A stretch of DNA of 64,000 nucleotides from contig CAWDFP010000006.1 in assembly GCA_963801605.1 (NCBI GenBank), positions 160,001-224,000 on the forward strand. Reading direction: 5' to 3'. Both the position numbers and the translations under genes were made by a program. The stretch comes from an uncultured candidate division Zixibacteria bacterium (lineage in GTDB: Bacteria > Zixibacteria > MSB-5A5 > UBA10806). How positions within the stretch are numbered: position 1 is the first letter of the stretch; each line of letters starts with the position of its first letter. A model generated the notes under the pieces. It was not told the DNA's origin and ran no database searches. It worked only from the letters and a program-made list of their open reading frames with translations. Of the stretch, positions 1 to 64,000 are shown in pieces.

Positions 1-1
1 C

Positions 2-244
2 GATGAGGAATATAAAGAGCAGGATATTGAAAACCAAATTGATGAATATGATAAATTGATTCAGTCAATTGGCCTTTATGACGGCCCCAGGCGCAAAATC
101 CCTGCTCCCGATGGCAGAACGGTATCAGACGAAGCTTATGGTTGGAGCGAAAATTCGGCTCGGCGAATCGGCGCAACCGATCCAAAAGCGCATCGCGCTC
201 ATATTCGGGCGTTTCTGGAAAGACAGGGATTCGGGCTGGAGTGA
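2..244 (+). CDS. C-terminal fragment of an NfsA/NfrA-like NADPH-dependent nitroreductase (truncated by window edge)
   Basis: Frame open from base 2 (DEEYKEQDIENQIDEYD...YGWS...RAHIRAFLERQGFGLE*), which resembles the NfsA-type tail. Confidence 0.55.
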   Translation, partial: DEEYKEQDIENQIDEYDKLIQSIGLYDGPRRKIPAPDGRTVSDEAYGWSENSARRIGATDPKAHRAHIRAFLERQGFGLE

Positions 245-336
245 TTCTATCAAATTGGTGTCTAAAAAATATGACGCCAAATTAAAAGAGCGAAGGATCA
301 GAACGTACTACGTTCTGCTTATATCAGAAATAAAAA

Positions 337-1668
337 TTATTCCCCTTCGACATTCGATAAACCTGACGCTGATTGCAGGCCCCGAGCCATTTCGGGGATA
401 ATCCCCAGGCGCACATAGATTGGATGAATCATTTTCCGGAAGGCCGGAAGATTCCTGGCAAAAACCGCCGCCCCAACGATACAGAGTGAGCCTCCGATAA
501 TATTGGTGGCCGGCGCGCCGATTTTGCTGGCGAGAGTCCCCGCAAGCAGGCTTCCAAACGGCGCCACTCCCATAAATGCCATTGAATAAAAGCTCATGAC
601 GCGCCCGCGTTTATCGTCCTCCACAATGGTTTGAATCATGGTATTGGCGCAAGCCATCTGCACCATCATACCAAATCCGGTGCCAAGCAACAGAATCAGT
701 GAGAGCCAAATATTACGGGATAGCGAAAATAGAATTATCCCAATTCCAAAAATGGTAGTTGAAAGAGTTAAAATTCGCCCCAGGCCGATGACGCTTTTAC
801 GTGATGCTAAAAAGAGCGCTCCGCTTAAAGCTCCCAGACCAGTGGCGCCCATTAAGAACCCCATCGTATTGGGCCCGCCATGCAAGATATCCTTGGCGAA
901 TATCGGCATCAAAATGAGATAGGGGAAGCCCACCAGGCTAACCAGAGCAATCATAAAAAGGATAGCTCTGATAGGCATAAATCCGAAAGCGTAATTAAAT
1001 CCCTCTTTCATCCCGCGCAGGACTTTGCGGTGCTGCGTAGTCCGATCTCTCGGCTTTATTACCATAGCAAGGAGGGCAATGATAACCGCGATATAGCTTA
1101 TCCCATCGGCAAGGAAGCAAAAACCCTCCCCCACCCAGGCAATCAGGATTCCGGCGATCGACGGCCCGATCAATCGCGCTCCGTTAAACATGGAGGAGTT
1201 CAGGGCGATAGCGTTGCTGAGATCTTCTTTCTCCTCGATCATTTCGATGAGGAAAGACTGCCTGGCCGGCATATCGACAGTATTTATCAGACCCTGAAAA
1301 AGGTTGAGCACGACAATATGCCAAACCTGAATTACCCCCGTGAGAGCCAGGATAGCCATAGCGAAAGATTGGATCATCGCCAAGGTTTGGGTCACCACCA
1401 GGACCCGGTGACGATTCCATCTATCGACCAGCACGCCTGCGAGCGGCGCCAGCAGGAAAGTCGGTATCTGGCCGGAAAAGCTGACAATTCCCAAAAGGAA
1501 AGCTGATTTAGTAAGCCTGTAAACCAGCCAGCCGGTGGCCACCCGGGTCATCCAGGTACCGATAAGCGATATTCCCTGCCCTCCAAAAAACAGACGGTAA
1601 TTGCGATGCCTCAGGGCGCGGAGAATGAATTTGATCCCTTTAGGAGAATTATCGTTACCGGTTTTCAT
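337..1668 (-). CDS. MFS transporter (DHA3/EntS-like)
   Basis: About 12 hydrophobic segments; GVLVDRWNRHRVL motif A; RGRVMS motif; GAGG SD. Confidence 0.9.
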   Translation of the reverse strand: MKTGNDNSPKGIKFILRALRHRNYRLFFGGQGISLIGTWMTRVATGWLVYRLTKSAFLLGIVSFSGQIPTFLLAPLAGVLVDRWNRHRVLVVTQTLAMIQSFAMAILALTGVIQVWHIVVLNLFQGLINTVDMPARQSFLIEMIEEKEDLSNAIALNSSMFNGARLIGPSIAGILIAWVGEGFCFLADGISYIAVIIALLAMVIKPRDRTTQHRKVLRGMKEGFNYAFGFMPIRAILFMIALVSLVGFPYLILMPIFAKDILHGGPNTMGFLMGATGLGALSGALFLASRKSVIGLGRILTLSTTIFGIGIILFSLSRNIWLSLILLLGTGFGMMVQMACANTMIQTIVEDDKRGRVMSFYSMAFMGVAPFGSLLAGTLASKIGAPATNIIGGSLCIVGAAVFARNLPAFRKMIHPIYVRLGIIPEMARGLQSASGLSNVEGE

Positions 1669-1800
1669 TATTCCTCAATAAGAATTATATAGTATATTTG
1701 ACTCTGATTTCCAATAACTTGAAGAGCCAATACATAAAATATTCTCATTTTAGATTAAATTAACAGAGCGAGTATTTGTTCCGAATTACCACTAAAACTC

Positions 1801-1828
1801 AAAAGCCCGGCTAATATACCGGGCCTTT
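1801..1828 (-). terminator. Intrinsic terminator
   Basis: GCCCGG-N7-CCGGGC hairpin with a T-run on the minus strand, after the 1857..2558 gene. Confidence 0.6.
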
Positions 1829-1856
1829 GATGTAACTTTTTCGCCGTGACGGAGAG

Positions 1857-2558
1857 TTATTTCAGGATTTCGTAGTTGGAGTACCTGACCTCTCCGGAAA
1901 ACCTTATTTTGAAGATGCCGAATAAGGCTTTTGCCAAGCCGTTCATTTTCAGAGCCTTGATGACGACAAGCCCTCCCTCCATGGGCTCGAAACTCATCCA
2001 GGTTGAAAATTCCTTCAGCGCCCCCTCCGGTTTTGGTACCGAGGCATCGATCGCCCTGATAAAAAATCCCCTGCGGTCGATTTCAAAAGTCCCTTTGAAA
2101 TCGCCCTTTTTCGGCGACGATTTCGGCGCAACGGCAATTATATACGATGAATCATTTGTCTCCGTCAAGGAAAAATTATAATTTGGATTCTTAAAATCAA
2201 AAGAAAATTCATTTGACTGAGATTGATCTTTTTTATCATCGGATTTATTCTTCTTGGTCGAGTAAATTACCTGGCGCGAAATCTCTTTGTTATCGGCGAT
2301 GGTTACAGCGCTGATGACGGTATCGGAGTTCTTGATCGTGCCCTGGCTGGTCAGCTCGCTGAAAATGACCTCTTCTTTGACTTTGTATTTGGCGTGGGCG
2401 AGAAGTGAATCCTGGAGTATCATAACTGAATCAGCACGATGAAGAATCGTATTTAAGGGCAATACGGGATTCTGATCCTGGGCAGGCGCCATCCCGAACG
2501 CAAGAAGACAGGCAGCGGCTGATAACAAGAGAAATTTAATGATTAACTTAATCTTCAT
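1857..2558 (-). CDS. Secreted hypothetical protein (possibly LolA-like fold)
   Basis: Signal peptide; beta-rich sequence with YIIAVAPK...FKGTFEID pattern. Confidence 0.65.
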   Translation of the reverse strand: MKIKLIIKFLLLSAAACLLAFGMAPAQDQNPVLPLNTILHRADSVMILQDSLLAHAKYKVKEEVIFSELTSQGTIKNSDTVISAVTIADNKEISRQVIYSTKKNKSDDKKDQSQSNEFSFDFKNPNYNFSLTETNDSSYIIAVAPKSSPKKGDFKGTFEIDRRGFFIRAIDASVPKPEGALKEFSTWMSFEPMEGGLVVIKALKMNGLAKALFGIFKIRFSGEVRYSNYEILK

Positions 2559-2678
2559 AAAACCATTTCTTTACGCATAATCTGTTCCCGAAGAGATAAC
2601 TTGTCAAGGGAATTCGCCTTGACCGGCCTCGAAACGACGCATATTTTACCTATGCGTATTAAATGCTAACGGGGAAAT

Positions 2679-4106
2679 TTGGGAGAAATTTTGAATAAAA
2701 ATAAATTTAACAAGGTCACTGATGAAACCATCGCCAGCTTGCGAGAGATAGTTGGCGCGGCGAATGTGTTAAACGAAAAGTTCGATCTCGAACCGTATTC
2801 GCATGATGAGACCGAGGATTTCGTTTACTATCCGGAGGTGGTGGTCAAACCGGTTTCGACCATCGAAATCTCGGAGATAATGAAATATTGCCACGATAAT
2901 AATATTCCGGTCACAACACGCGGCGGCGGCACCGGCCTTTCGGGAGGCGCCCTACCAGTTTATGGCGGGGTAGTTCTCTCCACAGAGCGGATGAAAAAGA
3001 TTATCGAGATCGACCGCGAGAACCTTATGGCGACGGTACAACCGGGTCTGATCACCTTCGAGCTTCACCAGGCGGTAGAGGCTGAGGGGCTTTTCTATCC
3101 GGTTGATCCGGCCTCAAAAGAATCCTGCACTATAGGCGGCAATGTAGCTGAGTGCGCCGGTGGTCCGCGGGCGGTCAAGTATGGCGTTACCCGAGACTAT
3201 GTTTATGGCCTGACCTGCGTCCTGCCGGATGGGCAAATCTTTAAGACCGGCGGGAAGCTTCTAAAGAACGTTACCGGTTATAATCTGACCCAGTTGATCG
3301 TTGGCTCTGAAGGGACTCTGTGCATTGTATCCGAGATAATTCTGAAACTAATTCCTCTTCCTCTTCATAAGCGCACCATGCTGGCCCCATTCGATTCGTT
3401 GAGCAAAGCCGCGAAGGCTCTAACGGAAATCTTTAACTCCAGGATAATCCCGCGCGCGGCGGAGTTTATCGAACAACGTGCTATCAAGGCCGCCGAGGAT
3501 AAGCTCGGTAAGCCGTTCCCTCACTCAGATAAGGCGGCGTTGCTGCTGTTTGAGATCGATGGCGACAAAGCGGAGGTTCTCGATGAGCAGGCTGAGAAAA
3601 TCGGTGAAATCTGTCTGGCACATGATGCCGACGACGTTTTCGTAGCCGACAACCGTGAGAAGCAGGATGAAATCTGGCAGATGAGACGGAATATCGGGGA
3701 AGCGGTCAAATCGATTGCTATCTATAAAGAAGAGGACACGGTGGTGCCGCGCTCGCATTTACCGGAGCTTGTGGAAAAGATCGCCGCTATATCGAAAAAA
3801 TACGGTATTCTTACCATATCTTATGGCCATGCCGGTGATGGTAATATCCATGTGAATATTATCAAAAAAGATATCTCGGATGACGATTGGAACAACAAGG
3901 TTCCGCATGTCATCGAGGACCTGTTCCGCGAAGTAGTCATTCTGGGTGGATCGATTTCGGGCGAGCATGGTATCGGATGGGTCCAGAAAAATTATCTGCC
4001 CATTGCACTCAGCCCGGTAGAAATCGAACTGATGCGAAAAATTAAGGATGTTTTTGATCCCAAGGGGATATTAAACCCCGGTAAGATGCTGCCTGACGAT
4101 CAATAA
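2679..4106 (+). CDS. FAD-linked oxidase, GlcD / D-lactate dehydrogenase family
   Basis: TRGGGTGLSGG, DPASKESCTIGGNVAECAGG, GHAGDGNIH, SGEHGIG and LNPGK motifs. Confidence 0.9.
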   Translation: MGEILNKNKFNKVTDETIASLREIVGAANVLNEKFDLEPYSHDETEDFVYYPEVVVKPVSTIEISEIMKYCHDNNIPVTTRGGGTGLSGGALPVYGGVVLSTERMKKIIEIDRENLMATVQPGLITFELHQAVEAEGLFYPVDPASKESCTIGGNVAECAGGPRAVKYGVTRDYVYGLTCVLPDGQIFKTGGKLLKNVTGYNLTQLIVGSEGTLCIVSEIILKLIPLPLHKRTMLAPFDSLSKAAKALTEIFNSRIIPRAAEFIEQRAIKAAEDKLGKPFPHSDKAALLLFEIDGDKAEVLDEQAEKIGEICLAHDADDVFVADNREKQDEIWQMRRNIGEAVKSIAIYKEEDTVVPRSHLPELVEKIAAISKKYGILTISYGHAGDGNIHVNIIKKDISDDDWNNKVPHVIEDLFREVVILGGSISGEHGIGWVQKNYLPIALSPVEIELMRKIKDVFDPKGILNPGKMLPDDQ

Positions 4107-4269
4107 CCTGATAACAGCTCAAATCCATTCAACATAACCTGATAACCGCATATAGCAATTTATCTTATCTATAATTTTTTCTTCTATTTATTCCAAATTT
4201 TTATTAAGAAACCGCTCTTGTCGACCGAATATATAGACAGCGAAACTATAACCAAAAGGAGATATAAGC

Positions 4270-5475
4270 ATGAAGCGCTGTCTGATGATTCTATTCGTAA
4301 GTTTGTTGTCGCTTGTATTGATTATGGGTTGCGGCAAAGACAAGAAAGATTCAATTGCATCTGCTCCAGAAAGCACTACGGCCACCACAGATGCTAATGG
4401 CCTGGCAACCCTTACACTCGGTTCTTATACGATTAACGCCACAGTCCAGGATTCAATACACACCGGACTGGCTAATATCGAGGTGAGCGGCTATCTCACC
4501 CATAATAGCGTCCTCTTAGAAGCCTTTGACGCCGCCGCCACTTATTATCCATCGGTGATTCTAACACCACTATCAACCGGCAAGAATGGCCAATCCGGAC
4601 GTATTCAATCGCCTGAAAATATAATGGTAGCAGCGACATTAATACTTTATCGGGTTCAATGGGGAGTCATGGGGCTTGAAGGTTCCGGAATTGACGAAAT
4701 CGCCACTGATGAATGGACTACTGAGACCTGGCATAATGGATCTCTGTACGAAATGTACAACATAATCGATACCGTAAGCGCCTTTGATCACGGAGTGTTT
4801 GTAAATATGTCGCATGCAATGCAACAGGCTACCGGCGCTCCATTCAGAACCGCGGTATTCCTGCCCAGCCAGATCAGCGATTATGCCACATTTTCGAGTT
4901 TGGCCGGAGTCGTATTCCATGTCTTTATGGGAGATTCTCTGCATTTCTGCCAAATGAGTTATTCAGGAGCATCTCTTCCAATTATGCATGTCGATAATGT
5001 GACTCTGCTTCGCGATTTCTGGGCGCAGTTCACCCTGAGCTGGGGCGAGAATCCGAGAGACCTTGATTCTCACCTTTGGACTCCATCGATTATTAGTTCG
5101 GCCTATCATGTATACTTTGTTGATCATGGCAATTCAACGTCAGCACCTTTTGCCGATCTCGATGTAGATGATCAATACAGTTACGGCCCGGAGCATATTA
5201 CCATTTATCAAAGTTTCCCCGGTACTTACACTTATTCTGTATATCATTGGGCCGGAACCGGCACGCTTGCCACATCGGGCGCCAGCGTCAGTTTGTTAAA
5301 ACCAAATGGATCGGTTGAGACCTTCAATGTTCCGACAGATACGACAGGGGTTGGCTCGAATTGGTGGTGGAATGTTTGTACAATCGACGGAACCACCGGG
5401 GAGATTACACCTATCAATACCTTAACGGCGAATCCCCCGATAGATTTTAAGATGGCCACCGGGACTAAACCGTAG
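4270..5475 (+). CDS. Lipoprotein with C-terminal YfaP/DUF2135-like domain
   Basis: AAGGAG SD; lipobox LIMG-C; LSW..DLDSHLWTP and LDVDD..YGPEHITI motifs. Confidence 0.75.
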   Translation: MKRCLMILFVSLLSLVLIMGCGKDKKDSIASAPESTTATTDANGLATLTLGSYTINATVQDSIHTGLANIEVSGYLTHNSVLLEAFDAAATYYPSVILTPLSTGKNGQSGRIQSPENIMVAATLILYRVQWGVMGLEGSGIDEIATDEWTTETWHNGSLYEMYNIIDTVSAFDHGVFVNMSHAMQQATGAPFRTAVFLPSQISDYATFSSLAGVVFHVFMGDSLHFCQMSYSGASLPIMHVDNVTLLRDFWAQFTLSWGENPRDLDSHLWTPSIISSAYHVYFVDHGNSTSAPFADLDVDDQYSYGPEHITIYQSFPGTYTYSVYHWAGTGTLATSGASVSLLKPNGSVETFNVPTDTTGVGSNWWWNVCTIDGTTGEITPINTLTANPPIDFKMATGTKP

Positions 5476-5730
5476 CATAAAGCTAAAACCGGATTTACAA
5501 TATTCGAATAATAACCCTCGGGGTGCAAGCGTCATTCCGGGGGTTATTTTTATCATGAAACTCCTGCCAAATCCGCCCGGAACACAGCCTCAGCCCATAT
5601 AGTTATTTTATCTAAAGCCAAAGGCTTATATAAAGCTTGGCGGATTTATTATCCCTGATTTTGGGGTTAAGTCCGTGTCCCCCGAAATTATGGGGCGAGT
5701 TTGTATCTTTTGCAAGAAGGAGGTTGTCAG

Positions 5731-6234
5731 ATGCCGGTTAAAAGAAATAGAGGCGTTAAGTCTGAAACTGCCGGAGTTAAAAGACAGGGGAATCACGCAA
5801 CTCCCAGGCATAGACATATTAATGGTAATCATAATGGCAATTCGGGTATCCATGGCCTGTATGAAAGAGCTAAGAAAAGAATCAATGCCGCCGATATCCC
5901 CGAAATGATTAATATCGTTCAAAATCGAGCCAGTAAAATGCTTCACAGCGGCGAGGCGGAATCGCGGAAGATCGCCAGCCAGATTTCGCTTCTGGTCCAA
6001 ATGGTGAAAGAACGTCTGGATAACAAGCGCGATCTACCCTGGCGAACCGTAGCGGCGCTTACGATGGCCGTAATTTATTTTGTTGGTCCGTTCGATTTCA
6101 TGCCCGGTTTTATCCCCTTCTCCAGATACTTGGACAAGGCCGGGGTTCTGGCTATTTGCTTTATGCTCATTCGGCACGATCTCAAGGAGTATGCTGTTGC
6201 CGAGGGGCTTGATCTCAGGGCTTATGGCTTTTAG
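5731..6234 (+). CDS. YkvA/DUF1232-like membrane protein
   Basis: AGGAGG SD before ATG 5731; YFVGPFDFMPGFIP..YLD motif. Confidence 0.7.
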   Translation: MPVKRNRGVKSETAGVKRQGNHATPRHRHINGNHNGNSGIHGLYERAKKRINAADIPEMINIVQNRASKMLHSGEAESRKIASQISLLVQMVKERLDNKRDLPWRTVAALTMAVIYFVGPFDFMPGFIPFSRYLDKAGVLAICFMLIRHDLKEYAVAEGLDLRAYGF

Positions 6235-6327
6235 TCGCCTGGATATAAAATAGTTCGAATTGCGGACAGCTTGATTTATGCAGTAACGCTGTTCGGAATT
6301 AAAATTTGAGCGGTTGATAAGAGGTCC

Positions 6328-6356
6328 GAGGCAGGGTATGTTTCCTGCCTCTTTTT
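6328..6356 (+). terminator. Intrinsic terminator
   Basis: GAGGCAGG...CCTGCCTC followed by a T-run. Confidence 0.6.
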
Positions 6357-6461
6357 ATTGAGGATTTTTCAATTGGCTTGTAGATAAAAGCAGCATCTTA
6401 CTCCATACATTTTCCAAACAATGCTTGACCCATCTTCGAAGATGCCTTAATTTGAAAATCA

Positions 6462-7124
6462 ATGTTAAGCGTTGAGGGTGTCAGCAAGTACTATGGCCAG
6501 CGTCAGGCGGCCTTATCTGATATTACCTTTCGAGTCGATAAGGGCGAGATGGTTTTTCTAACTGGGGCATCAGGGGCAGGAAAATCGACCCTGCTTAGAA
6601 TGCTCTATCTCGAGGAGAAACCATCGGCAGGTAAAATCACTTTAGGCCAATTTGACTTAAGCCGTATTAAAAAAAGACAAATCCCAATACTGCGCCGTCA
6701 CGTTGGGGTTATTTTCCAGGATTTCCGTCTAATTCCGGAGCGCACGGCTGTAGAAAATGTGGCTTTAGCTCTGGAGGTAGTAGGCAAAAGCCGACGGGAG
6801 ATTATCAGGCGAAGCGATGATGCGCTGAAAATGGTTGGAATCTGGCAAAAGCGGAATAATTATCTTCAACAGCTTTCTGGAGGCGAGGCCCAGCGTGTCT
6901 CGATCGCGCGGGCGATGGTAAATGAGCCTCTGGTCCTTTTGGCGGATGAGCCAACGGGGAACCTCGATGAACAGAATTCTCAGGAAATACTGGAGCTTCT
7001 TAACGAGCTGAATATTAGAGGTGCAACAATTATTGTGGCAACGCATCAGGTTGGGTTGACCAAAAAGTACGGCAAAAGGACCCTGAATTTAGTTTCGGGA
7101 ACACTTGAAAGAAGCGCTTCATGA
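6462..7124 (+). CDS. ftsE: Cell division ABC ATPase FtsE
   Basis: [36 protein letters not shown]; followed by ftsX and envC. Confidence 0.9.
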
Positions 7125-7982
7125 GATCGCTGGGCAGGATATTGATTGAAATCTGGCGGTCTGTTAAATTCGAGCTTCTTTCGACATTAGGAAGCCTGCT
7201 AACTATCTTTTTGGCAATGATCCTCTCCGGCGCCTTCTGGATATCATCAAAGAATATGACCATAACGGAAGCCCGGCTAAAGAGCAGTATGACGATGGAT
7301 GTTTTCCTGCGCGGAGAGCTTTCTTCCGATCAAATTGTCTCGTCTGGCAAAGGAGTTCTCGGCGCTGTCCGGTGTGAGTGCGGCCACTTACGTATCACCA
7401 TCCGAGGCCCTATCCAAAATGAAGGCAAAGTTTGGAGCGCAAATGCTTCAAGGTTTGGAGGATGAAAATCCGCTGCCAGCCTCATTTATCTTAAATGTCA
7501 ATCAAGCGGTGCTTCAACCCGGAGCCGCCGACAATCTCACAAAGAAACTGGCACGCTACCCAGAGGTCGATGACGTTGTCTTTGCAGGAGATATTCTTGT
7601 TCGGCTGGGCAAGATTCTGCGCACCGTCGAATATTTGAGTTTCGTTTTATCTATCCTGGTAGCTTTTGCCACGATGTTCATTGTGGCTAATACCGTGCGG
7701 GCCGTGATTTCGGATAAAAGGAAAACGGTTGAGATCATGCAGCTGGTAGGGGCTACAAGAGGATATATACTCACTCCTTTTGTCTTATTTGGCGGAATGC
7801 TTGGTTTCTTAAGTGCGATTTTATCGACAGTAGCCCTCAATTGGATAACAAAATATCTATCGGTGCATCTTACAAATATTATCTTTTTAGAGCCATACGA
7901 AATCTTGGCTTTCGTCCTTTGCGGTTTATTTCTGGGCATGGCGGGCGCCATGGCTGCCACGCAGAGATATCTCAAGATATGA
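7121..7982 (+). CDS. ftsX: Cell division permease FtsX (apparent 1-nt frameshift near 7340)
   Basis: N-terminal TM half in ORF 7121..7465; ENPLPASF and EIMQLVGAT in ORF 7299..7982; ATGA overlaps on both sides. Confidence 0.85.
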
Positions 7983-9127
7983 AAGCTTCGAATTTCCATC
8001 TTTGGGGGATTATAGCGGTCCTAAGTATTGCGATTGGCATAAAGGCCGATGAAGTAAGCGACCGGAGGATCCAGCTTGAAGATATAAAAGCAGAGCTATC
8101 ATCAAAACGCGCCCTGTATGATTCGCTGGGAATCAAGGAAAAGGATGAATCTAAGAGGCTTCGCGATCTGGAACAGCAGGTGAACCTGTCAGGTCAGCTT
8201 TTGCTCAAAATAAACCGTCAAACTGATCAACTGGCCGCTATAATTTCAACTCAGAAGGTAGAACTGCAAACAACTCAGGCGATGCGAGATGAGAGGGCCA
8301 GGCTGCTTAAACAACGGCTGGTTTATATCTACAAAATGGGAGACAGGCCGGCCTGGCTCGAAATTTTATCGTCGGGAGATCCAACATCGGTTCTTACGGG
8401 ATACCGCAATATGAAATCACTGGTTGAATATGATAACCATTTAATCTCCTCCTACCATGATCTTTCAGTTTCTTTGGAGAATGGATTAAAACGATACCAG
8501 GCTAATATCGCTGATTTGAGAGACCTTCAAGCCGATCAGAAAATAGAATTAGCAAATCGCGAGAAAACGCTTCAAAACCGCAGGAAGCTTGTAAATAAAC
8601 TAAAAAAAGATCGAGGTGAGGTCGAGCGCTCAATTACCAGTCTGGAAGATGATGCCAAGGATATTGCGGGTATCATCGAGGTGTTGGAACGTCAAAACCT
8701 GATAGATACTACCCGAACCGGCCTGGTGGGCCTGGCGGCCAGCAAAGGAGATCTGGTTTGGCCGGCGCGCGGGAAGATAATCCGGGGGTTTGGAACGCTG
8801 AAGGATAAACGCGGAATAGAATTAACCAATCCGGGAATAGATATCGAGGCAAAATCTGGAGCCGATGTCTTGTCGGCGGCGTCAGGGGTGGTTATTTATA
8901 TTAACTGGCTTCGAGGTTATGGGCAATTTATTATCTTGGATCATGGGTTGGGGTACTATACTCTGTATGCCAATTTATCTGATGTACTGGTGGAATCGGG
9001 TGATCATGTCAAGGCCGGCGAATTGATTGCCTTAGTGGGCGACTCCGGTTCGCTTGAGGGACCGAAACTGCATTTTGAGGTACGTTATAAAAAGGACCAA
9101 CTGAATCCTATGGAGTGGCTGAGATGA
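7979..9127 (+). CDS. envC: Murein hydrolase activator EnvC (coiled coil plus degenerate M23)
   Basis: Signal peptide at ATG 7979; long coiled coil; NPGIDI and YTLYAN lack the Zn histidines; LHFEVR. Confidence 0.85.
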   Translation: MKASNFHLWGIIAVLSIAIGIKADEVSDRRIQLEDIKAELSSKRALYDSLGIKEKDESKRLRDLEQQVNLSGQLLLKINRQTDQLAAIISTQKVELQTTQAMRDERARLLKQRLVYIYKMGDRPAWLEILSSGDPTSVLTGYRNMKSLVEYDNHLISSYHDLSVSLENGLKRYQANIADLRDLQADQKIELANREKTLQNRRKLVNKLKKDRGEVERSITSLEDDAKDIAGIIEVLERQNLIDTTRTGLVGLAASKGDLVWPARGKIIRGFGTLKDKRGIELTNPGIDIEAKSGADVLSAASGVVIYINWLRGYGQFIILDHGLGYYTLYANLSDVLVESGDHVKAGELIALVGDSGSLEGPKLHFEVRYKKDQLNPMEWLR

Positions 9128-10299
9128 TTACGCCTCCGCATCTTGAAAAGCTATCTGAAAGACTGTGTGAATCGGCCCGAAAAGGAACGCTGAATCAATC
9201 CGTTCTCTTTGTAGGTAAGGAGGGAATCGGTAAGTTTTCGCTGGTATTGAATCTGGCTCAGACGCTCCTGTGCGAACGAGAAATGTCCACCTGTGGTGAG
9301 TGTCCATCATGCCATGAGGTTGGAAGGTTGATTTATCCTGATTTTTTGCTGCTTTACCCTTTCCCCAATCTTCGTCCCGAATCTAAGAAGTTGACTGTAT
9401 TTTCATTTTCCGATCCGGTATCGTCGAGTGCCAGGTTTTCCGAGGAGACTCGCGAAACAGTTGAAGAGCACAGGCAGGCCTTATTGAGTGATCCTTATGC
9501 ATTATCGGATTATGAAAAAAAGGATATTATCCCGGCCGAGGTGGTACGGGATTTAATTCAGGCTCTTGCCAAACGTCCGCTTCGGGGCGGGCGGCGAGTG
9601 GTGGCTGCGCTCGATATTGATAAGATGGCATACGGGGCAGCCGACTTGTTTCTTAAAACTGTCGAAGAACCCCCGCAGAATACTCATCTGCTGTTAACAA
9701 CCGCAAATCCCAATCTTCTCTATCCCACTCTGTTATCTCGAACAGAACGTATAAAGGTCCCGCCGGTACCGGAAAATATTATCGCCCCTCTTCTGACGGA
9801 GCGGCTAAAAATTGGCGCTCCAATTGGGCATTATCTTTCCAGGATTTCGGGAGGTTCTCCCGGCACCGCAATTAAGCTCTATGAGGGAGAGGCGCTGAGT
9901 CGTCGGGAGCGGATTCTGGAGCTATTCGAAAAGCTTCTTGGCGGAGCAAGCATCGCGACAATCATACACGATGTAAATTTGCAATATTCGGGGGGCAAGT
10001 ATAGATTCGATGATCTTAAAATAGAATTCGATATTATCGAAAGTATAATCCACGACCTATATATGGTTGGCGAAAATGACCTTGATAATCATTTAATTAA
10101 TGTCGATATTATCAGCAAATTCCAGACTATCAAAGCCCCGGAAAGGGAAGCGCTTGATATCTGGAATAGTACATTGGCCGAGACGAGAAGGGCTTGTACG
10201 GTTAACAATGTCGCGGCCGATGCTGGAATGGTTTTTTTATTTATCTCTTGTGCGGAGGCGATGAAAAACCTGACTCGACCCAAATTTACCTTACCTTAG
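9124..10299 (+). CDS. holB: DNA polymerase III delta-prime subunit
   Basis: GKEGIGK, C..CGECPSC zinc finger, FLKTVEEPP, TLLSR; precedes a PSP1 gene and metG. Confidence 0.85.
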   Translation: MITPPHLEKLSERLCESARKGTLNQSVLFVGKEGIGKFSLVLNLAQTLLCEREMSTCGECPSCHEVGRLIYPDFLLLYPFPNLRPESKKLTVFSFSDPVSSSARFSEETRETVEEHRQALLSDPYALSDYEKKDIIPAEVVRDLIQALAKRPLRGGRRVVAALDIDKMAYGAADLFLKTVEEPPQNTHLLLTTANPNLLYPTLLSRTERIKVPPVPENIIAPLLTERLKIGAPIGHYLSRISGGSPGTAIKLYEGEALSRRERILELFEKLLGGASIATIIHDVNLQYSGGKYRFDDLKIEFDIIESIIHDLYMVGENDLDNHLINVDIISKFQTIKAPEREALDIWNSTLAETRRACTVNNVAADAGMVFLFISCAEAMKNLTRPKFTLP

Positions 10300-10369
10300 G
10301 CTCAATTACCGGCCGTGGGGGTTAGGGCCAAGCCATTATCGCTTACGCAGTTAATTATATGGGAGAGAG

Positions 10370-11245
10370 ATGAACGCTTACATAGTTGCATTTAAGGGCA
10401 ATCGCAAAACCTGCTTTATAGATCCAAACGATCTTAAGATAGATACTGGTAAATACGCGGTCGTCCAGGCTGAGCGCGGCGAGGATTTCGGACAGGTCGT
10501 ACGGCGGGCCAAGCCCGAGGAGATCAGTCCCGAAGGAGAACCATTAAAAATCCTGCGGCTGGGCACAGATTACGATTTGGATCGCATGGTATTTAACCGT
10601 CAAAAGGAAGATGAGACTTACGACGAGTGCCTGAAATTTATATCCAAGCATGGTCTTAACATGAAGCTTGTCGATGTCGAATACCAGTTCGATTGCAATA
10701 AAATTACCTTCTTTTTCACAGCCGAAAAACGCGTCGATTTTCGCGAATTGGTCAAAGACTTAGCGGCCACTTATCGCACCAGGATTGAGCTTCGCCAAAT
10801 AGGCGTGCGCGATGAAACCAAGCGGGTCGATGGTTATGGCCTATGCGGACGCAGGCAGTGCTGCGCAAGCTGGCTTCCGGAGTTCACTACGGTCACCACT
10901 CAAATGGCGCGCAATCAAAACCTGGCGATGAACCCGCAGAAGCTTTCCGGGAATTGCGGACGGTTATTATGCTGTCTGAGATATGAGATGGAGTTTTACG
11001 AGGAAGTAACCCCGCTCTATCCGCCGCCGGGAGCTCGTTGTATGACGAAGAAAGGCCCCGGGAAAATCATCAAGGTTGATATTTTTAAAGAGAAGATTCA
11101 TATCCTTCTCGATGAAGACGGCGAACTTATAATGAATATCGCCGAACTTAAGAAAGCCAGGACGCGCGGGGAATTTAAGGTGATCGATTCGCCCGGCCGC
11201 TCGCAAACCGCGGACGACGAAGAGCTACGGAAGCTTCAGGGATAA
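10370..11245 (+). CDS. ricT: PSP1-domain protein RicT/YaaT
   Basis: RVDFRELVKDLA, RIELRQIGVRDE, GLCGRRQCC, KLSGNCGRLLCCLRYE. Confidence 0.9.
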   Translation: MNAYIVAFKGNRKTCFIDPNDLKIDTGKYAVVQAERGEDFGQVVRRAKPEEISPEGEPLKILRLGTDYDLDRMVFNRQKEDETYDECLKFISKHGLNMKLVDVEYQFDCNKITFFFTAEKRVDFRELVKDLAATYRTRIELRQIGVRDETKRVDGYGLCGRRQCCASWLPEFTTVTTQMARNQNLAMNPQKLSGNCGRLLCCLRYEMEFYEEVTPLYPPPGARCMTKKGPGKIIKVDIFKEKIHILLDEDGELIMNIAELKKARTRGEFKVIDSPGRSQTADDEELRKLQG

Positions 11246-11408
11246 CGGGATGGACACTTTTGTGGTAAAGTCCTTAAGGCTGATTTCCGTAAAGAGCAAA
11301 CCGTTGATGTGTTAGTATCCTGGCGCTGAAGACGTCCATGGATGACTCAATGGCCATCACTATATTTTCATCCGAACAAGATGTATTATATTTCGATAAG
11401 AGGAAAAG

Positions 11409-13304
11409 ATGAGCAAATTCTACGTTACCACACCAATCTATTATGTCAATGATGAGCCGCATATCGGCCATGCTTATACGACTATATTAGCGGATGTCCT
11501 GTCGCGTTATCATCGTTTGTTTGGCGATGACGTCTTTTTCCTGACCGGAACCGATGAACATGGTCAGAAGCTTCAGGAGGCAGCGGCCAAGAATAATCTC
11601 ACGCCGCAAGAATTTTGTGATAGGATGGTAATTCGCTTTCAGAAGGTTTGGGAACGTCTTAATATCAGCAATAGCGATTTTATCAGGACCAGCCAGGAGC
11701 GTCATGCTGTGGTTGTACAGAAGATTCTTCAGGATATTTATAACAAGGGCGAAATTTACGCGGCGGATTATGAAGGCTGGTACTGCACCCCCGACGAGCG
11801 CTTCTGGACAGAAAAGGATCTGGTCAACGGAAATTGTCCCGAATGCGGCCGTCCGGTAACAAAGATTACGGAGAAAAACTATTTCTTTAAGATGTCCAAA
11901 TACCAGGATTGGCTGATAAACTATATTCAGGCTAATCCCGATTTTATCCAGCCCGATTTTAGACGCAACGAAGTTCTGGGTTTCCTTCGCCAACCACTTG
12001 GAGACCTTTGTATCTCGCGGCCCAAATCGCGTCTAGCCTGGGGAATTGAACTACCTTTCGACAAGGATTATGTCTGTTATGTCTGGTTTGATGCCCTTAT
12101 CAATTATATTTCGACCATTGGATATACCAAGGATGATACTAATTTCAAGAAATGGTGGCCTGCGATTCATTTAATCGGAAAAGATATTCTGACCACTCAC
12201 GCCGTTTATTGGCCAACCATGCTCCAAGCGATTGGAATTGCCCAGCCTAAAACCATCTTTGCGCACGGCTGGTGGCTTTCCGGTGATACCAAAATGTCAA
12301 AATCGCTGGGGAATGTTATCAAACCGCTTGAGTTAGCGGATAAATACGGAGTCGACCCGTTTAGATATTTCCTGATTAGAGATATGACCCTGGGACAAGA
12401 TTCCAGCTACAGCGAGGATTCATTCATTGCCAGATATAATTCCGATCTGGCAAACGATCTGGGCAATTTGCTATCTCGCGTTGCCAAGATGATCAATTCC
12501 TATAATGGGGGTATTATTCCAAAAGCAACTCCCAGCGTCGAATCGGATTTCGAGCTTTCAATAAAGGTTGAGGACTTGCTTAAGGTATTTAAAGAAAGGA
12601 TCGAAACCTATAAACTCAATTTTGCCCTCGAGGATGTCATGGATTTGGTCAGAGCGACCAATCGTTATATCGAACAGAATCGTCCCTGGGACCTGGCTAA
12701 AAAGAACGAAACAGACAGGCTGAATACAGTGCTGTATTTTGGCGCGGAAGCGCTTCGGCTGGTATCCACACTACTCTCACCGGTGATGCCCGAGAAATGC
12801 CTCGAGATCAGGCGGCAGCTTGGCCTCTTAGACGAAAATAAGGAAGCATTTGAGCTTAAATGGGGCGCCCTTAAAGCAGGTACGAGGCTGGGGACTACGG
12901 AAACGCTTTTCCCGAGGCTCAAACGAGAGAGTACCGAGACGGTGCCTGCTGAATCCATAGCCGTCGTGGCGCCTAAAGGGCCGACAGTCAGCTACGATGA
13001 ATTTGCCAAGATCGAGTTTCGCACCGCCAAGATACTCGCCGCCGAAAAAGTTGAGGGTGCTAACAAGCTCTTAAAACTGCAAATCAATCTGGGAAACGAA
13101 ACTCGTCAGATAGTGGCGGGCGTGGCTCAATATTATTCGCCGGAGGAGATGGTCGGAAAAACAATTATCGTGGTGGCAAATTTAGAGCCAGCGAAGATCA
13201 GGGGCATCGAATCCAACGGCATGTTGTTAGCGGCCAAATCCGGTAATACGTTAGCGCTGCTAACATCCGATAAAGACATTCCACCCGGCGCGAAGATTAG
13301 CTGA
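11409..13304 (+). CDS. metG: Methionine--tRNA ligase with C-terminal tRNA-binding domain
   Basis: YVTTPIYYVN, HIGH, KMSKS; C-terminal NLEPAKIRGIESNGMLLAA. Confidence 0.97.
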   Translation: MSKFYVTTPIYYVNDEPHIGHAYTTILADVLSRYHRLFGDDVFFLTGTDEHGQKLQEAAAKNNLTPQEFCDRMVIRFQKVWERLNISNSDFIRTSQERHAVVVQKILQDIYNKGEIYAADYEGWYCTPDERFWTEKDLVNGNCPECGRPVTKITEKNYFFKMSKYQDWLINYIQANPDFIQPDFRRNEVLGFLRQPLGDLCISRPKSRLAWGIELPFDKDYVCYVWFDALINYISTIGYTKDDTNFKKWWPAIHLIGKDILTTHAVYWPTMLQAIGIAQPKTIFAHGWWLSGDTKMSKSLGNVIKPLELADKYGVDPFRYFLIRDMTLGQDSSYSEDSFIARYNSDLANDLGNLLSRVAKMINSYNGGIIPKATPSVESDFELSIKVEDLLKVFKERIETYKLNFALEDVMDLVRATNRYIEQNRPWDLAKKNETDRLNTVLYFGAEALRLVSTLLSPVMPEKCLEIRRQLGLLDENKEAFELKWGALKAGTRLGTTETLFPRLKRESTETVPAESIAVVAPKGPTVSYDEFAKIEFRTAKILAAEKVEGANKLLKLQINLGNETRQIVAGVAQYYSPEEMVGKTIIVVANLEPAKIRGIESNGMLLAAKSGNTLALLTSDKDIPPGAKIS

Positions 13305-13327
13305 CCTAATCATCTTTGGATTATAAT

Positions 13328-13357
13328 TACCGGAGTCTATATCAGGCTCCGGTTTTT
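13328..13357 (+). terminator. Intrinsic terminator after metG
   Basis: ACCGGAG...CTCCGGT followed by TTTT. Confidence 0.7.
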
Positions 13358-13383
13358 ATTTGCTGGCATGATGTATCCCTAAG

Positions 13384-13587
13384 CGGCCGCGGGTTCCGCC
13401 TTTCGGTCTTTTAGACCGAAAGAAGAAATCCGATTGGGGGTAGGCGGTTTTCTAAAAGTGTGGGTGGAATGCTTTCTTCGCAAAAGAGTTCTCAGGAAGC
13501 ATGCCACCTTTATATTTGAGGGGTCGGGCAGGCCCGCAATCGGATTTCTGTGCCCCGACTTCGTCGGGGCTGCGGAACCCGCGGCCG
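13384..13587. repeat. Nested inverted-repeat element (REPIN/BIME- or MITE-like)
   Basis: 16-bp perfect terminal IR CGGCCGCGGGTTCCGC; inner 13-bp IR AGAAATCCGATTG; three internal hairpins. Confidence 0.7.
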
Positions 13588-13627
13588 GATGCGATCACGA
13601 AGATTAGTAACCTATATTGATATTGTT

Positions 13628-15793
13628 TTAGGGAACCAGTTCCTGGAGCCGTTTGCGAGCGGCCTGGCTTTCGGGAAGTGCCAGGTTGAGATCGGCAAAG
13701 CGATGGTAATATTCGATGGCCCTAGCGGTATCGCCCAGCTTTTGGTCGCAGATAATTGCCAGATTAAACAGAAGTCTGGGATCGGCCCCGGGATAATTGA
13801 TTGCCGATTCAAATCCGGCCACAGCTTCGCGGAATTGGCCGCGATTCACGGCCCGGTAGGCAGTTGCCAGGGCCAGATTGTATTTGGCATCCCGGTTGTT
13901 TTGATTAATATCGATTGCCTTTTCATACAAGCCAATGGCGTCATCGTAATTGCCTTTATCTTTTCGAAGATTGCCCAGGTTAACGTAAATATTGGCGCGC
14001 TCAAATGCAGTAAGATGCCGCGATTTTAAAGCCTGCGAATACTCCTTATCGGCTAATTCTGTTTGTCTCAAATGGCGAAAAAAGACACCCAGGCTATTGT
14101 GAATAGAAGCTTCGCCAGATAAGGCGGCGACATCGCAAGCAGTATTAAAATCGCTTTGGGCGCGAGTAGTATCACCTGCAGCGATCAAGTCCTCTCCCCT
14201 ATCGAGATAAAGGTTTGAGAGCATCGTAATGCCCTTGAACTCAAGCTTTGATGAAAAGGAATTCAAGGCCGGAAGCTGCAGCCGATTCCAGACAGATTTA
14301 TCCTGTGGCCATTTGCCCCATCGATAGACAGGACCATGGGGAGTCAGGTTCATATTATAATAATCGAACACCAGTCCGCGGATAAGCAAGTGCTCCTTGA
14401 CGAGATACGATCTGGTTGGGTTGGACGCCATTATTTCCATGCACAAATCTTCGCCGGAGGGGGCCGGTTCAGCAGTGTGGTGAAGCTTGACCCGAAGTTT
14501 GCCTACAGTTTTAACGATATCGTAAATTTCCAAATCGGGACGAAGCCCCTCGACGTAGTGCAAATAATAAACCGATGAGTTAGCGTTATCTCCCACTGAA
14601 ACGAGAATTGAGTTAAGCGGAACCGAGTTCAAGATATTCATTCCATAGATATAAGCCAGCCTATTTTGGGACTGATTATTATCGGAAAAGTTTTTTGCAA
14701 ATGTGCCGATTAAAATAATCCCCAAAATGGTAATCGAAATTTCTCTCGCTTTCGGCAGATTGTGTAATATCCAAATCAATAGCGATATAAGCCCGGCTAT
14801 TCCGGCAAATATGGTGGGAAGGTAATACTGGTCGATATCGGGGATATCATAAAGCGCCGCCGCCGATAAATTGAATAAGATTATGGCTATAAGAATCAGT
14901 CGCGTTCTTCTTAAAATTACCCTCGGGAGAATTAGGCTGAAAAGCCCGGGGATAAGCACATATAACGGTAACTGTTCAGAAAGAATCACAATCGAGCGCC
15001 AGAGATTTTCCAGGTAGTTATCCAGCCTGACGCCGGTGATATATTCCTGATAGCGTTTGGCGGTGACATGATCGAAAAAGGCTTTGAAATTGGCCGGATG
15101 GTTCCAATCGGCAATTGGATTTAGCGATGACCTAACCGGGATATACAAATAGGCACTGATAGCAATCAGAAAGAGCAGCCCCAGAGTAATCCAGATTTTA
15201 ATGGGCACTCTGCGGGAGATTAGAGCATAGGCAATCGGAATAACCATCACCGCGATGCTTAGATGATTGGTCATTCCCAAGAATAAAAAATATCCTGAGG
15301 CAATTAGATATTTCTGTCGGCCATTTTCCAGGAAGCTTAAAAGGCATAACAACGATAGCAAAAATAGCAAAGACCCCAGCGAATAAACCTCAAATCCAAC
15401 GGCAGTCGCCCATAGAGAATTGCAGAAGCCGAAAATAATAGCGCCCAGAATCGGAATAACCAGGGCCGTTACGCGTTCTCTTTCAGATTGGGAAAAGAAG
15501 ATGACTCGAAAAACAAGTGCCGCAACGCCGCAAGCTCCGGAGGCCAGAAGCGCTGATAGGATATTAAACCCATGAGCGGGATTAATAGGCAGAACTGTCG
15601 CAATGGCCCGTCCGAGAAGAGTTAATATCGGATATCCGGGCGGATGCGCGATTCCCAATACGTAAGATGCCAGCGCCAGCTCGCCGCTGTCACCCGAATA
15701 GACTGTAGGACAAACTGTTTTGAGATATGCCAAAAACGTGGCTATGAATGGAATCGCAAATAGAAGCAGTTCGATTCGTTTAATTTTCGGCAT
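13628..15793 (-). CDS. DUF2723 (TMEM260-like GT-C glycosyltransferase) membrane protein with C-terminal TPRs
   Basis: GDSGEL...LGIAHPPGYP, EVYSL, NH motif, multiple TM segments, TPR repeats. Confidence 0.85.
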   Translation of the reverse strand: MPKIKRIELLLFAIPFIATFLAYLKTVCPTVYSGDSGELALASYVLGIAHPPGYPILTLLGRAIATVLPINPAHGFNILSALLASGACGVAALVFRVIFFSQSERERVTALVIPILGAIIFGFCNSLWATAVGFEVYSLGSLLFLLSLLCLLSFLENGRQKYLIASGYFLFLGMTNHLSIAVMVIPIAYALISRRVPIKIWITLGLLFLIAISAYLYIPVRSSLNPIADWNHPANFKAFFDHVTAKRYQEYITGVRLDNYLENLWRSIVILSEQLPLYVLIPGLFSLILPRVILRRTRLILIAIILFNLSAAALYDIPDIDQYYLPTIFAGIAGLISLLIWILHNLPKAREISITILGIILIGTFAKNFSDNNQSQNRLAYIYGMNILNSVPLNSILVSVGDNANSSVYYLHYVEGLRPDLEIYDIVKTVGKLRVKLHHTAEPAPSGEDLCMEIMASNPTRSYLVKEHLLIRGLVFDYYNMNLTPHGPVYRWGKWPQDKSVWNRLQLPALNSFSSKLEFKGITMLSNLYLDRGEDLIAAGDTTRAQSDFNTACDVAALSGEASIHNSLGVFFRHLRQTELADKEYSQALKSRHLTAFERANIYVNLGNLRKDKGNYDDAIGLYEKAIDINQNNRDAKYNLALATAYRAVNRGQFREAVAGFESAINYPGADPRLLFNLAIICDQKLGDTARAIEYYHRFADLNLALPESQAARKRLQELVP

Positions 15794-15950
15794 GTCTCAA
15801 GATAAGTATTGTGGCTATCGACGGGCAATATTAAAAGAGATAAAAACTGGGAGCGAGCCGGCGCACCGGAAGGTACGCCAACCAGGTCCCCTCAAAAAAG
15901 CAGCCGGCACACATCCTCGTTTATCGGCCGAAATAAATTCATTTGTGATT

Positions 15951-16421
15951 CTATTTTATAAAAGTATAGCTAACAATTCGGCGGTATTTCCCGTCCTTAC
16001 GATTCATCATCTTCTCGTCAATGAACTCCCGTCTCACCCGACAATAATCATCATGAAACCGACTGATAATCTCATTGACCTCTTTTTCCGAATAGATTCG
16101 ATTGAGTTCAAACTGCCGCAGGATATATTCCAGAATATATTTCCGTCGTTTAAGCTGAACGGGCAGAGTCTCAAATCGGCCATCTTTCATGAATCGTCCG
16201 ATAACCAGCTCTCCGGGATTCTGTAATTTTTTATTGGAATGTCTCTCCAGCCATTCTATCAGATCGGCTTCCTTAATACGCCAGTCTTTCCCTATTTTAT
16301 AGCCGTTAAGTTCGCCATATTGCAGTTTGCGAGCAATCACCTGAACATTCATTTTGAGCATTTCAGCGATTTCATTGGTGCAATAGAATTTCAAATTGGC
16401 GTTGTTTTCATTATTTATCAC
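15951..16421 (-). CDS. Excisionase/BldC-like HTH fused to DUF2087
   Basis: FYCTNEIAEMLKM...GELNGYKIGKDWRI; YSEKEVNEII..HDDYCRVRREFID; GAGG SD with GTG start. Confidence 0.8.
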   Translation of the reverse strand: MINNENNANLKFYCTNEIAEMLKMNVQVIARKLQYGELNGYKIGKDWRIKEADLIEWLERHSNKKLQNPGELVIGRFMKDGRFETLPVQLKRRKYILEYILRQFELNRIYSEKEVNEIISRFHDDYCRVRREFIDEKMMNRKDGKYRRIVSYTFIK

Positions 16422-16454
16422 TTGTTTACCTCATTTCTGTTCTCAAAAACACAT

Positions 16455-16482
16455 ATTATAAGGTATTATTCGGTATTGTCAA
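16455..16482 (-). promoter_or_regulatory. Sigma70 promoter TTGACA-16-TATAAT overlapped by five 10-bp-phased TATTRT repeats (16454-16499)
   Basis: Consensus hexamers read directly; repeats at 16454, 16464, 16474, 16484 and 16494. Confidence 0.75.
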
Positions 16483-16553
16483 GTATTATTAAATATTATG
16501 GATAAACCGCTATTTTATTAATGATGACATATATAATGAGGTGCTTCAACTAT

Positions 16554-16585
16554 AAAAAAACGTCCGGTAGCCTTAACCGGACGTT
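16554..16585 (-). terminator. Intrinsic terminator
   Basis: AACGTCCGG...CCGGACGTT hairpin with a T-run on the minus strand. Confidence 0.7.
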
Positions 16586-16606
16586 CACTATTAATAATAA
16601 CTAATT

Positions 16607-18412
16607 CTATCTTACTAATGGCGGGCAATCAGGGCAAGCCGAAACCATCGGACCGCCCTTAAAATATGCCACCATGAAAGTAACATCCAAACCGTTAAAT
16701 GAGCAGCTGCCGTTAACATCTCCAGCCACATAAAAGATTCCATGAGGCGGACAATCGCAGGAATACGGCGGAGGCGAGCCACCCTTGAAATAGCCGACGC
16801 TATAGGTAACATCAAGACCGTTGAAGATGCCGCTGTTATTAGCATCACCCAAAACATAGTCGCATCCGCCACCGGACCGAGCCGGGTTGGGGATTTTAAG
16901 ATAGACCACGGGATCGAGCGTCGGACTACCCTCGTTAAGAGGCAGGCCTCCAGCGTCCTTGTCATCGATATAAAGGATATGAAGATAATTATCGACATGC
17001 TCGGCCAGGCTTGACCAGTTATCGCTGTCGCAGAAGCCGGGTGCACAGTTTGGAGTCGGCGTATTAGTGAGATTCATCGGATTCCGCCAGTTATTTCCAT
17101 TATCTGTCGAATAAGTCATATAGATTTCGCCGTTACCGCAAGGCATGGCATTATCGCCGCCGCAGGGAGAGGGATCGGCGCTTAAAGTATCAAATTGAGC
17201 ATAATCCGACGGATCGAATCTGGTAAAGACAACGAAAAGGAAATTTGAATCGTCAACTCCGATAGACATCTTGGCGATTGGCAGGTTCCAGGCGCCCATA
17301 TCGCAGGGCCATTCGCGAACCGGATGCTCGTAGATGAGATTAATACCGGTTTGAGCCGACCAATGGAAAAGCGCCGTGCGATATAACACAACCATAGCAT
17401 TAGCGGTGTCGCGCGTTACATAGGCAGCGTTCCAGATAATATGCAGATTGTCGTTGTAATCGTACACCGCGTCAACATCGGTATATGCTCTGAGTGTGGT
17501 ATCGCCTTGAGCGGTTGGAGGGTAGGTCGTAATATAAACCGATCCGGTCCCAAAATCCCAATTAACGCCGTCAAGCGATTGAGAGTACATCACGTTATTA
17601 TCGTACTGATTCACATCCTGCATCGTTGGCTCGGTCCAGACGACAGCCGATTTTCCCGAAATAGGGCTGGAGGTGATAACCGGCGAGGCGGTATATCCAA
17701 AATCGAATATTATCGGATCGGTCCAGGTGGATGAACCAAAAGGCAGCCTGGTATACATATATCCAAAACGCTGCTGCGGATCATTGACCGCTTCGGATGC
17801 TACGGCCTGAATATTATCATTGGCGTCAATTGAAATTTTGGGCCAGATAAAATCGCCGGCGCCAATCGGGAATGAGGTGCTGTCGATAGTAAATTGTCCT
17901 AATCCCCTGCCGCTATCGAACGCCAGTCTGGTTCCGAGAGATAAAGAATTATGATAACCGATAACTGCAGTATTTCTGATCGACGGATTGGCAGCTCCAT
18001 TCCAAACATCGAGATTGGGATAGCCCGCCTGATCCCGTCCCGGTAACAACACTGGCGGCAATGAATCACCAGTTTGGGATATAAAACCATAATAAACGCC
18101 GCGAGGACTCAGCAATTGGTTGGATGATCCCATCCAGCAGAAATGTACGCCGCCGTTTCCATCAACGACGATGCGATTTCCCATCGAGCCATTGGATTGA
18201 AAATCGTAGTAGGTAGTCCCAACTATACGACCTGGAGAATCCAAAATCGTTCCGGGGCGTATTGGTTCTCCCGGTTTTGGCGAGATGTAAGGCCTTACAC
18301 CGCCGTCTCTATTGGCGGGATGAAAGCTCGTGTAGCTTTTGAGCGCTATTGCATTGGAGCTAATTAAAGCCAATGCTAATGCACCCGCAATCGCAACAAA
18401 TGATCTATTTAT
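16607..18412 (-). CDS. Secreted beta-propeller/BNR-like protein with C-terminal dockerin-like domain
   Basis: Signal peptide; Asp-box YSTDNGNNW; paired GDANNSGIFNGLDVTY and GDVNGSCSFNGLDVTF; AAGGAG SD points to ATA at 18412 (first TTG at 18373). Confidence 0.75.
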   Translation of the reverse strand: MNRSFVAIAGALALALISSNAIALKSYTSFHPANRDGGVRPYISPKPGEPIRPGTILDSPGRIVGTTYYDFQSNGSMGNRIVVDGNGGVHFCWMGSSNQLLSPRGVYYGFISQTGDSLPPVLLPGRDQAGYPNLDVWNGAANPSIRNTAVIGYHNSLSLGTRLAFDSGRGLGQFTIDSTSFPIGAGDFIWPKISIDANDNIQAVASEAVNDPQQRFGYMYTRLPFGSSTWTDPIIFDFGYTASPVITSSPISGKSAVVWTEPTMQDVNQYDNNVMYSQSLDGVNWDFGTGSVYITTYPPTAQGDTTLRAYTDVDAVYDYNDNLHIIWNAAYVTRDTANAMVVLYRTALFHWSAQTGINLIYEHPVREWPCDMGAWNLPIAKMSIGVDDSNFLFVVFTRFDPSDYAQFDTLSADPSPCGGDNAMPCGNGEIYMTYSTDNGNNWRNPMNLTNTPTPNCAPGFCDSDNWSSLAEHVDNYLHILYIDDKDAGGLPLNEGSPTLDPVVYLKIPNPARSGGGCDYVLGDANNSGIFNGLDVTYSVGYFKGGSPPPYSCDCPPHGIFYVAGDVNGSCSFNGLDVTFMVAYFKGGPMVSACPDCPPLVR

Positions 18413-18510
18413 TTTATCGCTCCTTTGTTTCGGCTCTTATCCCCGCATCCAACGGTTTACAACAAAACTCTCCAACGCCATGTTCCGCTCATTTGCGGAG
18501 GCAATTACCG

Positions 18511-21500
18511 CTATTTCAAAAGCGTCATCTTCATGGTCTGGCTGTTGGAGCCAGCGGAGACCTTGGCAAAGTAAACGCCGGAAGCCACTTGGGAAGCATC
18601 CCAGGTGATCGACTGCGGGCCAACACCAAAGTGACCGTTCAAGGTCTCTACCAACTGGCCGGTGATCGAGTAGATGGCTACTGTCACATCGGATTCGGTC
18701 GGCAGGGAGAACTTAATCAGTGTCTTGGCATTGAACGGATTCGGATAGTTCTGGCTGACTGCGAATTCGCTCGGTACGGGAGCGCCGACACGGCTCTCAA
18801 GCAAACGACCATAAGAATCGGAAATTGAGGATTCAACTATGTTCACACTGCCTGACCCCGAAACGGGCAAAGTAAAGAGATTTTGAGTACCGGCTGGAAT
18901 CCTGTTGCCCGCCAGGGAGTAAATAAGTATCGAAAGCACTCCGTCAACGTCACGAGAGATAATATCCATGCCCTGAGCAGGTATCGGTTCACCAATCTCG
19001 ATTTCGTTATGTGCGATACGGATTAAGGCGCCACCAATTTCGAGTTGACTGCTAACTTTAATATTCATATTGCCGCATAACTCCGAGGGCATACTGATTA
19101 GCGCCGAACCGGCCTGCGGATCAAGCTTCGGGGTGATAAATCCATTTATTATATTTACAAAACGAACCAGGTCGGCAATATCAGCATAGCCGTTGCCGTT
19201 GAGATCGCTGCCAGCTTCCTGTAAAGCGTCATTACCGGGATAATGCGTATCGGACGAACACGCCGGCGATTGCCCAAAGCTATCATCCTCCAGCCATACC
19301 GAGTTACTCTCAATAAGCCGGCGCGCTACCAGAACGGCATCAGCAATTTCATAGAACTGGCAGTTCAAATTGGGATCGCCTCGATAGTTTTCAGGATTGG
19401 CGATGCGCACGCAGCCATCAAATTTGGCAGGATGAACAAACTCATAGCCGGTTTCATCCGAAATGGTATTATCAGTATAATCAGTTGAATCGAATGTGAT
19501 CGGAATCTCCATATCCCAAGGCAATCCCGGAGCGACGGCAAAGACTAACTTTAAGATCGGTTCAGGGTTTGTAACAGCTCCCATGGGCGGAGTATAATGC
19601 CCATCGTTGACATTCGCAACCCAAACGAATCGGTCTGAGCCAGGACCGAGCGGATCGGGCACCCAATTATGATATTCCTGACCATACCAGGTGCGATCCA
19701 ACCATTCCACACTGGTGAGGTTCAAGGCCGTAGGATCAGTTGAGATAAGGAGTTCAAATCCTCCGACACATCCTTCGTTATAGAGGCTGATGAGAACCTC
19801 AGCGTTGGAACCAGAAACCGCATCAGCGCAATTGAGAAGAAGCTGCGATGTATTCCCCAACTCCCCGCATCCAATTGTATCGGGAGGAGTGACTTGCAGG
19901 TCCCAAACCACCGTATCGCGGCTATTTGACAAGCCGCGGTTATCATCGGCAAAGAAGCGGAAATAGTGAACCCCGGTATCGCCGGGAGCCGTTGTCCAAT
20001 TGAAGTTGCCCAAACCTCCGCCATTATCGATAAATGATGAACCAACTGGCAAGCTTGCAGCTGTTAAGGTAAGGATATCATCCAAATCAGGATCGTTAGC
20101 CTGCAGGCTTAAGGAAACCGTACGTCCGGCAATAATTGTATGAGGCCCGCTGACTAACAGGTCGGGCTTTCTATTGGAGTTAAGAACTGTGAGAGAAATA
20201 TTTACAGTAGCGGTATCAACGTTAAGAAGAGCCCGCATCGAATAAGCAAGAAGGCGAACAGGGAACGGCGAGCCGACTGATGACCAGGGTCCGGCATAAT
20301 TGAAGGTGATTCTGGCAAAGGCAGTATCACCGTTCACACGGAGTGAATATCCCGGGAAGGTCGAATCCGGCGAGGGCGGCAGGAACGTAAAACTAAATCC
20401 GCCCATCGGGTCACCATCGGGATCATGAGCTCTAAAGACCACCGAATCGGGTTGCCCTTCATGGAAGATAGTGGGCGAATATAGAATTTGTATCACCGGA
20501 ACGCCATCAGGGAATACGCTTATTGTTACGTTGGCAGTATCGACTCCGCCTCGACCATCGGCAGCGGCAAACCTGACAATATAAGGCGAACCACCGAGAT
20601 CGGCGCTGGTCGGGGTCCAGGAGAAGCTGGCTGATACAGGGGACGGTCCGGATGCGCCGGGGAATGTACCGGGACCGGAAATCTTTGAAAGCGTTAGGTT
20701 ATTGTCAGCGTCGAGATCGTTAGCGGCCACGCTGAAGATCAGAGGATGATCCACCATGGCGGTATAATTGGAGCCGACCACGATCGCAGGTATGCGGTTG
20801 TTGTCATTTACTGTAAGAGAAAGCAGAAGAGTGTCGACGCTAAAATTATCGGAGGCGATGACCCTATATGGGAACGGTGAATTTGCATTTGAGAATTCAC
20901 CCAGATAATCGAATGTGACGATAACTCTTATCAGGTTTCCTACCAGATCAGCGGAGTATCGTGCAGGCGCAGAGGCATGACCGGGGAATGACGAATTAAA
21001 GGTCAGGCTGGCCGGATCGTAACCGCCCAGCGCTACAAAGAACGAATCGGCCGATTCTTCGGTGTAAATCGGCGGTTCGCCAATACCTCCATAAATATGC
21101 ATATCTATCCCCGATGGCCTGACATGAATATTAACGGTATCGTTAGCAATTCCGCCCAAGCCGTCGGAAACCGAGAAGATAACCTGATGAGCACCAATAT
21201 CGCCCAAAATGGGAGTCCAGCTATAGTTACCGACAACAGGCGGTTGGCCCGGAGTAGAAATGAGGATTCCCGGCCCGTTGAGCTTGGAAAGAGTTAAGGT
21301 GTTATCGAGATCAGGATCATTACCGCTGACATTGAATGCCAGCACTGCGCCAACATTGACGGTGGTATCGTTTATCGAACTGATCGATGGCATTCGGTTG
21401 TTGTCATGAACGATCAAGGATAGATCAAGTGTATCGGCGGAATGACCGTCCGAGGCAATTACTTTATAAGCAAATGGTGATTGAACCGAGGAGAACTCGC

Positions 21501-24500
21501 CGAGATAATCGAAAATGCTTACGGCCTTAATATTCGATCCGATCAATGCAGTTGAATATCTTGATGGTAAACCTGCATGACCCGTAAATTCGGTTGTATA
21601 AACAAGGCTTCCGAGGTTGCCGCCAGTTATAGAAACCAGGAATGAATCTGCTACCTCTTCAGTGAATTCGGGTAATGTACCGCCAACCACAGCTAATACA
21701 ATGCTTACATTGACCGTTACATGCGTAACCGAAGTGTCGGCCGCTCCGCAAGCATCGGTACAAATCTGGGTTATGGTGTTAGCTCCCTGAATCGGCGTAA
21801 AGCAAACGGAATCACCGCTTAAGGTACCGCCGATAACAATTCTCGATACCAGGTTGTTGTCTATATCGCTGGCGCTAAAGCCGCGCAGACAGATCGGTGA
21901 GAGATCGTTGACAATAAGTGAAGTATCGGCGTGACCAAGCGCAACCGGGGCGCTGTTTAATGTGATTGTAATATTGGTGATGCCGGTATCAGCGACTCCG
22001 CAGGCGTCAAGAGCGATCAGGCGAAGAGTATTTAGGCCCGCCACAGGAATGAAGCAGGCAGAATCACCGTGCAATGTTCCACCGATTAATGTTGTCGAAA
22101 CGATATTGGCATCGAGATCGCTGGCGCCGAAGCCGCGCAGGCAAATCTGATCGAGATTGCAAACGAACATCGCTGTATCGGCGTGTGAAACTACCACCGG
22201 CACATGATTGAGCGTAACCGTAACAACAGTTATGCTGGTATCGGCGGCACCGCAGGCATCAGTTACGATATAAGTTATCGTATTTGGCCCTGCTACAGGG
22301 GTGAAGCAAACCGTATCGCCATGTAACACTCCACCTAAAGCAATTCTCGAAACCAAATTATTATCGGGATCGCTTGCCGTGAAACCAGGCAGACAGATTT
22401 GATCTAAAGTACAGACGAACATATTTTGATTGGATGGCGAAACAGCACTTGGCGGCTGGTTAACTGTAACTGTCACCACCGTGAATGAAGTGTCAGCCAA
22501 GCCACAAGCATCGGTGGCAACAAGTCTTAGGGTATTAGGCCCAGCCACAGGCGTGAAGTAAGCCGTATCTCCGTGCAGTGTTCCGCCGGTAAGAATCTTT
22601 GAAACCAGGTTGCCATCAGGATCGGCAGCGGTAAAGCCGGGCAAACGAATTTCAGTCAAAGCACAGACGAACTGGTTGGAGTTAGGAGGCGATACCGCGT
22701 CAGGCGGACGGTTAAGTGTTACAGTCACAATAGTAATTGACGTATCGGTTAAGCCACAAGCGTCGGTGGCCACAAGTCTCAGGGTATTGGCTCCAACGAC
22801 TGGAGTAAAGTAGGCTGTATCTCCGTGCAGTGTCCCGCCGGTGAGTATCTTTGAAGTTAAATTACCGTCCGGATCTGTAGCTGTAAAACCAGGTAAACGA
22901 ATCTCCGTCAGAGCGCAAACGAATTGGTCAGAGTTGGGAGGCGAGACTGCGTCAGGTGGACGGTTAAGCGTTACCGTCACAATAGTAATTGATGTATCAG
23001 CCAAACCGCAAGCGTCGGTAGCGATAAGTCTTAAGGTATTAGGTCCGACTACGGGAGTGAAGTAAGCTGTATCGCCATGTAGAGTCCCACCATTAAGTAC
23101 CTTTGAAGTCAGATTGCCATCAGGATCGGTGGCGGTAAAGCCGGGCAGACGAATCTCATTCAATGCGCAAAGGAACTGCTGGCTATTAGCCGGGCTGACG
23201 GCATCAGGGGCATGATTCTGGGTTATGGTAACGACTGTAATTGATGTATCGGCTAAGCCACAGGCATCAGTGGCAATAAGTTTTAAAGTGTTTGGTCCCA
23301 CGACTGGAGTGAAGTAAGCCGTATCACCATGCAATGTGCCACCGGTGAGAATCTTGGAAATAAGATTGCCATCAGGATCAGTAGCCGTAAAGCCGGGCAG
23401 ACGAATTTCAGTTAATGCACAAACAAATTGGTTGGAGCTTGGAGGTGATACCGCGTCAGGCGGGCGGTTTAGCGTTACGGTCACAACGGTAATTGACGTA
23501 TCCGTTAAGCCGCAAGCATCAGTGGCGACCAGTCTCAGGGTATTGGCTCCAACTACAGGAGTGAAGTAAGCCGTATCTCCATGTAGTGTGCCGCCGGTGA
23601 GAATCTTTGAAACGAGGTTGCCATCAGGATCGGTAGCGGTGAATCCGGGTAGACGAATCTCGGTCAGAGCGCAAACAAACTGGTTGGAATTGGACGGACT
23701 GACCGCATCAGGTGGACGGTTTAAACGTAACTGTCACCACTGTTATCGATGTATCAGCTAAGCCACAAGCGTCAGTGGCCACAAGCCTTAGGGTATTGGC
23801 GCCAACTACTGGAGTAAAGTAGGCCGTATCTCCATGCAATGTCCCGCCGGTAAGTATCTTTGAAGTTAAATTACCGTCCGGGTCAGTAGCTGTAAAACCA
23901 GGTAAACGAATCTCCGTCAGAGCGCAAACGAATTGGTTAGAGTTGGGAGGCGAGACTGCATCGGGCGGACGGTTAAGCGTTACTGTTACAACCGTAATTG
24001 ATGTATCAGCCAAACCGCAAGCATCGGTAGCGATAAGTCTTAAGGTATTAGGTCCGACTACGGGCATGAAGTAAGCCGTATCACCATGTAGACGTCCCAC
24101 CGGTAAGTACCTTTGAAGTCAGATTGCCATCCGGATCGGTAGCGGTAAAGCCAGGTAGACGAATTTCGGTTAAGGCACAAACGAACTGGTTGGAGTTTGG
24201 AGGTGATACCGCGTCAGGCGGGTGGTTTAGCGTTACGGTCACAACGGTAATTGACGTATCCGTTAAGCCGCAAGCATCAGTGGCGACCAGTTTCAGGGTA
24301 TTGGCTCCAACTACAGGAGTGAAGTAAGCCGTATCACCATGTAATGTGCCGCCGGTGAGAATCTTGGAAACAAGATTGCCATCCGGATCGGTAGCCGTAA
24401 AGCCGGGCAGACGAATTTCAGTCAAAGCGCAGACGAATTGAGAACTATTCGCGGGGCTGACAGCATCCGGAGCCCTATTTTGAGTAACAGTAACAACCGT

Positions 24501-26415
24501 TATGGATGTATCCGTGAGCCCGCAAGCATCAGTAGCCATGAGTTTTAGGGTATTGGCGCCAACTACTGGAGTGAAATAAGCGGTATCTCCATGTAGTGTA
24601 CCGCCGGTGAGAATCTTCGAAACCAGATTGCCATCGGTATCGGTAGCTGTGAAGCCGGGTAGACGAATCTCGGTAAGAGCACATACAAACTGATTGAGCT
24701 ATTGGCCGGGCTAACAGCATCAGGCGGACGGTTAAGCGCAATGTGACAATCGTTGTCGATGTATCTGTTAAACCACAGGCGTCCGTAGCTACCAGCTTTA
24801 GAGTATTGGCTCCCACCGCCGGAGTGAAATAGGCTGTATCTCCATGCAGGGTTCCGCCCAGTAGAGTTTTGGATATTAAATTGCCATCCAGATCAGAAGC
24901 AGTAAAGCCGGGCAGCCGAATCTCGGTTAGAGCGCAAACAAATTGAGAGCTATTGGCCGGGCTAATAGCGTCAGGAGGACGGTTAAGGGTTACTCCTACA
25001 ATTGTCGTGCACGTATCGGCTAATCCGCAGGCATCTCGCGCAATTACGGTCAGGGTATTGTTACCCACAACGGGAGTAAAAGTCATGGTATCGCCGTGCA
25101 GCGTGCCCCCTAAAGCGGTAATCGAAGTAATATTATTATTGGGATCCGAATATACAAAACCGGGAACATTGATCGGTGTTAACGAACAAACAGTAAAGTA
25201 AAGATCACAGGCTCCAGTTCCATGTCCGGGGCAGATAACCAATGGCGGAGCGTTGATAGCAACATCAACGGAATAAACCGCAGTATCGGCCAGCCCACAT
25301 GAATCGACTCCAACGATCGTAAAATTGTACATTTGGGAGTTTGGTCCCGGAGTGAAACTAACCACGCCGGTGCTGCCATTGATGGTGCCCGGGCCGCTCA
25401 ATTTTTCAAAATAGCGGAAATTTCCATCGTCGATATAATTAACATCGAATGTAAATAAAGCCGGGGAACATTGAAAAACATGAAATGAGTACGGTGGCTG
25501 CAGTTCGGGAGCGCTATTATACATACAGGGATTATAAACGCAACTTGCGGAAAATTCGATACCATCGCCTTCATAAGCGAAAGCGCCAGCGAATTTCTGT
25601 CCATAAGTATCGCACAATAGGGTGCCTAATACGCGATCACAGGGATAAGCCTGGTTGGAAGCGATCAGACCAAATTTGTTATAGCTGTTTCCATTTCCGG
25701 AATGCCGAGTAAAAGCCGAGGTGTTTCTCGATCCGCTATGGCCGCTGGCCGCATAGGGATCAGAAATACCGGCGTATGTGTCAGAAAATCCGGGAACATC
25801 AGCCAGCTTGGTTCGATCAGCCCCCAGGAATATATGCTGCGCGTCAAAATGATTATTATCCCAGCCATCAGACCATACATTAAAATCTATAGCACATCCT
25901 AAAATATTGATTTTCATATAATCGGTGGAATCATGCTGGCCCGAAGTGTATCTGACCGAAACATCCCACCAGATTTCATATAGATTAGTATCCCATTGGT
26001 ACCATCCCCAGCGGTCATTTTGTTTATAGCAATATGAATCGCTTGAATCGGCATATAATTCAAAATTAGTGGCAAAAACATTTACACCGGGCGTCGGCGG
26101 GGCGCTCATAGACGCCAGAACACTGCCATGATAATCCTCAGCGCCACCAGTGGTTTTGTAGATACGATTAGCTATATTCCAGGAGCCATTACCATCCACC
26201 CAAATATAAAATCCGCCGGAGTCGGAAATAACTCTGGGCAAAGTCGGGGCACCCAAAAAATAGGTAGTATCGACTTGCTTATAATTGGGAGGCGGACCCG
26301 GAGGAACATTGCTTGGAGGGCTGTAATATGCAAGCGCCGAATCGCCTAACAGAAAGAAGGAAGCCAGTAGACAAAATACCATAGCTCCCAGCGCGAACCT
26401 GGTATCAGATTTCAT
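18511..26415 (-). CDS. Giant (~2600 aa) secreted repeat surface protein: Ig/cadherin-like repeats, cohesin-like and dockerin-like modules, NYPNPFN sorting domain (several apparent indels at 23690-24750)
   Basis: ORF pieces 24529..26448, 24081..24539, 23708..24100 and 18511..23484 carry the same repeat in register; signal peptide; C-terminus SQNYPNPFN...MKMTLLK. Confidence 0.8.
21710..25260 (-). repeat. Intragenic tandem repeat, 252 bp (84 aa), about 14 copies, about 10 near-identical in protein
   Basis: Unit NRPPDAVSP..QFVCALTEIRLPGFTATDPDGNL..GGTLHGDTAYFTPVVG.NTLRLVATDACGL.DTSIT recurs every ~252 nt. Confidence 0.9.
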
Positions 26416-26618
26416 AGAAGATGTCCTTAATGCCACTTTAATTTGCATCGAAAAATTTTAACAAGATAATAGTTAAGCTCCCTGAGAAAATGTACTCAGG
26501 CGCACGTTACCGTGCACTTTAGTTATTGAAGATCTTTCGTGAAGAACCTGGGGTTAGCCTTTCGGCCTTTCCTGATTTCCCAAAACCCCAAGGGACAAAA
26601 TAAGCTAATTACAGCTTT

Positions 26619-26646
26619 AATATACCCAAGTCTATTTTCCTGTCAA
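26619..26646 (-). promoter_or_regulatory. Sigma70 promoter TTGACA-16-TATATT giving a ~190-nt structured leader for the giant gene
   Basis: Hexamers read directly; hairpins at 26481-26592. Confidence 0.5.
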
Positions 26647-26880
26647 GAAAATACTATAAATGCCGAAAAAATAAATATGAAGGTAAAGTTCTGCTTAAAA
26701 ATGAAAAAAGCACTGGTCGGCACGATTTCTGTAGATTATCTCGAAATTAACTGGCAAGAAGACTTAAACCAGGAGCAGTTGGCCGGTCGCTTTAATACCT
26801 GGTTATATGACGAATCCTTTATCGAACAGCGCCTTCCCGATCTCAAAGAAGCTGCTTATTGTCAGCTTATGATTGATCCC

Positions 26881-28044
26881 TCATAAGGAATCAATTTTTT
26901 GGGTCAACTTCATAAAAGGCAACAGCTTAATCCCAACCCTTCCAAACAGAAGCCTGATTGCAATAAGTTCGTCGGTATTGGCCTTTGAGGCGTCAACACA
27001 AAGCGTAAGCCGGTGAGGCGAACTCTCGTTCAAAAATTGAGTCATCATGTCGAACTTAAGCTGGGATAATGACTTATCGCTTCTAACCAAATCAAGCTTT
27101 ATTACCGGTATGCCTGATTCGATGGCAATTTTATCAGTGCTGTCGGGATAATCCTCTGAGCACAGATATGAGAGTCTGGCCCGTCGGGCCTCATTCAAGA
27201 TTCCTCTGATAGCTTTTGGCTCAATTCCAGTTGAAGCCTCAAAAAAAATCGCCTTAGCTCCCGGATGACGGGCAAAAAGGCCCGTAGATGATGATTTTTC
27301 TACGATGTTTTTTTTCTTTTTATCGACTTTGCCGGTTTTACCAGCCTGGCCAAGCATCCTTAATCCATCACCGTTAGCAGGCAATTGTAGGATAGAAGTA
27401 ATATTCCCTTTGGAAAAGAGCCTGAGCATATCTCCGGATGGGTAATAATCGTTCCCACCAATATAGGAAAAAACCACTCCGCTTCGGATGAGTTTAATGA
27501 TATCGTCCTCTTTCATGCCTCCCAGATTACTAAATACTACCGCTAATTGGCGGTCGGCAAGAATGGCATTGCGGCCCGTATCGAGAATTACTTTGGCGCC
27601 TACGAGTCTACCCGATTGAAGCGAACATTCAAGCCAACCCAGTTTGGATGATTCACGGCAATCGCACTGGAGTTGTCTTTCGCCCGTCATTACGCTTAGT
27701 CTTTGCGCAAAAGCAATAAAGGGAAGCTCGGCCGGCCATCCCTGACGGTATTGATGGAAAGCAGGCCCCTGGGTTTGAGTCAAGTTAGATTCGATAATGG
27801 CAGAATCTGTTAAGCCGAAGCTTCGGCAGCATGCCATTACTATCGAATCCGAAATGGCCGTTATATTTGCCGGCGGTGTTGGCTTGGCTGCAATAACCGG
27901 TATTGTTTCCTTAGGTTTGGGTGTTTGGAAACGATAAAACGCCACCACTCCTAATGCTAAGGCAAGGAAAGCAAAAAATATCCCCATGAATGGCGGGCCC
28001 TTTCGCGCTCTCTCTTGCCTGCTTACTCGTTGCCTGTATTCCAT
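26881..28044 (-). CDS. Membrane-anchored protein, possibly a degenerate divergent polysaccharide deacetylase (YibQ-like)
   Basis: One N-terminal TM; C-terminal LAVVFSNLG...ILQLP pattern resembles LAIIIDDxG...LHLP without the catalytic D/H. Confidence 0.45.
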   Translation of the reverse strand: MEYRQRVSRQERARKGPPFMGIFFAFLALALGVVAFYRFQTPKPKETIPVIAAKPTPPANITAISDSIVMACCRSFGLTDSAIIESNLTQTQGPAFHQYRQGWPAELPFIAFAQRLSVMTGERQLQCDCRESSKLGWLECSLQSGRLVGAKVILDTGRNAILADRQLAVVFSNLGGMKEDDIIKLIRSGVVFSYIGGNDYYPSGDMLRLFSKGNITSILQLPANGDGLRMLGQAGKTGKVDKKKKNIVEKSSSTGLFARHPGAKAIFFEASTGIEPKAIRGILNEARRARLSYLCSEDYPDSTDKIAIESGIPVIKLDLVRSDKSLSQLKFDMMTQFLNESSPHRLTLCVDASKANTDELIAIRLLFGRVGIKLLPFMKLTQKIDSL

Positions 28045-28050
28045 ATTTTC

Positions 28051-28632
28051 CTATTGAGTAAATGAATTATCTTCCCACCTAACGATCCGCCAGTAGCCAT
28101 CAGACGATTTTCTCATCTTAAATATTGCCAGGCCATTGGCCTCATACTGCTGGTAGCTGTATGATCCGGTTAAATCTCGAAGAGACAGGTAAAAGCTTAC
28201 CAGCCAGACTTCCCAGGTTTCGCCGGGGTGTTCAGCGGTCAGTGGGCCTTCCGGGTCCTGCCTAGCAGGAACCCAGGTATCAAGCCTGACTTCGCTGAAT
28301 GCGTCAAACAAACCGCGCGTACGATAAATATCCCCGGAAAGGCCATCGCGAGGAATTTCCACGGTCTCGATTTGGCCTTGTCGATCCTGATCAGTGTACA
28401 CGAAAACGAAGTTTCGGTCCAGGCAATTTTCATAAATATCTATATCGCGATTTTCGTAGGCATATTTAAAATTAGAAAGGACGTTGCTGGCATTCTCTTC
28501 ATCGGGGCAGGTGGCGCAATTCTGAGGCAGAATTGGGGCCAGAGAGCCTCGGCCTGCTTTTGGAGGCGAGAAGGGATTGGCGCAATAAAGCGCCATAAGC
28601 GCAATAATCGAAAGTATGCCAAGCTTTTTCAT
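28051..28632 (-). CDS. Lipoprotein, hypothetical (NTF2-like)
   Basis: Lipobox-like ALY-C; VLSNFKYAYENRDIDIYENCL; W.IVRWED end; paralog of the next gene. Confidence 0.7.
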   Translation of the reverse strand: MKKLGILSIIALMALYCANPFSPPKAGRGSLAPILPQNCATCPDEENASNVLSNFKYAYENRDIDIYENCLDRNFVFVYTDQDRQGQIETVEIPRDGLSGDIYRTRGLFDAFSEVRLDTWVPARQDPEGPLTAEHPGETWEVWLVSFYLSLRDLTGSYSYQQYEANGLAIFKMRKSSDGYWRIVRWEDNSFTQ

Positions 28633-29234
28633 CGTCGATATTCCGCCTTAAAATCCGCCCAATCAGGAGAACCGGAACGGGCCGGAAGATCCTCCCACCA
28701 GCGGATTGTCCACCAATTGAGAGCCTCCTGAGACAGATGAAACGTGGCCAGGCCGGCAGCAGTTGCGGTATCGGGTACACCGGCATGAGTCATGACAACT
28801 AAGACAGTGTAGTTTCGATAAAGCACCGCCAGAGAATCTTCAACAAGATCGTTATGGTCAGGGGCAGGAAAGAGAAACAGGTATAATTTCATTGTATCAG
28901 AGCTTGAAAAAGTCGTAAATATATTTGTGGCAGCGGCCACTTCAGTTTGTTTATCCCAATCAACGAAAAGGTCGGGACGTCCATTGTTGACGGCATCAAT
29001 TGAATCCTCGGGCGACGAGAAAGCGAAGGAATCGGAAAAGCAAAGCTGGTAATTTGAGATGATGCGTTCGTTATAAGAGTTGAAAAGGTTTGTTATGACC
29101 AGATCAGGCGAATGCGGAGTTTCCCAGGTGCCGCCGGAGCCAATCGGCGGCTCGGTTCCACGAGTGGAAAAGGGACTTTTAGCACATCCCGATAGAAGCA
29201 AGAGCATTGCCAATATAATCAATCGTGTTTTCAA
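28629..29234 (-). CDS. Lipoprotein, hypothetical (NTF2-like)
   Basis: Lipobox LLSG-C; VITNLFNSYNERIISNYQLCF; WTIRWWED. Confidence 0.7.
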   Translation of the reverse strand: MKTRLIILAMLLLLSGCAKSPFSTRGTEPPIGSGGTWETPHSPDLVITNLFNSYNERIISNYQLCFSDSFAFSSPEDSIDAVNNGRPDLFVDWDKQTEVAAATNIFTTFSSSDTMKLYLFLFPAPDHNDLVEDSLAVLYRNYTVLVVMTHAGVPDTATAAGLATFHLSQEALNWWTIRWWEDLPARSGSPDWADFKAEYRR

Positions 29235-31039
29235 AACAGATACTCCAGGCTCACGGTGGCATAATCGATAATTTCTTTGGGGCGCTCCATGAAACTTCGA
29301 ACGCGATGTGAAAAATCGAACCGGGTGCGCCTGGCTTTATCCCAGTTGAAAATCAGCTCAACTTCAAACAACATCTTGGTTTGCTCATCGGCTAAATAGC
29401 GGAGTTCGGCAACGTTTTCAGTGATGGGATTGGTTTTAAAATCATGGTTGTAGTCGTTGGTTTTCTCCCAGGAGAAAAACGGCGTGATCTGAAAGATTTG
29501 ATCGGGAGAATATGTTAGCCTGGTCTCCAAACCGTTTCTTCGACGATCCCAACTGAGGGCTTGCTGCCAACCATCATTCCAGAAAAGCTGTCCATAATCT
29601 TCATAACGATAAAGATAGGCCTGGTGCCAAGTTAATCTTTCGGAAATTATAAGGTTTAAATCTGTTCTCGAGGTGGCTCGTCTGAAGATCCTGTTTCTGG
29701 TTGGCGATTTTGGGCTGCGGTCGAAATCGAAAGTGATATAATTGGCCTGGATTTCGAAGCTTTGAGCAAGTGTTAGCGGCTCGTAAAGCCTCCAATTTGC
29801 AAAAGGTGACAATATATATGTATTGTTCTGGCTGTTATTGGCCGATTGAATTCCGGACACGTAAATTTGATGAAAGCTATTAGCGCCACCTGTCAAGCCG
29901 GCGGTGAAAAAGCGGCTGAAAATATGACTGAATCGTCCGTTAAAGACTAACGTTTTTTGATCGCGATCCTGACGATTGGACCCGATACTCGGATTGACAT
30001 AGGAGGTAACGCCAACCAGAAAATCGGCCGAAAGAGAATCAGATTCCGAAATCCTGAGTTTTCCCTGGAATGAGAGCTCGCCAAGTTCAGTTTTTTGATC
30101 CAAATCCACACCCTGAAAATCCTGGCTTGAGCGGCTCCAGGCATAGCTTAAAAGGCCACTGGCAATATTAGTAATCTCGCCGGAGAGAATTCCCTTATAA
30201 CCTCCTCCTCTACCATAGTTGTCGCGTTGTGGCGCAGTGGATTCCTCCAATAATGTATAGCGGTAGAGGTAACGAGATAGATGAGCATTACCATCAATCC
30301 TTAACCGTAAACTGGCGGGCAGGTTTATGGCCGCAGCAAAATCGCCCTGTCTCTCCTGCCTGATCTGTTTAACAATGTTATTGCTTCCGGCATTCGATCC
30401 GTAATATTTTTTGGCAGCTTCGACACCCCTCAATGATGCCCAAACTGTATCACCACTCGAAAAGCCTCGAAAAGCGCTTAGCGATCCTTTGCCTTCATCC
30501 GATGGTATATTAGAGAGATTGCGGCGATCAAACGAGGCATTAGATGCCAGGTTGATACCATAGAAATTTGATGATGCCAATTCGCTTTCTAATCCATATC
30601 CGGTTCCCTGATCGCTTTTATGAGTATCGAGATCGGAACGTTTAATGCGATCAAGCCTGAACATGGGAGTGATTTTGAGAAATTCCCAGGGACGGTAAGC
30701 AAGCCCCATGGCAAGTTCGGAGGATCGAACTCGGCGCTGGTCGAGGCCATTGACATTATATTCACCGGAGGTAACGAGACTGAAAGATTCAAGGAGCGAT
30801 TTTTCAGATTCGAATCGGGCAATAGCATTTTCCTGCCATCGGTTGGAGATACCTCTAATAAGGTTGGATTCTCCGTTAAACGAGGTGTTAAATGCAAAAC
30901 CGGGCTGCATGATATGATGATCGATCGAGGTTAGCCAATCGTAGGTTTGATTATCGCGATTGAAATCGAATTTGATGCCCGCTTCGGCCGTGGTGATTAA
31001 AAGTAAAAAATATAAGCAGACGAATGAAGGCCTTTTCAT
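29231..31039 (-). CDS. Putative outer-membrane beta-barrel protein
   Basis: Signal peptide, amphipathic strands, C-terminal SLEYLF beta signal. Confidence 0.65.
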   Translation of the reverse strand: MKRPSFVCLYFLLLITTAEAGIKFDFNRDNQTYDWLTSIDHHIMQPGFAFNTSFNGESNLIRGISNRWQENAIARFESEKSLLESFSLVTSGEYNVNGLDQRRVRSSELAMGLAYRPWEFLKITPMFRLDRIKRSDLDTHKSDQGTGYGLESELASSNFYGINLASNASFDRRNLSNIPSDEGKGSLSAFRGFSSGDTVWASLRGVEAAKKYYGSNAGSNNIVKQIRQERQGDFAAAINLPASLRLRIDGNAHLSRYLYRYTLLEESTAPQRDNYGRGGGYKGILSGEITNIASGLLSYAWSRSSQDFQGVDLDQKTELGELSFQGKLRISESDSLSADFLVGVTSYVNPSIGSNRQDRDQKTLVFNGRFSHIFSRFFTAGLTGGANSFHQIYVSGIQSANNSQNNTYILSPFANWRLYEPLTLAQSFEIQANYITFDFDRSPKSPTRNRIFRRATSRTDLNLIISERLTWHQAYLYRYEDYGQLFWNDGWQQALSWDRRRNGLETRLTYSPDQIFQITPFFSWEKTNDYNHDFKTNPITENVAELRYLADEQTKMLFEVELIFNWDKARRTRFDFSHRVRSFMERPKEIIDYATVSLEYLF

Positions 31040-31040
31040 A

Positions 31041-31853
31041 TCAATCCCTGGCCAATTGGTAAAGCTCCAGAAAATCCCTCAATGACAACTGCTCCGCTCT
31101 TATATCGCCCTTTTTGCCGAGCCTGGCAAGATAATTCTCGATCTGGTCTTTGTTAAAGGACTTCCCCGCAACCTCCAGGCCTCGGGCTGCGAGCGAATTG
31201 ACTAATTTCTTGCGCTTCTGGGAGAAACAAGCCCTGACGAAATCACGGAAAGATGGGTAGTTTATCTCCCCAATCTTTTTATCGGGTGTAAGGGTTAAGA
31301 CTGTAGAATAGACTTTAGGTTTTGGGGAAAAGGATCCGGGCGGAATATCAAACACGCGCTTGATATTAAAATAAGATTGCGCCATTATCGATAGAGCGCC
31401 GTAGTCACGGCTATTGGGGTTGGCCTTGAGGCGGGCTGCAACCTCCTTTTGGACGGTAATGACCGCGAATTTGATGATATTTTGATATTCGATAAACCAT
31501 TCAACAATAGCTCCGCTGATATTATAAGGCAGGTTTCCGATAACCTTGAAATCTATTAATCCAAGCTCGCGCGGGTTAATCTTGATGATATCGCTCTCGA
31601 TAAGCCGGAAATTGGAACCACCGCCAAAGCGATTTTCGAGATTTGAAAGCAATTCGCGGTCGAGTTCTACTGCCGTTAAGTTTGCGCCTGCTTTTAAAAT
31701 GCGATCGGTGAGGATGCCCGTCCCGGGGCCAATTTCGAGGATGGTCTCCCCCGGTTTGATATCCAGGGCATTGACCAGTGAGTCGGCCTTATGGGGATCG
31801 ACCAGGAAGTTTTGGCCGAAACGTTTCTTAGGAGCAATATTAAACGCTATCAT
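31041..31853 (-). CDS. rsmA: 16S rRNA adenine dimethyltransferase RsmA/KsgA
   Basis: KKRFGQNFL, EIGPGTG, GNLPYNIS, QKEVA, RAEQLS. Confidence 0.95.
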   Translation of the reverse strand: MIAFNIAPKKRFGQNFLVDPHKADSLVNALDIKPGETILEIGPGTGILTDRILKAGANLTAVELDRELLSNLENRFGGGSNFRLIESDIIKINPRELGLIDFKVIGNLPYNISGAIVEWFIEYQNIIKFAVITVQKEVAARLKANPNSRDYGALSIMAQSYFNIKRVFDIPPGSFSPKPKVYSTVLTLTPDKKIGEINYPSFRDFVRACFSQKRKKLVNSLAARGLEVAGKSFNKDQIENYLARLGKKGDIRAEQLSLRDFLELYQLARD

Positions 31854-31893
31854 TTAGTTAGCAGTGAATTTGTTGGCCTGATGTCGCATATTA

Positions 31894-33270
31894 TTACTCC
31901 AAATCTGGCACATAATGCCTGACGCGGAATGTGGCACCCAATGATATCGCAAGTTTGCGGCAGGCCTCGATATCTACACCCGGCAGATCGACAACTGAGG
32001 CTTCCGTATTAATATGATTGGCTACGCAGCCGCGGATAAATTTGAGCATCGCCTCGTAAGCGTCTTTGCCTTTATCGGGCTGACAAAGCGTAAGATAGGT
32101 ATCGGCGTCTTGAGCGTTAAGGCTGACCGAAACTTTATCGACCAAACCGGCAATCAGCGATGGCAGATCTACTTTGTTTATCAAGCTGCCGTGACCGTTA
32201 GTATCGAGTCGGATCGGATAATTTCGGGATTTCATAGCACGAGTAATCTCCAGAAGCTCTTTAAGACGAAGAGTTGGTTCGCCCAGTCCGCAGAATACTA
32301 TTTCAGTAAACTCTTTTTCCTTATCGATTGCGGCGATGACATCAGAGGCGGCAGGTTCCGATTTCAGAAGTAAATAGTGACCGGATACAAAACCGTTTCG
32401 AAATCTAAAACAAAATGAGCAGTGATCGCTGCAGCGGTTAGTGAGATTAATATATAAAGATTGTCGAATCTTATAGACTATCTTGCCAGACTTTTCAATG
32501 GGGAGATTAAACAGGCGCCGGGCATTGTAGGATGTGATCCGCTCGATATCATCGAATGTATAAGGCGAGAAAACCTCGGAGAGTTTTTCAATTACAAAAC
32601 GCACATATTCCGGTTGATTGCGCTTGCCTCGGAAAGCTTGAGGGGTAAGGTACGGGGAATCGGTTTCGGCTACGATGCGAGAAAGTGGCAGGGAGCCGGC
32701 CACCTCGGAACGGTTTGATTTGGGATAAGTTATTGGCCCGGAAAAAGATATATAAAAGCCCAGAGCGGTTGCCGCCTTAGCCTCAGAGATAGTTCCCGGA
32801 AAGGAATGCAATACCCCGCGTTTGACTCCGGATTCCCGCAAGATGGCCATCGAATCGGCCATCGCCTCTCTGATATGCACCACCACCGGCAAATTGAGCG
32901 CTTTGGCTAAATCAAGTTGTTCGCGAAATACCTTTATTTGAAGCTCTCTCGGAGATAAATCCCGATAGTAATCAAGCCCGATTTCGCCGACGGCTACGAT
33001 TTTTTTTCCTGATTTGGAATCTTCTTCAATCATCCGACGTAGTTGAGCAAGATAATCGGGCGCACAGCTTTTAGCGTCATGGGGATGGACACCAACGGAG
33101 GCATAGATATTTTCGTAACGCTGCGCCAGTTCAAGCGAGGCACGGGAGGTCGCCAGGTCGGTGCCAATATTAATGATCGCCTCCAAACCATGTTCAAAAC
33201 CGGTCCGAATAATCGAATCGCGATCGGAATTGAATTGGGGAAAATCAAGATGAGCGTGGGTATCGATCAT
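31894..33270 (-). CDS. tatD: TatD hydrolase fused to a TatD-associated radical SAM domain
   Basis: MIDTHAHL, GVHPH, GEIGLDY, ETDSPYL; then YINLTNRCSDHCSFC (CxxxCxxC) and FCGLGEP; ATG 33270 chosen from the motif and promoter. Confidence 0.9.
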   Translation of the reverse strand: MIDTHAHLDFPQFNSDRDSIIRTGFEHGLEAIINIGTDLATSRASLELAQRYENIYASVGVHPHDAKSCAPDYLAQLRRMIEEDSKSGKKIVAVGEIGLDYYRDLSPRELQIKVFREQLDLAKALNLPVVVHIREAMADSMAILRESGVKRGVLHSFPGTISEAKAATALGFYISFSGPITYPKSNRSEVAGSLPLSRIVAETDSPYLTPQAFRGKRNQPEYVRFVIEKLSEVFSPYTFDDIERITSYNARRLFNLPIEKSGKIVYKIRQSLYINLTNRCSDHCSFCFRFRNGFVSGHYLLLKSEPAASDVIAAIDKEKEFTEIVFCGLGEPTLRLKELLEITRAMKSRNYPIRLDTNGHGSLINKVDLPSLIAGLVDKVSVSLNAQDADTYLTLCQPDKGKDAYEAMLKFIRGCVANHINTEASVVDLPGVDIEACRKLAISLGATFRVRHYVPDLE

Positions 33271-33563
33271 GGACGGTAATATATCATGAAATGAAGAGAT
33301 GTCAAAGGGATGGGCGTCTGTAAAAGCAGGCATTGTAAAGCCCGGTACCATATCGTGGACCATATATAGTACGAACCGGCGGCAATTGCCAGAATTAGTT
33401 TGACAAACGACTTGAGATACCTAAATTTATCCCCAGCGAATTGCGGGGGCGCAAAGGCAAGAATGGGAATAGCCTCAATGGGTGTTAATTTCAACTCTTC
33501 ACCACGGCTTCAATAACCATAAACATTTGGATAAAAATAATTTAGTATTAATAGGAGACGACA

Positions 33564-34109
33564 ATGAAATTACGGATGCTCCAATGCCTCGGTCTGATTT
33601 TAATTCTGACGACTCTGGCTACTGCGCAGGCGATCCAAACCAAAGTGGCGCCAGATTTCACCCTGCCGGATATCGATGGCAAGAATATAACATTTTCCAA
33701 AAATTATGGTCAGGGGCCGATGTATATTTCGTTCTGGGCTACCTGGTGTAAACCCTGCATGGAAGAACTCAAAATCATTGAAAAGCTCTATGAAAAATAT
33801 CAAGGTCAGGGTTTTCAAGTTTTCGCAATCAATGTAGAAGGTCCCAAGGCCGCAGCCAAAATTAAAAGTTTCGTTAAGACTTACGGACTAACGTTTAAAG
33901 TGCTGCTTGATAATGACGGTGAGGTATTCCGCAGGACGTTCAAAGGCGCCAACATGCCATTTACCATCATGACCGATTCCAAAGGCAGGATCGTATTTTC
34001 GAGGGTGGGCTTCAAGCCAGGCGATGAGGTAGAGATCGAAAAACTGATCTCCGATAATATCCAACCAGCCGCTCCCGATAGCGCCAAAAGCAACGAAGCG
34101 GAGAAATAG
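33564..34109 (+). CDS. TlpA-family thiol-disulfide oxidoreductase
   Basis: AGGAG SD; signal peptide; APDFTL; FWATWCKPC. Confidence 0.9.
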   Translation: MKLRMLQCLGLILILTTLATAQAIQTKVAPDFTLPDIDGKNITFSKNYGQGPMYISFWATWCKPCMEELKIIEKLYEKYQGQGFQVFAINVEGPKAAAKIKSFVKTYGLTFKVLLDNDGEVFRRTFKGANMPFTIMTDSKGRIVFSRVGFKPGDEVEIEKLISDNIQPAAPDSAKSNEAEK

Positions 34110-34110
34110 G

Positions 34111-35629
34111 ATGAAAAAGGAATTTTACCCCGCTGGCGCCATCGCCATTTTTATCGTTCTAACTATAATTTTTATGCTTCCTACGATTTCTCAGGCGCAA
34201 AATGACACCTGGTCAGTCTCAGCGTCGAATTGGATGCAATACTGGTACAATCAGCCTGAAGCCAATTGGCTGCGCAGCAGCCCGATAGATACACTCCCTC
34301 CGGATACTTTGAATTCGGTCAGGGATTCGCTGGATAATAGATTTAGCGTCGATTTCAATTTTGGCAACTTTTACGCCGGGGCATGGCTGCGTACTTACCA
34401 GCCAAATTTCAATGGGGATGCCAACGAGAAAATCACTCAGAGATATTTCGGATGGAAACAGGACGGAATAACTATTCACGCCGGCAATTTCTATGAGACT
34501 TTCGACCGCGGTATGACGCTTAAACGCTTTTCTCGATGACGCCGTGAATTTCGACAATAATCTCGATGGTATTAAAATTTCGGGACTTTATGATCATTTC
34601 GATTTCGATGCGATTTCCGGACGGGCATTCAAATTCCAACAGGGATTTAACGAATTTACGCTTCAAAGAGATTTTACGATCAGAGGCATCCGCGGAGCAA
34701 TTAAGCCGTTTACCGGCTTCAAATATGGCGGCTCTTTTGTGATATTCAAGCAAAATAGCAGTACGCAATTCCGGCAATCTGACAATATCCAGCTTTATTC
34801 CATAAACCACGAAATAAACAAGGGTCCTTTCAATTTTTACGGGGAATACGCCGTTAAAGAGGGAAACACGCCGGAAGAAGAAAAGACCGATGGCGATGGC
34901 ACTTACCTTTCAGGCTCGTTCAGCCATCGGCTCTTTAGCGTCTACGGGGAATACAAGAATATCTTTCGTTTGCTATATCCCGGCCCAACCGGAGCGTTCA
35001 ACACGCCCCCGCCGGTGAGTCACCAGGGACGAAGCCTGTCCTCGCTGGACGGGACACCAGGCGAAAGAGCTTATCAGATCGGCGGTTTGATTTCCCCAAA
35101 CTTCGATCTTAATTTCGATCTGGCATATTCGGAATCGTATTCCCGCGGGCTTGCAAACAGGCTCTATCTATCGGAAAAATACGCGGGCGCAAGATGGGCC
35201 CCGATCGAGAAGGTAGTGGTGAACGGTCACTGGGACCGAATTGACTATACTGAGGATGAGATCGAGACCTATTTTGACGGTTACTATTATGTCAATCCCG
35301 TCCAAACAGTATCTTTCTCGGCTTACACTAAACGTTTCTGGCCAACCGGGAGAAAAAATTATCACGAGGATTATTTGACCCTGGGCTATTCCCGAGGCAA
35401 TATCGTTGAGGTAACAGTTGGGGGCTCGCTCTCGAATAGAGTTTTCAGCCCCGGGGAGAAAAATGATCCCAAGAAACTGGCTTCTATTGAGCTAACCTAT
35501 CATTATCGATCCCATGAGTTATCGGTCTTTTACGGCGGCGAACGCGGGGGCCTGATCTGCTCATCCGGCGTCTGCAGCCTTCGACCGACTTTCAAGGGAA
35601 CTCGGATAATTTTACTATCGCGCTTTTAA
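34111..35629 (+). CDS. DUF6029-like outer-membrane protein (extra A near 34523)
   Basis: GNFYETFDRGMTL then (N)AFLDDAVNFDNNLDG after removing one base; C-terminal RGGLICSSGVC motif. Confidence 0.7.
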
Positions 35630-35716
35630 CAGCTTAAATTAGGGTGGGGATAAGTTAAAGTTGTTCAAGCCAATAAGGGGAAATTAAAACAAATGATCTT
35701 TTTTACTAATAAACAT

Positions 35717-35745
35717 TTGAAAATAAAACGAAGTATTGTTATATT
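35717..35745 (+). promoter_or_regulatory. Sigma70 promoter TTGAAA-17-TATATT with extended TG
   Basis: Motifs read directly, upstream of the GGAGG SD at 35771. Confidence 0.55.
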
Positions 35746-35781
35746 ATCATCAGAAATTTTTTAACCCAATGGAGGTTTTCG

Positions 35782-36837
35782 ATGGATCTTGCTAAAAAGT
35801 TGTTACTACTGATCGCAGTAAGTATCATTTGCCTGACGGGGATAGCCGCGGCTGCCGATAGAATGGTAGTTTGCGAGTATGTCACCAACTGGGGCTGAGG
35901 TTATTGTCCCGCTGCCGATCTGGTCTTAGATCGGTTAATGACAAACGACAGTTCATTTTTGGCTATTATCAGGTATCACTGGTATTATCCGTCCAGTGAC
36001 GATCCTTGGTATATGTATAACATTACCGATAACATGGCCAGAAACAATTACTACAGCAACAATTATTCCCCCCATGCCTGGGCCGATGGCAACGTTGATC
36101 TGACATCCAACCATCCGGGCTGGACTAATTCGATCAACAACGAAAGCAACGTTGACGCTCCGTTGATTATGTCTTTGAGTGGAACGTACAACCGCGATTC
36201 GCTTGTAGGTTATCTGAACGTTAACATCATCGTGGAATCAAATCCCGCTCTTAATAATCTTAAATTGCGGGTGGCTATGACGCAATCAGGGATTCGCCAA
36301 TCATCTCCCAATGGAACCTTGAACCACCACCAGGTATTTCGTGATATGTTCCCAACTACAGGGGGCCTGGGGGTAACTCTTCCCGAAGGCGACACACTAA
36401 ACTACACCGTCCGTTTCACAACTCCATCGCCGCTCATCCCGGATAGCCTGCAGTTAGTGGCTTTTGTCCAATCCGACCAAAACAGGCGGATTCTGCAGGC
36501 CGCCAAGATTAAGGTTCACGACCTGTTAAGGGTTGGAATTGAAGAAGGAGTAGAAGTTCCCCAGAGCTTCTCCCTTTCACAAAATTACCCTAATCCGTTC
36601 AACGCTCAAACCCGCATCGAATTTTCGACCGAAGGCGGAAATACCGCTCTTGAGATATTCGATGTCACGGGAGCCAGGGTTGCCAGCCTGATGCAGGACA
36701 ATCTCAGAGCCGGATCATACTCCGTCATCTGGGATGGCCGCAACCAATCGGGTAATCCGGTTTCATCAGGAACTTACTTCTATCGCCTTAAGGACGATAG
36801 CGGGGTCAAGACAATGAGGATGACACTGCTAAAGTAA
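35782..36837 (+). CDS. Omp28-like thioredoxin-fold secreted selenoprotein (Sec at codon 39, TGA 35896-35898) with NYPNPFN sorting domain
   Basis: SD GGAGG, ATG, signal peptide MDLAKKLLLLIAVSIICLTGIAAAA, then VVCEYVTNWG-U-GYCP, in frame with ORF 35938..36837; SECIS-like hairpin follows. Confidence 0.8.
35914..35935 (+). promoter_or_regulatory. Candidate bacterial SECIS element
   Basis: CCGATCT/AGATCGG stem closing a G-first loop (GGTCTT) 23 nt after the UGA. Confidence 0.7.
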
Positions 36838-36859
36838 TTCTTGGCAATATCGAGTTTTT

Positions 36860-36893
36860 ACAGGGACGAATTTCGGTTCGTCCCTGTTTTTTT
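36860..36893. terminator. Bidirectional intrinsic terminator
   Basis: ACAGGGACGAA...TTCGTCCCTGT followed by a T-run, between convergent genes. Confidence 0.75.
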
Positions 36894-36943
36894 ATATTAA
36901 CTTGTACTGGTTGAATGGCAAAAATTAGTATTTATAAAGCGCA

Positions 36944-38239
36944 CTATTTTAGCAAAACCATTTTTATACTCTGAGACTGATCGCCCGCAACCAGCTTCGC
37001 ATAATACACTCCGGAAGGGACATTGTTTGCATCCCATATTATCTGATGGGGGCCTGGTTGTTCAAGGTTCTTTGAAAGAATCGCGATTTTCTGGCCTAAG
37101 AGGTTGTAGATGGAAAGCTCAACCTGTTCAGCTTTCGGTAAATTAAGGCTTATAGTCGTTCGGGCATTAAATGGATTAGGGTAATTTTGCGATAGCGAAA
37201 AACGACTGGGGATCCCTGGCTCGTCCTTAATATCCGTCGGAGAGAATCTCAGAATAATCAGGGAATCCCGGTCGGCAACATAAACATAGTTATCAAGAGC
37301 GTAAATCCCGGTAGCAATATATGGCGTATTATAGGCTGCCGCTAATTGAGGTGCGGCTAAGTCGGATATATCAACTACCTGGATACCCTCAACACCAAGA
37401 GCGAGGTAAGCATAATTACCGGAGGCATATACGGCATGCGCCCAGGCGGGAGTAGGGTATGACGCTCTTAAGGTTGGACCTGTTGGATAGGTAATATTAA
37501 TAATTTGCATGCCTCCAACTTCATCGGCAATATAGGCATGGGAGCGATATACGAAAAGATTATTGGCATATCCGGGAGTATCGTAGAATCCAAGCAGCGT
37601 TGGGCTGGCGGAATTTTCGATAGAAGCAATTTCCAGGCCGAAATTGCCATCGGCAATATAGGCAAATGAGCCCAAAACGAATACGCCCAGAGGAGATCCA
37701 TAGGGATCCATTAGAGTTCCGGCAAGCGCGGGATTGGTCCGATTTGATATGTCAATTATTTGCAGTCCGGATGCTACATCAGCCACATAGGCATAGGTCC
37801 CGGTGACAAATACGCCAGTCGCCACGTCGGGAGTATCATAACTTCCCACTAAAATGGGGCTGGCGGGATTGATGATATTCACTATTTGCAGCCCCTGATC
37901 TCCGGTAGCCAGGTAAGCATAGCTGCCGGTGAGATATATCCCATTTCCCTGGCCAACAAAACTAATTTGACCGACAAATTGCGGATGATTAGGCTGGGCA
38001 ATATCAAAAATCGTAAGATCGCTGCTTGAAAGGCAGTAGGCTCGGTTTGCCATGACACGAACATCATTTATATTTGAGCATGCCACCGAACCGATATATT
38101 CTATCTCCTGCCCAAAAGCTGATGGTATAGGTCCAAAGATAACGATTAGAAAAACTAAATTAATAATCCATCGACTAATATATTTTCCGTCGAGTGAAGT
38201 TTCAATTAATGCCGTATCGATGTGAATTATGTTTTTCAT
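36944..38239 (-). CDS. LVIVD-repeat secreted protein with NYPNPFN sorting domain
   Basis: Repeated YAYVAD...GLQIIDIS.P units; C-terminus IKMVLLK. Confidence 0.85.
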   Translation of the reverse strand: MKNIIHIDTALIETSLDGKYISRWIINLVFLIVIFGPIPSAFGQEIEYIGSVACSNINDVRVMANRAYCLSSSDLTIFDIAQPNHPQFVGQISFVGQGNGIYLTGSYAYLATGDQGLQIVNIINPASPILVGSYDTPDVATGVFVTGTYAYVADVASGLQIIDISNRTNPALAGTLMDPYGSPLGVFVLGSFAYIADGNFGLEIASIENSASPTLLGFYDTPGYANNLFVYRSHAYIADEVGGMQIINITYPTGPTLRASYPTPAWAHAVYASGNYAYLALGVEGIQVVDISDLAAPQLAAAYNTPYIATGIYALDNYVYVADRDSLIILRFSPTDIKDEPGIPSRFSLSQNYPNPFNARTTISLNLPKAEQVELSIYNLLGQKIAILSKNLEQPGPHQIIWDANNVPSGVYYAKLVAGDQSQSIKMVLLK

Positions 38240-38377
38240 TATTAAAATGCCTCTCGTCAATTGGCTATATTTATTTCATTAACAAAATAGCAACTGGTCG
38301 GTGTTCCAATATTTATGGCGGGTGGGTAGGAATGGATAAGGGCTGTCAACCCCAAGAAGCTTAGATTCTAATGAGAT

Positions 38378-38809
38378 TTATTTTCCCAGCGATCTCTTGG
38401 TATGCGCGATGAGCCCGCCCGAGAACAATATTTTGGAAATAATCTCTGGATATGGGGAGAAATTTAGAATCTCCTTTTTCGCGGTAATTTCGCCCTTATC
38501 GAAATCGATTGAGATATTTTCGCCCGAAGCGATCTTATCAACAGCGTCGGCATTTTCGATTAGCGGCAGGCCCAAATTTATGGAGTTGCGATAAAATGTT
38601 CGTGAAAATGATACCGCGATGACGCATGCCACACCGGCAGAATCAAGCGTTTCCGAAAGCTCGACAATTGAGCCAAAATGCTTACCCGCAATTATAATTG
38701 CACCCTTTTGAAGTTTAGGCAACTGCTCGGATTGGCTATCATCCGATAATAAAAGGCGCTCGTAGTTATAATCCAGCTTTATAGCCGGTCCAGAAATCTG
38801 TTTTTTCAT
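38378..38809 (-). CDS. Degenerate LeuD/aconitase swivel-domain small subunit
   Basis: IIIAGKHFG, AGVACVIAVSFSRTFYRNSINLGLP and GGLI retained; GCGSSRE and the N-terminal DTD motif absent. Confidence 0.8.
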   Translation of the reverse strand: MKKQISGPAIKLDYNYERLLLSDDSQSEQLPKLQKGAIIIAGKHFGSIVELSETLDSAGVACVIAVSFSRTFYRNSINLGLPLIENADAVDKIASGENISIDFDKGEITAKKEILNFSPYPEIISKILFSGGLIAHTKRSLGK

Positions 38810-40405
38810 TTAAGATATTTCCTGGGATCGGTAATAGCGCCATCGATAGCGGTAGCTACCGCCGTGGCGGGAGAAACCTGATATATCTCCGTTCCCGAAA
38901 AGCTGCAATTGGGGGATCGGACACAACTGGCTGTAGTAACTGCCAATTCACCCGGCTCAAGATAGCCGTCATGAGCATCGACACAGGGGCCGCAACCGGG
39001 GCTAAGCACGATACAGCCGGATTCAATAAAGGTTTTAACAAAGCTTCTTTCCAGCGCTTCAGCCAGGACTTTTCGAGAGCCCGGGATAATCATCATGCGG
39101 ACATCATGACTGATGCGATGGCCGCGAAGCATTTTGGCAGCGAGTTCGAGATCATCTATTCGTCCATTGGCGCAGCAACCCAGAACCACCTGCTCGACTC
39201 TCTTCCCTTCCAGCTCTTCAAGGGTCCCGGAACCATCGTTCCCATAAAGCGAACTGGCCCGGGGAGTGAGAGAGGAGACATCGACAGATATCTCGTTGCA
39301 GTAGGCGGCATCAGAATCAGAGACGGTTGGCGTAAATTTGGTTTTAACTATTCGGCGTAGATATCGCGCCGTCAAATCGTCAAATGGCACCAGGGCCGTT
39401 TTAAGGCCGGCGTTGGCCGCCAGACATGTAAGAGTAACTCGTTCGGATACTGTCAGTGAGGAGATAACGTTGCCATAAAATTCTACTACTTTGTATTCGG
39501 CGCCGTCTTTAGTCAGGTCACGCGCCAGCTTCAGCATGATATCTTTGGCATATACGCCCCTGGGCAGGCGGCCGTTGAGATTGATCTTGATCGTTTGAGG
39601 CACTTTCAACCAGATCTTTCCGGTTGCCCAGATTGCGGCCATCTCGGCGGCCGTAAAGCTTGTCGAAAATGCTCCCAAAGAGCCGTAGCAGGACGCCTGA
39701 GCGTCGGTTGACAGGGCCAACTGGCCTGGCAGGATAAGCGCATTTTCCAGGATCAGTTGATTGCCAATTCCCTGACCGATATCGTAAAAAGTCTTGATTT
39801 TCTGCTTTTTGACAAACTCACGGACGCTTCGATGCGCCGGCGATTCATGCCCTCGTTCGCTCCCAGGCCGCTGGTCCAGAGTGATAATTATTTTGGATGG
39901 GTCCCAGACTTTGTCTATGCCGTACTGGCTGAACTGTCGGATGATTTGGCCGGTATTATCATGAGAGATAGCAAGGTCGGGTTCGATACTGACGACATCC
40001 CCAATTTCAACCCGTTTCAGGCCCGATTTTCTGGCAAGCATTTTCTGGGCAATAGTCTCGCGGCGCGAGCCTTTGCGGTGATTGGAATCGGGAAGCGCCA
40101 GTTCCAGTTGTTCCAGCTTAAGCTGGGCGGGCTTATTTTCGATTTGATATTTTCGCCGCCACTGCCTGAAACCGGCCCTGGAGATTACTGAGCTCTTCGC
40201 CAGCCCGGGCATCATCGCCGAAACGTTCCCAGAGCTCGCGAATTTTATCCTCGGTATATTTGGGAAAGGAATAGGCGCTGATTTTTTTCTTGGTACGCCA
40301 GTAAGTGACAAGCCTGGCCGGAACGCCGCAAATCTCACCGATCTTTTTATCGGTGCGATATTTCTTTTGAAGCTCTAAAAGCTCTTTTTTCTTGGGAATT
40401 CTCAA
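38806..40405 (-). CDS. Tandem-HTH fused aconitase-family (LeuC/HacA-like) large subunit, probable pseudoenzyme (1-nt insertion at 40185-40186)
   Basis: ORFs 40133..40405 and 38806..40338 join as GEELS-ISRAGFRQWRRKY; TIAQKMLA, SHDN, GCCANGR and PGCGPC present. Confidence 0.8.
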
Positions 40406-40896
40406 GATTTTCTCTTCAGACGGTCGAATCCGGGCTTAAGCATATCATAAATGTCGGTAAGCGATATAGACTGAATCTTAATATTGCCAATGACGGCGGT
40501 GAAGCTGGTATCTCCCTTGAAGCGCGGGACGACATGAATATGCAGGTGCTCCTCGATACCGGCTCCGGCAATTCGTCCCATATTCATCCCGACATTGAAA
40601 CCATCGGCTGGCATAGCCTTTTTGATAATTGCCACCGATTTCAGGGATAAGTCGAACATTTCATTGGCCTCGAGAGGAGTGAGCTTGCCGGGATCGCTCT
40701 TATGGGCATAAGGGACTATCAGGAGATGACCGCCGTTGTAGGGATAGCGGTTCATTATAACGAAATTTTTCCGGCCTCTGAAGAGAATCAGGTTTTCGCG
40801 ATCGGACCTCATCTTGGACCGTTTGCAAAAGACACATCCATCCTCTTTAGATCCCAGTATGAAATCGCGCCGCCAGGCAGCCCACAGATTTTTCAT
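40402..40896 (-). CDS. HIT-family nucleotide hydrolase (Ap4A phosphorylase/hydrolase-like)
   Basis: LWAAWR, CVFC, NRYPYNGGHLL, AGAGIEEHLHIHVVPR. Confidence 0.9.
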   Translation of the reverse strand: MKNLWAAWRRDFILGSKEDGCVFCKRSKMRSDRENLILFRGRKNFVIMNRYPYNGGHLLIVPYAHKSDPGKLTPLEANEMFDLSLKSVAIIKKAMPADGFNVGMNMGRIAGAGIEEHLHIHVVPRFKGDTSFTAVIGNIKIQSISLTDIYDMLKPGFDRLKRKS

Positions 40897-41136
40897 AATC
40901 GCGGGGATAAAAATACAATATTCGCAAGGGCAGTCAAGACAATAATGGGTTGAACGGATGTGCCTATTGAACTGCGACTGCAATAATTCGAGAATGTTTT
41001 TAGGGAAAATCGATAGATATGTGCCTATTTCAGTAGCAGGAGCTTTTTGGTCTCCGATTGCTCGCCTGCTATGAGCCGGCAAAATAAACTGCCGGACCAG
41101 GCGATCCGACTACGATGCGATTAGTGACAATTTAAC

Positions 41137-43255
41137 TTATTTCAGCGCTACGGTGCTATCGGCCCACTTGTCGTAGTGATCCTGGCTGGTGAGAAGAAGA
41201 ATCTGGTGGTTCTCCGAAATTTCCTTGAGCACTTTCATGGCATTTTCCATGCGCTTCTGATCGTAGCCGGCGAAAGGATCATCAAGTATCATCACCGAGC
41301 TTTTATCCTCGGCGATTAGCTCCGCCAGGGCCAGCCTGGCGGCCAGATATATCTGTTCGGTTGTTCCCGACCGAAAGACCCGATTCGGGATCAAGCCATA
41401 TCCGACGGCATCGGAAAAGACCTGAAATTTCATGGTAGATTTATCGAAACGTACTTTGGAGTAGCGGCCTGATGTCAGTTTATTCAAGATATCGGAGGTG
41501 CGGCTATTAAGCACTTCAAGTGTCGAAACAAGCACATTCTGCCGGGCCTCGTTGATACAATCGGCGGTCAGATTGAGCATCGTGATGGCTTTATTAAGAG
41601 ATTCGACCCGTTCGCTGAACTGTTCCCGGCGCTCGATATAGCCGGCCAGAAGTTCGGCGCCTCCCTCGGCATTCTCAAGTTGCTGGCACAAGAACGCCCC
41701 GTTCCCGCTCCAGGTCTTTGACGCGATCCTCAAATTGGGTGATGATCTGTCTTTGACGGTTTAGCTCGCTTTCGTCGGCGACATACTGGGCCAGTTCTTT
41801 TTTGATCTTGGTGATTCTGGCAGTTGTCTCGTCAAGCGATTCGAGGCGGCTTTCAAGCTCCTGGGATGATTGACCTTCAAGAATGCCCTCATAGGTTTCG
41901 CGTTCCCGGGAAACCTGTTTTTCGAGATCATCAAATTGCCAGATGCTACGCCTGAGATCATTAAGCGACGATACCGAGTACCTGGCCAGAAGTTCGTTTA
42001 AAGCCGATGTCTGACCTTGAAGTTCAACACTCAGTGTGGTTAATTTTGATTCCAGCTTGGAAGAGTGGTCACCAAGATATTTACGATGCTGATTGCGGGA
42101 AACTGCAATACCCAGCCCAAATATAGTCATTGCAATGGAGGCCACAACGCCATAACCGGATATTGAATTCAGGAATGACAAAAAGCCCATAAAATATGAC
42201 AGCCCCATAACGACTGATCCCAACCCGCCCAGAATAGCGGAAACGATATAAACCTGGCCAATTTTGTAGGCCTCGAACTCTTCCTTAGCTTCGGCAGCAT
42301 CGGCCTCAAGCTCTCTGCTTTTGGGTTGAAGATAGCCCAGGCTTGATTCGATGTTATTTACGGTTTCAATATCTTTGGAATCGAAATTTTTCAGGCTAGC
42401 CTGCCGGTCACGAAGGATTTTGATTCTTTTAAGCGATTCCTGCGCCTCTTCCAGTTTCAGCTCTAGTTCCTGACGTTCGCGGGTAGCCACCACGAAACCA
42501 TCCTCAAGCTCATTGGCTTTGAGACTTTGTTCGAGGTGTTCCTTTTTAGAAGCGAGGTCCTCGCGGATATTTTTATAAGCCATTTCGACTTGAATAAGAT
42601 CAGAGCGTTTAGATTTCAGATTGGTTATTTCGCGGTTGAGCTTTTCGATATTATAATCAAGTTCCTTAGAGACCTTATCGAGATGAGCCAACTCACCGCT
42701 GCCAGTTTCATTTCCGGCAATTTCGGCAATTCGCTTCTTAATTTTAGCCAAAACATTGGATGCGGCCTTTTCCTCTTTGCCGCCGGTAACAAGCGATTCC
42801 AGTTTATCTTTTATCGCCTCGAAAGAGCTTTCGATTTCATTTATTTCCCCCTGGGCAATACAAGCGGTGGCCCTAAAGATTTCCTCGGATGGCATCCCCA
42901 TCTGCTCGGATAGCCACTGCTCCACAAAATCAGGGGCCTCATTTTTGATCCCGGCAGCCTCGTTTTCGAGCTCGGTTTTGCCGGCCTTAAAATCCTTTAG
43001 AAGGCGATAAGATATGCCCTCGATATTAAGCACGGCTTCGAGAGCGGGCAGCTCGTTGGTTTCCCAGCGGGTTAAGCCAGCGATTTCCTTTCGTCCGGAG
43101 ACAGGATCGAGGAACAAAGCCGCGGTGATAGCGCTGGCCAGAGTCGATTTTCCTGCCTCGTTTGGCCCTTTGATAAGATTCAGGCCAGGAGTGAAATCGC
43201 AGGAAAAGTTTTCAAACTTACCAAAGTTATGAAGGAGTAGATGAGAAATTTGCAT
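41137..43255 (-). CDS. SMC/SbcC (YhaN-like) AAA ATPase with internal TM segments (apparent indels near 41690 and 41370-41405)
   Basis: NFGKF, Walker A GPNEAGKST, Q-loop IAQGE, coiled coils, (L)SSGTTEQIYLAARL, Walker B MILDDPF. Confidence 0.85.
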
Positions 43256-43256
43256 C

Positions 43257-44390
43257 TTACCAGACCTCCTTCCCTGTCAAAAGCGTGTAGCCGGTCTTAA
43301 GCGATTCCTCCAGCTCCAGCCGCTGGACGCCATCAGCCTTCTTTAATCTTTCCACCATTACCTTTAGATATTGGCCCAGTATCGTCTTTTCCTGGACTTT
43401 AATTTCGGAGATATCGGGCAGCACCCTGGTGCGATCTTCAAATGAGAGCTCCAGGAAATTACCCTTCATCTCCTCATGAATCGCTTTGATATTCAGACCG
43501 GATTCAAATAGCGCCAGGCCCTCAAGAGTAGCTCTCAAGATAACATCCGGCCCGGCGAGACTGTCTAACTTTTGCTTGAGTTCATCGACATTGACGACTT
43601 CTTCCATTGAAATCTGAGTTTCTTTCCAGATCAGACTGCCAATATGTTTAGGCTCAGTCGCAAGAAGATCGCCGTCAAGAGTGATCAGAAGGCAATTGCC
43701 GGAATTGGGCGAATCTGAGAAGATAATCTCTGGCGATCCGGAATAGGCAGCCTTAATTCCCACTGCGGTAAGATCGAGTCGCTCACTTTGGCCGCCAAGA
43801 GCGGCGTAGCTAAAGCCGCCTTTAGCCAGATCGTCGGGAGTGAAACTGTGATCTTTTCCGGCATCAGCCTTATCATGAATCAGATTACCATAGATAACGG
43901 CAATATGATTGGCTGCTTTGCCAAATTTCCGAATCCTCAACGCGGGGTTTTCACGTCCTGAATCAGCCGTTACAGGGTGACCATAGACGGTAGCAGATAG
44001 ATTAGGAAGTTCGATATATGGCTTATCCGAATCTGCCAATATATGAAGGTTTTCCGCTGGCGAAAGGATCTGCCACTCCTCCCAGAACGATCCTTTTTGA
44101 TAAGGATCTCGCGCCCCCGGCAGGACCACAACGGGGATTTTCTCCAGCCGTCGAATCTGGGCCAGAAAGAAGTTGAGCAGGTTCTGAGAAATGTCGGGGT
44201 TGTCGAATGTATCGCCTGCCAGTATTAGAAGATCCGCCTTCTCCTCGATTGTCAGATCGATTAGCTTGACGAAGGCGTTTTTGATAGCCACGCGGAGCTT
44301 ATCGCCCGGCACGGCCTGCCCCGATTTTGTCGGGTCCTGCCCGGAGAAAGTTGCCCCCAGGCGCACGTTAGAGGATTGTATTATTTTCAT
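43257..44390 (-). CDS. SbcD/Mre11 (YhaO-like) metallophosphoesterase-fold protein with degenerate metal ligands
   Basis: LILAGDTFD and YSGSPE retained; DxH, GNHD and GHxH replaced by SNVR, GARD and GGQS. Confidence 0.8.
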   Translation of the reverse strand: MKIIQSSNVRLGATFSGQDPTKSGQAVPGDKLRVAIKNAFVKLIDLTIEEKADLLILAGDTFDNPDISQNLLNFFLAQIRRLEKIPVVVLPGARDPYQKGSFWEEWQILSPAENLHILADSDKPYIELPNLSATVYGHPVTADSGRENPALRIRKFGKAANHIAVIYGNLIHDKADAGKDHSFTPDDLAKGGFSYAALGGQSERLDLTAVGIKAAYSGSPEIIFSDSPNSGNCLLITLDGDLLATEPKHIGSLIWKETQISMEEVVNVDELKQKLDSLAGPDVILRATLEGLALFESGLNIKAIHEEMKGNFLELSFEDRTRVLPDISEIKVQEKTILGQYLKVMVERLKKADGVQRLELEESLKTGYTLLTGKEVW

Positions 44391-44743
44391 ACGCTATTAT
44401 TATCGGCAGAAATCGCGAGGGCTTAATGGGGGCCGGCCAAATTATCTGGGCGGTAGGCTATGTGGGAGCTTGAGGTTATAGCGCGAATCAGCCGCTTGAG
44501 GTTGCAAAATGCGACATTAAAAGATGGTCGGGGTACCGTGTCGACCCTAGGTTATCTCAGGTCCGACACTGCAATTTGATTTCCAGATGAATATCATACA
44601 CAAACCGCATTCAATCTGAACTTTCGATTTAAGGCATAAGTTTGCCGCCAAGGAGTTCAATCGTGTTTGAAACCGACGACGAGTCCGTTGCCGGCTACAG
44701 AATCGATTTGGCGGCGGGAATCACAGTTCCCACCTGCATCAAT

Positions 44744-46420
44744 CTATCTTACCACCCGTATTTCTTGGCAATCAGATGTCGGCGAGATGCTGCCCTCGGA
44801 AAGCAGCTTATCGTGGAAACGCTTGAGGTCGAATTTGTCGCCTTCCTGGGCCTGGGCGCGAGCTCGCATGCGAAGGATCATTGTCTTGCCGGTCAGATAT
44901 GAAAGCGCCTGAGTTGGGTTGGCGCAGTAACGGCGGATTTCGCCGGTGTAATAATAATCGTTTTTACCGAGCTTTTCGTTCATGAAATTCAATGCGGTCT
45001 GAGGCGTAAACCGTCCGGTCTGCAAACCGATATCGACGATAATCCTCACAGCGCGAAATTGGATGCCGCCCAGGACGCCATCCCATTGCCTGAGATCATC
45101 GCCATACAATCCCTGTTTATAGACCATCTCCTCACAATACAACGCCCAACCCTCGACCAGAATATTATCCTGCTGAATCTTCCTTATCCTGGATTGGTTG
45201 CGGTTGGCGATCAAAAGCTGAAGGTGATGGCCGGGATAACCCTCATGTACAATTGATCCCCGGAAAGAGCGACGATAGATATAAGATACATAATCCGCTT
45301 TTTGCTTTTCGGTAAACGAATCAGCAAGCGGACGAACATAGAAGAAGCCGTTTTGGAAGGAATCAAGCGGAGGCGGGGGTTCGTAGGCAATTCCGCGTAT
45401 GACGCCGCGCATAAAGGTTGGAGTTTCCATGGGAATGCACTCGCCAAAATTGTCCGGAATGGTGGCGTAACCGCTCTGGATGACATAATTCTTCATCATT
45501 CCAATTTCCCAGCGGTAATATTGCAGGATGTCGTTTTTATCGATACTGGGAACGGCGAAATGCGGCATCGTATCGGCAGGCGGCAGGATTGTCTCCAGAG
45601 CTTTCATCTCGGAGTCGGTTTGGGCGTAGAGATTATTTCCCAGGCTTAGCAGCGAATCGGAATCGGTATCGAGCAGGTGAACATCCGAAAGCAGAAATTC
45701 GAGATTATCCTTTCCAATGGAAAAGCTTCCTTTGGCCGTTTTCTTCAGTTCCCGGCAGTAGAGATTGAAATTTTTAAGCGCCATCACCGCGGCGCTTCTC
45801 GATTTGTTAATTTCCTCTGCGCGTTCGGGAAATTTCACCGACAAATCCTGACAGACATCGTTGATAAGCTTAACTCCCTCATCTAATGCTTCGCCGGCAG
45901 TTTCGACAAATATCGGCACTGGTTCTGTAAGGTTGGCTTTGGCAACATTACAGATATTTGGTATCTCGTTCAGACGGGCAATAATCGCATTCATCCTGGT
46001 TTCAAGCGGTGCGAAATCGCGGAGTACAAGATAATAGATACCATAAATACATTGATCGCTATAAACCGATGGAGATTTTTTCCAATAGGGGAAAGTCTTG
46101 AATTGAAAAAGCAGGAATTTAACATTTGCCAGGATGAGCTTTTGATCGATTTGATCGTCGATAGACCATCCGATGGTATCCACGTTCGAGATCATCTTTT
46201 TTTCGGTTTCCAGATATTTAACGAACGCCTCGATATTCTTTTTTGAGAAGTCGGCAAGATGGTTATCGTATTTGTGAATCCCGATACCTGTACCCCAAAC
46301 CGGATCGAATTTCGCAAAGTTGTCGATCACGGTATCGACATGCGCTCTGAAATCTGCGGGGGTCATAGCCCAGAGATTGCCGGCACTGAAGATCAGGATC
46401 AAAAGTGCGATCTTTTTCAT
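44744..46420 (-). CDS. DUF885 family secreted protein (putative metallopeptidase)
   Basis: HEGYPGHHLQ, EGWALYCE, EIRRY..PTQALSYLTG, FDLKRFHD; last residues probably frameshifted. Confidence 0.9.
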   Translation of the reverse strand: MKKIALLILIFSAGNLWAMTPADFRAHVDTVIDNFAKFDPVWGTGIGIHKYDNHLADFSKKNIEAFVKYLETEKKMISNVDTIGWSIDDQIDQKLILANVKFLLFQFKTFPYWKKSPSVYSDQCIYGIYYLVLRDFAPLETRMNAIIARLNEIPNICNVAKANLTEPVPIFVETAGEALDEGVKLINDVCQDLSVKFPERAEEINKSRSAAVMALKNFNLYCRELKKTAKGSFSIGKDNLEFLLSDVHLLDTDSDSLLSLGNNLYAQTDSEMKALETILPPADTMPHFAVPSIDKNDILQYYRWEIGMMKNYVIQSGYATIPDNFGECIPMETPTFMRGVIRGIAYEPPPPLDSFQNGFFYVRPLADSFTEKQKADYVSYIYRRSFRGSIVHEGYPGHHLQLLIANRNQSRIRKIQQDNILVEGWALYCEEMVYKQGLYGDDLRQWDGVLGGIQFRAVRIIVDIGLQTGRFTPQTALNFMNEKLGKNDYYYTGEIRRYCANPTQALSYLTGKTMILRMRARAQAQEGDKFDLKRFHDKLLSEGSISPTSDCQEIRVVR

Positions 46421-46426
46421 TTTCTT

Positions 46427-47788
46427 TTATCCTTTTAAGGTCAACCTGCAGGCGGCCTCGATATGAAATGTATGCGGAAATAGGTCCATCGGCACAGCTC
46501 TATCGAGATTATAGCCGTCATCGACAAGGTCCTTGATATCACGAGCCAGGGTGGCGGGATTACAGGATATATATACCATCTTCATCGGTTTTAGCTCAAG
46601 CAGAGATTTGATGACGTCGGGATGACAGCCGGCGCGCGGCGGATCTAAAAGAACCAGATCATATCTCTCATCTTTTGCGGTTTTAAGATAATTGGCCACG
46701 TCTGAAATTACAAAGCGGCAGTTAGTGACCGAGTTAAACTTGACATTGGCGTCGGCGTCGGCGATAGCATCAGCTACCGACTCGACGCCCACAACCTCAG
46801 AAACGAGGTCGGAGAAATAGATCGCGATTGTTCCAGTACCGGTGTAGAGATCGAGCATGCGGTCGGAGCTTTCGGGTTGGGCAAGTTCGATTGCCAGATC
46901 GTAAAGGCGCTGTACCTGATAGCTATTGGTCTGGAAAAAGGAGTTGGCTGATATACGATAGCGATGTTCCCCAAGCTGTTCGTAGATATGATCCGAGCCG
47001 TAGAGAATTGTTTCTTTCTCGCCTCTGGCGATATTAGCCTTTTCGGGATTGACCGTATGAGATATCGAAACAACCGAGCTGAATTTGGCGCCGATTTCGT
47101 CTGCCAGAATCTTGAGCGCCGGGAAGTCGCCTTTTCCGGTAACGAGATTTACCAGCATTTGGCCGGTGAATTTCCCCTCGCGGATAACCAGAAAACGCAG
47201 ACATCCGGTATGATCGATGATATGATATGGCGGCAAACCCAGTTCGACTGAGCGGGTGCGGACAAATTTAACAATTTCATTCGATACTTCGGATTCGAGA
47301 TGGCATCAGTTGAGTTGAAAAATATCCTGAAACCGTCCCGCGACATGCAGCCCCAGCAGAGTTTCGCCGTCACCGCCAACATGAAATGAGAATTCCATTT
47401 TATTGCGATAGTAATAAATCTTGTGAGCGCCAATTATCGGTTCAACCGGAGGCTCTTTGATTCCTGCAATATGAATCAACGCCTGGCGAACCTGATCCTC
47501 TTTATATTTTTTCTGAATGGCATATTCCAGATGCTGCCATTTGCAGCCGCCACAGTATTCGAAATGCTCGCAGGCCGGGGTAATCCGGTGCTCCGATGGA
47601 GTAACTATACGGGCGATTTTAGCCTCGGCATAACTGCCGCGCGCCTTTTGTACTTCGGCCTCAATTACATCTCCAGGAACGGCCGATTCGACAAAAATTA
47701 CAAATCCATTGGACCTGGCTACGCCCTTGCCGCCGAATGCCAGATCGGTTATCGTTAAAGTGAGAATTTCGCCTTTCCGCGGCCGCAT
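46427..47788 (-). CDS. rlmD: 23S rRNA m5U methyltransferase RlmD (frameshifts near 47240-47310)
   Basis: TRAM domain, CEHFEYCGGC, YRNKMEF, SFFQTN, DPPRAG, YISCNPATLARD, DLFPHTFHIE. Confidence 0.9.
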
Positions 47789-47939
47789 TTTATCTCCAGT
47801 AAATATTTCCCATAGCAGAATAATATGCCAATCGGCATAGTCCTTATCTATTATGATAAATTATGATTGAATGCACAAGGAAAGTCAATCAAAGAACGAG
47901 GGCAAGAGTCTCAATTGCCTCCTGATGAAAAAAAGGCGT

Positions 47940-47969
47940 AAAAAAAACCTCCCGCAGTGTGGGAGGTTT
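47940..47969 (-). terminator. Intrinsic terminator
   Basis: AAACCTCCC...GGGAGGTTT hairpin with a T-run on the minus strand. Confidence 0.7.
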
Positions 47970-47991
47970 CAATTTTCATATTAATTCTATT

Positions 47992-48912
47992 TTATAGTAA
48001 AGACAGAATCGATTTGACGATAAAATTGGCTGGATCGAGGGGCCTGTTATTTTGATGAACCTCGTAATGCAGATGCGGCCCGGTGGAATAGCCTGTTGAA
48101 CCAACTTGCCCGATTACCTCGCCCCTTGCTACCTTATGCCCGCAGGCAACCATGATCTTGCTTAAATGGCCATAAGATGTCGTGTAGCCGTTGCCGTGAT
48201 CGATAATAATCAAATTGCCCAGACCGGCTTGATAGGATGTGCTGGTCACAATACCCTCGGCCGTGGCGCAAACTGCTGTTCCCCTGGGAGCGGCTATATC
48301 GATTCCGTTATGCGGCTGGTAGGAACCGGTAAAGGGATCGGGATGGATTCCAAAGCCGCGTGTAACGAAACCCTCACAAGGGTTGATGGTAGGGGTATGA
48401 TCAAGTGTATTTTTGCGAGCTTGAACAAGAGTTAAAAGATCCTCAGTTGAGGCGTTTTCAAGCTCAAGTTGACGACGGATTTTTTCAATATCCTCTTGAA
48501 CCATCCAGGTGCGTTGGCCAAGCTCCGAACCGACTAAAGGTTCGGGGTTAATATCGCCGCCGACACCAACTTCCCTGACATCGGAGTCAATGGGAGGAAG
48601 ATCAAAAACCAGGCGAATTTGCTCATCCCGCCCCACGATATTAGACATCTCTGATTTCAGGAAGGTCACTGTGGATTCAAGATCGCCGAGCTTGGCCGAG
48701 AGAACCTTATTCTCCTGTGTCAGGCTGACAAGCTCCTTTTTATCCACGGTCGATTTGATAAACCCGATGGCTGAATATACGCTGGCGATAATAAAAAAGG
48801 TTATAACCAGGGAGCAAACCACCAAAAAGCGCTGGCTTACTTCTCTATTTACGACCCGTCCGTTTTCAGGTGGAACGATCAGGATTGAGTATTTCTTATT
48901 ATTTGATAGCAC
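47992..48912 (-). CDS. M23 family metallopeptidase
   Basis: N-terminal TM, coiled coil, HNGID, YGHLS, STGPHLHYEV. Confidence 0.92.
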   Translation of the reverse strand: MLSNNKKYSILIVPPENGRVVNREVSQRFLVVCSLVITFFIIASVYSAIGFIKSTVDKKELVSLTQENKVLSAKLGDLESTVTFLKSEMSNIVGRDEQIRLVFDLPPIDSDVREVGVGGDINPEPLVGSELGQRTWMVQEDIEKIRRQLELENASTEDLLTLVQARKNTLDHTPTINPCEGFVTRGFGIHPDPFTGSYQPHNGIDIAAPRGTAVCATAEGIVTSTSYQAGLGNLIIIDHGNGYTTSYGHLSKIMVACGHKVARGEVIGQVGSTGYSTGPHLHYEVHQNNRPLDPANFIVKSILSLL

Positions 48913-48982
48913 TCCACATCCCGTTAAGTTAAAGACCTCGGCAAAATTACCCTTTCAGCAAGATAGTGTCAAGCTCTTTCTT

Positions 48983-49123
48983 TCACTTGATAAGCAGGTA
49001 ATCCTTCTTCAAAATCTTCCCAACTACCTTTACAAACTTCTCCGGATGAAGGTTTTGCAGGCTATAGAGATGCCAGCATTGTTTCTCCGGCAGTGCGAAT
49101 TGCGATTTTCGTTTCTTGGCCAC
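48983..49123 (-). CDS. Small basic hypothetical protein (46 aa), not in the ORF track
   Basis: AAGGAGG SD 5 nt before GTG; MAKKRKSQFALPEKQCWHLYSLQNLHPEKFVKVVGKILKKDYLLIK*. Confidence 0.5.
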   Translation of the reverse strand: MAKKRKSQFALPEKQCWHLYSLQNLHPEKFVKVVGKILKKDYLLIK

Positions 49124-49411
49124 GTTCCCTCCTTTAATTTGCCCGCTTATGCATCGCGAAGACTCAGTTAAGCGGCGCGCGATTCCCCTTTAGGCTTGCC
49201 CATGAATTGGGCCATGCAAGTAAGGAAACGTGCAATTCTCATTCCCGAATTCAGATACCAGGCTCCGAGTTGAAACACTGCGTTAATCCCTTATCAAAAA
49301 AAGATTTAGAGAACGCCTTGAAATCGAACTATGGTATTATGTCAATAGGGTGATATGGGGGAATCCCCATAGTTATAGGAAATAGCGGTTATTATTCTTT
49401 GTGATGAAGCG

Positions 49412-49678
49412 CTAAATATCAATATGATCGATTATGGCTACTATCACGGTTCGGACCGGGACTTCAGATTGGCCCACCACAGCCATTGCTGAACGACCCT
49501 CCTGGGTAATGAGCACCAGATCACCGACTCCAGCATCGACGGAGTCGATTGCCACCACCGATTCGCCGGTCGGTGCTTGCTGCGGAGTGAGAATCGCGAC
49601 ATTAAGGAGGCGCTGGTTTTTATAAACCGAATGTTTAATCGTGGCTGCGATATTGCCTGTGACTTTTCCAATCAGCAT
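49412..49678 (-). CDS. EutN/CcmL family microcompartment pentamer (BMC-P)
   Basis: GKVTGNIAATIK, VAIDSVDAGVGDLVL, IVAIID. Confidence 0.9.
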   Translation of the reverse strand: MLIGKVTGNIAATIKHSVYKNQRLLNVAILTPQQAPTGESVVAIDSVDAGVGDLVLITQEGRSAMAVVGQSEVPVRTVIVAIIDHIDI

Positions 49679-49679
49679 A

Positions 49680-49940
49680 TCAGCCCAACTGATCCACTAT
49701 GCCTACGATGGCAGCATCGACAGGAATCTTTTTTTCCGGTAGACAGTAGGTTGCCTCGCGAGCGGCCACCCACCAGACAAGTTCGCCGTCGCCGGCCGAA
49801 ACTGAATCAGCGGCCACAATGGGAGCGCCTTGCGGTTTACCGGTATTATCGACCGGCTCGATGATGCGCAGCTTTACTCCCAATAGCTGGGGGTCCTTGA
49901 TTGTGCAGACAATGGTTCCTTTGACGCGAGCGAGTTTCAT
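49680..49940 (-). CDS. EutN/CcmL family microcompartment pentamer (BMC-P)
   Basis: MKLARVKGTIVCTIK, VAADSVSAGDGELV, PVDAAIVGIVD. Confidence 0.9.
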   Translation of the reverse strand: MKLARVKGTIVCTIKDPQLLGVKLRIIEPVDNTGKPQGAPIVAADSVSAGDGELVWWVAAREATYCLPEKKIPVDAAIVGIVDQLG

Positions 49941-49946
49941 TCTCAA

Positions 49947-50252
49947 TCAGCTTTTATTCATAGCGGTGTTATACGTGGTATTGCCCGAAAACTCGATATG
50001 ATCAATTATCCCAATGACGATAGCATCGACCGGCGTGGTGCTCATATTCTGCGCCTGACGGGCCGAGGAGCCGCGTACTACCAGCACCAGATCGCCTATG
50101 CCGGCATCGAGCGAATCAAGGGCCACGATTGGCGCTCCGCTTTTAGGCGCACCCGATGTATCGGCCATTTCCAGAAGCAACATTTTATGGCCACTGAGCT
50201 TGGCATCCTTGCGGGTGGCGACTACGGTTCCTTTTACTCTGGCTATTTCCAT
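49947..50252 (-). CDS. EutN/CcmL family microcompartment pentamer (BMC-P)
   Basis: ARVKGTVVATRK, VALDSLDAGIGDLVL, GSSAR, PVDAIVIGIID. Confidence 0.92.
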   Translation of the reverse strand: MEIARVKGTVVATRKDAKLSGHKMLLLEMADTSGAPKSGAPIVALDSLDAGIGDLVLVVRGSSARQAQNMSTTPVDAIVIGIIDHIEFSGNTTYNTAMNKS

Positions 50253-50275
50253 ATCAATTCCCGGTAAGGCGTGAT

Positions 50276-50500
50276 TTAAATTTTCTTTTCGGTATCGGGC
50301 GATTCATCATCAGTTGTGTTTTGATCGGATTTGTCATCCTCAAGCGGTAATTGATCGGTAGCATCAAGTCCTCTTCGTCCAAAAGCCTTGAGCAGGATAT
50401 GCACTACCGCTCCCACGATCGGCAGAATTGTAAAAACAATGATGAAAATCGCCCAGAACGGGTTCTTCTTAAAAAAATCGAGTAAACTACCATCCAGCAC
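50276..50500 (-). CDS. Small single-pass membrane protein
   Basis: One TM plus an acidic tail; TTGACT-17-TAGATT promoter ends 6 nt before the GTG. Confidence 0.6.
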   Translation of the reverse strand: MLDGSLLDFFKKNPFWAIFIIVFTILPIVGAVVHILLKAFGRRGLDATDQLPLEDDKSDQNTTDDESPDTEKKI

Positions 50501-50607
50501 AATAGGAATCTACCTTGGATATTACTTGCAGTCAAGTTGCATATTCAGACGCGTTAGCTCGCAATTCGGCGCTTGACAGCGGTTTCGGTCGACATTATAC
50601 CTAGTAT

Positions 50608-51075
50608 ATGATTACAATCAGAGAGGCACGAGAGGACGAGCTGCTCAAAGCCGGTGAGCTTTGGGCGGATTTCATGCGCTTCAACGGCAAATTCGACAGC
50701 TCCTTCACTATCAAAGACAAGGCCAAGGATATCTTCTCCAGGGAGATGCTGGAAAAATATCCGGCCAAGGATTCCCGGTTGGCTGTTGCGGATGACGGCC
50801 GCGAATTGGTGGGGTTCTGTTTTTCCTACATTTCGCGCAAGCCGAAATATTTCAAGATCGAGCGTTTCGGTTTTATCGGCGATCTCTATGTCAAGCCGGA
50901 GCACCGTCGGAAAGGCGTGGGCCATGACCTGGTTCGGGATGCGTTCAACTTCTTCGCCAAGCGACGGGTAAATCAGATCGAGCTATTGGTGGCTGTCAAA
51001 AACGAGGATTCCATCAAGTTCTGGGAGGCGCACGGCTTCAATCAGCTATTGACCTGGATGTATAAGAGGATATGA
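50608..51075 (+). CDS. GNAT family N-acetyltransferase
   Basis: IGDLYVKPEHRRKGVG, N..SIKFWEAHGF. Confidence 0.9.
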   Translation: MITIREAREDELLKAGELWADFMRFNGKFDSSFTIKDKAKDIFSREMLEKYPAKDSRLAVADDGRELVGFCFSYISRKPKYFKIERFGFIGDLYVKPEHRRKGVGHDLVRDAFNFFAKRRVNQIELLVAVKNEDSIKFWEAHGFNQLLTWMYKRI

Positions 51076-51088
51076 GATTAGTTGGTAT

Positions 51089-51122
51089 GCCTCAGGATGG
51101 AAACGAAGTGACATCCTGAGGC
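51089..51122. repeat. REP palindrome copy 1
   Basis: GCCTCAGGATG...CATCCTGAGGC. Confidence 0.8.
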
Positions 51123-51125
51123 CAC

Positions 51126-51728
51126 TTGAATAGAATGACTCATGATTGGAAAAACTTCTACCTGGATTATTACATTCACCATGTGACCGGTACGGTTCAT
51201 CAGTGGCAACCGATCCTGTTATCCCCACAAATAACTGAACTGTATTATCAGGAATATCTTCGTCTGGCTAAATCAATAGAGATTTGGACATTAGGGTATG
51301 TTATAATGCCGGAGCATTTTCATTTGTTGATAACGGCGGATTCAGGCGATAAAATACTGCGCTTCTTACATGGATTTAGGCGATCATTGTCAGGAAAGGC
51401 CAGAAGGATGGTCGAATCAACTAATTCTGAAATAATTGAATATTGTCGATTGAATGCAGTTGATATCGCAAAATTCTATGCTAAAACCGCAGGCAAATCG
51501 AATTTTAGGTTCTGGAAAGAAAAGCCCCGAGTATTTCCGATGAATTCTCCAGAAGCTATTCAACAAAAACTCGATTATATCCACATGAATCCAGTACGTA
51601 GAGGGCTTGTCGATCTGGCAGAAAACTGGCCGCATTCAAGTATTAAGGCTCACCTCTACAATGAACCGACAAGAATTCCGATTGGACTTGGGCCTCAGGA
51701 TGTCGCTGAAAGAACGCTTCCATCCTGA
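51126..51728 (+). mobile_element. REP-associated tyrosine transposase (RAYT, HUH Y1)
   Basis: HHVT, YVIMPEHFHLL (HUH), FW, YIHMNPVRRGLV..WPHSS; flanked by inverted REP palindromes. Confidence 0.88.
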
Positions 51729-51731
51729 GGC
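51692..51731. repeat. REP palindrome copy 2 (inverted relative to copy 1)
   Basis: GCCTCAGGATGTCGCT...GCTTCCATCCTGAGGC followed by ATAAC. Confidence 0.8.
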
Positions 51732-51737
51732 ATAACC

Positions 51738-52960
51738 ATGAATACTGCCACAGGCTTCTCAGCACTTAAAAACGGGAATATTCGATGGTCGGCGTTGGGG
51801 TCGGCCTTTTTTACGTTTGGCAATCGCGCTCTGGGGATAGTGATTGCTTTCCAAATTTATCAGATCACGCATAGCGCGCTGGCGTTAGGCTGGCTGGGTC
51901 TGATGGAGGCTATTCCCGCCATTACGGTAGCCCCGTTCGGCGGGCATGTGGCCGATAATTTCAACCGTCACCGAATTATCATGACTACCCGGGCGATCTG
52001 CTTTATCTGCGCGCTGGCTCTGGCGATTCTATCGCGTTTTGAGGCCGGTTACATAGTAATCCTGTTTTATACACTTATATTCATTTTCGGATTTGCCAGA
52101 GGATTCACCGATCCCGCCATGACCGCCTTCGAGTCGCAGATTGTCCCCAAGGACCTGATTATTAATGCCTCGTCATGGTTTGGCAGTGTTTCGATAACAT
52201 CATCGATACTCGGGCAGGCGGCCAGCGGGTTCATCTTTGCGGGGTTCGGCGCGACCGTATCGTATATGGTAATCGCGGGCTGTTTTATAGCGTCATTTTT
52301 TTGCGTGGCGTTCATAACGCCGGAGGCGCAGGTCAAGCCGGAGAAGGATGAGCGCGTATTCGAGAGCATCAAGATCGGATGGAAAGCGCTGTATCATATC
52401 CAGCCGCTGTTTGCGGCGATGGCGCTCGATATGATCGCGGTGCTGTTCGGGGGGATGACGATACTGCTTCCGATTTTCGCCAACGATATCCTCAAGATCG
52501 GGGCCGGCGGGTATGGCTTGCTCAACGCTACCATCTCTGTAGGGGCGCTGGGTTCGATGCTTTTAGCGATGACCTACTCCCCGGTCATCAAGAAGGCGGG
52601 CAAGAATCTGTTGATTTCGGTGACGGCGTTTGGGGTATGTATCATTGTATTCGCGTTTTCGACGCAATGTCTGGCTTTCGGTGGTTATGCTGTTCCTCTC
52701 CGGCTTTTTCGATGGTATCAGCATGATTATCCGTCGCGCTATGACGCAGGCTGCTCTCGCCAGATCAGTTGCGCGGACGGATTGCCGCCGCCAACTCGAT
52801 CTTCATCACGGCCTCCAACGAGCTTGGCGCGTTCGAAAGCGGCATGCTTGCGGCGTTGGTGGGCACGATTCCCTGTGTCGCTCTCGGCGGTATGGTGACG
52901 CTGATTGTGGTGGCGGTTACGGCGAGATTTGCGGGGGAGCTAAGGGGGCTGGAATTGTGA
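51738..52960 (+). CDS. MFS transporter (frameshifts near 52665-52770)
   Basis: [53 protein letters not shown] in a shifted frame. Confidence 0.85.
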
Positions 52961-53175
52961 GGGGGGAGAGAATTTACAAGTTATGAAAACGTCGCGAAAT
53001 GGAAACCATAATTAGTTGGATATGATGGTGCTATTTTCATAATTCATTTAATTCATCTATGTAGCCATTAAATATCGCTAAAATAGATAAGAATTAACTT
53101 GACAGGTACCTAAATATTTTGTATTAGTTTTTTGACAATGTGACTATTTTGCGTTTGTTGACGCATAAGTATCGT

Positions 53176-53691
53176 ATGAAGAATGATGGAAACACCAAAT
53201 GGAGAGTTGCAATGCAAGCACTTAGACCGTTAATTATATCTCAGGCCAGGGCATTTGCATCAAAATGTGGGGATATTGATAATACGGCTTTTGAGGATGT
53301 TGCGTATTGGGAAATTTATCGATATTATACTGAAATTATTAGTTCCAATGGTAACTTTGATTTTGTATTAGCTAAAATGAAATTTTCTGCGATAAGAGCA
53401 ATGAAAAAACTAAAAAAAGGAAAACCGCCTTGGAAACATATATTTGGTGATGACGCTATTAATAATTGTTATGCTGGCGAAAAAGGACTTGACGGAATAA
53501 AAATCGCAAACTATATAATGAGTTATGATAAGCGACTCGGTAGCCTGCTTAAGGCATATCTGAATGGGAAGGAATTTAATTGTTATGGAGACAAGGCTTA
53601 CTTTTACAGAAAAATCCATTCTTATATTGTCAATAGGCATTCGTTTGGCAACATGAGTTTCCTGATAAGTAGAATATTTGAAAGAACATAA
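53176..53691 (+). CDS. Hypothetical protein with weak sigma-70 region-2-like N-terminus
   Basis: Open frame leading into the ParB pair; LRPLIISQARAF...FEDVAY loosely resembles sigma region 2; start uncertain (53140 or 53176). Confidence 0.45.
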   Translation: MKNDGNTKWRVAMQALRPLIISQARAFASKCGDIDNTAFEDVAYWEIYRYYTEIISSNGNFDFVLAKMKFSAIRAMKKLKKGKPPWKHIFGDDAINNCYAGEKGLDGIKIANYIMSYDKRLGSLLKAYLNGKEFNCYGDKAYFYRKIHSYIVNRHSFGNMSFLISRIFERT

Positions 53692-53702
53692 ACGAGGAAG
53701 AG

Positions 53703-54536
53703 ATGAAAAAAATACCATTTGAACCTAAAACTATTCCCATAAAAAGTATTGACGTTATTAGGCATCGTGACCGGGATAAGGATGAATTTGAGGGATTAGT
53801 AAAAAGCATCGGGGGAGGACAAATAAAATCCGTATTTGTTAAGGAAGGAGATGAAGGCAGATACAAGCTATTTAGTGGTGAGGGTCGAATAGAAGCACTA
53901 AAAGCGCTGGGCAAAACCGAAGTCAGAGCTTTGGTATTTCTCAAGGGGTCCATAGATGATAAAGAGGTTATGCTTGAGTGGTTATCGGCTAACGCCAGGA
54001 GAGATAATCCCCCGTTGCAGGAAGCAATATTTATGGCCTATGACCTAGAGAAAGGGCTTTCATTGGAGCAAATAGCCGAAAGATATGGGAAAAAAGAGGG
54101 TACGGTTCGCTCCATGATCAGAACGCTCAAGACAGCAGACGAACAATTAATTAAGGATGTTGACGAAGGAACAATTAAATTCCACCAGGCTCAAGATATA
54201 ACTGGGCATTTTCCGGATAAGCATGATCAAAAAGAAATTCTATCATACTTAAAGGATGAGAAACTCCCTGCAAGCGCAACAAGGGCAGTAATTAACACTT
54301 TTCGTAAGGCAAAAAAGAGCCTGGGGAAAGCCCCAAATCGAAGCCAAATGCAGCAGGGTATATCCGGATTGGAAAGAGACAAGGCAAAAACAAACCGGCA
54401 AATTCAATTTTACAGAGAAAAATTGGCAATTTTGGCAAACATTACACAAATATCCTTAAACGATGCAAAACTATTGAGGTTGTTAACCTTACACAAAATA
54501 AGATTCTCCGATCTTCTTAATTTGGAGCAACTATGA
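53703..54536 (+). CDS. ParB/RepB-like protein (ParB-N domain plus HTH)
   Basis: LVKSI..GQI..V.V, SGEGRIEAL, NARRDN, HTH LEQIAERYGKKEGTV; GAGG SD. Confidence 0.8.
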   Translation: MKKIPFEPKTIPIKSIDVIRHRDRDKDEFEGLVKSIGGGQIKSVFVKEGDEGRYKLFSGEGRIEALKALGKTEVRALVFLKGSIDDKEVMLEWLSANARRDNPPLQEAIFMAYDLEKGLSLEQIAERYGKKEGTVRSMIRTLKTADEQLIKDVDEGTIKFHQAQDITGHFPDKHDQKEILSYLKDEKLPASATRAVINTFRKAKKSLGKAPNRSQMQQGISGLERDKAKTNRQIQFYREKLAILANITQISLNDAKLLRLLTLHKIRFSDLLNLEQL

Positions 54537-55438
54537 AAGTAGAAACTAAATATCTACGAATAGATGAACTTGAGACGATTAGTAGTTTTGAGCGTCAAAA
54601 ACCTAAAACGGCGGCTGAAGTATCCGAATTTCGTACTTTGGAGTTATCGCTGAAAGAAATAGGATTAAGTGACCCGTTTGTCGTTTATAAGCAGGGTGAT
54701 AAATATATCCTCTGCGATGGTTATATCAGATTAAGGATTATTAAAGGATTTATGCTTGACGGTATTACCAGCCCCATTGATTTCGATAATATTCTTTGCG
54801 AGGTTGTGGATGAGCCTGATATTACCCCCGCTCAATTAAGATTAGAATCAAACAAGCGAAGCGCTATTACGCCGTCTCAAATGGCGGAAGGCTTCAGAGA
54901 CCTACTGAAGATTCATCATTTTAATCTAAGGGAATTAGGCCCCAAATTTGGAATGTCTCACCAATCAATCGCTAATTATTTGGAGATATTAAAATGTATA
55001 CCTGAGGTGCAGAGGGCTATCGATAAAAAGATTTTTCCAATGAGCGCGGGTAAACAATTTTGCGTATTAACCCCCGAAGGACAGCGAACCCTATACGATA
55101 GCCTAATATCTAAATATGGCCAAGCGCCGCGCTTCACTAGATCCCAAATGGAAGAAGGAAAGGAATCACTGAAGGACTCTCTTTTTATTGCATCCAAAGC
55201 TCAGCGTATGAAACGAAGCGAGAACCTTAGAGAAAAGAAAAAAGGGGCAGTCGTGAGGAGGCCCTTGGAAAGAAGTCTGGCAACAACAATAGAGCAACTT
55301 GAAAAAGAAATTCGATATTCAGAAGAGGAGCTTAACGACAAAAGAGATAATCTCTTAAATCTTCTTACACGCTGGGAACTTGCATTTAGAATTCTGGAGA
55401 TAAGGGAATATTTTAAAAATACATTTCCCGATAATTGA
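54533..55438 (+). CDS. Second ParB/RepB-like protein
   Basis: SLKEIGLSDPFVV, CDGYIRL, HTH LRELGPKFGMSHQSIANYL; ATGA overlap; C-terminus may extend to ~55488 via an indel. Confidence 0.78.
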   Translation: MKVETKYLRIDELETISSFERQKPKTAAEVSEFRTLELSLKEIGLSDPFVVYKQGDKYILCDGYIRLRIIKGFMLDGITSPIDFDNILCEVVDEPDITPAQLRLESNKRSAITPSQMAEGFRDLLKIHHFNLRELGPKFGMSHQSIANYLEILKCIPEVQRAIDKKIFPMSAGKQFCVLTPEGQRTLYDSLISKYGQAPRFTRSQMEEGKESLKDSLFIASKAQRMKRSENLREKKKGAVVRRPLERSLATTIEQLEKEIRYSEEELNDKRDNLLNLLTRWELAFRILEIREYFKNTFPDN

Positions 55439-55569
55439 TGCATTCTTACAGCAATTGATCAGGCAGGAAATTGGCGCTCAAATATAAATTCAATTTGGCT
55501 ATGATAAATAAAATTTGCCCGGTTGGCCGTTGACATAATTCGATTATACAATTAGGAAGGGGTAAACAA

Positions 55570-56427
55570 ATGAAGAAGGAATTGATTGTACGGTTACATA
55601 CCCAATTTGAGGAATTTGCCCATAGTGAGGAAGATATAGAGTTCTGGTTTGCCCGCGATCTCCAAAATCTCCTTGGGTATACGAAATGGGAGAATTTCAG
55701 CAAAGTAGTCGAAAAGGCAAAAATCGCATGTGAAAGATCCAGCCAGAATATAGAGGACCATTTTCCTGGGGTCAGGAAATTGGTTGATATAGGCTCAGGT
55801 ACGCAACGCGAAATCGACGATATCGCCCTTACTCGCTATGCATGTTATTTGATAGCCCAAAATGGTGACCCTAATAAAACAGAGATTGCATTTGCCCAAA
55901 CTTATTTCGCTATCCAAACGAGAAAACAAGAATTGATTGAGCAACGATTGATTGAAATCGAACGTGTGCAAGCCCGAAAGAAACTAACTAACTCTGAGAA
56001 GGAACTCTCTGGAATAATTTTTGAGCGTATCGGTGACAATATGGGATTCGCCCGTATTCGAAGCAAAGGAGATATGGCGCTTTTCGGCGGCAAGTCAACT
56101 AGGGATATGAAATACCGCCTGAATGTTCCCGGAGATCGACCTTTAGCTGATTTCCTGCCCACGATTACAATAAAAGCAAAAGACTTCGCAAATGAGATCA
56201 CCAATTTTACCATAAAAAAGGAAGATCTTAAGTCCGAGCAGTCCATCACAAGTGAACATGTTAAAAATAATGAGGATGTTCGGAAAATCCTAACAGACCG
56301 CAATATAAAACCAGAGGATTTACCTCCAGCGGAAGATGCCAAAAAGGTCGAACGACGTATTAAGTCTCAAGATAAAAAACTCATCTCCGAAATTGCTAAA
56401 CCCAAAAGGAAAAAACAAAAAAAGTAA
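55570..56427 (+). CDS. dinD: DNA damage-inducible protein D (Bro-N-like)
   Basis: WFARDLQNLLGYTKWENF, LTRYACYLIAQNGDP.K.EIAFAQTYFAIQTRKQE, RSKGDMALFG. Confidence 0.9.
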   Translation: MKKELIVRLHTQFEEFAHSEEDIEFWFARDLQNLLGYTKWENFSKVVEKAKIACERSSQNIEDHFPGVRKLVDIGSGTQREIDDIALTRYACYLIAQNGDPNKTEIAFAQTYFAIQTRKQELIEQRLIEIERVQARKKLTNSEKELSGIIFERIGDNMGFARIRSKGDMALFGGKSTRDMKYRLNVPGDRPLADFLPTITIKAKDFANEITNFTIKKEDLKSEQSITSEHVKNNEDVRKILTDRNIKPEDLPPAEDAKKVERRIKSQDKKLISEIAKPKRKKQKK

Positions 56428-56584
56428 TATTTATTCCCTACTCTTGTTTTCACATTTAGCCCTAACCATTTTCCCGACGTCAGGAATATGGTTGCATATA
56501 TGATCGATTTTTCCGCGGCGGCGCGGGCCTCAATTTGCGGGATATAAGTATTCAGCGAAATCCGGGCGTACAGCATATAGTTTA

Positions 56585-56623
56585 CCTCAGGATGTCGCTG
56601 GAATTACGCTTCCAGCCTGAGGC
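56585..56623. repeat. REP palindrome copy 3 (same orientation as copy 2, slightly diverged)
   Basis: CCTCAGGATGTCGCTGGAATTACGCTTCCAGCCTGAGGC followed by ATAA. Confidence 0.75.
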
Positions 56624-56650
56624 ATAAAAAAAGCCGCTTCCTGTCCCAGT

Positions 56651-57040
56651 CTACATAGTATCATCGGGCCTTTCGATGACTTGAGTCTCTTCGGCATAGA
56701 ACACGGGGCCAAAGGCGCATGTCTGAGGAGCATCGGGCTCGACATAACCGTAAACCTGGAGTCTCAGGCCCTGCCTGAGCTCAAGCGCCTCGCGGACGCA
56801 GAAAATCGGCTCAAATAGAACACCTTCATCTGTTTGTAAGTACCAGCAGCCCGTGGTAGTGTCATCAATGCCGACCATGCCGACAAGAAATACTCTTTCC
56901 CTCACTCCCCATTTTAGCGGGTCTCCACCGCGGCTGATCGAAATAGTTGCGTTGGCAGCGGGAGATCGTGACGGCCCATCCCTGCTGCATCCAAAGAGCA
57001 ACATTAGCGTCGCTACAAAAATTAGGAGATTGCATTTCAT
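56651..57040 (-). CDS. Small lipoprotein, hypothetical
   Basis: MKCNLLIFVATLMLLFG-C lipobox; GCWYLQTDEG OB-fold-like segment. Confidence 0.65.
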   Translation of the reverse strand: MKCNLLIFVATLMLLFGCSRDGPSRSPAANATISISRGGDPLKWGVRERVFLVGMVGIDDTTTGCWYLQTDEGVLFEPIFCVREALELRQGLRLQVYGYVEPDAPQTCAFGPVFYAEETQVIERPDDTM

Positions 57041-57364
57041 ATGCACCCCCCAAATCTTAATGTTTATCGCCATTCCGGTCGGCCGGATAAAATAGCCTTA
57101 AGAATGAAGCGCATTAAGTATGATGTTGGTTGTTTGAGCCAACTTTAATATGTATCATGAACTTTTATTGTCAAGGAATTTGTTAAAGTTATTTAGCAGC
57201 CTTAAAGCGCAAGTCGCAACCATCCTATTAAGGGCAGGCCAGCCCTTCAAAGACGTTGTACTATCATAATATTCAGTGGTTTAACATTGGCTGAATTACA
57301 GCGGGTCCCTGGGGAACCACAATTTAAAATCCGACTTTCACTCCGGACTCAGCACTCAGTCCTG

Positions 57365-58274
57365 CTAAAACAGCGCGATGCTTACCAGTAATGTCAGTAT
57401 AAAGCAGACGACGATGGCAGTGGAATATAGCAGGCCGGTCAGGATGGTCTTAAGGGCGGTCCGCAGCCACGACTGCTGAAATACCGCTCTGAAATCCCAG
57501 ATAGCAGTAAACTCCCAGAATCAATGGAAGTATCAAAATGAGCCAGCTGATATCCGCGAAATACCCCAATATTAAATAGAGCGTGAACAGCAAAAAGGCG
57601 AAGGAATGAAAATGAACCGAGAAAACCAGACAATCGATATAATACTCGGCCCGTTTTCTAAATAGCAGGTAAAGCAGCAGGGCGAAAATCGGCATCAGGG
57701 CGAACATCATGTAAGAGATCCCTTTCAGCAGCCGATGGATAAACTCGGTTTGCCCCTCGCGGTTGAGGCGCGCCACCTGACGAGCCATATATTTGTTGAA
57801 CTCGGTCTGTCTGATCCCCCGAGCCTGCATCAGCGAATCGATCTGCGCGTTTGTCAAGCCCGCCATATCCGAGGCGTGGAGATCGAAAAATGAAATGTTA
57901 AGCTTGTTCCCGGTCTCCGCGGTTGCTCCCTCGCTGTTTAGCTCGGCGTCGTTAGCCGGTACCGTCAACGACAGCGCCAGAAAAAAGATAAAGCTCAGGA
58001 AGATGTAAAGCCGGATCGGCGGCACGAAGCTGGTGCGTCGCCCGGCCTTGAACTCGTTGGTCAAACATCCCGGCTTGAACAGGAGCGTATAGATGGTCTT
58101 AAAGGATTTGCTGTCGAAATGGATGAATCCCTCGAGCGCCTCCATCAGCAGATGCCGGAATGGGACCCGCAGATCGTGGTTTTTCTGCCCGCATTGAGAG
58201 CAGAAATTGTCATCGTGTTTGAGCGTCCTACCGCAATTAGGGCAATTGAGAGATTTCCGATGGGGTTTTGTCAT
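57365..58274 (-). CDS. DUF3667 membrane protein (3' frameshift near 57490)
   Basis: CPNCG...FCSQCGQ, PGCLTNEF.AGRR..FVPPIRLY; final TM helix continues in another frame to TAG at 57365. Confidence 0.85.
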
Positions 58275-58283
58275 GACAAATGG

Positions 58284-58312
58284 ATTATACAGTAAAGGGC
58301 GGAGTGTTTCAA
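58284..58312 (-). promoter_or_regulatory. Sigma70 promoter TTGAAA-17-TATAAT
   Basis: Hexamers read directly, 9 nt before ATG 58274. Confidence 0.65.
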
Positions 58313-58496
58313 AATATAAAACGGTCGGGTTCGGGGACCCGACCGCATGTATAATCAGCTTTTTTTGTTAATGGTGACGCATTATGCGGGAGGATTGCTT
58401 TATCCCGCTTTAAGCAGCGGGATTCGCAATAACAGCCAAAAAAACCGGGGACTTTTTCGATCCCCGGCCTTATTTTGCCAACCCTTTACTCAGTAC

Positions 58497-58793
58497 TCAA
58501 GGCTGGCTATTAGCTTTGGTCAGATGACCCGCCATCATAGCTTCGGCGTCTTTCATAGTGAATTTGATCAGTTCAGTCGCTTTTGCATCGTGGCGCATAG
58601 CAAATGGCACGATATTTAGAGCTTCCTCCTTATTGTCAACATCGACAATAAACCAGGCCTTATGTTCATCGTCTTTGCAGCCCCAATCAGCGTTAGTTAA
58701 AAAATGCGAACCGGTCTGCTGAAACACCCGTATTGCCATCGCACATGATTCTGTATCGGGCCCATGCGGGACCTCGATTAAAAATCTTGCCAT
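58497..58793 (-). CDS. Small hypothetical protein (dimeric alpha/beta barrel-like)
   Basis: GGGAGG SD; MARFLIEVPH..C...WGCKDDEHKAWFIVD. Confidence 0.7.
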   Translation of the reverse strand: MARFLIEVPHGPDTESCAMAIRVFQQTGSHFLTNADWGCKDDEHKAWFIVDVDNKEEALNIVPFAMRHDAKATELIKFTMKDAEAMMAGHLTKANSQP

Positions 58794-58865
58794 AAGAAGC
58801 CTCCCTTGAATAATAGTCCTAACTTTGTAAATCATAACTCTTGTTCGCACCAAATAGTTGCCAAT

Positions 58866-58897
58866 AAAAAAACCGGGAATCTTTTCGATCCCCGGTT
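58866..58897 (-). terminator. Terminator after asnA; similar hairpin at 58438-58468
   Basis: AACCGGGA-TCTTTTCGA-TCCCGGTT with a T-run on the minus strand. Confidence 0.65.
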
Positions 58898-58922
58898 GCA
58901 GAATAGGATTCTTGACTGGCGT

Positions 58923-60051
58923 CTATTCGAGAACGTGAATGTTCTTCTTGGCGCAGATATCCTTGAGTTCTTTCGGCCACACCGTAACTGTCACTTCGCC
59001 GAGATGAGCGGTTCTGAGCAGATACATATAGGTGCGCGCCTGTCCAATACCACCGCCGATTGATAGCGGAATCTTGTCATTCAGGATAGCCTGGTGATAC
59101 GGCAGTTTGAGGAAATCAAGCTGGCCTGAGATTTCAAGCTGCTGCTTCATGGTTTCCTTGGTTACGCGGATACCCATCGAGGTCAGTTCATGACGGCGCT
59201 TGGTAACCGGGTTCCAAACCAGGATATCACCATTGAGACCATGAGTGTCTTTGCCGGTCTCATCCTTGGTCGGGTGTAACCCAATCGTCGTAGTCGGCGG
59301 CGCGCATTTCGTGCGGATAGCCGTCCTTAAGCACCCAGCCGATACCAATAATAAAGACCGCAGGATATTCCTGGATGATCTTGGTTTCACGCTGTTTGCG
59401 CGGAAGATCCGGATACTTGGCCAGAAGGTCCTCGGCGTGGATGAATTCCAGCTTCTCGGGGATAGCAGGATATTTCGGATTCTTCAAAGCCGGGAACATT
59501 TCCTGGGCAGCCAAACCGGCGCCGCGGATAACTTTCCAGATTTTCTGAACTGTATCTTTCAGATATTCGAGGTTGCGTTCTTTCGCGGTGATCCGACGTT
59601 CCCAATCCCACTGATCGACATAAGAGGAGTGATCATGATCAAGGAAGTAGTCTTTGCGGACAGCGCGCATATCGGTGCAGATACCTTCGCCAACTTTGCA
59701 TTCGAATTGGGCCAGGGCCGTTCTTTTCCACTTGGTCGCGGCCTGCACCACCTGAGCTGTGATGCGGGGGTTGATTCCCAGGCCGCAGGGGAACTCCACG
59801 GGAGTCCGGGAACCGTCGCGGTCAAGGTAATCGTTGACGCCGCTGTCGCGGTCTACGATAAGCGGAACCTGAACCATAGAAAGGTTCAACTCTTTACAAA
59901 GATCATCTTCGATGTACCGTTTGATCGTGTAGAGCGCTCGCTGGGTATCCAGTCGGTTGAGCAGCGGGGCGTAATCGGTTGGTAGAATCTTCTCTACTTC
60001 TGGATACGTGCTGATGCCTGGACCGGCCAGATCTGCTTTTTTGTCAGCCAT
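58923..60051 (-). CDS. asnA: Aspartate--ammonia ligase AsnA (extra base near 59273)
   Basis: KWKRTAL, GEGICTDMRAVR, HSSYVDQWDWE, RAADYDDW, GLNGDILVW, ELTSMGIRV, SIGGGIGQAR. Confidence 0.92.
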
Positions 60052-60273
60052 GTTATCATCTCCTAATTGGTTTGAAACTCAAAACATAAAAACACGGCGA
60101 CCAATATAACGACCCCTTCCATTTAAGGCAACTCCATTTTACGAGGGTTTAGTGGATTGTCAGGAAATTATGTAAAGATTTGTCATTCACGAGGATATTA
60201 CTAATTTGCGTGGGGATTATTGCCCCGGCGGGTGGGTTGAAACGTATCACTTACAATGTTGATTGCAAGGCAA

Positions 60274-62415
60274 TTATTTCAGCAGCATCATCTTGATCGT
60301 CTGGCTCTTCTCTCCTGTCTCCAAGCGGGCGAAGTAGAGGCCGGAGGGAAAAGCGGAGGCATTCCAAGTGAGATTGTGATTGCCTGCGGTTTGAACGCCA
60401 TTGAAGAGGACCGCCACCCGGCAGCCAAGAATGTCATAGATAGTAAGCTTGATATGGCCGCTTTCCGCAAGCGTGTATCTTATGTTTGTTGTGGGGTTGA
60501 AAGGATTGGGGTAATTTGGGGAAAGGGAGAAATTCGACGGAAGACAGCGATCACTTTCAATACTCTGGGGAAAGCGTCCCAATATCAATAGCGAGGAAAT
60601 ATCCGTAAGATAAACCAAATCGGGTTCTGAAGAAACGCCCACCAATTCGCCAATAGATCCACAACTGTCGGCGATAAATGGGCCAGCCGGGTTTGAAATG
60701 TCTATCATATAAAAGCCCCCCACAGCTTTGGCCACATAGGCATAATTTCCAGCAATCTCGAGATAGCGAGGCTCGTAGTATATCGAGCAATTGCCAACGA
60801 TAACAGGATTGTAAGGGTTGGAAATGTCAAGCACCGTCAGACCGCTATCTAAGTCTGATACATAAGCATAATTGCCTTGTACATCGATTCCGTAAACTCT
60901 TCCGGGTGTCTGGTACGTTGAGGCTAATACAAGATTATAAGGGTTGGCGATATCAATGATTTTTAATCCACTGTATAAGCCTGTCACATAAACGAAGTTG
61001 CTTGCTACTTTCAAATCAACCGTTCCCGCCCCCGAAAAATCGTCAGCCAATATCGGATTAGTCATATCGGTAATATTGACCGCCAGTAAGGCTCCGCTTC
61101 CTGCTAACAGATAGGCAAAATCTCCTTGTACCGCAACCCGCAATATATCTCCATAACGATATTGATAGCGACCCGCGCTAAGGGGGTTTGCCGGGTCGGC
61201 AACTTCAATGATTTGTAAACCGGAGTCGTTATCAGCGATGTATGCATAGTCGCCCCAAAGAGCGATATCCAAAGCCCGTCCCGGCGTTTCAAGAAACCCA
61301 CAAACAACCGGATTGGCCGGGTCGGCCATATCTACTATTTTCAAACCGCCAACATCAAAGGCCGCGTAAACATAAATGCCCGAACAAGCGACATCCTGAG
61401 TCTCCCCCGAGACATCAAAGCTTCCCGCGAGTAAGGGTTCGGATGGATTGGAAATATCTACTATCTGAAGCGAACTCCCATCAGCTATAAAGGCAAAGTC
61501 AGCGGAAAGTAATATATCTGCGGCATATCCCGGGGTATCATAGCCCGAAAAATATGTAGGCTGCGCCGGATTCGTGACATCGACAATCTCCAGCCCGGTT
61601 TCATTACTCGATAGGTAAATATAGTTATCCTTTATGGCAATGTCGTTGGAGCCACTTGGGCCGTAATAGGAACCGACCGTATCGGGTTGGGAGGGGTCAC
61701 CGACATCAATCACGATAAAGCCTAAATCCTCCATGAACTCCGGTAAAAATGTCAGTGCATAGACATAATCTCCGCATTCGACAAGCTTACCCCCGCGTTC
61801 ATATACGGTGTACAAAGGAAAACTCCCGACAATCTGCGGATTCTGCGGATTTTCAACATTTGCTATGGTAAAATTATGGCCATATGCTCCGTTAAGGTAA
61901 GCATATTGCCCGGATACGCAAATACCGTAAAAATAGCCGCCCAAGACGCCCTCGAAGGAGGGATTGGCGGGATCTGAGATATTATAGAATTTAAGGCCGG
62001 CACTTCCCAGCGCGATATAGACATATTGACCTTGAATGGAAAAATCAAATGCAGCGCCTAAATCTTCGATTGTTCCTATACGCACTGGATTTATCGGATC
62101 GGCAATCGATAGAATTCTAAACGGACTATTCCTGCCGGAGCTCAAATAAGCATAATCGCCCGAGATTTTCAACTCACCTCCGGGTCCATCGATGGTGAGG
62201 CGGGTTAAGTAGGCGGGAGACTGCGGACTGGAAATATCGAGAATTTCTATGCCGTCGGAAAACACGCAATAGGCATAGTGATCTGATACCGCGACCGCGT
62301 AATTATAGCTCCACAGCGTTGAGCTAATGACCTGAAAGTTTTGGGCACGAGCGGGGCCGGTCCAGCAAATGCCTGTTACCAAGGCCAAGATTACAATAAT
62401 ATTTAATCGTCTCAT
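60274..62415 (-). CDS. LVIVD-repeat secreted protein with NYPNPFN sorting domain
   Basis: Signal peptide at ATG 62415; many YAYIAD..GL.IVD.S.P repeats; C-terminus IKMMLLK. Confidence 0.85.
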   Translation of the reverse strand: MRRLNIIVILALVTGICWTGPARAQNFQVISSTLWSYNYAVAVSDHYAYCVFSDGIEILDISSPQSPAYLTRLTIDGPGGELKISGDYAYLSSGRNSPFRILSIADPINPVRIGTIEDLGAAFDFSIQGQYVYIALGSAGLKFYNISDPANPSFEGVLGGYFYGICVSGQYAYLNGAYGHNFTIANVENPQNPQIVGSFPLYTVYERGGKLVECGDYVYALTFLPEFMEDLGFIVIDVGDPSQPDTVGSYYGPSGSNDIAIKDNYIYLSSNETGLEIVDVTNPAQPTYFSGYDTPGYAADILLSADFAFIADGSSLQIVDISNPSEPLLAGSFDVSGETQDVACSGIYVYAAFDVGGLKIVDMADPANPVVCGFLETPGRALDIALWGDYAYIADNDSGLQIIEVADPANPLSAGRYQYRYGDILRVAVQGDFAYLLAGSGALLAVNITDMTNPILADDFSGAGTVDLKVASNFVYVTGLYSGLKIIDIANPYNLVLASTYQTPGRVYGIDVQGNYAYVSDLDSGLTVLDISNPYNPVIVGNCSIYYEPRYLEIAGNYAYVAKAVGGFYMIDISNPAGPFIADSCGSIGELVGVSSEPDLVYLTDISSLLILGRFPQSIESDRCLPSNFSLSPNYPNPFNPTTNIRYTLAESGHIKLTIYDILGCRVAVLFNGVQTAGNHNLTWNASAFPSGLYFARLETGEKSQTIKMMLLK

Positions 62416-62542
62416 AACTCGCCTCGCGTCACCTGTGATAATTTTCAAAGGCTGTGCTGATTTTTTAAAATAGATCCGGTACAGATAGATAAAGATACTG
62501 ATTTCCAGGCATTTAACAAGAAAAAGGCGGGACGGCGTTCCA

Positions 62543-64000
62543 TTACTTCAGCAGCATCATCTTGATCGTCTGGCCTTTTTCCCCTGCCTCCAAGCGGGCA
62601 AAGTAGAGGCCGGAGGGAGAGGCGGAAGCGTTCCAGGTTATCTTGTGTTCGCCGGCTGGCTTCTGGCCGTCAAATAGAGTCTCCACCTTTTGACCAAGAA
62701 GATTGTAAATTGCCAAGCTCACAAGTCCGGGCTCAGAGAGAGAATAACGTATTGAGGTAGCCGCATTGAACGGATTAGGATAATTTTCGAGAAGAGAATA
62801 TTCTTTTGGGTTTGGATTGAAATTTTCGATACCAATTTGATTCAGTCTTAGAATTGTTAGCGAATAGCCCTCCGCAATATAAATATTCTCCTGATCAATG
62901 CTGATACCCTGTATAATGCCCGGCGTTCGAGTGCTATCTATCAATGTTGGATTTGCGGGATTAGACACGTCTACTACAAAGAGATTCTCATCATTACCAA
63001 TGTAAGCCAGATCGTCCGATACCTCTAAAACGAATGAGTACTGTTGAAATCTAAATTTACCAACTAATGTTGGCTGAGAGGGATTGGATACATTAATCAC
63101 ATACAAACCACTATCCTGTACTGTTAAATAGGCATAATTGCTGGAAACATCAATTCCAAAGGCAGGTTTCGGAGTGGCGTACCGAGCGGTAAAAACGGGA
63201 TTAGTGGGATCAGTTACATTTAAGATGCTCATTCCGAAAGAGCCATCGGCCACGTAAGCATAATTCCCCGCAACATCAACATTACAGCATACACCACTTG
63301 AATCAAACCGACCGGCCACTACAGGATTAAGCGGATTTGATATATCCAATATCCTCAGTCCATCGATCGAGCAGGTTACATAGGCATATTGTCCAAAAAT
63401 ATGGACGTTTTCAACGGAAGCATGATCGATCAGGCAGCGCTCCACAGCCAGGGGATTGGATGGATCTGCAACACTGATAATTTGGAGACCTGAATCGTGC
63501 TCAGCCACATAAATGTATTCACCAGATTGACAAATTTTTTCGGCATATCCCGATGTTTCGCATTGTCCACTAAGCTGCGGATACATCGGATCGCCGATAT
63601 TCAATACTTTCAAACCGCCATCGCTATCGGCAACATAAGCATAACTTCCAGAAACGGTGACATCCTCCACTAGCCCGGATGCGTCATGGAGGCCAATGAA
63701 TGTGGGATTGCCAGGATTGGTAATATTAACTATTTGAAGAGATGTCAGGTCGCTTAGATAAGCATCGCTTCCTGAAAGAAAGATGTCATAAGTGTAACCG
63801 GGGGTATCAAAGCTGGAATAAAGTATTGGCTGTGCAGGATTTGAGACATCGACAATTTCCAAGCCGCTCATATATTCCGCTAAATAAATATAATTATCTC
63901 TTTGGGAAATACCGAAAGTGCCGGATGTGCCAGTATAATGGCTGACCATTTCTGGGCTGATGGAGTTGGATATGTCGACCACCCAAAAACCCATTTCCTC
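62543..64000 (-). CDS. LVIVD-repeat secreted protein with NYPNPFN sorting domain (5' truncated by window)
   Basis: Same repeat type; paralog of the neighbouring gene. Confidence 0.85.
   Translation of the reverse strand, partial: EEMGFWVVDISNSISPEMVSHYTGTSGTFGISQRDNYIYLAEYMSGLEIVDVSNPAQPILYSSFDTPGYTYDIFLSGSDAYLSDLTSLQIVNITNPGNPTFIGLHDASGLVEDVTVSGSYAYVADSDGGLKVLNIGDPMYPQLSGQCETSGYAEKICQSGEYIYVAEHDSGLQIISVADPSNPLAVERCLIDHASVENVHIFGQYAYVTCSIDGLRILDISNPLNPVVAGRFDSSGVCCNVDVAGNYAYVADGSFGMSILNVTDPTNPVFTARYATPKPAFGIDVSSNYAYLTVQDSGLYVINVSNPSQPTLVGKFRFQQYSFVLEVSDDLAYIGNDENLFVVDVSNPANPTLIDSTRTPGIIQGISIDQENIYIAEGYSLTILRLNQIGIENFNPNPKEYSLLENYPNPFNAATSIRYSLSEPGLVSLAIYNLLGQKVETLFDGQKPAGEHKITWNASASPSGLYFARLEAGEKGQTIKMMLLK

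What the first reader, a model, noticed from the sequence alone, without database searches (positions are those of the whole stretch)
35782..36837. Hidden secreted selenoprotein: Omp28-like thioredoxin fold with UxxC and a SECIS-like hairpin
Seen: promoter, GGAGG SD, ATG 35782 and a signal peptide lead to EYVTNWG-TGA-GYCP, and the frame continues without a shift into the 299-aa ORF ending in an NYPNPFN sorting domain (351 aa total). The TGA sits where the first Cys of the thioredoxin CxxC belongs. A 7-bp stem with a G-first loop starts 23 nt downstream, matching the established bacterial SECIS layout. The other lesions in this window are indels, so this does not fit that error pattern. Inference: an exported redox selenoprotein, possibly surface-sorted, that gene callers truncate.
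Basis: partly seen in the sequence, partly recalled or inferred. Interest (0 to 1): 0.85.

Follow-up and report, generated by a model that had tools for sequence, protein, structure and literature searches.

The report
Exported thioredoxin-like selenoprotein hidden by UGA
An apparent stop codon in this bacterial gene very likely encodes the rare amino acid selenocysteine in the active site of a thioredoxin-like protein predicted to be exported to the cell surface; databases cut the gene short, but it is a new branch of a selenoprotein type already predicted in 2008.

Summary
Confirmed. TGA 35896-35898 lies in frame at the first Cys of a CxxC motif in a 351-aa protein. The genome has selA, selC, a selD with its own TGA, and a frameshifted selB. 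Of 84 homolog copies, 60 have TGA and 24 Cys at this column. A SECIS-rule hairpin follows 49 of 60 TGA copies and 0 of 24 Cys copies, with compensatory changes. The predicted fold matches Porphyromonas HBP35, a T9SS-exported thioredoxin (Z 25.3). SprA, PorU and PorV are present; GldM and GldN were not found. It is not a new kind: NCBIfam NF045500 'Omp28-related selenoprotein' is GOS_C of 2008. This protein scores 43 against a cut-off of 200, so it is a separate branch. New details are two SECIS positions within the family and repeated Sec/Cys swaps, some Cys copies keeping vestigial hairpins. No reads cover the TGA. This scan found the same family on other genomes before.

The parts
35717..35745 (+). 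Sigma70-like promoter candidate with an extended -10 (TTGAAA-17-TG-TATATT)
   Evidence: 10 of 12 matches; consensus match only
35771..35775 (+). Shine-Dalgarno GGAGG, 6 nt before the ATG
35782..36837 (+). Full gene, 351 aa when TGA is read as Sec
   Evidence: full-length 345-354 aa Cys homologs at 44-69% identity
35782..35853 (+). Predicted N-terminal signal peptide (residues 1-24: basic start, hydrophobic core, Ala-rich cleavage site)
   Evidence: sequence by eye; hydropathy window 3.39, and 59 of 60 TGA copies similar; no dedicated predictor run
35854..36156 (+). Thioredoxin-fold domain (about residues 25-125) carrying U39-G-Y-C42-P
   Evidence: AF2 model pLDDT 97.7; thioredoxins align to model residues 1-100
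35896..35898 (+). In-frame TGA, inferred selenocysteine 39, at the first Cys of the CxxC motif
35914..35935 (+). SECIS-type hairpin: 7 Watson-Crick pairs plus G-U, loop GGTCTT at 35922-35927, 23 nt after the TGA
   Evidence: fits the bSECIS constraints quoted in PMC13188914
36157..36525 (+). Omp28 / Ig-like beta-sandwich domain (about residues 126-248)
   Evidence: Pfam PF11551 42.7 bits against cut-off 34.9; PDB 2R2C Z 9.2
36586..36822 (+). T9SS type A-like C-terminal sorting domain (residues 269-347, NYPNPFN)
   Evidence: TIGR04183 37.5 bits against cut-off 23; PF18962 27.1 against 27
36860..36887 (+). Intrinsic terminator-like hairpin with a T tail
33564..34109 (+). Upstream TlpA/ResA-like CxxC thiol-disulfide oxidoreductase gene (neighbour; possible electron donor, inferred)
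34111..35629 (+). Upstream DUF6029 gene, split by a one-base frameshift in this assembly; a conserved neighbour of the family
   Evidence: DUF6029 lies next to a family copy in loci of 20 genomes including this one

Best explanation
The gene has one in-frame TGA at the first position of a thioredoxin CxxC motif, and this TGA is very likely read as selenocysteine, giving a 351-residue protein predicted to be an exported thiol-disulfide oxidoreductase. Shown: the open frame, the TGA/Cys pairing in homologs, a conserved and covarying hairpin 23 nt downstream, selA/selC/selD and a frameshifted selB in the genome, and a C-terminal sorting domain. Inferred, step by step: (1) SelB binds the GGU-looped hairpin and delivers Sec-tRNA to the UGA. 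(2) The signal peptide takes the protein to the periplasm. (3) The C-terminal domain is recognised by the SprA/PorV translocon and probably cut by the PorU sortase, leaving the protein on the surface or releasing it. (4) The U39 selenolate attacks disulfides of envelope or surface proteins and C42 resolves the intermediate, as the C48/C51 pair does in HBP35; the neighbouring TlpA-like protein would be a plausible re-reducing partner. The substrate is not known.
For: Frame and motif. Machinery: selA 454.9 bits over cut-off; selD over cut-off with its own TGA; tRNA-Sec 68.7 bits with anticodon TCA; selB in two frames and over cut-off in 24 of 24 relatives. Homologs: 28 of 41 genomes match. Of 84 copies kept, 60 have TGA and 24 TGC/TGT at the column; TGA copies come from 26 genomes and include a paralog in this genome. 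SECIS: 49 of 60 against 0 of 24. On 44 aligned copies 94.9% of cells pair, 5 of 8 pairs show two-sided changes, 0 of 500 shuffles reach this, and slid registers give 14-37%. Pairing exceeds synonymous-codon shuffles in 40 of 44 copies. selD genes of the lineage carry a similar GGT-looped hairpin. Fold: HBP35 5Y1A, Z 25.3, rmsd 2.4 A over 218 residues, Foldseek E 2e-12. HBP35 has C48-x-Y50-C51-P52, reduces insulin in a Cys-dependent way and is T9SS-exported (PMC2907840 passages; PMC3120885 abstract). Export: SprA, PorU and 8 PorV-family genes over cut-off; PorU matched in 25 of 25 genomes, 24 over cut-off.
Against: There is no direct evidence of Sec incorporation, activity or localisation. No public reads cover the TGA. 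selB is frameshifted in this assembly; this is probably an assembly indel but is not shown. 11 of 60 TGA copies miss my strict SECIS rule. The homologs are kin, so the p-values overstate. selA and selD were found in all 36 genomes tested, so there is no Sec-less control lineage. GldM and GldN were not found in G000 or 24 relatives, and GldN also failed to match an attempted positive control, so the completeness of the T9SS is open. Sequence identity to HBP35 is only 15-16%, and a shared fold does not show a shared substrate.
Confidence: 0.9

Rival explanations
1. It is a real selenoprotein, but it stays in the periplasm and acts as a folding catalyst for T9SS cargo rather than as a surface enzyme.
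For: GldM and GldN were not detected. 9 of 40 TGA copies whose frame closes within the locus lack the NYPNPFN tail; these include longer forms and two short, broken ones. HBP35 complemented an E. coli dsbA mutant (cited in PMC2907840). The genome has over 100 look-alike tails, which implies many cargo proteins to fold.
Against: The tail passes TIGR04183; SprA, PorU and PorV are present; HBP35 itself is surface-attached.
Confidence: 0.25
2. It is a real selenoprotein whose main job is heme or metal capture at the surface, as for HBP35, with the UxxC serving to reduce or release the ligand.
For: HBP35 is the top structural match over the whole two-domain unit; it binds hemin and aids growth under heme limitation.
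Against: Hemin binding in HBP35 maps outside the thioredoxin motif. Identity is 15-16%. No heme-uptake genes were seen among the ORFs next to this gene (only four neighbours were scanned). I did not map ligand residues.
Confidence: 0.15
3. The TGA is a true stop, a nonsense mutation or a sequencing error, and the real product is the 299-aa downstream ORF or nothing.
For: The assembly has errors (frameshifts in selB and DUF6029, a fragmented rpoB). No reads were available. HBP35 makes shorter forms from internal starts, so an internal-start product may also exist.
Against: The same TGA occurs at the same column in 60 copies from 26 genomes; the alternatives at that column are only Cys codons; 59 of 60 TGA copies keep the second Cys; and the hairpin is tied to the TGA state.
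Confidence: 0.02
4. TGA is reassigned genome-wide (to Trp or Gly) in this lineage.
For: None beyond the in-frame TGA itself.
Against: Long genes such as selA, PorU and SprA have no internal stops. Homologs have Cys, not Trp or Gly, at the column. The only TCA-anticodon tRNA found is tRNA-Sec.
Confidence: 0.01

Closest known systems
NCBIfam NF045500 'Omp28-related selenoprotein' = hypothetical protein GOS_C (Zhang and Gladyshev 2008, PMC2398784; mapping given in Table 1 of PMC13188914)
   Same: Thioredoxin-like fold with a UxxC motif and one Sec. It is the best NCBIfam hit for this protein (E 3e-11; residues 21-251 against model 33-274). The model also has a C-terminal part (about 272-376) that matches many tail-like stretches in this phylum.
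   Different: Score 43.3 against a cut-off of 200; 0 of 121 genomes of this phylum pass; the best of 102 aligned relatives reaches only E 3.5e-21. GOS_C was described from marine metagenome reads with no export or T9SS reading in the passages seen. I did not see GOS_C sequences, so the identity of the Sec column is inferred from the motif and the model overlap.
HBP35 (hemin-binding protein 35, PG0616/PGN_0659) of Porphyromonas gingivalis, PDB 5Y1A
   Same: Signal peptide, thioredoxin domain, Ig-like domain and T9SS C-terminal domain; Z 25.3, rmsd 2.4 A over 218 residues; active-site C48-x-Y-C51-P against U39-G-Y-C42-P here.
   Different: HBP35 has Cys, not Sec; identity is 15-16%; its hemin binding and A-LPS anchoring are untested here; the host here seems to be a different phylum, and GldM/GldN were not detected.
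Omp28 family outer membrane lipoprotein (NF033782, Pfam PF11551, PDB 2R2C)
   Same: PF11551 over cut-off; Ig-like domain match; found next to TlpA-like and DUF6029 genes here (the similar cluster in Bacteroidota is recalled, not tested).
   Different: 37.9 bits against a cut-off of 150; the N-terminus looks like a signal peptidase I site rather than a lipobox (by eye); it has a sorting tail and Sec.
Canonical bacterial UGA/SECIS/SelB system (SelA, SelB, SelC, SelD)
   Same: All four genes lie in one cluster at C6:1293256-1299696; the hairpin meets the published spacing, stem and loop-G constraints.
   Different: The family uses two alternative hairpin positions, with the loop after 23 nt or after 34 nt.

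Membership tests
Bacterial UGA-Sec selenoprotein | In-frame TGA aligned to a conserved Cys in homologs | tested here: met
   60 TGA and 24 Cys of 84 copies; Cys at column 39 in all 10 database homologs of alignment A1
Bacterial UGA-Sec selenoprotein | bSECIS: loop 16-37 nt after UGA, G in the first two loop positions, 4-16 bp stem | tested here: met
   loop GGTCTT after 23 nt with 7 WC pairs; covariation; constraints from PMC13188914; bSECISearch itself was not run
Bacterial UGA-Sec selenoprotein | selA, selC and selD in the genome | tested here: met
Bacterial UGA-Sec selenoprotein | Intact selB | tested here: inconclusive
   full-length match split over two frames in G000; over cut-off in 24 of 24 relatives
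Bacterial UGA-Sec selenoprotein | Selenium incorporation shown by experiment | not testable with these tools
   needs 75Se labelling or mass spectrometry
NF045500 Omp28-related selenoprotein (GOS_C) | Score over the curated cut-off of 200 bits | tested here: not met
   43.3 bits; 0 of 121 genomes
NF045500 Omp28-related selenoprotein (GOS_C) | Thioredoxin-like fold with UxxC | tested here: met
NF045500 Omp28-related selenoprotein (GOS_C) | Sec in the same alignment column as GOS_C | not tested
   no GOS_C sequence was obtained
NF033782 Omp28 lipoprotein | Score over the cut-off of 150 bits | tested here: not met
   37.9 bits
HBP35-like T9SS cargo | Trx + Ig two-domain fold | tested here: met
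   Z 25.3, rmsd 2.4 A, 218 aligned; TM-score 0.81
HBP35-like T9SS cargo | Type A C-terminal domain | tested here: met
   TIGR04183 37.5 against 23
HBP35-like T9SS cargo | Translocon and attachment genes (SprA, PorV, PorU) in the genome | tested here: met
HBP35-like T9SS cargo | Motor and ring genes (GldM/PorM, GldN/PorN) in the genome | tested here: inconclusive
   no match; no true positive control matched; GldK and GldL not searched
HBP35-like T9SS cargo | Disulfide reductase activity, hemin binding, surface anchoring | not testable with these tools
   bench assays needed

The most novel reading that the evidence does not exclude
This lineage puts most of its selenium into exported redox proteins and sends an HBP35-like selenoenzyme to the cell surface through a T9SS that has no recognisable GldM/GldN motor and ring. 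Within the family, Sec was coded with two different SECIS positions and was repeatedly converted back to Cys inside Sec-competent genomes, giving tandem Sec/Cys paralog sets. A 2026 review calls that direction rare in bacteria.
Probability: 0.3. Interest if true: 0.6.

Novelty: new variant of a known kind. Interest (0 to 1): 0.36.

Why it matters
It corrects a systematic annotation error: the database forms start after the active site, so the catalytic part and the signal peptide are missing. It links a predicted selenoprotein type of unknown function (GOS_C / NF045500) to a characterised surface thioredoxin (HBP35), which gives a direct assay. It also offers a natural series of close Sec and Cys paralogs, some Cys copies with decaying SECIS hairpins, for studying how bacteria gain and lose selenocysteine. 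The general kind is already catalogued, so the gain is incremental.

Tried and rejected
Read check: the only run found shared 6% of the words and covered nothing near the TGA, so it gave no evidence either way. The genome-contig scan was swamped by the common C-terminal tail; only 4 of 75 loci covered the whole protein, and the three whose motif could be read carry Cys. The PDB sequence search found only FlgD-like tail hits and weak thioredoxin hits. The first AlphaFold run on 11 sequences failed in the thioredoxin domain (pLDDT 58) and was replaced by a 102-sequence run. The first tree used a loose rule that mislabelled several hairpin types and kept the trait columns; it was redone without them (two long rows left out; the script stopped on an error after printing the tree). 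Five rows were dropped as misregistered duplicates or unaligned (L066 x2, L077 x1, L089 x2), and three short or broken rows were left out of the trees. Co-occurrence of TGA copies with Sec machinery did not discriminate, because all 36 genomes tested had selA and selD. GldM and GldN searches were blank but had no working positive control. No ESM Atlas look-up is available for this protein. Literature: 'Omp28' + 'selenocysteine' gave 1 unrelated paper; 'selenoprotein' + 'T9SS' gave 3 papers, 2 listed, unrelated by title and abstract start; 'Zixibacteria' + 'selenocysteine' gave 3 papers, 2 listed, not read. The BSepDB supplement was cut when stored, so its family list could not be seen.

Full report
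Observation. The frame that starts at ATG 35782 runs to TAA 36837 with one internal TGA, at codon 39 (35896-35898). Read as Sec it gives a 351-aa protein with EYVTNWG-U-GYCP after an N-terminal hydrophobic stretch. Standard ORF calling gives only the downstream 299 aa, and that truncated form is what the protein collection holds (P0002). GGAGG precedes the ATG by 6 nt. A promoter-like site at 35717-35745 and a terminator-like hairpin at 36860-36887 frame the gene; these are consensus matches only. After the TGA, 35914-35921 pairs with 35928-35935 around the loop GGTCTT, which begins after 23 nt.

Sec machinery. G000 has one cluster on contig C6: tRNA-Sec with anticodon TCA, selD with its own in-frame TGA, selA, and selB. 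selB is split over two frames. The DUF6029 gene in the window is also frameshifted and rpoB is broken into several ORFs, so an assembly indel is the likely cause; this is inferred. selB passes its cut-off in 24 of 24 relatives. selA and selD matched in 36 of 36 genomes of the class that I tested, so there is no Sec-less control group.

Homologs. 28 of 41 genomes searched hold the N-terminal two-domain unit. I fetched most, not all, of the listed matches. This gave 89 rows, of which 5 were dropped as misregistered duplicates or unaligned. Of the 84 left, 60 have TGA and 24 have TGC or TGT at the first position of the CxxC. TGA copies come from 26 genomes, Cys copies from 14, and 12 genomes have both. 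59 of the 60 TGA copies keep the second Cys. A paralog on contig C7 of this genome has TGA at the same column. All 10 full-length database homologs in alignment A1 have Cys there. This rules out a one-off error or nonsense mutation in practice. No reads cover the codon.

SECIS. A simple rule (loop 16-37 nt downstream, GT at the start of the loop, at least 6 Watson-Crick pairs) fires for 49 of 60 TGA copies, 0 of 24 Cys copies and 0.9% of 5,165 random TGAs of G000 (kin are not independent, so the Fisher p-value overstates). On 44 copies that share this gene's hairpin position, 94.9% of cells pair and 5 of 8 pairs show changes on both sides. 0 of 500 shuffles reach these values, and slid registers pair at 14-37%; the structure was taken from these sequences, which favours it. 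Pairing exceeds synonymous-codon shuffles in 40 of 44 copies, and p = 0.013 for this gene (uniform codon use assumed). The hairpin meets the consensus constraints quoted in PMC13188914 (passages). selD genes of the lineage carry a similar GGT-looped stem.

First, 15 TGA copies, mostly from more distant families, use a different hairpin whose loop starts after 34 nt. Each group shows excess pairing only at its own position (40 of 44 and 11 of 15, against 0 of 44 and 0 of 15 for the other position). Second, Sec and Cys copies are interleaved. In a quick 89-row tree built without the trait columns, starred branches force at least 11 changes of the Cys label. In a careful 29-row subset, chosen after seeing that tree, 5 changes are needed and Cys monophyly is rejected (AU p 1.2e-6). 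6 of 24 Cys copies keep more of the first hairpin than synonymous shuffles give. One of them (G005, L034) keeps all 7 pairs, differs from its Sec sisters at a loop G, and sits inside a 100/99 clade of Sec copies. This points to Sec-to-Cys conversion, which PMC13188914 calls rare in bacteria (passage). The trees are not firmly rooted, so direction is argued only for such nested cases.

Structure and export. With 102 sequences the mature N-terminal 224 residues fold at pLDDT 97.7 (Cys stands in for Sec). The best match is HBP35 of Porphyromonas gingivalis (5Y1A; Z 25.3, rmsd 2.4 A, 218 aligned, 16% identity), then 2AXO (Z 19.7) and the Omp28 domain 2R2C. HBP35 has C48 and C51 with Y50 and P52. 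It reduces insulin in a way that needs both Cys, binds hemin outside that motif (PMC2907840, passages), and is exported by the T9SS and attached to A-LPS after loss of its tail (PMC3120885, abstract). The tail here passes TIGR04183. G000 has SprA, PorU and 8 PorV-family genes over their cut-offs, and PorU matched in 25 of 25 genomes. GldM and GldN models found nothing in G000 or 24 relatives, but no positive control matched either, so that point is open. The gene follows a TlpA-like CxxC gene and a DUF6029 gene; DUF6029 lies beside a family copy in loci of 20 genomes. An RpoB fragment is 54-59% identical to three named Zixibacteria and 49% to a Bacteroidota and a Delongbacteria genome, which suggests, without proving, Zixibacteria.

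Mechanism. Most likely SelB reads the hairpin and inserts Sec at codon 39. The protein then crosses the inner membrane by its signal peptide and is handed by its tail to the SprA/PorV/PorU machinery. It acts as a disulfide reductase or isomerase through U39 and C42. The recoding step is very well supported by comparative data; export route, location and substrate are inferred from the tail, the genome content and HBP35.

Comparison and novelty. The best NCBIfam hit is NF045500 'Omp28-related selenoprotein'. Table 1 of PMC13188914 (section 7, parts 1-2 of 3 read) lists it as hypothetical protein GOS_C with UxxC. PMC2398784 (passages) described GOS_C in 2008 as a Trx-fold UxxC protein with 74 Sec sequences. 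This protein scores 43 against a cut-off of 200, and no genome of 121 in the phylum passes. It therefore works like that family but is not a member by the curated test. Word searches for 'Omp' and 'T9SS' in PMC13188914, PMC13326102 and PMC12013277 were blank, and library searches found no paper linking Omp28 or T9SS to a selenoprotein. The BSepDB supplement was cut when stored, and most subscription journals are not covered. Earlier notes of this scan report the same family on other genomes; I reached NF045500 and HBP35 from my own calls first.

Verdict. It is an unannotated branch of a known selenoprotein type, with useful new detail on SECIS placement and Sec/Cys exchange. Interest 0.36.

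Noticed in passing
G000 C7:107383-108096 (-), locus L050: Second family copy in the same genome with TGA at the same column, preceded by an extra Cys (NWC-U-PSC), the same SECIS type, and a longer C-terminus without the NYPNPFN tail.
   Followed up: partly
L220:177-1394 (G000 C6:1327676-1328893, +): Likely further exported selenoprotein: hydrophobic N-terminus, thioredoxin-like W-U-S-A-C motif, 8-bp hairpin with a GT loop, helical-repeat-like C-terminus. No family scan was run.
   Followed up: partly
L221:246-1478 (G000 C6:2845-4077, +): Likely further exported selenoprotein with an S-U-G-C motif and a 7-bp hairpin; resembles DUF1573 selenoproteins (recalled motif, not scanned). With the two Omp28-like genes, 4 of the 5 plausible candidates among the 18 hits of my scan look exported; the fifth is SelD.
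   Followed up: partly
G000 C6:1297842-1299696 (L002, L005): selB is split by a one-base frameshift; likely an assembly error, since relatives are intact.
   Followed up: partly
window 34111-35629: DUF6029 outer-membrane-like gene split by a frameshift near 34525; a conserved neighbour of the family, directly after a TlpA-like CxxC gene.
   Followed up: partly
G000 C11:72159-77831, C6:1378993-1382247 and relatives G001-G024: SprA, PorU and PorV are present in G000 and PorU in all relatives tested, but GldM and GldN were not detected; possibly a T9SS variant with divergent or missing motor and ring. The genome has over 100 T9SS-like tails.
   Followed up: partly
L066 (G006:C17:72400-73750): A family copy with GGGG-U-PQG: Sec kept, resolving Cys lost, three extra residues before the TGA and the hairpin shifted to match.
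   Followed up: no
L028/L054 (G013), L062 (G017), L067/L039 (G023), L077 (G034), L072 (G025): Tandem arrays of 3-4 family copies, several mixing Sec and Cys versions.
   Followed up: partly
L042 (G016) and L034 (G005): Cys-codon copies that keep a near-complete SECIS stem; in G016 the loop still begins GGT. Most likely vestiges; recoding of a Cys codon was not tested.
   Followed up: partly
window 36944-38260 (-): Convergent LVIVD beta-propeller gene with its own T9SS-type tail; similar genes flank family copies in G006, G012 and the G000 paralog.
   Followed up: no

Follow-up and report, generated by a model that had tools for sequence, protein, structure and literature searches.

What is the job of a protein that places two helix-turn-helix (HTH) units in front of an aconitase-type enzyme body from which the catalytic residues have gone? 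The question is raised by a gene on the minus strand of the window, the whole 64,000-nt stretch of Zixibacteria DNA analysed here, where it lies between a HIT-family gene and a degenerate gene for a LeuD/HacB-type small subunit (Table 1). A sequence-only reading of this DNA had proposed a dedicated iron- or redox-sensing transcription factor. We favour, at a probability of roughly 0.45, a DNA-binding regulator that docks on the beta clamp and has a dead body, with the Fe-S cluster probably kept in this lineage. The predicted DNA-binding head and the clamp-type tag, on a body without its catalytic residues but with its cluster cysteines, make a replication-linked regulator likelier than an enzyme.

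Table 1. Positions in the window of the operon's features and of the segments of the fusion protein
Feature	Position	Strand	Remark or basis
Sigma70-type promoter of the operon	40910..40937	-	TTGACT-16-TATTTT
HIT-family gene	40402..40896	-	164 aa; Pfam HIT match
90-aa ORF, 5' piece of the fusion	starts 40405	-
HTH unit 1, aa 6-39 of the fusion	40289..40390	-	AF2 helices H6-16, H19-26, H30-39
HTH unit 2, aa 52-85, frameshift inside	40150..40252	-	AF2 helices H52-62, H65-72, H76-85
One extra base splitting the fusion gene	40185..40186	-	sequence, homologue lengths, other split genes
QLELAL hexapeptide, beta-clamp-type motif, aa 99-104	40093..40110	-	conservation; low-confidence linker
LeuC/HacA-type body, aa 117-532	38806..40056	-	catalytic residues lost, fold kept
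LeuC-type frame, 3' piece of the fusion	ends 38806	-
C411, C471, C474	39172-39174, 38992-38994, 38983-38985	-	align with MJ0499 cluster ligands
C494, clade-specific extra cysteine	38923-38925	-
Degenerate LeuD/HacB-type small subunit	38378..38809	-	143 aa; without DTD, without GCGSSRE

The fusion gene and its distribution

The three genes overlap at their stop and start codons, TTGA (40402-40405) and ATGA (38806-38809), as had been claimed. The middle gene is broken. At 40189-40183 the minus strand reads AGT-A-ATC, and removal of one base, already proposed from the sequence alone, joins 73 codons from 40405 to 459 codons from 40185 into a protein of 532 aa. All 119 homologues besides the window's own, taken from the best 120 of 2452 proteins (a set biased to the window's relatives, as are the best 80 of 194 loci used below), were unbroken single chains of head plus LeuC of 526-555 aa, and the N-terminal ORF was separate in none of them. 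Single frameshifts, seen against relatives, also break the SbcC-like gene at 41690 and another at 34520; elsewhere in the same assembly both NADP/NAD idh-like genes lie in two pieces, and a leuD-like gene is also in pieces. Since the homologues are unbroken and neighbouring genes are likewise split, the extra base at 40185/40186 is very likely an assembly error, judging from these comparisons; of three public contig sets, none spans this position. No second lesion was found in the window's fusion gene, whose omega against the nearest relative was 0.042 for the head and 0.112 for the body. Longer fusions were not found among 186 candidates of 932-2660 aa, which is weak evidence, and the nine matches to shorter forms lay mostly on short contigs and thus gave no evidence for a natural split gene.

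A search with a 104-aa profile of the head found it in 239 of 251 Zixibacteria genomes, nearly always in single copy, in 194 of the 198 high-quality genomes and in 119 of 120 genera, counts which, like those below, overstate independence because the sequences are kin. The head looks a good marker for the phylum Zixibacteria. Records titled Ignavibacteria, Terriglobales or 'bacterium' nested inside the Zixibacteria tree (quick trees and FastTree), and such titles appear to be loose labels.

State and history of the aconitase-type body

The window's body keeps 6 of 15 catalytic positions. Every motif loss listed in the sequence-only reading was seen against M. jannaschii MJ0499 (4nqy/4kp1), with DH changed to DQ, VCHQ to IGNQ, DSHT to DAQA, NMAIE to CLAAN and STSNRNF to TTASCVR. 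In the small subunit, GKHFGSIVE stands in place of the GSNLGCGSSRE of an intact relative, and DTD is gone, again as reported earlier. Compared with LeuC/HacA + LeuD/HacB (MJ0499, 4kp1/4nqy; MJ1003, 4kp2), the protein shares the fold of aconitase domains 1-3, the two-subunit layout and the three cysteines, whereas the DH, GxCHQ, DSHT, NMxxE and TSNRNF motifs are broken (the DH, HQ, DSHT, NxxxE and NRN residues of an active hydro-lyase) and the small subunit is without GCGSSRE. The body scored above the NF001614 and TIGR01343 cut-offs of archaeal-type isopropylmalate/citramalate isomerase and homoaconitase, which are without the 104-aa tandem-HTH head and the linker of the fusion. In Foldseek, the model of an 85%-identical homologue matched 4kp1 (E 1.7e-49, TMt 0.92) and also IRP1 and IRP2. 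The general-base serine corresponds to that of the GSSRE motif in the small subunit. For aconitase-type enzymes, the available text of PMC8184944 gives a serine as the general base. The residues that remain indicate that the window's protein almost certainly has no isomerase activity.

Catalytic loss divides the family sharply. Among 72 complete GTDB copies (8 truncated copies were dropped), 18 keep all 15 catalytic positions and all three cysteines, and 54 are degenerate with at most 10 of 15 positions kept; nothing lies between the two classes. The joint loss of catalysis in both subunits, earlier claimed for the window, holds in that the small subunit follows the state of the body: it is intact beside 16 of 18 intact bodies (of the other two, one has it 1.2 kb away and one has too short a locus), degenerate beside 11 degenerate bodies, and was not found within 1.2 kb of the other 43, of which 38 have at least 600 bp downstream. 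Active-site residues were replaced differently in each lineage. The annotation of the fusion genes as isopropylmalate dehydratase is wrong for most copies.

The dead body is under purifying selection and is not drifting. Omega was calculated by NG86, with dS often near saturation and saturated pairs dropped (7 of 17 degenerate, 1 of 9 intact). It ranged over 0.004-0.052 in the head and 0.043-0.168 in the body of 10 degenerate pairs, and over 0.041-0.084 and 0.026-0.091, respectively, in 8 intact pairs, so that the head is at least as constrained in the degenerate pairs; the body values of the degenerate pairs exclude the neutral decay against which this check had been proposed. A FastTree of HIT plus head, built without the body, requires two or more changes of state, and regaining 15 residues is implausible, from which we infer that catalysis was lost at least twice. 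The sequence-only reading had supposed that HTH domains were added to a dead enzyme for sensing. This does not stand, because the same head sits on the intact enzymes (18 of 72). By this comparison the fusion appears to predate catalytic loss: the head was already in place when the enzyme lost its activity.

Two explanations from metabolism were tried and rejected. For a leucine-pathway enzyme, LeuA matches in the intact-type families f8, f12 and f3 numbered 0/3, 0/2 and 1/1; the bacterial LeuA cut-off was passed by 0 of 121 genomes. That catalysis was lost where a single-chain aconitase took over found no clean link in the distribution of NF005558 (intact families f8 0/7, f12 0/3 and f3 0/1; degenerate families f1 1/11 and f2 0/7). 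In the window's genome, which is 87% complete, no LeuA and no homocitrate synthase was found, and its sole HMGL protein is of the HMG-CoA-lyase type. Separate intact genes of LeuC/D type, homoaconitase type and aconitase type are present in the same genome.

Intact and degenerate loci also differ in their promoters. A sigma70-like site ahead of HIT scored a mean of 12.8 over 77 loci vs 9.9 ± 0.13 for shuffled sequence. The -10 box of the best site lay 29-66 nt from the start codon in 18/18 intact-type loci, mostly with a visible Shine-Dalgarno, and 5-15 nt from it in 46/56 degenerate-type loci, the window's included. In the window the -10 box stands 13 nt ahead of the HIT ATG and no Shine-Dalgarno was found at the HIT start, which suggests a near-leaderless HIT transcript; the genome-wide leaderless signal in the window's genome was flat. 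The split in promoter and leader between the two kinds of loci may reflect lineage history alone.

The HTH head and the linker

In the AlphaFold model the head forms two three-helix units (mean pLDDT 85). The tandem HTH-like units proposed earlier are thus borne out by the model, and also by profile searches and structural neighbours, so that both the HTH fold and its sequence pattern are present. Direct Pfam matches were weak and below cut-off, with HTH_23 found in 14 of 17 relatives at E<=1. Multi-HTH repeat proteins that stand alone were found with the head profile (lowest E 3e-40) and score above the Pfam HTH_23 cut-offs. Such HTH_23-like proteins (P0124, P0147, P0154) are built of the same ~45-aa unit, but they are stand-alone arrays of 2 to >10 units with no enzyme body. 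The top structural neighbours of the head are DNA-binding HTHs, led by the mycobacteriophage repressor 7tz1 (Z 6.3, rmsd 2.1, 44 aa) and followed by Mos1 (Z 5.5), GcrA (Z 5.3) and Reb1; the matches of HTH unit 1 to HTH DNA-binding domains had Z 5-6.3, modest scores in the range of common helical arrangements. Foldseek with the head gave no match at E<=0.001, and a PDB sequence search with the head profile gave no meaningful match. ESM Atlas feature matches were all of HTH type and all under 0.8, and serve as leads only. Among degenerate copies, heads have a median identity of 0.65 and bodies one of 0.39. Taken with the modelled fold, these data make it very probable that the head binds DNA.

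Between head and body lies a linker that is unstructured in the full-length monomer model (pLDDT<50 at 97-111) and carries a conserved hexapeptide. Across the 184 de-duplicated full-length copies used for clade-wise residue counts, Q99 and L100 are invariant, position 102 is L or F and position 104 is L, F or M in 184/184, with 103 free. The strict pattern was present in 70 of 72 GTDB copies; it occurred in 34 of 1753 long ORFs of the window's genome and in 7 of 112 other search matches of 150 aa or more, and is thus rare among the multi-HTH repeat proteins (7/112). The sequence-only reading did not mention this motif. Hexapeptide clamp-binding motifs follow the consensus Q-phi-x-L-x-L, with the E. 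coli examples QVELEF, QLVLGL and QLSLPL, as described in the available portions of 10.64898/2026.05.27.728225 and PMC3836487; by the same portions of the former, their affinity for the B. subtilis clamp is lower by a factor of at least ten and their use may be less universal. The fusion has this conserved Q-phi-x-L-x-L/F in a flexible segment. The motif Q-phi-x-L-x-L/F is common to the linker and to Hda/HdaA, Pol IV and the C-terminus of Pol III alpha, which in the accessible parts of those two sources (PMC3836487; 10.64898/2026.05.27.728225) are ATPase regulators or polymerases with measured clamp binding, whereas that of the fusion is predicted from sequence.

DnaN is conserved across 25 relatives. 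DnaE and MutS of the window's genome carry ordinary pentapeptide motifs (QSTLF, QISLF), and in its DinB no motif was found among the clamp patterns tried. P92 and L95 show the same invariance as the linker motif. The linker may therefore form a longer contact, for dimerisation or with RNA polymerase, and its likeness to a clamp motif may be accidental. We lean, on its conservation, towards a linker that docks on DnaN.

Proposed mechanism and rival readings

In the mechanism that we favour, the operon would yield HIT, the fusion and the relic LeuD. The two predicted HTH units would bind DNA and the linker would dock on DnaN, a mark of newly replicated DNA. Like phage MuC, the fusion could then control transcription or initiation as replication proceeds. 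The dead body would be a folded scaffold or an allosteric module, and in the window's lineage the cluster may tune its activity. Its history would begin with an ancestral bifunctional protein of head and enzyme, still intact in some families, beside which LeuD later decayed or was dropped. By analogy, we give slightly short of an even chance to an output in transcriptional control on freshly replicated, clamp-loaded DNA. MuC of phage Mu, a transcription factor that binds DNA, carries a conserved clamp-binding motif and needs DnaN, as stated in the accessible text of 10.1101/2025.01.04.631326. In that text MuC / Mor is a small phage activator with the pentapeptide QHDLF, whereas the fusion, encoded by a core gene of the chromosome, has a hexapeptide and an enzyme body. 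The likeness would be a functional parallel, and no homology is claimed.

The cluster cysteines bear most directly on the reading proposed earlier, in which the protein is a dedicated Fe-S transcription factor for iron or redox; as a rival to ours, it would have DNA binding depend on whether the cluster is occupied, with no part for the linker at the clamp. C411, C471 and C474 of the window align with the ligands of MJ0499, so the three cysteines, whose role as [4Fe-4S] ligands is described in PMC8184944, are kept as had been said. In the window's clade (56 rows, which are kin, so that the cysteine counts are not independent), the triad is whole in 53/56, each cysteine being present in 95-98%, vs a median retention of 67% over the 120 positions that never vary in intact enzymes; H178 remains in 7/56, S235 in 9, R494 in 9, N327 in 11 and E331 in 17. 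A further cysteine was gained at 492-496 in 34/56, all 34 with a whole triad, and occurs there in 0/79 intact enzymes. Position 493/494 presumably lies near the fourth iron of the cluster. In aconitases that iron is without a cysteine ligand, according to the available text of PMC8184944. The window's protein probably still holds an Fe-S cluster, to judge by these residues, and in its lineage the cluster is perhaps fully ligated. Thus the part of the earlier idea by which the cysteines outlast the catalytic residues stands for this clade. It fails for the family, because the triad is whole in 4/11 of the sister clade and in 6/38 of the other degenerate lineages, where 15/38 have none of the three. 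The 54 degenerate GTDB copies keep three cysteines in 14, two in 8, one in 16 and none in 16, so that 40/54 have lost one to three. The loss in most degenerate copies excludes a family-wide iron sensor, and iron sensing is not the core job. The triad decays outside the window's clade while head and linker stay invariant, a kept cluster could be merely structural, and the invariant Q-L-x-L-x-L is left unexplained; we consider the dedicated sensor unlikely. That cluster state tunes the output in the window's lineage is doubtful. A combined form, in which a phylum-wide clamp-riding factor reads DnaN on new DNA and a cluster with the fourth cysteine gates it in the window's lineage, passing iron or redox state to replication-coupled expression, is at present a long shot.

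The HIT gene brings up a regulator whose enzyme-fold body senses an organic acid or a dinucleotide, perhaps tied to HIT, with the linker as a dimerisation or RNA-polymerase contact. The HIT protein is of the Ap4A phosphorylase / ATP adenylyltransferase type. It resembles the Rv2613c-like Ap4A phosphorylase-type HIT proteins in its HxHxH triad (HLHIH, whole) and in its closest solved relative (3ano, E 7e-31), and falls below the NF052622 cut-off. HIT lies directly upstream of the fusion in 80/80 loci (best 80 of 194) and its triad is whole in 74/74 copies examined. The suggested link to HIT is therefore upheld as synteny, and the purifying selection on the body would also suit a sensor. The lineage-specific active-site replacements, however, are not what a single conserved ligand pocket would show, and LeuD, which closes the site, is missing beside the 38 degenerate copies with sufficient downstream sequence, and we regard such a metabolite sensor as improbable.

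A replication or repair accessory without a transcriptional role, whose head grips DNA with little sequence specificity and whose clamp motif recruits it to forks or lesions, would draw on the same linker motif as the favoured regulator. It would agree with the SbcC-like and SbcD-like genes found directly upstream or nearby in 23/80 and 20/80 loci (best 80 of 194), and with an operator search (EM, 67 non-redundant upstream regions) that yielded nothing but an A/T tract, which overlaps the promoter. SbcCD-like neighbours are, however, absent from most loci, the operon has its own promoter ahead of HIT, and the invariant residues of the two predicted recognition helices point to a fixed site, which leaves the accessory role with a small chance. 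A true pseudogene in the window, or a body that is an active enzyme of altered specificity, is very improbable: the frameshift is present in the assembled sequence, but omega is low in head and body, a second lesion is absent, many other genes of the assembly are split, and the small subunit no longer has its general-base motif.

The favoured regulator, docked on the clamp with a dead body, would join features of known kinds. Sensors and other regulators made of an HTH and a dead enzyme are a common design, and regulators derived from aconitase and phage factors that use the clamp are known as well. IRP1/IRP2 and the moonlighting bacterial aconitases reuse the aconitase fold for regulation, as the fusion would. 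IRPs bind RNA via the cleft of the apo-enzyme, whereas nucleic-acid binding of the fusion is predicted in a separate HTH head and most of its lineages are without the cluster ligands, which are whole in 14/54 degenerate copies and generally kept only in the window's clade. The combination is neither an active LeuC/HacA nor a family-wide IRP-type switch. In the literature covered, outside which most subscription papers lie, no paper was found on an HTH head combined with a clamp-type motif and a dead aconitase. The clade-resolved retention of cysteines with a gained fourth cysteine, the per-domain dN/dS and the promoter-leader split appear to be new elements.

In the literature, the clamp-dependent transcription factors that we found come from phages (MuC/Mor, T4 late factors). 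Under one constant head the family preserves a living series, from an intact enzyme through a dead one with its cysteines to a cysteine-free scaffold without a small subunit, which makes the conversion of an enzyme into a regulator directly testable. If the favoured reading is true, a single-copy chromosomal clamp-using factor present throughout the phylum would be a new coupling of gene expression to replication.

Leader of the HIT operon

To compare leaders, the 41-nt segment upstream of the HIT gene in the window (40897-40937) was considered together with loci L027-L106. At all loci whose LeuC body keeps its catalytic residues (18/18), 29-66 nt separated the -10 box from the HIT start. At loci whose LeuC body has lost these residues, the distance was 5-15 nt in 46 of 56 cases, leaving the operon near-leaderless. 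The leader architecture thus divides by enzyme state, with lineage as a confounder.

Neighbouring genes in the window

The genes around the operon are collected in the table below. The SbcD/SbcC-like pair was also found close to the HTH-LeuC fusion in 20-23 of the best 80 of 194 loci, and in the window a frameshift at about 41690 splits the ORF of its ATPase gene. The LVIVD-repeat gene is convergent with the 3' end of the HIT operon. The presumed RNA methyltransferase-like gene aligns to its relatives in a single frame, yet has an in-frame stop near 47306.

Genes near the HIT operon (window positions)
Feature	Position	Strand	Remark
TatD-like nuclease, apparent fusion to a C-terminal radical-SAM-type domain (CxxxCxxC)	31894-33363	-	translation inspected by eye
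LVIVD-repeat beta-propeller protein, C-terminal Por_Secre_tail domain	36944-38260	+	domain matches
SbcD/Mre11-like phosphoesterase and SbcC/Rad50-like ATPase	41137-44390	-	immediately upstream of HIT operon
RNA methyltransferase-like gene (presumably)	46427-47788	-	
Three tandem small ORFs	49412-50252	-	translations; we take them to resemble EutN/CcmL microcompartment vertex proteins

Relatives of the fusion's head and LeuC/LeuD-type genes elsewhere

The unnamed proteins P0124, P0147, P0154, P0155, P0159, P0160 and P0163 consist almost entirely of tandem copies of the HTH unit of the fusion's head, up to about a dozen in number, and in P0163 the array is joined to archaeal TFIIB. All 10 proteins looked up were singleton clusters.

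Some lineages had no adjacent LeuD; at L051, L063, L073, L091 and L095, a LeuD-like gene encoded by the other strand, 2-3.5 kb upstream, is possibly a displaced small subunit. At L003 in the window's own genome (G000:C6:1548313-1552386) and at L135/L136, a two-subunit LeuC/LeuD-type pair was clustered with an mdh-like gene and NADP idh, several genes of this cluster carrying frameshifts in the window's assembly. This grouping suggests a TCA cluster whose aconitase has two subunits.
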